DNA from: Vitrella brassicaformis CCMP3155
Lineage: Eukaryota > Protista > Chromerida
Assembly: GCA_001179505.1 (NCBI GenBank)
Contig: CDMY01000768.1
Coordinates: 1-22,628 of the forward strand
Reading direction: 5' to 3'
DNA length: 22,628 bases
Below the pieces are notes generated by a model. The model was not told the origin of the DNA. It searched no databases and saw only the letters and a list, made by a program, of their open reading frames with translations. Shown here piece by piece: positions 1 through 22,628 of the stretch (positions are counted from its first letter, which is position 1; every line of letters begins with the position of its first letter). The position numbers and the translations under genes were made by a program.

Positions 1-335
1 ATGAGTTGCATGTGCTTTTCTATTGCTCGCTCTATAGCTCTCCACGTAGGGAGGTCTTCCGTGTTGTTCGCATGTATGGATTGACTGCACCGGATGGTGT
101 GGTATATTTTTGGTGGGATCTCGCTCGTTGTGATGCCCTGGTGTTCGCATGGTCATTGCTTACTTCGCCCTCTCTCCCTGTGCAACGTGCGTTGGCTCAG
201 TTTCTTTTGATGGCCGTGGCTTCTCGCAAGCGCTGGCTTTCTTTGCACCCGTCAGCTTAGTTTTCTCGATATGACAAACGCTTTCATGGACACAGCATCT
301 GCCCTCAGGGGCCGGGACCTCGGTGTCCGTTAACA

Positions 336-359
336 AACGAACGAACGAACGAACGAACG
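336..359 (+). repeat. (AACG)6 microsatellite upstream of the Cys/Met PLP enzyme
   Basis: aacgaacgaacgaacgaacgaacg read directly. Confidence 0.9.
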
Positions 360-589
360 CCAAATCGATCCCCATCTGCGAGCTTTTGCCTACGAGCAGA
401 AGCAGAAGCAGGTGGACAGCTGAAGTCTCTGGAAGATCACGTGAAAGATCACAAACGAAGGGTGCGCGTTGATGCATCCCTGCACACAAACCTGGCTGAT
501 GACGCGCACTTCCTGTTCCTCTGTGTATGTGTTGGTTGCCTCATCTGTCTGATCAGATCAGCATCGTGTTGTGCGTTGAGCTGATCAGC

Positions 590-1896
590 ATGCAGAACGG
601 CAGCAGCGAGGGCGGCAAGGCGGGCACCTGGGTGGAGGGTCCCTTCGCCATCGACACGTCGCTGGTGCACGCCGCCATCGACCCAGACCCCACCACAGGC
701 GCCATCCTGCCTCCCGTCTACCAGAACACCACCTTCATTCAGGAGTCGGTGGCGCAGTACCTCGAGAAGGGCTTCTCATACTCGAGGACAGGCAACCCCA
801 CTGTGAGGGTGCTGGAGAGGAAGATAGCCGAGCTGGAGGGAGGGTATGGCGCCACGTGCGTGTCAACGGGCATGGCCGCCACATTCACCGTCTTCTCGGC
901 GCTGCTCAAGCCCGGCGACCACGTCGTCATTACCAACTGCAGCTACGGCGGGACCAACAGGTGTGCCCGGGTGCACTTCTCCAAGTACGGCATCGACTTC
1001 TCGTTTGTGGATTTCCGCGACATCAAGACGGTCGAGGCCGCCATCACCGAGAGGACCAAGATGCTCTTCAGCGAGTCGCCGACGAACCCGACGCTCTTCC
1101 TGGCTGACGTCGAGGCCATCTCGCAGCTGGCCAAGGCCAGGGGCCTCGTGCACGTGTGCGACAGCACCTTCGCCACGCCCCTCATCATGAAACCCCTCGA
1201 CCTGGGCGCCGACATCGTCATCCAGTCGACGACCAAGTTCTACGACGGCCACAACATCACTGTTGGCGGGGCGGTGGTGTGCAAGACCAAGGAGCTCGAC
1301 GACACCATGCACTTCCACCAGAACGTCCTGGGCAACATCATGTCGCCGCAGGTGGCCTTCTACCAGCTGCAGACCACCAAGACCATGGCCTTGAGGGTGC
1401 GGCAGCAGAGCGCGACGGCGCAGCGAGTGGCGGAGTTCCTCGAGAAGCACCCCAAGGTGGACAAAGTGGTGTACCCGGGCCTCAAGAGCTTCCCGCAGAA
1501 GGAGCTGGCCGACAAGCAGCACAAGGACGGGCTGCACGGGGGGATGCTCTGGTTTGAGGTCAAGGGAGGCACCGACGCAGGTAGACCCCTCACACACATA
1601 CACGACACCACAGACGGCGGCAAGAAACCCATCCATCTCTCCCATGTGTGTATGTGATCTGTGTGTATGAAGGTCGTCGTTTGATGGACACGTGCCAGCG
1701 TCCGTGGTCCCTGTGCGAGAACCTGGGTGCCACCGAGTCGATCATCACCTGCCCGGCGGTCTTCACACATGCGAACATGCTGCGGGAGGACCGCCTCAAG
1801 GTCGGCCTCACCGACGGGTTCGTCCGCGTCAGCTGCGGCATCGAGGACGCAGACGACCTCGTCCGCTCACTCAAGATCGCACTCGACAATCTGTGA
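590..1896 (+). CDS. Cys/Met metabolism PLP-dependent enzyme (cystathionine gamma-lyase / gamma-synthase family), 2 exons: 590-1580, 1673-1896, 404 aa
   Basis: Family motifs PPVYQNTTF, YSRTGNPT, TGMAA, ESPTNP, DSTFATP, PLP-lysine motif QSTTKFYDGH, SLCENLGATES and VRVSCGIED. The 92-nt intron GTAGAC...TGAAG (1581-1672) joins GGTDA-G-RRLMDT in frame. The exact substrate specificity cannot be assigned from sequence. Confidence 0.93.
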
Positions 1897-2312
1897 CTGA
1901 CAGACTCGACGGGGGAGGGGTGGGTTAGTCGTTGCATGCTGCTTTTTTCAAATGGTGTGCATTGACGTCATGTGTCTGTCGACCGGGGTAATGGGTGGCT
2001 GTAGTAGAGTACATTTTGGACATGATGCATGAGCTGCGTTGCGTAGCTGACTAGCTTGTCACATTGTGTGTGTGACTGTGGCACGAGGACGGCATTGATG
2101 TGGATGCGTCTGTGGCTGTGGTTTTTGCCGCCAGAACCGCATTCATCCATTCCTGAGGCCTCAGACCATGACCGAAACTTGAGGCATATCCGAGCCACGT
2201 TCCCGAGCCACTTTCCGAGCCGTGATCCACTTCGCGCGTCTCAGCCCCCACGTACCCCCACCCCGCATCCCCATCCTACCCTTTTCCTGCATCCCTTTTC
2301 CATTGCAGCGTC

Positions 2313-5300
2313 ATGGAGCTCTGCAGCATCCTCTTGCTCGCCATCCTCATACCAATTTGCCTCATCCCGGCAGCACCTTTTGCTCAGGGGCTGTCAGCGA
2401 ATCATCCTCTCCACCATCGCAGCAAACAGAATGCCATCCCATTCCCCCGGGACGACACGCACGACATCCTTGACGCTGCTTTCGTCGAGCTGGGGAACCA
2501 CCTTGAGCGCTCTGGCCTGAGTGTGGATCCCGCCGAGCTGCAGCACTATGCAGGCACAGCAGCCAAGGCGCTGGCGAATCTCATTGAGTCGCACGATGGC
2601 AGCGGCAGGGCGGCGCCGTCGGCACACTCGGAACAGGAGGCCCTCAGTGTTGGGCGCGGTGGCGGTGCCAGCGTCGGCTTCCCGCAGGACGACCTCGGTA
2701 AGTCGGGCAAAGGAGGACATAAAACGACGCGAGACCTCTGGTTATTCCTTCGTTCGTCCAGTTCACCAGGTGCAGAGTCTCGTGGAGAAACATCTGGTCA
2801 GAAGGAGCGAGAGAAGAGAGCCCCATACGTTGCAATGTCTACACCTAGCTGTATGTGCAGCTGATGTGCGCCGAGATGATTCTCCGCAAGGCCACGGTCC
2901 GGTGCGACGCTGCCGTGTGAGTGAGCAACACGCAACAAACACAAACATAGGAGACACACACACACACACAACACATCAAAATAAGCCCTGTCTGTTCTCT
3001 CGGTGCTCTGTGTGTTCGTTCCTTTGTGTCGTACGTACACGGCCTGTTTGAACTGTTCGATCGTGAAGGACGCACCTGCAGAACATCCTGGCCTCTTCAC
3101 AGAAACAAGTCGCCTTCGGCGCACAGGTATGCAGGACACATGCAATTCACCAACTGCTTTTGTGTCGTCCCCATTTTCTCAGTCTCTCAAGACCACCTCT
3201 CCGTTGGCCACGATGGAGGCCAACCTTCGGCGCAGCATCGAGCAGTGCCAGCAGGCTAAAGCAAAGATCATAACCATGACGGTCAGCCGAGAGAGACATG
3301 CATGCGCTGCCGTCCACTGCCGCACGCGGCTGTCTTGTGTGGTCCTTTCTCACCAGCGTGAGCACGAGAAGAAGGCCTGTGACGAGCAGGACGCACTCAG
3401 GGCAGAAATTGTATACAGAACCGACACAATCGATCAAGCCAGAGGGTCGATCAGTGTACTGACGGTGTTTTCCGCTTTGTTTGCAGGAGAGGCGCCGCGA
3501 GGAGTTGCGACAAATCAAGACCAAACTCGACGAAGCCTTCAGGGGAGACACACTGCAAACTCAGGTGAGACACCTCGATCGATCCTCACCAGTTTGCCGT
3601 GTGATGCTTCTTCCGCCATCATGCATGTGTCAGGGCCACATGGGCTCCGCCGAGTCCGCGTGCTGCCGGCAAGACAAGCTGACGGACTGCCTGCTGCCAG
3701 CCATGGAGGCCGCCCCAAACCCGCTGATGCAGTGCATCGAGACACACATGTGCGTGCCGGATGCTGGTGCAGGACTCCCCATACAGATGCTTGAGAGGGG
3801 TGCCAATGGTGAGGAGATAGAGAGGACGGGTCACGCATCGCATCATGATACACTGGAATGCGTGTTTATGACTCAGAGTCGGCTTCTGAATTGCCAAGCG
3901 ACATCACGTGTAAGAGAGAGGCAGATCGAGCGACCGAAGCCTGCCTTACACGTCTGTCGTTTCCGTTCCATTCAGCCTTCAATGAAGAGGCCAGGGAGTT
4001 TGAGGAATCCTTCCCTAAGGCAGACGACTCGCAAAGGAACAAAGGTGAGCACACACCAAACCCATATATACACACGTACATGGTGCGTATCCTCACACGG
4101 GCCTCCTCCCCTCCCTCTCCGCCACGGACACTGGACTCACTCAAGGCCCCGGCGGCACTGGTCCTCACTATGACCCCAAAGACATGACCTTCGACTTCAT
4201 GAGGGGCGTTCCGGGGCTGCCTGAGCGTCGCACACTCATGACGGGCTCGCCAGCACTGCTCTATCAAAGCCCAGTGGTGCCCCGGGCGAGGTACCCCGGC
4301 GGCCGGTACTTCTCCCGGTTCAACAAGCCTGGCAGTGGCGTATACATCAACGACCCTAACAACACGATGGGGTTGACCCCCATCACCAATAGAAACATCG
4401 CATTCGTGCCGTACCCGGCAGACGGGGACGCCTATCACCCGCTCAAGCAAAGTGCGACAGAGGGAGGGAGGGGGGAGGCCACAAGCAGTGCGTGTGGCTG
4501 ATGAATGGATCAATGGAGACACTCCCAGTTGGTGTATGTTATGTATACTTATCTGTCGCGCTGTGTGTGAACACCGTATGTGTCGCAGGTGACTTTAATG
4601 TCGAGATGCACATGGATCCTGTGCCAATCCGCGAGACAGGATCATTGCCCATTGGTGCACTAACTCTCTATCGATGGATTGCACCGTCCGACTACACTGT
4701 CTGTCATGTGTGTCTGCCTGTCTGTGTCTTCCTTCCGTCTATTCAGACAATGGGGTGCTCTCTGGCATCGCAGGGAACCGAATGGGTTAGTTGGTTGGCA
4801 AGCATACAGAGAGACGCCGAGAGGCATATGCATGACACGAGACATGAGACATGCAAAGGATCCACCCACTCATGTCCGTCTCTCCCTTGATTTCTGCTCT
4901 CAGTCAACAGCAGCATGAATGCCCATCTGTCCCTCATTCAGACAAGTGCGTGACTGAGACTGCCCCTTACCTCTATCTTCCCCTCTTCTGTTCTCTCTCT
5001 GTTTCCTTTCTGTCTGTCAGCGAGCAACATCACGGCTCCTGAGAACCCTCTGGCTGAGTCCCTCAAGCCCAACAGCATCGCATCACCCGTGTAGATCCAC
5101 CGTACGCCACCAGCACAGCATGCACGAGATGGGTACGCATTTTTGTTCATTTGTGCATCTGGCCATGTGTGTGTCTGTCTGCAGGCAGGACCACAACTGG
5201 GTCTAGGGATGAACTCTGTACGAAGTGGATCCAAGACCCTAGCCATCCACGGTTCAAAGATTTGCCAGACGGGGAGTACTGTGGCAAGACCGTGAGCGGC

Positions 5301-5564
5301 GCTGAGTCCTACTGCAAGAGAGGTGAGTGCCTCTTAAACGGTGTCTCCAGAGCGGCTCGCTGTGCGTGAATCCATTAAGCAGTATATGCATACGCATTGT
5401 GTGTGGCTTTCCTGCATGCATGCGTTAGAAAGCGTCGCTTGATGTTAAAGAGATACATACCCATTGGCCGTTCACTAGCCACAGGAGGTCGTCTCTATAT
5501 AGCTATGTCTATCGACATTCTCACGGCTACACAAGCAGACTGCACGCCACTGGACCCCAAATAA
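2313..5564 (+). CDS. Multi-exon secreted protein of unknown function (signal peptide, helical/coiled-coil Cys-containing N-terminal half, Cys-containing C-terminal part); could be two genes
   Basis: Starts MELCSILLLAILIPICLIPAAPFAQG (signal-peptide-like). Spliced exons read ...DLVHQVQSLVEKHLLMCAEMILRKATVRCDAAVTHLQNILASSQKQVAFGAQSLKTTSPLATMEANLRRSIEQCQQAKAKIITMTREHEKKACDEQDALRAEIERRREELRQIKTKLDEAF..., later DMTFDFMRGVPG...HPLKQ, GDFNVEMHMDPVPIRETG and RDELCTKWIQDPSHPRFKDLPDGEYCGK. The last exon GGRLYIAMSIDILTATQADCTPLDPK ends at TAA 5562-5564. Junctions between about 3750 and 5180 are uncertain. Confidence 0.6.
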
Positions 5565-6703
5565 AACGAAAATGACATGAGCGTCTCCTTCGATCGATCT
5601 GCAACTAGTTAGTACTGTCTGTCTGACTGTCTGCCACTGTGAGTGTCTGGGTGTGCGGTGAAAAGGACATTCATCCCGGCATCGTCGTCCTTCAGCTTCC
5701 TGGCCGGCCGAACTCCTCCAGTGCCTGGCAGGCCCTCGAACACCTGCATCGGGTGTCACTGAAGGCAAACCGTAGACAGCCCTCACAATCACACGCCGAG
5801 GTCACGAAAGCAAGCCAAATTCTCGACGGCGTGTCAACGGCGTCCTCAAAAAGTGAGACGTGCGAGCATGAGGAATTGAATGCCAAGACATGAGCACACG
5901 GTGCTTGTAGTGTAGACTTGGGCAGAGAGGGTCGTCAGGGATGGTTCATATACTACATGTATGTGTACATGAATAGATGAAGACAGGCAGGAACAGGAGA
6001 GGCACAAAGCAATCGATCGGGACAGGAAAGACAGAATGGATGCAGCTGACAGGGGTGTCCCGGATGCCAAAAGAGACACCCCGACGCGAACGGGACAAGC
6101 AAGACATCATCAGTAACGATGACATGAGCCGAACACGAGCACAATCAAGGCGAGGACAAAGGAGAACCGCATCACATGAGCAGGACACAGTGAAGAGAAA
6201 CCTTCCATGGCGCTTACTCTGCTCATGGGGCCATGCCAAGCGCACGATGCCCCAGAGCTCCTCAGGCATTAAGACGACACAGGAGCCTTAAATGGGATCA
6301 TTGAACGTCGAGGATGATGGTGGAAATCAAAGACAAACAGGAGTGGCACACAGATATACACATCTCTCGTTCACACGAGAAAGACGCGTGCGATGTGTAG
6401 AGTCGTGTTTTTTGCCAGAATGGAAATCCAGGCCATCTTAATATCTTCTGGATCTTCGACTGGGGTTTCAAACCCTAGACAAACCCCACACACAACGTGT
6501 CTAGGGTTCCTGAGATCTGAGATCTCAAATCGGCTTTCTTCTGTATCGAAGCTTTCTGCTGTGGCATTGCTCTTCCTGCTTGTTTCTTGACACGGGAAGA
6601 TCAGGTTGACAGCGGCGAGGCCACCCCTTACCCAGATAGTGTTGTTGACGTTCTGTCGTCTGGAACGTCGTGTCTGTCAACGACACACTTCGACATTGTC
6701 GAG

Positions 6704-9424
6704 ATGGTGAAGAGGAAGCGAGGGGGGGAGCGCGAGGTGCGCTGCACACTCCGACGTCGGCCTGCTGACTCCAGTGCGGCCACCGAGGCAACTCTTGTCG
6801 ACACAGGCGACTCCAACGCCAAGTAAGCACATGGGAGCCAGGCGGGGGAGTCAGTGGGACCTAGTCAATTCGGCTTTCTATCTCTGTGTGTGCGCGTTTG
6901 TGTGTGAGCTCTCTCAGAAGCGACAAGTGCGGATGCGACTTCGCACACGATTTCGTGCGTGACATCGTCGAGGGAAGGAATGCGAAGGTCTACGAAGCCG
7001 AACAGCTCAGCACGGGCATCATCGTCGCCGTGAAGGAGGCCAAGCCTGACGGCGACTCAGCAGCTATCGCGAGAGCCGGCCGGAAAGAGGTTCGCATAAT
7101 GCAACTGCTGGCTGGTCACAAGCACGTCGTGAGGTTCGTCACCTCCTGCACGTGCAAGGCAAAGGGTGCAGGCGGCAACGGTGCCCTGATGATGGAGCTG
7201 TGCACAGGCACGCTTGACGGCTTCCGATTCCGGCAATACCCCACTGGTTTGCCTCCCGAGGTGCTGCGCCGAGTCCTCCGTCAGTTGGTGTCTGCTATGG
7301 CCCATCTGGAGGACAAGGGCGTCTGGCACTGCGACCTCAAGCCCGAAAACATCCTGATCAAACACCAAGGTACAGCACACTCACACCTTGCACACACATG
7401 GATGGAACGCTGTCTGTCTGCTTTTTGTCTGTTGCAGGAGGGCGTCTGTGTACCAAGCTTGGCGATTTCGGCAACAGCCGAGATGCCGACGAAACTTGTC
7501 GAATGACACAAACCGAGATGCAGACGCCATCTCACCGGGCGCCAGAGGTGCATCTGAAGGCGGCACTGGCTGCTGCAGCAAATGGTGAGTGAACGGCACT
7601 GAACGCACTCGTATCTGTATCTATCACACACACTGCTCTCGCTGGGTCGGTCCCTCGTTCTATGGTGGGTTTTTGGCTTGTTGCATGATGAGTAGCTTGC
7701 CCTCTTCTGACCTGCATTGTTCGTCCATCATGCGACGTGTCTGATGACTATGTATTGTGAGTAGAAGGCTCCCGCAGAGAGCTGGTGGGGTGCATGGTGT
7801 GAGCGAGGACCTATGTGTGCATCGGGGCATGGGGATGTGGTGAAACTCTCAGACACACAGACCACCCTGACACCATAAATCGCCAACCACCACTCAAGCT
7901 TTGCTATGTGCACGGCTCATGAGGTGAGAACTCGCCAGTATCGGTTGGAATATTTGGGTTGTCCTGAAATGGACTGGCATGAGACGGCATGGCGTGTTGA
8001 ATGAACGCTACATGTCGCATGCCCTCATGGCAATGCTGACATGCGCGTCAGCGGAGCTCGAGTCCCATCGATCAGCCGTATGGCCAGCAGAATTCCAAGA
8101 TGCATAGACAGACTCGTAGATAGGCGGAGACAGACAACGTAAACAGGCGGAGAGCAACAGACAACTCGGGGGCCAGACAGACAGACAGACAGACAGGCGG
8201 GCAGACAGACAGACAGGCAGGCAGGCAGACAGTGAGGGAGGGAGGATTGTGTGGTGGATCGATGTCTGTGTCGAGCCGCACCTGTCGAGCCGCTTAATGA
8301 ACCACGTATTTGTTCCCCATACTTGGCCGGCAACAAATACAAGACAGTGTCTCTTCCGACGCTGTGAAAAGACAAGTGTCTCTTGTCACGCTGTCTTTTC
8401 ACATAAGACACACGAGTGTGCGCCTCACAGTCGCACTCGATGTGTGTCAGACACAGACACGCCCACCGACGCACAAGACAAGGCGCCGTTGTCCCCCCTC
8501 TGCGTACGGGCGCACGACGTTTTTCGAGACACGGGGAGGCGCCACCAGTGGTGTTTGACTTTTGTCGCTTTTTGTCTCATTCTCTTTCTCTGGCCGTCTG
8601 AGACATTGACTGACTCGGCGGACCCCTCTCAACTGACTACACACATACATGACTAACTTACTAATTAATTGTATGAGTGCGTGGATGCCTGAATGATGCA
8701 TATGGGGAGGGACCGACTCAGCGAGAGACAAACACAGACACACGAAGACGAACAGCATGCTGACACAACAGACATGCCATGTTGTCTGTTCCTTCTTTGG
8801 CGTCTCCATTGCAGGGAGAAAGACAAACTTCCCCGAGACCATCCACAACACGGCCAAGACGGATATGTGGTCCGTCGCCACTACGGCCTTCAAGGTAGGT
8901 GCAAGAGACACACCATGCGCACAAACAAATACGCGAGGCCTCACGTGACTCCTCTCTCTTCTCTGTGTCCATCTGGCAGGCGGCCTTCGGTGTGAGTCTG
9001 TTTCCATACCATAATGATGCTCGTCAGATGCTCCAAGACATCTTCAGCGTCATGGGCGTGCCGGAGGAGGAGGAGTGGTCGGGGATCGCCGACGTCCTCT
9101 CGCAGATTGGCATGGTACTGCCGGATGCCCGTGGGTCGAGCACCGTCGCCATCTATAGGCGCCTTACAGCCCATGTGCTGCTACAGCACAAGGCCTCGAA
9201 AGCGCCCCTCTTGGCGAAGGCCAACGAAAAATACTTGCACCAATTCATCGCCTTCATGGCCAGGTAAGCATGACAGACACCTATCAACCTGCCCCCCATG
9301 TCCTATCCTCCTGTGCTGCGTGCCTGTCTGTTTGTGTGTCAGGTTGGTGTGCCCTCCAGCCTCTCGCATGACGGCCAAAGACGCCCTGAACCACTTCTTC
9401 CCGGCGAAAGGAGACGACGACTGA
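6704..9424 (+). CDS. Ser/Thr protein kinase, divergent CMGC/CDK-like; exons 6704-6822, 6918-7369, 7438-7584, 8815-8894, 8980-9263, 9343-9424 (387 aa)
   Basis: Motifs VAVK (II), alphaC Glu (RKEVRIM), HCDLKPENIL (VIb), KLGDFG (VII), TPSHRAPE (VIII), KTDMWSV (IX), CDK-like QMLQDIFSVMGVPEEEEW insert and RMTAKDALNH (XI). All five introns are GT-AG and phase-consistent, and the total of 1164 nt is divisible by 3. Confidence 0.9.
8174..8231 (+). repeat. Compound (CAGA)n/(CAGG)n microsatellite inside the long kinase intron
   Basis: cagacagacagacagacagacaggcgggcagacagacagacaggcaggcaggcagaca read directly. Confidence 0.85.
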
Positions 9425-9613
9425 GCGATCGACAACAGATGGGGGACCAAGAGGCCGTTTCTTTGATCAAGTGGGGCTGGGTTCATGTTCAAGGGTGCAT
9501 AATTGTGTGGGGGTATGGGTGGGTGCCGTCCGATAGGGATGGTCCTGGTCCTTATTTCATGTGACACCGGCTGACTGGCTAAGCCTAGGCAGGCCGTCTG
9601 TGTCTTGCATGTT

Positions 9614-9679
9614 TGTGATGTGATGTGATGTGTTGTGATGTGTTGTGTTGTGTTGTGTCGATGCGCATGGCAGGCAGTG

Positions 9680-9710
<31 letters not shown>
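9614..9710 (+). repeat. (TGTGA/TGTGT)n pentamer tract (9614-9658) and (TC)14 tract (9683-9710) downstream of the kinase
   Basis: Read directly. Confidence 0.85.
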
Positions 9711-9713
<3 letters not shown>

Positions 9714-10312
9714 TCCTCTGTCAGTTTTTCAATTGCATGGGGCACGTGGCAGAAAGTTCGGCTGCGTGTGCGACGCGTATGTGTGCTGGAACTGTTTTCT
9801 TTTTTCATCCCGTCTCTTGTCTTGACTTCGGCATGGCTGGCAGACTGGGTGCCTGCGTTGTCTTAAGGAGGGAGGGCACATGTATATGCATATCTGTGTA
9901 TTTGTATGTGTTCGTGTGTGTCGTACATGGCCTGGCTGTAGCGGTGATGTCTCGTCGGCCATCCCGCCGCCTGCCAATCGCCGGCCGGCCGGTCGGCCGG
10001 CGAGGCTGATCCAGACTGCTGTGTCTTTTCTGATGTACAGCATTAGTAAGTAAGGCACTCCCTTGGAGTGATTTCAACGCAATCGCCTCCCCGCAGCAAG
10101 GGGAGGAGGAGGGGGCGGGGGTGAGGGATGCCTGTATGGACAATCGGTCGGCTGCATGTCTGAGGTCCATGGGCATGGTCTTTTTTCTACCAACCGGGCT
10201 GCCTGCACGCTCTTCTCGGGGAGGGAAATCACCAACTCGTCTTCTTTTTGTCGCACTTGTCGGTCACTTTTCGCTCCACCTCACCTGTGATTCGTGCGTG
10301 TTTGTCTTTTGT

Positions 10313-10372
10313 GTCTGTCTGTCTGTCTGTCTGTCTGTCTGGTTGGCTGGCTGGCTGGCTGGCTGGCTGGCT
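10313..10372 (+). repeat. Compound (GTCT)7-(GGCT)7 microsatellite upstream of the deiodinase-like gene
   Basis: Read directly. Confidence 0.9.
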
Positions 10373-10725
10373 GCGTCATGGAACAGTGGGACACCATCGT
10401 TGTACGTGGGACAGACGCGAGCACAATTCTTCTATCCACGAAGCAACACAACGTCTTTTCCTCTGCAGTATACACACATCCACAGGCAGGTCTTCACGCT
10501 CAATGTGACAACCCCCACACCTGCATCAAACACACACAGATGCACACAAGCATGGACGAGGCAAAGTGTGAATTGAATCATAGATCGTCGAACATCTCTG
10601 TGTTTCTCAACTGTCTGTGTGTGTTGGCATCCAACGCGACGCACTGCGACGATGATTACGGCCGTTTCACCTCTCTGCGAATGATCGGCGAAGCTCGCAA
10701 CATGTGAAGGCCGCGAGCGGGCAAG

Positions 10726-12323
10726 ATGGCTCTGCGTGAGCACATGCTGTTTCTCATTGGCATCATGATTGATGCGTTGAAGGTGATCATGACAAACAAG
10801 GCTGCACCCACCTCCCCACGTCCCATGCAGCACCTTGCGTGCTCTCATCCTTTCTTCTCCTGCAGATCGTGCCCATCATGGTTGTGTCCTTCATCTACAA
10901 CTACATGCTCTTCCTGCGTGCTCCCCTAATGAAGTTCGCGCCCAGGACAGGTGGCAGCACCTACGATGAGGAGAGCGTCATCCGCGATGCCCTGTCGTGG
11001 ACGGTGGCCAAGGAGCTGTGGACGGCCGCCCGCATGGCAAGAGGCGCCGAGGTCAAGGAGGGCGAGGTGGCGCCAAACCCGACGGTTTGCACACTGCAAG
11101 GAGAAGCCAGGCCGCTGTTTGACGTGTTGCGGGAGAAGAAAGAGCACGACACGCAGAAGGCCTACGTCCTCAACTTCGGGAGCTGTTCCTGGTTAGTCAC
11201 ACACACCCCAACAGCGCAAGGCGGGACAACGAACCGACCAGCCCCTTGCTCCTGTTAACGCGTGTGTGTGTGTGTGCGTCTGTGCAGAGGTCCGTTCGCG
11301 GGCCACGCCGACCAATACAGGTCGGCCGAGCTCGCGATGGGGAGGGAGGCGGTGTTTCTCACCATTTATGTCAAGGTGGGCGGGTATAACATAACAGAGC
11401 ACGACACCCGCTGTCGATTCATTGTTTCTCTTTGTTGCATCATCAGGAGGCCCATCCGACGGATGGCTGGCACGTTGAGGGGAACGTCGAGGTGCGGCAC
11501 CACCAGTCCCTGGAGGAGCGCATCGACGTGGCTTCCCGGTTCAAGGCCACCATGGACCTCGGCCACATGGTCGTCGACGCCATGGACGCTGGAGCGGCCA
11601 TCAAATACGGTCAGTCACCCACAGGCAACCCAACCACCCACCCACCCACCCACCAATGCAAAGGCTCCCCTGTGTGTGTGTTCTTCAAGCCGCTTGGCCC
11701 GATCGGCTGTTCGTGCTGGATGAGCAGATGACGGTAGTCTACGTGGGCGGCCACGGCCCCTTTGGGTACAAGGTGCCCGACGTCGTCAAGTTCCTGTGCC
11801 AGCGGCTCGGGAAGGACCCTGCCACAGTGCTGGGCAAGATATCGCACAGTGACGACATGGGAGGCCTTTCTGCTGAAGTCGACGCACTGCCGATCTACAA
11901 GGCTGACGTGAGTGCTGCCGCCCATGGTATCGCATATGCATATGGTGTTGTCGTGGGCCGGGGCAGGATCTTGCCAATGCTGGGTTTGTGTTGTACCACT
12001 TTCCCGGCTGCAAATTCTGCGAGCGTGTCGAGAAGGTGCTGGCAGAGAAGAAGATGGCGTCGTGCCTGCCCATTCGCGACATCCATGACGCATCCAGCGG
12101 CCAGGACAACAAACAGGAGCTCATCACACGGGGCGGCAAGGGACAGGTGCGAAACCAGCAAGGAGGAACAGGGAGAAGCGGCAACAAGGGACTGATCCGT
12201 CATGGTCGTGTGTGTGTGGTGCTTCTGCAGGTGCCCGCGCTGCTGCTGCCAAGTGGTTCGATTCTGTACGACTCCAACATGATCATCCGCTTCATCAACA
12301 CACACTTTACCACACAGGGGTAG
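10726..12323 (+). CDS. DIO: Iodothyronine deiodinase-like selenoprotein fused to a C-terminal glutaredoxin-like (CxxC) domain; exons 10726-10782, 10866-11191, 11288-11375, 11447-11609, 11690-11907, 11967-12146, 12231-12323 (374 aa, Sec at the spliced TGA)
   Basis: Hydrophobic N-terminal anchor (MLFLIGIMIDALKIVPIMVVSFIYNYMLFL). Deiodinase motifs YVLNFGSCS-U-GPF, FLTIYVKEAHPTDGW, HQSLEERIDVA, VVDAMD, YAAWPDRLFV and GGHGPFGY. Then LYHFPGCKFCERV...ELITRGGKGQVPAL...YDSNMIIRFI (Grx/GST-N fold). All six introns are GT-AG and phase-consistent (1125 nt). A SECIS lies downstream. Confidence 0.92.
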
Positions 12324-12731
12324 ACAGACAGACCAGGGCCGGAAGGGGAAGGGCTCTGCCTTTTTTCCGCAGAGAGAGAGGGGGGGCCGAGCTGCTGCAT
12401 GGATGCCTAAGTGGCTGTAGGATGCTGCTGCGTGCGAAGTGGACGAGTCCCTCACCGTTGACCGATCGAGGAGCCCCGCATTCACCGACAGCTGCGTGTA
12501 TCCGTCTCTTGCCTGCGTCAGCCAGCCCCGCCCGAAAGGGGCGCTGCTGCATCTTGTGCTGTACACTAGCGTTGTGTTTCGTGCCCTGTGTGTTTGGGGC
12601 ACCAAATGTTCTGTCATGGACAAGAGCTGTCAAGAGCTCTCTGTGTCGGCTGTTTGTGTGTGCCATGAGCAAGAATACCTGCCTGCGGCTGCGATGGATG
12701 GATGGATGTGTGTGTCGTGTGGTGCTGGCGT

Positions 12732-12813
12732 AGCTGTTGCGCACGAGTGACGCGGACGGGTCAAACTCTGCAGAGAGACACACGTCTGCTGATATATGGA
12801 TGCAGCGACAGCT
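12732..12813 (+). promoter_or_regulatory. Eukaryotic SECIS element (type II) in the 3' UTR of the deiodinase-like gene
   Basis: Helix I: AGCTGTTGC (12732-40) pairs with GCGACAGCT (12805-13). Core: G-TGAC (12747-51) opposite TGAT (12790-93), giving tandem G.A pairs. Helix II: GCGGACG (12752-58) pairs with CGTCTGC (12783-89). Unpaired AAA at 12763-65, 12 nt after the TGA. Apical minihelix CTCT/AGAG (12766-69/12774-77). Confidence 0.88.
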
Positions 12814-14204
12814 GATGGACACACTGCCGTCATGTATGCGTCACATGCGTGGCGTGAGTGTGTGTGCGGCTCTCGGGCGGCTTTGTGTACGTTGATGGAC
12901 GATGCCTTGATAGCGAAGAGACAAACGGATTGCGCTCCCTGATTTCATTTCAAACAGCGCTGCACACATCGTTGTCTCTACAATGAATGCACCTGACTTC
13001 GTTATCCCTCTGTCCTCTCATCCACCCACTTGCCAAGCCATCGCATCCCTCCCTCCCTCTCCCATCACACTTCATCGCCATCCATCCATCCATCCATCCA
13101 CCCCACATCAGCACTCCCCCACCCACAGGCACATGCACCCCCCCATGTGTGTCAATCGGAAAAAACCAGCGCTTGCATCTCTTCTCGCTCGAAAAAGTGA
13201 CTGCCTCTCTCTTTGTGCTGTGTCACTCGTAGTGTGCGATGGGGTGGTGGACATCCCACTATATGCAGACAGACAGACAGACAGACACACTGGATCGAAG
13301 CACACACCCACACGCGCATCTCCGGCGCACGGTCGAAAACTCTCTCGCACAAGGCATTCAGCAACAAACCTGTACGTAGCGGCAGACAGCTGTGGATCCC
13401 CTTTGCCTCACGGACTCGATCAGTCACGCTCGACGTCATATACAGTGCTGCTGACTGCCACATCAGCAGCACCGCGTTCGACGCCCGGTGCAATCGGGTC
13501 GGATCCCGTGAGTGAGGCAGAAGAGAGAGACGGACAGCGCAGCCACTCAGTCAGACAGTGCGGCACGGCGGACGTGGCAGGCACAGCATACAGACAGACA
13601 GACAAATCGACTCACTCAGTCATACAGACGTACAGGGAAAAATCACAGGTGGCGACGGACACGGGACGCAGATCATCGACCCGCGTGAGCAGTCGTGGGG
13701 AGCAGGAAGTGTATTCAGCCCGCTGGTGCTTTGGTCAGCCAGCGGGACCGAACTGCACCACCCACACCAACACGACAGCCACACGGGACCGGTTCGCATC
13801 GCACCGTCATCCGATTCTCGCTACATGTGTCGGTCCAGCCAGACCAGGCCAGGCGACGAAATATGCACTCACGCATGCATGAGGTGTATGTGCGTGTGTG
13901 TGTGTGGACTCACTCACGAAAAAGCAGCAAGGAACAAGACGGACAAACCACAGCACACACGTGCGTGCGCATCCACACAGACAGACAAACACTCACCCAA
14001 TCACTGACTCATCATGCTTGGTGGGAAGAATCGCCCACACAAGCGCAGTGGCCTCCGCCGCTCCACTCACTCATCTCCCAGTGTCGCAAGCACCACCGCT
14101 CCCACGTATATACTCAACACCACACAAACAAACTCACGGCATCCAGCGGGCCAGTCTCTCAGATATTCAGTGTGTGTCTGTGTCTGTCAGTCAGCCGTCT
14201 GTCA

Positions 14205-14684
14205 TCATTTCTCGGAGGTGTGTTTGTAGCCTTTGTTGAAGATGGGTTGGTAGTGCTTGGACTTGCGGCGCAGGGACCTTAGCAGGTAGGTGTTGTCGCC
14301 GTGGTCCTTCTTCTCAGTCGTTGACGGCGTGTATGTGCCGCCCTGCACCACGCACACAAACAGAGAGCCCAGATGCACTCAGCGTGTTGTGCATGTCTCT
14401 CTCTGCAGTGTGCTTGCTGTGTGTACCGGGCTGCCGTAAGGCGACTGGGCCATCATGCGTGTGTTCCAGGAGCCCCTGAAGCAGTAAGTGGCGGGCACCG
14501 ACACGAACCCCTCAGTCGCCTCCAGAATGGTAGTCGCATCCACGTCCTGCAGAGAGGACAGGCAACCAGGACAGAGTGGATGCATCCCTTGCCTCAAGCA
14601 TGCCCCATTGCTCACGTTGGATGCAGCGGTGGCCATGCTCAGCACAGCAAGGAGGGCCAAAGCAGCAGCAAGAAAACGCATCAT
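14205..14684 (-). CDS. Small secreted protein of unknown function, 3 exons (14684-14616, 14546-14427, 14342-14205), 108 aa
   Basis: MMRFLAAALALLAVLSMATAASN|DVDATTILEATEGFVSVPATYCFRGSWNTRMMAQSPYGSP|GGTYTPSTTEKKDHGDNTYLLRSLRRKSKHYQPIFNKGYKHTSEK*. Classic signal peptide, two phase-0 GT-AG introns, and a double TGA stop followed by a CAGA-rich 3' UTR. Confidence 0.75.
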
Positions 14685-14814
14685 CGTCGTAACAGACAGA
14701 TGGATGGAAAGATGCACTAAGACAGCGTGTTGATGGCACAGGGCACCAGCGGCGTGATGGCTGCACAGAAAAACGCGAGCTTGTGCAGACCTCTCCGCAG
14801 AAACTTCTCGAAGC

Positions 14815-16142
14815 ATGGAGGCTGCAGTGCGGATCAGCCTGCCTGGAGGCGGTCTCTACTGGTACTGGCAAGCTGGCGTCCTCTCCTATATCGTGGAGCA
14901 CTATGACCTCGGCTCCTCGGGCTGCCACATCGAGGGGGCGAGCGCAGGCGCCCTGTCAGCTGTCCTCACGGCATGCGCCACCGAGGCATCCCCACAGAGG
15001 GAGAGCCGACGGCGAGATGATGAGTCGATGTCCGGCTATCAGGGTGCTGCTCCTCGAGATGGCTGCCCATTGCTGAGTGCCGTTGGTCGTGCGCTGGACA
15101 TTGCCGAGGAGAATGCGCTGTTCGACAAACCTTTCAGCCTGGCAGGTGGGGGACGGGCTGGGTTGCTCGCGCGCAGGGAGAGTGCATGGTGTGTGTGTCA
15201 CGCTGCCTTCTCGTGGTTCGTGTGTGTCTGGGCAATCAGGTGTGTGGGGCCCTTTGGTCCGGCAGTGGCTGGAGCAGATGCTGCCCTACGACGCCTTCCA
15301 CAGATGCGCGTACGGACGCAACGAACGGCACACATAATCCCTCCGCAGTCAGTGTGGCCGTCCGTCTATCATTTTCTCCCATGCATCCATCAGTGGCCGC
15401 GTGTCCATCCAAGTGGTGAGGCTTCCCTGGCTGCAGCCCACACGCATACCAGTGGGTGGAAGGAAACACGAAGATGCGCACGAGGCGGCGCTGAGTGTGG
15501 GCAGCCGTGGGGACTTGGTGGATGCCCTTATGGCGTCTGTGCATATCCCATTCTTCCTTGACGGTGGGTGAGGGGGGCACCGCAGCGAAAGAAGCGAGTG
15601 CAGCTCAGACAGTGGTGGTCTGCCTGTCTGCCTGCCTGTCTGCCTGTGGGGTGGATTCAGGTCGTTTGTGGTGCCGTTATGGGAAGCTGCGATGCATCGA
15701 CGGGACATTTACATTCAGGTGGGCACGGCCGTCAGGAAGGGTCAGATGGAGTGCATGTATTGTGTGTGCACTGTGTGTGACGCAGGCGATGTCCTGAAAG
15801 CCAGAGTGACCCCTCCTCCTCCCCCGCTCACAAGATCGAGATCGACCGCCCACCAGAACAGGTAATAACACACGGCTACACTCTGTATACATGAGTGTGT
15901 GTCGACACGTTGATTGTTCGATCAGGCCATGTGGCAGACGCTTCGGGCGGGCGTCACACGGGGCCAGCTGATGCAGCTCTTCCACAAAGGGTCGGTGGGC
16001 GGGACATGCTCTCACCCTTGTGTCGCCCGATTGAACACTCCTTTGTCTGTCTGTCTGTGGTGTGTGCGTTGTGTTCAGTTACGGTGATGCGTCGAGGATG
16101 CGATCTGAGGGCCGATTCGACGCGCTGGCACTCAAGTCATGA
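14815..16142 (+). CDS. Patatin-like phospholipase (PNPLA family), multi-exon
   Basis: Gly-rich loop SLPGGGLYWYWQAGV, nucleophile elbow GASAG, DLVDALMASVHIPFFLDG, catalytic Asp in CIDGT. The last exon GYGDASRMRSEGRFDALALKS ends at TGA 16140-16142. Some internal junctions (14990-15075, 15420-15490) are uncertain. Confidence 0.88.
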
Positions 16143-16580
16143 GACCGCTTTAGGCAGGTGTTGGTAGGTTCGGTTTATGTGGTGTTGTTGTGTCTTCTCT
16201 TGTACCGCTGGCCAGTGTGTCCTAACATTCACGCGGCTTTGAATGTCTGCCATTCGACCAACCGAATAGAGTGGACATTTTGAGTGTGTGAATGATATGG
16301 TACACCGATCGGCTGACTGTACGACTGTGTGTTGAGTCCATCCATCTGCATCAACGCAACAACCGTATCAATTCTCTCCCACCATCCAATCCGATGCATC
16401 CAAATCGTTGTTTGTCCACAAAATCATTCACAACGGTGAAAAACGTCCCACCCGCTAGGACAGTACGTACCCACCCCACCACTATCAGCACCGACATCGA
16501 CAGAAAATGAGACACACAGACAGACGCACTCCTCTCCGCCAGCCGTCTGAATTGGGGGCGAGTGAGTGTGCGAGTGGGCG

Positions 16581-19500
16581 CTAAATGGCATCATCGGCCC
16601 CCCGTGATGCCTCACATCCCCCCGCCCCCCTTCCCAACCGCCCCAGCCCGTCATCGGGATCCTCACGCGCCGCGCCCCTGGCAGGTGTCTTGGATGGACT
16701 GCGCAGGAAGTCCGACACAAACTCACCCAGGTACCCAGCTGTGTCCTTGACGATGTCCTTCCAGGGCGGCAGCCCCGCTTCACCATCGTCATGCCTTCGC
16801 CGGGTGTCGTTGATATGGTGCTGCAGCCGTCCCCCCGCCCCTCCCCCTCCCGCCCTGCCGGTCCTGTCGCCCCTGCCCTCACTTAGAGGCGAGCTGGGCA
16901 TCCCCCTGTCGCCATCACTCCACCGCCACGCACATCGCCTCCCGTCGGTCGCCTCGTGGTCGACGGGCAGACGCTCGGGGGTGTGGGTGTGGTCGTGCTG
17001 CACGCCGGGCAGCAGGTACGGGGTGGGCAGGTCGTGCCCGTTGCCGAACGGGGAGTGGTTGGGCAGCGGCACAGAGCGCGTAACCGGCACAGCGGCATGT
17101 GCGTGTTCTCCCGAGGCCTCGGTGTCCCTTAGTCGATTGCACTCTGGTCTGGGCACGAAGATGCTCGGGGGCAGGGCGCTCTCAGCAGTGCTGGTGGTGG
17201 TCATGTGGGCCGCCAGAGGGCTGGACGGCGGGCGGTGGATCATCCTGTCGGGTGACGCACCGTGCTGCGAGGAGGATGCCACATACGAGATGACGGGGGA
17301 CGGCAGCAGCTCCAGCGGCACAGTGGGTGGTAGCATCGGATGTACCTCAACATCGTCATCACCATGCTGCTGGCGGGACCCGATCAGCGGCAGCTGTGCG
17401 TCGCTGTCGGCGTGATGCGCTCCCCAGCGGATCTCCTGCAGAGGTAGGTAGGTGTCGGCTTGGCCGCCATTGAGGAGAGGAGGGGGTTGTGGGCCGTCCA
17501 CAGGGACGTCTGGACCGTCATCGGTGCCGTTGCCGTGAGGGGGGAGGGGTAGGGGGCTGTCATGTGGGGAGATGACCTTGAGCGATACGGCGATAGGCTC
17601 GAGGATGGAGCCCAGGCCGATGGTCGTGGCGACGATGAGGACGATCGTTGATGTCACAATGACGTCCTGACAGCCACCCACCAATCGCACCGATTGACGC
17701 TTGCCCTCATTGCGTGGCAGATGTGTCAATTAACGGGTCACCTTGTCGTGTTTGCATGTGGCTTCGATCTCTCCCGTGTTGGCGTTGATGTCGCAGGGCA
17801 CATTTAGTGCCAAGGCGAAGCAGATCGCACCACGCAATCCGCCAACAAACAAGAACACCTGAGCAAGACACACAAGACCGACAAATCATCGAACCATGAC
17901 GTCGTCTTGTCTCCTTCCCGCCACAGCCAGCCCTCACTTGTTTGTTGATCGAGATGCGCTGCTCACGGGGACGGCACCTGGAGAGAAGGAGGAACAGTGT
18001 GAGTGTCACATCGGCCATGACATCGGCCTCTCTATCTATCGTTACGCATTGAGCGCTGCCGATATGGGGAAGACGTGTGCCGCCCGGCCCACCACACACA
18101 GCACTAAACTCACAGCGATGAACGCCGCATTCCAATCATAGAAACCTGACCGACAGACAGACAGAGAGAAGAAGACAGACAGACGCGATTGACTCGGCAC
18201 AGTCCCTGGCTGTGTGCGCAAGTGTTCGTTTTTACCAATTGAGTCAGCGGCAACGAAGCCCAAATAGGCGAATGCGGCCGTCTCTGCCACCACAGCCAGC
18301 GTCTTGAAGGTGACATCCGACGATATCCGCGACCTCTCCGACAGGTTCCGCCTGACCAACTCGACGTTAACAAACACACGGATCAAGACATGCATGTGGC
18401 CTTCCCTTGTGGTGTGCTCGTTCGTGCGTCAGCTACTTGTTGTAGTGTGCCAGCATAACGCCACAGAAGAAGAGGGCCGTGATGCCCGAGAAGTCGTAGA
18501 GCTCCGCAAGCCCATAGGACAGGTAGGCTGAGAAGAATGTCAGGGCCACTTCAAACTCTGGGTGGCTGAACGAACGAATGAACCAACAGACATTTACAAA
18601 CAGACACAGAACAGAGAGTCCGGTCTTGATGCGCACCGACCGTTTCAGTTGCTGGTGGTTCTTGAAGAGGGCTGACACGAGCCCGCCCAGCACCAGACCG
18701 ATCAGAAGTGACCCCCAAGACACCTCCAGGAAACTCAGCACCACCTGTAAACCACCCGACATTCCCACACCACTCATCAAATCGCCCATCTCTTCTGCCA
18801 TGCTGACTGACCCACCCCTCCGAGCGACGTGCCCTTCGTCCCTCCCCGCTGATACATCTTGAGGAAGCCGTGGAACAGCACCAGGCACACGGCGTCGTTA
18901 AGGACACTCTCGCCGAACATCAAGCTGTACAGGTCCGCCGGACAAGATGGGAACTTGTCGAATATCGACAGCGTCGCCACCGGGTCGATGGCGGAGATGA
19001 GTGCGCCGAAGATGAGGCACAGGTAGAGTCTCGAGCTCTCGTCGCCCATGATGCCGACGAGCGGCGAGAGCCAGTAGAGACCGTACCCCACCACCACCGC
19101 CGACACGAAAGTGCCGATTACGCACAGCGCCAGGACCCCATCGATGTGCTGCCAGAACAGGTGGTGCTCGAGCGAGAAGGCCGCCTCAAAGATGATGGGC
19201 GGCAGAAGCACATAGAAGAACACCTCTGGGTCGAACCGCAGCAGAGACTGCAGCTTCGTCAGATGGAGCAGCCGCACCAGAACCCCAGTCGCGAAGCCCA
19301 CAAGAATCGACGCAGCACTCTCAGGCAGGTGTCTGATAGTGCCTCTCCGAATGAGCACCGCCAGATAAATCTGCAGTGGGCAGAGGGGAGAGGAGGGGCG
19401 CACACACAACAGGACAGCGAAGAACCATCATTGCAGAGCATCGCGTTGATTTCGGTTAATAAATTCGGGCCTGCCTTACGCATAAGAAGAGAGCGCCGGT

Positions 19501-19635
19501 GAGGAGCACCGACACGTAGCTGGCGACATCCTCGGCCTCGTTGATTGCCGATGATGTGGCTGGTGCGTCGACTGGAGGCGGCTGCAGGGGATGCTGCGTC
19601 GCAGAGGCTGCACCTGAAAGTGTACCCACCGACAT
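16581..19635 (-). CDS. Na+/H+ exchanger (CPA1/NHE family) with a long Pro/His-rich cytoplasmic tail, about 8 exons
   Basis: Starts MSVGTLSGAAS (ATG at 19635). Motifs HLPESAASILVG, FDPEVFFYVLLPPIIFEAAFSL, FGALISAIDPVATLSIF, MFGESVLNDAV, YLSYGLAELYDFSGITALFFCG, AETAAFAYLG and VGGLRGAICFALAL. The terminal exon lies in ORF 16581..17729. Confidence 0.93.
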
Positions 19636-19742
19636 CTCAGGAAGATCCTACGCATCAAAAACAAAAGGGGAGTAGGGCAAGCCAAAAAACTCAAAGCTAA
19701 GCTCGCACCGCTGAAACCGATTCCCGAGATCGCCGAACGCAG

Positions 19743-22139
19743 ATGACCTCGGCTTCTGTGCGAAATCTGGGCCGAGTGTTTGCATCCACCACACCATCAG
19801 CAGCAACGCAGCCCGCCCACGCAATCGACGCTTCGTCGCAGATCTGGCGTGCCGGACAGCGAAGATGCCGCTCAGGGTGGAGTGCAGCAGCCAGGGCCAT
19901 GGGAGGCCACCATCGATGCCGCCCTTTCATCGCTGGACGGCTCGATGGGCGTCTGCGCGTCATGGCAGTGCGGCATTTCGCCACCAAAGCGTCGGCGTAT
20001 TACCAACCTGACCACAACAAGAAAAAGATCAAAGTGTCAGAAGGTCAGAAGAAGGTCAAAGTGTCAGAAGGTCAGTCAGCACGAACAGACAGACCACAGC
20101 CGCCAGCGGGCTCATCTGATTCATCCGTGGTGTGTGGTGTGGTGTGATGGCTGTGCGACCACCAGGTCAGTACAAGCGTCGTCCGGTGCAGTCCCCATGG
20201 CACAAGCCTTCGTCGAATCAGCAGGAGGCCGACGACGACGAAATGGCCGAGGCCCGCATGCTGCCCATGTCCTTGAGCGCCGACACGGAGAAGAAGAAGG
20301 CCAAGGGCAGGGCCGCAATAAGGAAGGCCATCGAGAGCAACGCACAGCTGAGAGGCATCAACCCAGACCTCGTCGAGCGGGCACTCGACCCCATGTGAGT
20401 GAGTAGGGACGGACGGACGCCACAGCACAAGAGAGCAGAACTAGCCAGGGGAAGGATCGTTTCTTTCTTGGTTCGTTTGTGTGGCGTATTGTGTTGTGTT
20501 GTGTGAGTGCAGGCTGCTGTCTGTGTACACGACGTATGGCGTCCATGTGGTTTACTACCGTCCTCCGGGCGGCAAGTGGTACTTTTGGACCAACAATCTT
20601 GGCAGCTTCTCCATGACGCTCATCACCGGCGGACTCATCCTCATGGAAAGAAGTCAGACGCACACACACACACACAGGGCGGAATCGCGGATGTGTGTGT
20701 TGTGTTGTGTGCGTCTCCGCTGCTCGTGTTGTGTTGTGTCGGTCCCCAGGCATGATCGAGCCGTGGATGTCCTTCCCCATCGCTGCTGTGGGTAAGTACG
20801 TCAAGGGCACAACACAACACAACACATGGGCCTCCCTCGAAATACGACAGAGGACAGCAGCACTGCTCTGCACTGCACTGCATGCCTCGCCTGTCCCCTT
20901 TTGGTTGCAGTGCTTGCCCTCTGGTTCTTCCCATACCTCCGGCTCAAGACGTAAGCTAGAGCGGCAGACAGAGCAACATACGCACACACCTGCAGGCCAC
21001 TGACTGCGTGTCTGTGTGGGTGTGTTGGTTGTTGGCCGGGCCGTGTTCAGGTTGGCGACTCGTTTGGTGTACGATGTGCGCGGCCGGCGCATCTCGTTCC
21101 GCGGCCACAATTTCTGGGGGCTGCAGGGCCTGCAGGGGGACGTGTTCTCTCTCAGCAGAATTAGGCTGGTCTGGACCACCAGGAAATACATCAAGTTCAA
21201 AGTCAGGGTAGGTGAGCTCCCCTCCTGCCCTGCCCACACGGGCCCAACATAATAATATAATGCCAGTCGGTCGTCGATGTCTGTCTGTCTGCCTGTCTGT
21301 CTGTCTGCCTGTCTCTGTCTGTCTGTGTCTGGGCAGGCCAACAGTGTGTTTGACCCCTTTGGCTGGGTCACGTGGCGCATCCCTCGGTTCGAGAATATCC
21401 TCAAGCAGGAGAGGAACCACCGCGACTTCACCAAGCACATGTGGGCGGGGGCGGGCGGCGGGGCCACCCCCATGCGCCACCCCTTCCCCGTGGTCGCATC
21501 GGACTTCCCCCTGGACCAGGAGGGCCTCAGCAAGACGGGATTCGACTTCGGCTTCTACCAGGGCACCGACGAGGAATACGCCGCACTCGGATACAAAACA
21601 CCCAATGGTCCGTTGGTTGGCCATCACGGCACAACAACACTCAACCACCAGCACTGTCTGTATGCCTGTCTGTCTGTCTGTGTGTCTGGGTGGGTGTGTG
21701 GGTGTCAGTGGTCAAGAACCACTTCATTTCCTCCAATGTGACCCTGGAGGCGACGCAGCCCTCTCTCTTCTCCCGCCTCTTGCGTCGCGTCATGAGGCGC
21801 TTCTCGCGGATGATGCGCGGCCCCAAGAACCCCTACACGTCCGCCCGGCACCCCGGGGCCATCGGCCAGGCCTCCCAGCAGATGTTCAAGCGCAAGAAGA
21901 GCGACCACGAGAGCGCCTACGCCATGAATGCCGACGGGACGACGTCGTTCAAGGGGGTGCGGCTGTGCACCATGGGCGTGGCGCTGAACCGCGAGGAGGA
22001 GATGAAGATCGTCGATGTGCTCAAGAGCGAGATGAGTGAGGATGATCTGAGGAAGTCGGACGACAGGCGGCGGCTGTGGCATAACTACACGCCTAAAGAG
22101 ATGTTCCTTGCAGTGCTGCGAGTGCTCACCAAAAGCTAG
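19743..22139 (+). CDS. Probable mitochondrial membrane protein with two TM segments, possibly TMEM70/TMEM186/TMEM223-like, about 8 exons
   Basis: Arg/Ser/Ala-rich N-terminus ending RHFATKAS (presequence-like). Spliced exons give LGSFSMTLITGGLILMERSMIEPWMSFPIAAVVLALWFFPYLRLKTLATRLVYDVRGRRISFRGHNFWG, a TM hairpin followed by a YD...FWG segment that I recall from the TMEM186/TMEM70 group. Stop TAG at 22137-22139. The gene model is solid; the family assignment is tentative. Confidence 0.7.
20021..20074 (+). repeat. 27-nt tandem duplication at the end of exon 1 (KKIKVSEGQ/KKVKVSEGQ)
   Basis: gaaaaagatcaaagtgtcagaaggtca and gaagaaggtcaaagtgtcagaaggtca differ at 2 positions. Confidence 0.85.
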
Positions 22140-22628
22140 AACTTTCGTCGAGAGACGCATTGCATTGAGGCGGGGAAGGAGTGCAGTGCACGCGGTGACG
22201 TTCTTTGTCGTGTGGTGGTCCGGATGAGTGGACCGATGAGTGAGTGGACTGCCTGTCGGGACGGGACGGCCATTTGTGTGTATGCAATCAATGCATTCGT
22301 CAGTCAGTGTGCTGGTCGGTCCAAGAGGATGGTGGCGAGCTTTGGCGGAGCTCGCGGCGAGTGAACGGCAGCAGCGCGAATAGGCATTGTGTCTTTCTCC
22401 CCCCCCTTGATTTTCACTGTGTCGTATTGCGTGTTACGTATTGAGTCACACATGAGTGTTTGTCTGATGGATGCAGACGAAATCTTAAAGTGTCTCTGTT
22501 TCGCTACGTGCACATGATGCAGGCTTGTGTCTGCAGTGAGTGGGTCGAGTTGCCGTCTTGTCTGCTTGTGTTTTGTATGTCTAAGTCTGGCGGAGCCTGG
22601 CAAGCAGGACATGGTGAGCGTTGCCACG

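What the first reader, a model, noticed from the sequence alone, without database searches (positions are those of the whole stretch)
10726..12323. Deiodinase-like selenoprotein fused to a dithiol glutaredoxin-like domain: a putative self-reducing dehalogenase in a protist
Seen: the deiodinase frame has no stop after the domain ends (...KVPDVVKFLCQRLGKDPATVLGK...LPIYKAD). A 59-nt phase-0 intron (GTGAGT 11908 ... GGCAG 11966) joins it to DLANAGFVLYHFPGCKFCERVEKV...ELITRGGKGQ|VPALLLPSGSILYDSNMIIRFI, which has the CxxC, the cis-Pro VP motif and the DS motif of Grx/GST-N folds. Established: animal deiodinases (DIO1-3) are single-domain thioredoxin-fold enzymes that need an external thiol reductant; the physiological partner is unsettled, with thioredoxin and glutaredoxin systems proposed. 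Inference: the fusion is Rosetta-stone evidence that a glutaredoxin recycles the oxidised Sec, and the organism (probably a marine alveolate with no thyroid) may use it for iodine or organohalogen metabolism. I know of no description of this architecture but cannot search.
Basis: partly seen in the sequence, partly recalled or inferred. Interest (0 to 1): 0.9.

Follow-up and report, generated by a model that had tools for sequence, protein, structure and literature searches.

The report
Deiodinase-like selenoprotein fused to glutaredoxin
The alga Vitrella brassicaformis expresses a membrane-anchored, selenium-containing relative of animal thyroid-hormone deiodinases joined on one chain to a glutaredoxin-like domain, which hints, without proving, that glutathione chemistry restores this kind of enzyme after each reaction.

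Summary
A 7-exon gene (10726-12323, + strand) encodes 374 codons. It has an N-terminal hydrophobic anchor and a deiodinase-family domain whose catalytic TGA is split TG|A by an intron. A linker of about 44 residues leads to a C-terminal CKFC glutaredoxin/GST-N domain. Transcript contigs from three public RNA data sets show every intron removed as predicted, including the 59-nt intron 11908-11966 that joins the two domains.

A type II SECIS-like hairpin (12732-12813, core UGAC/UGAU) lies 424 nt after the stop. Rfam does not score it, and chance alone gives about 0.1 such hits per UTR.

The organism is Vitrella brassicaformis. Two near-identical paralogues (CEM27681.1, CEM08771.1; 40% identical to this gene) have the same architecture and share three intron positions. 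Their public models hide the Sec codon. Two unidentified eukaryotes carry Sec-deiodinase-like genes fused to a classical glutaredoxin. Otherwise the architecture was absent from hundreds of inspected deiodinase-like hits.

This scan has already reported the same architecture on other DNA of this genome (the paralogues). I found no paper describing it.

The mechanism, in which the glutaredoxin domain and GSH recycle the oxidised Sec, is inferred. The substrate is unknown, and the thyroxine carboxylate contacts (Tyr257, Arg275 of mouse Dio3) are not conserved. I class it as a new variant of a known kind.

The parts
10726..10782 (+). Exon 1: start codon and the first half of the N-terminal hydrophobic anchor. 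An in-frame TGA lies upstream at 10705-10707, and the transcript contigs start at about 10711-10730.
10866..11191 (+). Exon 2: rest of the membrane anchor and the N-terminal part of the deiodinase domain, ending in NFGSCS plus the first two bases (TG) of the Sec codon.
   Evidence: T4_deiodinase profile 38-112
11190..11288 (+). Sec codon TG|A, split by the 96-nt intron 11192-11287. It is residue 128, in the context S-C-S-U-G-P-F.
   Evidence: pieces 10864-11191 and 11288-11373 abut in the RNA contigs; TGA at L001 394-396
11288..11375 (+). Exon 3: last base of the Sec codon and helix alpha-1 of the deiodinase domain.
11447..11609 (+). Exon 4: EAHPTDGW motif (Glu200, His202 and Trp207 of mouse Dio3), His219 and Arg225 equivalents.
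   Evidence: (39.4 bits alone)
11690..11907 (+). Exon 5: end of the deiodinase domain (WPDRL...GGHGPFGY) and the linker of about 44 residues.
   Evidence: linker pLDDT 54-68
11908..11966 (+). 59-nt phase-0 intron at the domain junction (KAD|DL). It is removed in all three RNA contigs, and the paralogue has an intron at the same position (KAT|DL).
11967..12146 (+). Exon 6: first half of the Grx/GST-N domain, with beta-1, CKFC (12009-12020) at the start of alpha-1, beta-2 and alpha-2.
12231..12323 (+). Exon 7: VP (putative cis-Pro), beta-3, beta-4, the DS motif, alpha-3 and the TAG stop (12321-12323). There is no GST C-terminal helical domain.
12732..12813 (+). Candidate type II SECIS: long helix I, core 5' G-UGAC (12747-12751) and 3' UGAU (12790-12793), 11-bp helix II, unpaired AAA (12763-12765), and a 3-bp mini-stem.
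   Evidence: core consensus UGAN/KGAW from PMC3753652; no Rfam hit
12324..13619 (+). 3' UTR as far as the shortest RNA contig reaches (L003). Longer contigs run on to about 14600 and may merge with a convergent neighbour's transcript.

Best explanation
The gene makes one polypeptide of 374 residues. It has an N-terminal single-pass membrane anchor and a deiodinase-family thioredoxin-fold domain. The nucleophile of that domain is selenocysteine 128, read from a UGA with the help of a 3'-UTR SECIS. A flexible linker then leads to a small dithiol (CKFC) glutaredoxin-like domain of the Grx2/omega-GST N-terminal type.

Proposed cycle (inferred):
1. Sec attacks an oxidising substrate, either a carbon-bound halogen as in animal deiodinases or a peroxide as in peroxiredoxins, and becomes Se-I or Se-OH.
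2. The neighbouring 'proximal' Cys126 (C-x-U, as in DIO1 and DIO3) closes a selenenyl-sulfide.
3. The tethered glutaredoxin domain, in cis or across a dimer, reduces that bond through its CxxC.
4. Glutathione then re-reduces the glutaredoxin domain.

The logic is that of peroxiredoxin-glutaredoxin hybrids and of thioredoxin-glutathione reductase.

Shown: gene structure, splicing, domain identities, conservation of the catalytic network, and recurrence of the architecture. Inferred: Sec insertion, direction of electron flow, GSH dependence, cytosolic orientation, and the substrate.
For: Gene and fusion:
- The exons and reading frame are set out.
- All introns are removed in RNA contigs of three data sets, with no base differences, so the TGA is not edited away.

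Deiodinase identity:
- Pfam T4_deiodinase scores 92.7 bits.
- The best solved relatives by sequence are mouse Dio3 (4TR3, 1.3e-15) and Dio2 (9H48).
- The same two are best by fold, with probability 1.00.
- Equivalents of Ser167, Cys168, Sec170, Tyr197, Glu200, His202, Trp207, His219, Arg225, Arg260 and Tyr280 are kept (numbering checked against PMC7506546).

Sec:
- The TGA sits exactly at the catalytic position, and strong homology continues after it.
- The Vitrella paralogue (L006, SCS-U-PPF) and the genes in L005 and L009 (SWS-U-PC) have TGA at the same place.
- The hairpin at 12732-12813 meets the UGAN/KGAW core, has unpaired AAA 12 nt after the core and a mini-stem, and is the only hit of my scanner on the + strand.
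- The paralogue has the same CGAGUGAC core on a different helix sequence.

Glutaredoxin domain:
- GST_N_3 scores 39.4 bits and Glutaredoxin 24.9 bits.
- The AlphaFold2 model shows beta1-alpha1-beta2-alpha2-beta3-beta4-alpha3 with the CxxC at the start of alpha-1.
- Fold matches include a Chlorella glutaredoxin-GSH complex, mycoredoxin-1, Gtt2 and TDR1.
- The best sequence matches are a glutathione S-transferase homolog (4G10) and TDR1.

Functional link:
- The architecture is kept between paralogues only 40% identical, with three shared intron positions including the domain junction.
- It recurs with a classical CQYC/CQFC...TVP...GGCDD glutaredoxin in two other eukaryotes.
- The nearest language-model neighbours are bacterial AhpC/TSA-glutaredoxin hybrids.

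Chemistry precedent:
- In human DIO1 the proximal Cys forms a Se-S bond with Sec, and that bond is what GSH reduces (PMC9141512).
Against: - There is no biochemical evidence of any kind.
- Rfam's SECIS models do not score the hairpin, even at E<=10 on a 221-nt stretch. They also miss the canonical-looking AUGA elements in L005, so they seem insensitive to these elements.
- My scanner finds 1.7 hits per 22.6 kb of random sequence. That makes about 0.1 expected in a 1.3-kb UTR, or about 0.013 for a hit as stable as this one.
- Glutaredoxin itself did not reduce human DIO1(U126C) or DIO2; GSH alone was enough for DIO1 (PMC9141512, PMC11592359).
- The domain lacks the GG/CDD motif of class I glutaredoxins and resembles GST N-domains, so it could bind GSH for another purpose.
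- The distal Cys239 and the thyroxine carboxylate contacts Tyr257 and Arg275 are not conserved.
- The full-length structure, and so the Sec-to-CxxC geometry, could not be modelled here.
Confidence: 0.55

Rival explanations
1. The fused domain is not a reductant of the Sec. It would be a GST-like glutathione-handling module that binds GSH or a glutathionylated or halogenated substrate and presents it to the Sec site. Alternatively it carries out its own thiol-transferase or deglutathionylation reaction, as omega-class GSTs and the GST homolog of PDB 4G10 may do, with the deiodinase-like domain acting before or after it in one pathway.
For: - The best sequence matches of the domain are GST N-domains (4G10, TDR1, Gtt2), not glutaredoxins.
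- GST_N_3 and GST_N_2 score higher than Glutaredoxin.
- It has the GST-type DS motif instead of GG/CDD.
- GSH alone reduces human DIO1 (PMC9141512).
Against: - A CxxC dithiol is typical of glutaredoxins and Grx2, not of conjugating GSTs.
- The helical GST C-domain that forms the substrate site is absent.
- In the other lineage the fused domain is an unambiguous class I glutaredoxin (GRX_euk 78 bits).
Confidence: 0.2
2. The enzyme is a glutathione/glutaredoxin-dependent selenoperoxidase, peroxiredoxin-like, and has nothing to do with halogens. The deiodinase name would only reflect the best-studied animal members.
For: - Many relatives of this domain also match AhpC-TSA and Redoxin.
- The nearest Atlas clusters are AhpC-TSA + glutaredoxin hybrids.
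- The Dio3 thyroxine carboxylate contacts Tyr257 and Arg275 are not conserved.
- The deiodinase fold is described as peroxiredoxin-like (PMC11592359).
Against: - The window's protein matches T4_deiodinase only, with no AhpC-TSA hit at E<=0.1.
- It keeps the deiodinase-specific EAHPxDGW loop with His202, Trp207 and His219.
- This rival concerns the substrate only and fits the same recycling mechanism.
Confidence: 0.3
3. The UGA is read as stop. The mRNA would yield only a 127-residue membrane fragment, or would be degraded. The downstream deiodinase-glutaredoxin frame would be untranslated, or made as a 230-residue protein from the internal ATG.
For: - Rfam finds no SECIS.
- The hairpin's statistical support on its own is modest.
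- Public ORF callers split the transcript into 127- and 230-residue products.
Against: - The TGA is at the exact catalytic position in four genes of at least two organisms, each followed in frame by the rest of the domain and each with a SECIS-like hairpin in the 3' UTR.
- A thioredoxin fold cut at beta1/alpha1 could not function.
- The mRNA is well represented in three data sets.
- The same genome is reported to hold other selenoprotein genes (scan notes, unchecked).
Confidence: 0.07

Closest known systems
Vertebrate iodothyronine deiodinases DIO1-3 (Pfam PF00837; structures 4TR3 Dio3, 9H48 Dio2)
   Same: - N-terminal membrane anchor.
- Thioredoxin-fold catalytic domain.
- S-C-(T/S)-U active site with the proximal Cys.
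- EAHPxDGW loop, with Tyr197, Glu200, His202, Trp207, His219 and Arg225 equivalents.
- Best sequence and fold matches.
   Different: - A C-terminal glutaredoxin-like domain on the same chain.
- Distal Cys239 replaced by Gly.
- Thyroxine carboxylate contacts changed: Tyr257 to Trp and Arg275 to His.
- UGPF instead of UPPF.
- The host is an alga with no known thyroid hormones.
Vitrella brassicaformis paralogues CEM27681.1 / CEM08771.1 (UniProt A0A0G4GE88 / A0A0G4F8U6, 'GST N-terminal domain-containing protein')
   Same: - Same architecture: anchor, Sec-deiodinase-like domain, linker, then a CxxC GST_N_3-type domain.
- Three shared intron positions (before EAHP, at KAD|DL, at Q|VPAL).
- GUGA-type SECIS-like hairpin.
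   Different: - Only about 40% identical.
- CPFC instead of CKFC.
- The intron near the Sec codon lies 6 nt after it instead of inside it.
- A longer N-terminal region.
- Their public models remove 33 nt (VLNFGSCSUPP) as part of an intron.
Dictyostelium discoideum deiodinase-like selenoprotein (Lobanov et al. 2007, PMC2375036)
   Same: - A Sec-containing deiodinase homologue in a protist without thyroid hormones.
- Type II SECIS with unpaired AAA.
   Different: No fused glutaredoxin domain is reported. I did not compare the sequences here.
Peroxiredoxin-glutaredoxin hybrids (Haemophilus influenzae hybrid Prx5, PDB 1NM3; bacterial AhpC-TSA+Glutaredoxin clusters)
   Same: - A thioredoxin-fold peroxidase-type domain followed by a C-terminal glutaredoxin domain that recycles it with GSH (established knowledge for 1NM3).
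- Nearest neighbours by language-model features.
- 1NM3 appears among the whole-length fold matches (rank 28, weak).
   Different: - The catalytic domain there is a Cys peroxiredoxin, not a Sec deiodinase-family domain.
- The window's protein has no AhpC-TSA match.
- Those hybrids are bacterial and soluble.
Thioredoxin glutathione reductase (TGR; e.g. PDB 2V6O, 3H4K)
   Same: A selenoenzyme with a glutaredoxin domain fused on the same chain, so that electrons pass between Sec and the glutaredoxin CxxC (established knowledge). There are weak sequence hits to its glutaredoxin domain (E about 0.9).
   Different: - The glutaredoxin is N-terminal.
- The Sec sits in a C-terminal GCUG tail of a flavoenzyme.
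- The catalytic domain is unrelated.
Omega-class GST and other GST N-terminal domains (4G10, TDR1 4AGS, Gtt2 3ERF); E. coli Grx2 by recollection only
   Same: - Best sequence matches of residues 285-374 are the three solved GSTs.
- Active-site Cys at the start of alpha-1, a (Q/T)VP cis-Pro loop, and a D/E-S motif for the glutamyl group of GSH. The Grx2 resemblance is from memory and was not tested here.
   Different: - It stands alone, without the helical GST C-terminal domain.
- It has a full CxxC dithiol.

Membership tests
Iodothyronine deiodinase family (Pfam PF00837) | Profile match above the curated cut-off (27 bits) | tested here: met
   92.7 bits on the post-Sec piece and 17.9 bits on the pre-Sec piece, collinear profile positions 38-112 and 116-233
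Iodothyronine deiodinase family (Pfam PF00837) | Sec (or Cys) nucleophile in the S-C-T-U type motif at the beta1-alpha1 turn | tested here: met
   NFGSCS-TGA-GPF. The TGA is kept in the mRNA contigs.
Iodothyronine deiodinase family (Pfam PF00837) | Deiodinase-specific loop and proton-relay residues (Tyr197, Glu200, His202, Trp207, His219, Arg225 of mouse Dio3) | tested here: met
   All are aligned and identical in the phmmer alignment to 4TR3. The numbering was checked against PMC7506546.
Iodothyronine deiodinase family (Pfam PF00837) | Fold like the solved Dio2/Dio3 catalytic cores | tested here: met
   AlphaFold2 model of the post-Sec part (pLDDT 84-94 in this domain). Foldseek ranks 9H48 and 4TR3 first and second, with probability 1.00. 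The pre-Sec strands were not in the model.
Iodothyronine deiodinase family (Pfam PF00837) | Iodothyronine binding residues (Arg275 and Tyr257 holding the amino-acid carboxylate) | tested here: not met
   Arg275 aligns with His and Tyr257 with Trp. The paralogue has Pro at the Arg275 position.
Iodothyronine deiodinase family (Pfam PF00837) | Reductive deiodination activity | not testable with these tools
   Needs an enzyme assay.
Eukaryotic selenoprotein | In-frame UGA at a position that is Sec or Cys in homologues, with homology continuing downstream | tested here: met
Eukaryotic selenoprotein | SECIS element in the 3' UTR (kink-turn core UGAN/KGAW, helix II, unpaired AA) | tested here: inconclusive
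   The hairpin at 12732-12813 has UGAC/UGAU, an 11-bp helix II, AAA and a mini-stem. It gets no Rfam SECIS hit, and chance gives about 0.1 hits per UTR with my scanner. The paralogue has a look-alike hairpin with the same CGAGUGAC core.
Eukaryotic selenoprotein | Selenium actually incorporated | not testable with these tools
   Needs 75Se labelling or mass spectrometry.
Class I dithiol glutaredoxin (Pfam PF00462) | Profile match above the cut-off (22.9 bits) | tested here: met
   24.9 bits, marginal. NCBIfam GRX_euk gives only 18.5 bits against a cut-off of 87.
Class I dithiol glutaredoxin (Pfam PF00462) | CxxC at the N-terminus of alpha-1 in a beta1-alpha1-beta2-alpha2-beta3-beta4-alpha3 fold, with a cis-Pro loop before beta-3 | tested here: met
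   CKFC lies at model residues 171-174, with helix 172-183. The strands are 164-167, 192-194, 219-221 and 227-229, QVP lies just before 219, and pLDDT is 71-84. Fold hits include glutaredoxin 4I2U and mycoredoxin 2LQO.
Class I dithiol glutaredoxin (Pfam PF00462) | GG / C-D-D glutathione-binding motif after beta-4 | tested here: not met
   The window has SILYDSNMI, a GST-type D-S. The L005/L009 fusions do have GGCDD.
GST N-terminal domain (PF13417 GST_N_3) / omega-GST type | Profile match above the cut-off (22 bits) | tested here: met
   39.4 bits. GST_N_2 gives 35.2 and GST_N 24.3.
GST N-terminal domain (PF13417 GST_N_3) / omega-GST type | Helical GST C-terminal domain following the N-domain | tested here: not met
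   The protein ends about 10 residues after alpha-3, and there is no GST_C hit.
Peroxiredoxin-glutaredoxin hybrid | AhpC-TSA/Redoxin peroxiredoxin domain N-terminal to the glutaredoxin | tested here: not met
   No AhpC-TSA or Redoxin hit at E<=0.1 on either piece. The resemblance is in architecture only.

The most novel reading that the evidence does not exclude
Deiodinase-family selenoenzymes may be, ancestrally and generally, glutathione/glutaredoxin-coupled. On that reading, this alga uses a self-recycling version to remove iodine or bromine reductively from phenolic organohalogens or iodotyrosine-like compounds. That would be the first dehalogenating deiodinase outside animals, with its reductant built in.
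Probability: 0.25. Interest if true: 0.8.

Novelty: new variant of a known kind. Interest (0 to 1): 0.6.

Why it matters
How oxidised deiodinases are restored in cells has been argued for decades; GSH, thioredoxin, glutaredoxin and peroxiredoxin 3 have all been proposed (PMC9141512, PMC11592359). A natural, expressed fusion of a deiodinase-family Sec domain with a glutaredoxin-type domain offers a simple system for testing the glutathione route. It is kept across diverged paralogues and also occurs with another glutaredoxin subtype elsewhere. The test needs one protein, GSH, glutathione reductase and NADPH.

It also bears on what the widespread non-animal 'deiodinase-like' proteins do. In addition, it exposes a systematic annotation error: public models of the paralogues splice out the Sec codon, and this gene has no full-length model among the proteins searched.

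Tried and rejected
- Rfam (whole window, then 12660-12880 at E<=10, then L005 and L006) found no SECIS. I treat this as insensitivity, because it also missed the canonical-looking AUGA elements in L005.
- My first rigid SECIS scanner missed the candidate. A looser one found it but missed L005 and L006, and it has a background of 1.7 hits per 22.6 kb.
- RNAalifold on the four SECIS candidates failed because MAFFT could not align them, so no covariation statistic is claimed.
- Word-indexed protein searches with one sequence found almost nothing and missed even the 40% paralogue. The full HMMER scan and a profile search were needed.
- Tree of deiodinase domains. With 267 rows it is unresolved, and the fusions need 3 changes while 1 is not excluded. 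The AU test on that set did not finish. On 60 rows, holding all four fusions together is not rejected and even scores higher (p-AU 0.656). Single versus independent origin of the fusion therefore cannot be decided. I dropped my earlier idea that different glutaredoxin subtypes prove independent fusions.
- A full-length structure was not attempted. The tools here take no read-through by reference, and I did not type a 374-residue sequence, so the Sec-to-CxxC distance is unknown.
- The organisms behind L005 (SRR23287147) and L009 (SRR23274246) could not be identified.
- Literature searches for the architecture found nothing. 'The algal selenoproteomes' (PMC7539508) lists other fusions, but not this one and not Vitrella.
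Full report
**1. What is in the sequence**

Reading 10300-12900 and placing GT..AG junctions by script gives seven exons on the + strand:
- 10726-10782
- 10866-11191
- 11288-11375
- 11447-11609
- 11690-11907
- 11967-12146
- 12231-12323

They sum to 1125 nt, which is 374 codons plus TAG. There is one in-frame TGA. Its first two bases end exon 2 (11190-11191) and its third base opens exon 3 (11288), in the context NFGSCS-U-GPF. An in-frame TGA at 10705-10707 lies upstream of the ATG.

It joins ...IYKAD to DLANAGFVLYHFPGCKFC. If it were retained, the frame would run out of register to 12195 (ORF 11656-12195). The fusion therefore depends on splicing.

**2. Splicing is observed**

The search for public runs returned three data sets holding about 0.58 of the sampled words, which is about the exonic share, and DNA runs holding 0.92-1.00. 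Laying them on 10300-13500 gave one contig in each of X1, X6 and X7. Each contig consists of 10714/10711/10730-10780, 10864-11191, 11288-11373, 11445-11608, 11689-11907, 11967-12143 and 12228-13500, with no mismatch. The joints are reported as GT..AG. The DNA contig of X3 is collinear.

The same contigs were fetched as L001 (JGI re-assembly of an MMETSP sample), L002 (ERR558152) and L003 (SRR646408). In L001 the frame is 13-393, TGA at 394-396, then 397-1134 and the stop. The TGA is therefore present in the RNA and not edited. These are assembler contigs, so they show that the spliced form exists and is dominant. They do not show that minor isoforms are absent.

**3. Domains**

Pfam results on the spliced pieces:

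| Piece | Family | Bits | Residues matched | Profile positions |
|---|---|---|---|---|
| post-Sec | T4_deiodinase | 92.7 | 2-119 | 116-233 of 237 |
| pre-Sec | T4_deiodinase | 17.9 | 44-126 | 38-112 |
| post-Sec | GST_N_3 | 39.4 | 164-241 region | |
| post-Sec | GST_N_2 | 35.2 | 164-241 region | |
| post-Sec | Glutaredoxin | 24.9 | 164-241 region | |
| post-Sec | GST_N | 24.3 | 164-241 region | |

Single exons give collinear partial hits.

Against solved structures, the deiodinase part matches only mouse Dio3 (4TR3, 1.3e-15) and Dio2 (9H48, 5.7e-13). I used that alignment and the residue numbers given in PMC7506546 to map the Dio3 residues.
- Kept: Ser167, Cys168, Sec170, Tyr197, Glu200, His202, Trp207, His219, Arg225, Arg260 and Tyr280. 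Thr169 is Ser.
- Not kept: the distal Cys239 is Gly, and the thyroxine carboxylate contacts Tyr257 and Arg275 are Trp and His.

The C-terminal domain's best sequence matches are N-domains of a glutathione S-transferase homolog (4G10, 5.6e-5), Leishmania TDR1 and yeast Gtt2, followed by glutaredoxins.

An AlphaFold2 model of the 246 post-Sec residues was built on a 41-row alignment. Its mean pLDDT is 79.9, with 84-94 in the deiodinase part, 54-68 in the linker and 71-84 in the last domain. The last domain has the glutaredoxin topology: beta 164-167, helix 172-183 starting at the CKFC, beta 192-194, helices, beta 219-221 after QVP, beta 227-229 and helix 231-241.

Foldseek ranks Dio2 and Dio3 first (probability 1.00). 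It also returns a glutaredoxin-GSH complex (4I2U), mycoredoxin-1, Gtt2 and TDR1 for the last domain, and hybrid Prx5 (1NM3) weakly over the whole length. There is no GST C-domain. The protein ends about ten residues after alpha-3.

The first roughly 36 residues are hydrophobic, with more basic residues after them than before. By the positive-inside rule this suggests a signal anchor with the catalytic part in the cytosol, as in animal deiodinases. This is inference from the sequence only.

**4. Is the UGA selenocysteine?**

Evidence for:
- The codon sits at the catalytic position, and homology continues strongly after it.
- The Vitrella paralogue mRNA (L006) has SCS-TGA-PPF. The genes in L005 and L009 have SWS-TGA-PC.
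- A hairpin at 12732-12813, 424 nt after the stop, folds as a type II SECIS. It has a long helix I, an internal loop with 5' G-UGAC and 3' UGAU, an 11-bp helix II, unpaired AAA 12 nt after the core, and a mini-stem (z = -2.8).
- It meets the core consensus UGAN/KGAW quoted in PMC3753652.
- The paralogue has the same CGAGUGAC core on different helices. L005 and L009 have AUGA-type look-alikes.

Cautions:
- Rfam scores none of these elements.
- My scanner finds this as the only + strand hit in the window. It also finds 1.7 hits per 22.6 kb of Markov-simulated sequence. That is about 0.1 expected per 1.3-kb UTR, or about 0.013 for a hit as stable.
- No covariation test was possible.

I put Sec decoding at about 0.9, mainly on the comparative evidence.

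**5. Organism and relatives**

The full HMMER scan of 1.84 billion representatives with the 230-residue transcript ORF (P0001) gave 1264 hits at E<=1e-3. Among the 150 best, only two share both domains.
- **P0003** (398 aa, 40% identical, aligned over query 4-225) is CEM27681.1 of Vitrella brassicaformis CCMP3155, UniProt A0A0G4GE88, 'GST N-terminal domain-containing protein'. It has a near-identical second copy, CEM08771.1. This identifies the genome, in agreement with earlier scan notes.
- **P0015** (210 aa) is the other hit with both domains.

The public 398-residue models lack VLNFGSCSUPP, because the annotator moved a donor site 33 nt upstream to avoid the TGA.

Mapping the paralogue mRNA on its gene shows that three introns lie at the same positions and phase as in the window gene: before EAHP, at KAD|DL versus KAT|DL, and at Q|VPAL. 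The intron near the Sec codon and one other intron differ. The two gene types therefore descend from one already-fused ancestor.

A profile search of the 5.8-billion set gave 345 hits, of which 120 are listed. It adds only P0217 as a further protein with PF00837 + PF00462. P0015 (L005, SRR23287147) and P0217 (L009, SRR23274246) come from unidentified eukaryotes with 62-64% GC. They have a hydrophobic N-terminus, SWS-U-PC with no proximal Cys, a linker of similar length, and a classical class I glutaredoxin (CQYC or CQFC, TVP, GGCDD; GRX_euk 78 bits).

The Vitrella and classical glutaredoxin domains align only over the CxxC helix. Trees of the short deiodinase domain cannot decide between one or two origins, and holding all fusions together is not rejected (p-AU 0.656).

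Other deiodinase-like proteins carry EF-hands, tandem deiodinase domains or CMD domains instead. The glutaredoxin fusion is therefore one rare option among several. The listed hits are the best-scoring ones only, so 'rare' holds for what was inspected.

**6. Mechanism**

What is shown is the architecture and the conserved catalytic residues. The cycle is inferred:
1. Sec128 is oxidised by its substrate.
2. Cys126 forms a selenenyl-sulfide, as shown directly for Cys124-Sec126 of human DIO1, where this bond is the species that GSH reduces (PMC9141512).
3. The tethered CKFC domain reduces that bond.
4. GSH restores the CKFC domain.

Precedents are peroxiredoxin-glutaredoxin hybrids and thioredoxin-glutathione reductase (established knowledge; searches give the resemblances found here).

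The substrate is open. The deiodinase-specific loop argues for deiodinase-like chemistry. The loss of the thyroxine contacts and the family's kinship with peroxiredoxins leave a peroxidase role about as likely.

**7. Novelty and verdict**

I found no paper describing a deiodinase-glutaredoxin fusion or Vitrella selenoproteins. Protist deiodinase homologues are known, for example in Dictyostelium (PMC2375036).

The architecture is in public databases for the paralogues, unnamed and with the active site removed. This scan has already reported it on other pieces of the same genome (s1-235820, s1-218421, s1-199299).

I rate it as a new variant of a known kind.

Noticed in passing
L004:6001-7832 (genomic paralogue) versus L006 (its mRNA): The NCBI models CEM27681.1 and CEM08771.1 avoid the Sec TGA by using a donor site 33 nt upstream of the real one. 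This deletes VLNFGSCSUPP, the active site. The real intron lies 6 nt after the TGA.
   Followed up: yes
L005:13-1290 and L009:3800-5157: Two unidentified eukaryotes (SRR23287147, SRR23274246; 62-64% GC) have Sec deiodinase-like genes (SWS-U-PC, no proximal Cys) fused to a classical class I glutaredoxin. Each has an AUGA-type SECIS-like hairpin in the 3' UTR. L005 retains an intron inside the glutaredoxin.
   Followed up: partly
window 13500-14700: RNA contigs L001 and L002 run about 1.1 kb beyond 13500 and overlap an ORF called on the minus strand (about 14200-14690). L003 stops near 13619. The long contigs may merge two convergent transcripts, so the true 3' end of this mRNA is not fixed.
   Followed up: no
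window 12983-13882 (+): A 299-codon ORF lies inside the 3' UTR and was called as a gene on the transcript contigs. It is low in complexity and has no Pfam match, so it is probably not coding.
   Followed up: partly
window 527-1657 (+) and 6886-7506 (+): Neighbouring ORFs match a Cys/Met-metabolism PLP enzyme (342 bits) and a protein kinase domain (76 bits). These are exon-sized pieces of other genes with no evident link to the finding.
   Followed up: partly
window 1098-1188 (-): My loose SECIS scanner gives two overlapping AUGA hits on the minus strand, opposite the PLP-enzyme ORF. The count is within the chance expectation (1.7 per strand).
   Followed up: no
window 10300-10375: Tandem tetranucleotide repeats, (CTGT)n then (GGCT)n, lie about 350 nt upstream of the start codon. 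Similar GT-rich and CAGA repeats are scattered through introns and UTRs.
   Followed up: no
proteins P0004, P0038, P0056, P0061, P0066, P0118, P0135: Other deiodinase-like proteins in the databases carry tandem deiodinase domains, EF-hands, a CMD domain or a ceramidase domain. The family takes part in many different fusions.
   Followed up: partly

Follow-up and report, generated by a model that had tools for sequence, protein, structure and literature searches.

We describe a nuclear gene of the chromerid alga Vitrella brassicaformis, made up of seven exons, in which the selenocysteine (Sec) codon is cut by an ordinary phase-2 intron and from which an mRNA with an in-frame UGA is produced. 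The gene was studied in a stretch of genomic DNA of 22,628 nucleotides (hereafter the window). In its predicted protein, a hydrophobic N-terminus precedes a deiodinase-type thioredoxin-fold domain with the site FGSCS-Sec-GPF, and a C-terminal glutaredoxin/GST-N-like domain with a CKFC motif follows. An ordinary spliceosomal intron at 11192-11287 parts the second and third bases of the Sec codon, and its removal yields an mRNA with an in-frame UGA at the Sec position of the family. Very probably, Sec is inserted at this UGA, and the placement of the intron within the codon is an accident having no function of its own. The split Sec codon is real but ordinary: it is a trap for annotation and involves no new recoding mechanism. 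The main value of the finding is practical and concerns annotation. It also extends the range of organisms with deiodinase-type selenoproteins to a chromerid alga, in which five deiodinase-like genes are present.

Structure of the gene and its transcripts

The coding sequence spans positions 10726 to 12323 of the forward strand and comprises 375 codons including the stop codon (127 residues, Sec and a further 246 residues), corresponding to a protein of 374 residues. It is interrupted by six introns of 59-96 nt, all of which begin with GT and end with AG (Table 1). Three transcript assemblies from different data sets cover the gene: L016 (JGI 3300017148 / MMETSP Transcript_29599), L017 (Logan ERR558152) and L018 (Logan SRR646408). 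When these transcript contigs were aligned with the window by BLAST, they fell into seven blocks of 100% identity, by which all six introns are confirmed; the sole mismatch is located within a spurious overhang of five bases at the end of intron 1.

In searches for relatives, the exons were used singly and the transcripts were divided at the UGA into two pieces. Exon 5, as the query of a word-index protein search whose length window was widened by means of the open genomic frame around this exon, returned a single entry, P0001, an ORF of 230 amino acids from an MMETSP transcript with 100% identity; the contigs that encode P0001 are L016, L017 and L018. When P0001 was itself used as the query of a word-index protein search, nothing but P0001 was obtained at E <= 1e-5, and the word-index search with exon 2 gave no relatives of 59-189 aa.

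Table 1. Exons, introns and other features of the deiodinase-like gene, with putative introns of its paralogues (window positions unless a contig is named)
Feature	Position	Strand	Remarks
Exon 1	10726..10782	+	ATG and 19 codons, hydrophobic N-terminus; L016-L018 align from 10711/10714/10730 to 10782 and resume at 10866
Intron 1	10783..10865	+	83 nt, phase 0, GTGATC..CTGCAG; transcript alignment
Exon 2	10866..11191	+	326 nt, includes the first two Sec codon bases; transcripts, Pfam T4_deiodinase profile 38-112
Split Sec codon	11190..11288 (T, G at 11190-11191; A at 11288)	+	becomes UGA upon splicing; L016:394-396, join identical in three assemblies
Intron 2	11192..11287	+	96 nt, phase 2, GTTAGT..GTGCAG; absent from three transcript assemblies, one copy in genome
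Exon 3	11288..11375	+	88 nt, last base (A) of the Sec codon followed by GPFAGH...FLTIYVK; transcripts
Intron 3	11376..11446	+	71 nt, phase 0; transcripts; same position probable in paralogues C386 and C638
Exon 4	11447..11609	+	163 nt, EAHPTDGW..., deiodinase core; Pfam E = 5.5e-10, transcripts
Intron 4	11610..11689	+	80 nt, phase 1; transcripts
Exon 5	11690..11907	+	218 nt, AWPDRLFVL...GGHGPFGY, end of deiodinase domain and linker; Pfam, transcripts
Intron 5	11908..11966	+	59 nt, phase 0; transcripts
Exon 6	11967..12146	+	180 nt, first part of glutaredoxin/GST-N-like domain, CKFC motif; Pfam Glutaredoxin and GST_N_3, transcripts
Intron 6	12147..12230	+	84 nt, phase 0; transcripts
Exon 7, coding part	12231..12323	+	end of Grx-like domain, TAG stop at 12321-12323; transcripts
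Candidate type II SECIS	12732..12813	+	GUGA 12747-12750, unpaired AAA 12763-12765, UGAU 12790-12793, mini-stem
Putative intron near Sec codon, C386	C386:44554-44673
Putative intron near Sec codon, C638	C638:11798-11912
Putative intron near Sec codon, C603	C603:20011-20141
Putative intron near Sec codon, C255	C255:107765-107856

Formation of the Sec codon by splicing

Exon 2, whose tail reads ...AAC TTC GGG AGC TGT TCC TG, closes with the TG at 11190-11191, and exon 3 opens with the A at 11288, which is followed by GGT CCG TTC. The intron between them starts with GTTAGT (11192-11197), ends with GTGCAG (up to 11287) and is thus of the GT..AG type. In the L016 mRNA the sequence across the join is ...gggagctgttcc tga ggtccgttc..., with the TGA at L016:394-396, and BLAST alignment of the transcript contigs with the window reveals that L016, L017 and L018 all break exactly at 11191/11288. 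The initial annotation of this DNA had placed the boundaries at the same positions and had given NFGSCS-UGA-GPF as the spliced reading and TGG as the unspliced one. Its coordinates are exact in the sequence, the spliced reading is seen in transcript L016 and the TGG is seen in the genomic DNA. Spliced RNA over 11191/11288 was looked for and the join was found in every one of the three assemblies; an acceptor differing from the one proposed was found in none of them.

In the unspliced frame, the Sec site reads TGG (Trp) and an intronic TAA comes 22 codons on. Retention of intron 2 would accordingly add Trp and 21 intron-coded residues to the N-terminal part before the TAA stop, yielding a dead product. 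Could the two exons be joined in another way? Every frame-keeping pair of GT/GC..AG sites near the Sec site was enumerated, short exon ends being joined solely to list the junction peptides, and among these pairs 11192/11287 alone keeps the motif free of gaps. On paper, the pair 11185/11289 is a stop-free alternative that gives NFGSC/PF. It requires a GAG acceptor two bases past a CAG and drops three active-site residues that all homologues retain. The alternative junctions, including 11185/11289, were rejected, as they are present in 0/3 of the transcript assemblies, which represent the majority isoform only, such that minor isoforms or retained-intron RNA could escape detection.

The intron itself is ordinary. 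An Rfam scan of the window gave no match inside it, and a DNA search of the whole 72.7-Mb genome gave no second copy. An origin from an introner or mobile intron family was also considered and rejected, since the intron is single-copy and only the query itself was matched.

The protein and the Sec position

Pfam T4_deiodinase (PF00837) is matched from profile position 38 to 112 before the UGA and from 116 to 233 after it, with no gap across the UGA. The match after the UGA reaches 92.7 bits against a cut-off of 27 and extends from the second residue of the translated piece (L016:397-1134). When the exons were compared with Pfam one at a time, exons 2, 4 and 5 matched T4_deiodinase, and exons 6 and 7 matched the Glutaredoxin/GST_N families. 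The NCBIfam family deiodinase_rel is matched as well, below its curated cut-off. Among solved catalytic domains, those of mouse Dio3 (4TR3; E = 4.7e-15) and Dio2 (9H48; E = 2.1e-12) give alignments that start at the Phe of the motif; exon 2 by itself retrieved no more than a chance match from the PDB. The C-terminal domain, in which the CxxC motif is CKFC, scores 39.4 bits with GST_N_3 (cut-off 22), 35.2 bits with GST_N_2 (cut-off 25) and 24.9 bits with Glutaredoxin (cut-off 22.9).

Homologues from the environment were obtained by scanning metagenomes for a family motif of 24 bases, 17 of them specified, which was derived from the unbroken exons of the paralogues described below and required a contiguous TGA. 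The scan returned 101 loci, eight of which, with nine gene copies, are deiodinase-like selenoproteins, and these nine environmental homologues read LNFGS..-TGA-PP/PL. Because the motif demands a contiguous TGA, the scan is silent on how often Sec codons are split. No transcripts of the Vitrella paralogues were among the matches, from which records of the Vitrella genome were possibly excluded.

The profile, the structures, the paralogues and the environmental homologues agree, and therefore the spliced TG/A is the Sec codon. The initial annotation had assigned the UGA to the Sec position of deiodinases; this assignment holds, with the Pfam profile running contiguously across the codon and a TGA at the aligned site in all four paralogues.

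Several observations on individual homologues may be added. Sec is followed by G-P-F in the present gene (U-G-P-F; window 11288-11297) and by P-P or P-L in all the paralogues and the nine environmental homologues; the deviating Gly codon is the first codon past intron 2. In one environmental or unplaced assembly, deiodinase-like genes are arranged in tandem: its locus L035 (JAAUXT010067389.1) has three protein matches, two of which read LNFGSCS-TGA-PPF, and its locus L026 (JAAUXT010015027.1) has two, one of them LNFGSRS-TGA-PLF. In a eukaryotic-looking metagenome homologue (L053/L070), an intron is located between IYIDE and AHPTDGW, one codon off the position of intron 3 of the window gene.

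Paralogues and introns near the Sec codon

A search of the 72,700,666 bases of the genome (1064 contigs) has revealed four more deiodinase-like genes, which are referred to here by their contigs, C386, C638, C255 and C603. Each of them has an unbroken in-frame TGA in its motif, which reads NFGSCS-TGA-PP, NFGSVT-TGA-PP or AGSHT-TGA-PPF. From U to the residue before EAH there are 30 residues in all four paralogues and in the window gene, and they align with no gap.

Introns of the paralogues were assigned from GT..AG sites, reading frame and homology and are putative. Measured from the end of the TGA, the intron nearest to the Sec codon is at -1 in the window gene, +6 in C386, +6 in C638, +16 in C603 and +24 in C255. 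C386 and C638 are near-identical (L019, C386:40500-47500, and L020, C638:7500-14500, minus strand) and probably have three intron positions in common with the window gene. Both of them encode a Grx-like C-terminal domain, with a CPFC motif, so that the deiodinase-Grx fusion makes up a small family in the Vitrella genome. C255 and C603 gave no Grx match. The presence of four intron positions near the Sec codon could be due to the shifting of one old intron, to repeated gains or to selection.

Decoding of the UGA

Two components of the Sec machinery are present in the genome. A tRNA-Sec at C270:128036-128121 exceeds the cut-off of RF01852 with 71.6 bits and is classified by ARAGORN as SeC with the anticodon TCA; a multi-exon SepSecS gene is present on C544.

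A simple SECIS pattern scan of the 22.6-kb window gave 12732-12813 as the lone match on the plus strand, where a scan of this kind has a chance rate of about one match per 22 kb per strand. This candidate is situated about 420 nt past the stop codon and lies inside the transcript contigs, which run on into a convergent gene. Its predicted fold has an energy of -35.1 kcal/mol (z = -2.15), with a helix 2 of 7 bp and the AAA 12 nt from the core, and GTGA cores belong to a recognised class of SECIS patterns (PMC2679728). The Rfam SECIS families gave no match, either in the whole window or in the 3′ region alone, even at E <= 10. Judging from the modelled fold, 12732-12813 is likely to be a type II SECIS; we infer that it functions as such and that Sec is actually inserted at the UGA.

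In the paralogue C255, a candidate SECIS of the canonical form AUGA...AAAA...UGAU is found about 75 nt past the TAG (L021:3445-3493, minus strand; -32.6 kcal/mol, z = -2.49). The pattern scan gave no candidate behind the C386, C638 and C603 genes. A SECIS-like pattern on the minus strand of the window, at 16376-16427 (match at 16427), was dismissed as a chance match, since it is no better than shuffled sequence (z = 0.27).

Does splicing gate recoding?

A codon interrupted by an intron, whether in phase 1 or in phase 2, is present solely in the spliced mRNA, and it is the spliced mRNA that eukaryotes translate. The proposal of the initial annotation, that splicing of intron 2 gates creation of the recoding site, is thus correct in a trivial sense, as the UGA comes into being only after splicing; it is trivial because the same holds for every split codon. 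As for regulation, there is no sign of it, the three assemblies being spliced alike. Nor is such a codon surprising in itself: two of the six introns of the gene cut a codon (intron 2 in phase 2 and intron 4 in phase 1), which gives any one codon a probability of about 2 in 375 of being split. From intron density and phase, a split Sec codon is expected in roughly 0.5% of such genes, and a few cases should occur in a large set of selenoprotein genes.

According to the mammalian rule for nonsense-mediated decay (NMD), a stop codon counts as sensitive when an exon junction follows more than 50-55 nt downstream (as cited in PMC4105750). Four further junctions are located downstream of the UGA, at 87 nt or more, and consequently the mRNA would be prone to NMD if the UGA terminated translation, like many selenoprotein mRNAs. 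The junction complex deposited at the TG/A join would be upstream of the UGA and would therefore be cleared by the ribosome, so that the split adds nothing to NMD exposure.

Other explanations have to be weighed against an accidental split of a functional Sec codon. If the splicing of intron 2 were a regulated switch, in which retention or alternative splicing decides on the supply of Sec-decoding mRNA, for example in response to selenium, the UGA would, as it formally does, be present only after splicing, and the stop-free pair 11185/11289 could provide a Cys form, NFGSC/PF. However, the join is identical in 3/3 assemblies from different data sets, the alternative needs the GAG acceptor and deletes three active-site residues common to all homologues, a retained intron 2 hits the TAA after 22 codons, a stop of the kind that any retained intron would give, and no conserved RNA structure or Rfam match is found in the intron; we regard a switch of this kind as highly improbable. 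We give hardly any credence to the idea that the UGA is a true stop codon in a gene that is decaying or that makes only the N-terminal fragment of 127 residues. It would agree with the lack of a SECIS match in Rfam and with the way ORF callers cut the transcript at the UGA, but the deiodinase domain continues in frame past the UGA with 92.7 bits and is followed by the Grx-like domain. Moreover, the gene is expressed and the transcripts match its genomic exons with 100% identity, tRNA-Sec and SepSecS are present in the genome, and TGA is kept at the same site in the paralogues.

It might also be supposed that selection in this deiodinase-like family has favoured an exon junction in the Sec codon or shortly behind it, the TG/A split being the extreme case, and that mRNA surveillance or the decoding of Sec might be affected by the splicing history or a splicing-dependent mark near the UGA. 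In each of the five deiodinase-like genes an intron is situated between -1 and +24 nt, at four positions in a gap-free alignment, and at about six introns per 1.1 kb a target of 27 nt would be struck by chance in roughly 14% of genes. Even so, we consider such selection, with its effect on decoding or surveillance, improbable. The four positions may stem from one old intron that has shifted, in which case the five genes are not independent, the introns of the paralogues are putative, and the eukaryotic environmental homologue L053/L070 has no intron in the 75 nt after its TGA. In addition, according to background cited in PMC4105750, an exon-junction complex is located 20-24 nt upstream of a junction, and the ribosome would thus have removed it by the time it arrives at the UGA. 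In a weaker version of this reading, the family would offer a clear example of an intron changing its position. An intron placed by accident in a functional Sec codon is the explanation that we prefer.

Comparison with known systems

The protein resembles the vertebrate deiodinases DIO1-3 (PF00837; 4TR3, 9H48) in its thioredoxin-fold domain, in the site FGSC(T/S)-Sec-...F with Sec encoded by UGA, in the EAHPxDGW and GGxGP motifs, in the hydrophobic N-terminus and, presumably, in the need for a SECIS in the 3′ UTR. Unlike them, it has U-G-P-F in place of the U-P-P-F of DIO, a glutaredoxin/GST-N-like domain fused to its C-terminus and a Sec codon cut by an intron. Closer in kind are the deiodinase-like selenoproteins of protists and marine microbes, from Dictyostelium (PMC2375036) and the Sargasso Sea (PMC1088965), which are likewise non-animal and have Sec at the same site. 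In the Dictyostelium homologue, the SECIS is of type II and its AAA is unpaired (PMC2375036). The available parts of these two papers (PMC2375036, PMC1088965) make no mention of a split Sec codon or of a fusion with Grx, both of which are features of the Vitrella gene. A survey of algal selenoproteomes (PMC7539508) does not include chromerids, and a search of the literature for work linking Vitrella with selenoproteins found none.

As far as we know, an alga would not be expected to have thyroid hormones.

Within the genome, the paralogues C386, C638, C255 and C603 belong to the same family and have TGA at the same aligned site; they differ from the window gene in that their TGA is intact within an exon, with the nearest intron 6, 16 or 24 nt further 3′. 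The closest parallel to the split itself is the split start codon of VAMP1 (TOGA2 preprint, 10.64898/2026.06.30.735536), where a codon with a special role is also formed by splicing and defeats annotation carried out exon by exon; it is a start codon in VAMP1 and a recoded stop codon here. No published split Sec codon was found in a full-text literature search, an absence that is not proof of novelty.

Consequences for annotation

The one peptide that we could find for the gene in public data is the MMETSP ORF of 230 residues, which starts from the first Met past the UGA and has neither the N-terminus nor Sec; ORF calling treats the N-terminal part of 127 residues as an ORF of its own that stops at the TGA. 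The failure of gene prediction that the initial annotation had foreseen is thus borne out at the transcript level, although the truncation of the public peptide is due to the UGA itself as much as to the intron.

What would a split Sec codon look like in genomic DNA? When it is split in phase 2, it is always TGG (Trp) in the unspliced sequence, since the base next to the TG is the first one of the GT donor. By the same GT rule, a Sec codon split in phase 1 is predicted to appear as TGT (Cys) and would pass for a Cys homologue. Selenoproteome surveys that are based on six-frame translation or ORFs, or on in-frame TGA in genomic DNA, can miss such genes, which may be scored as replacements of Sec by Cys or by Trp.

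Neighbouring genes in the window

Beyond the stop codon of the deiodinase-like gene, L016 and L017 continue for more than 2 kb and enter a convergent minus-strand gene (L016:1138-3435), whose two introns at 14344-14425 and 14547-14614 read CT..AC on the plus strand. These two contigs merge two overlapping or abutting transcripts, and so they do not show where the true 3′ end of the mRNA from the deiodinase-like gene lies. At the far end there is an ORF with a signal-peptide-like start. Further along the window, at 18000-19400, the minus strand has long ORFs with many hydrophobic stretches, which suggests a gene for a membrane transporter.
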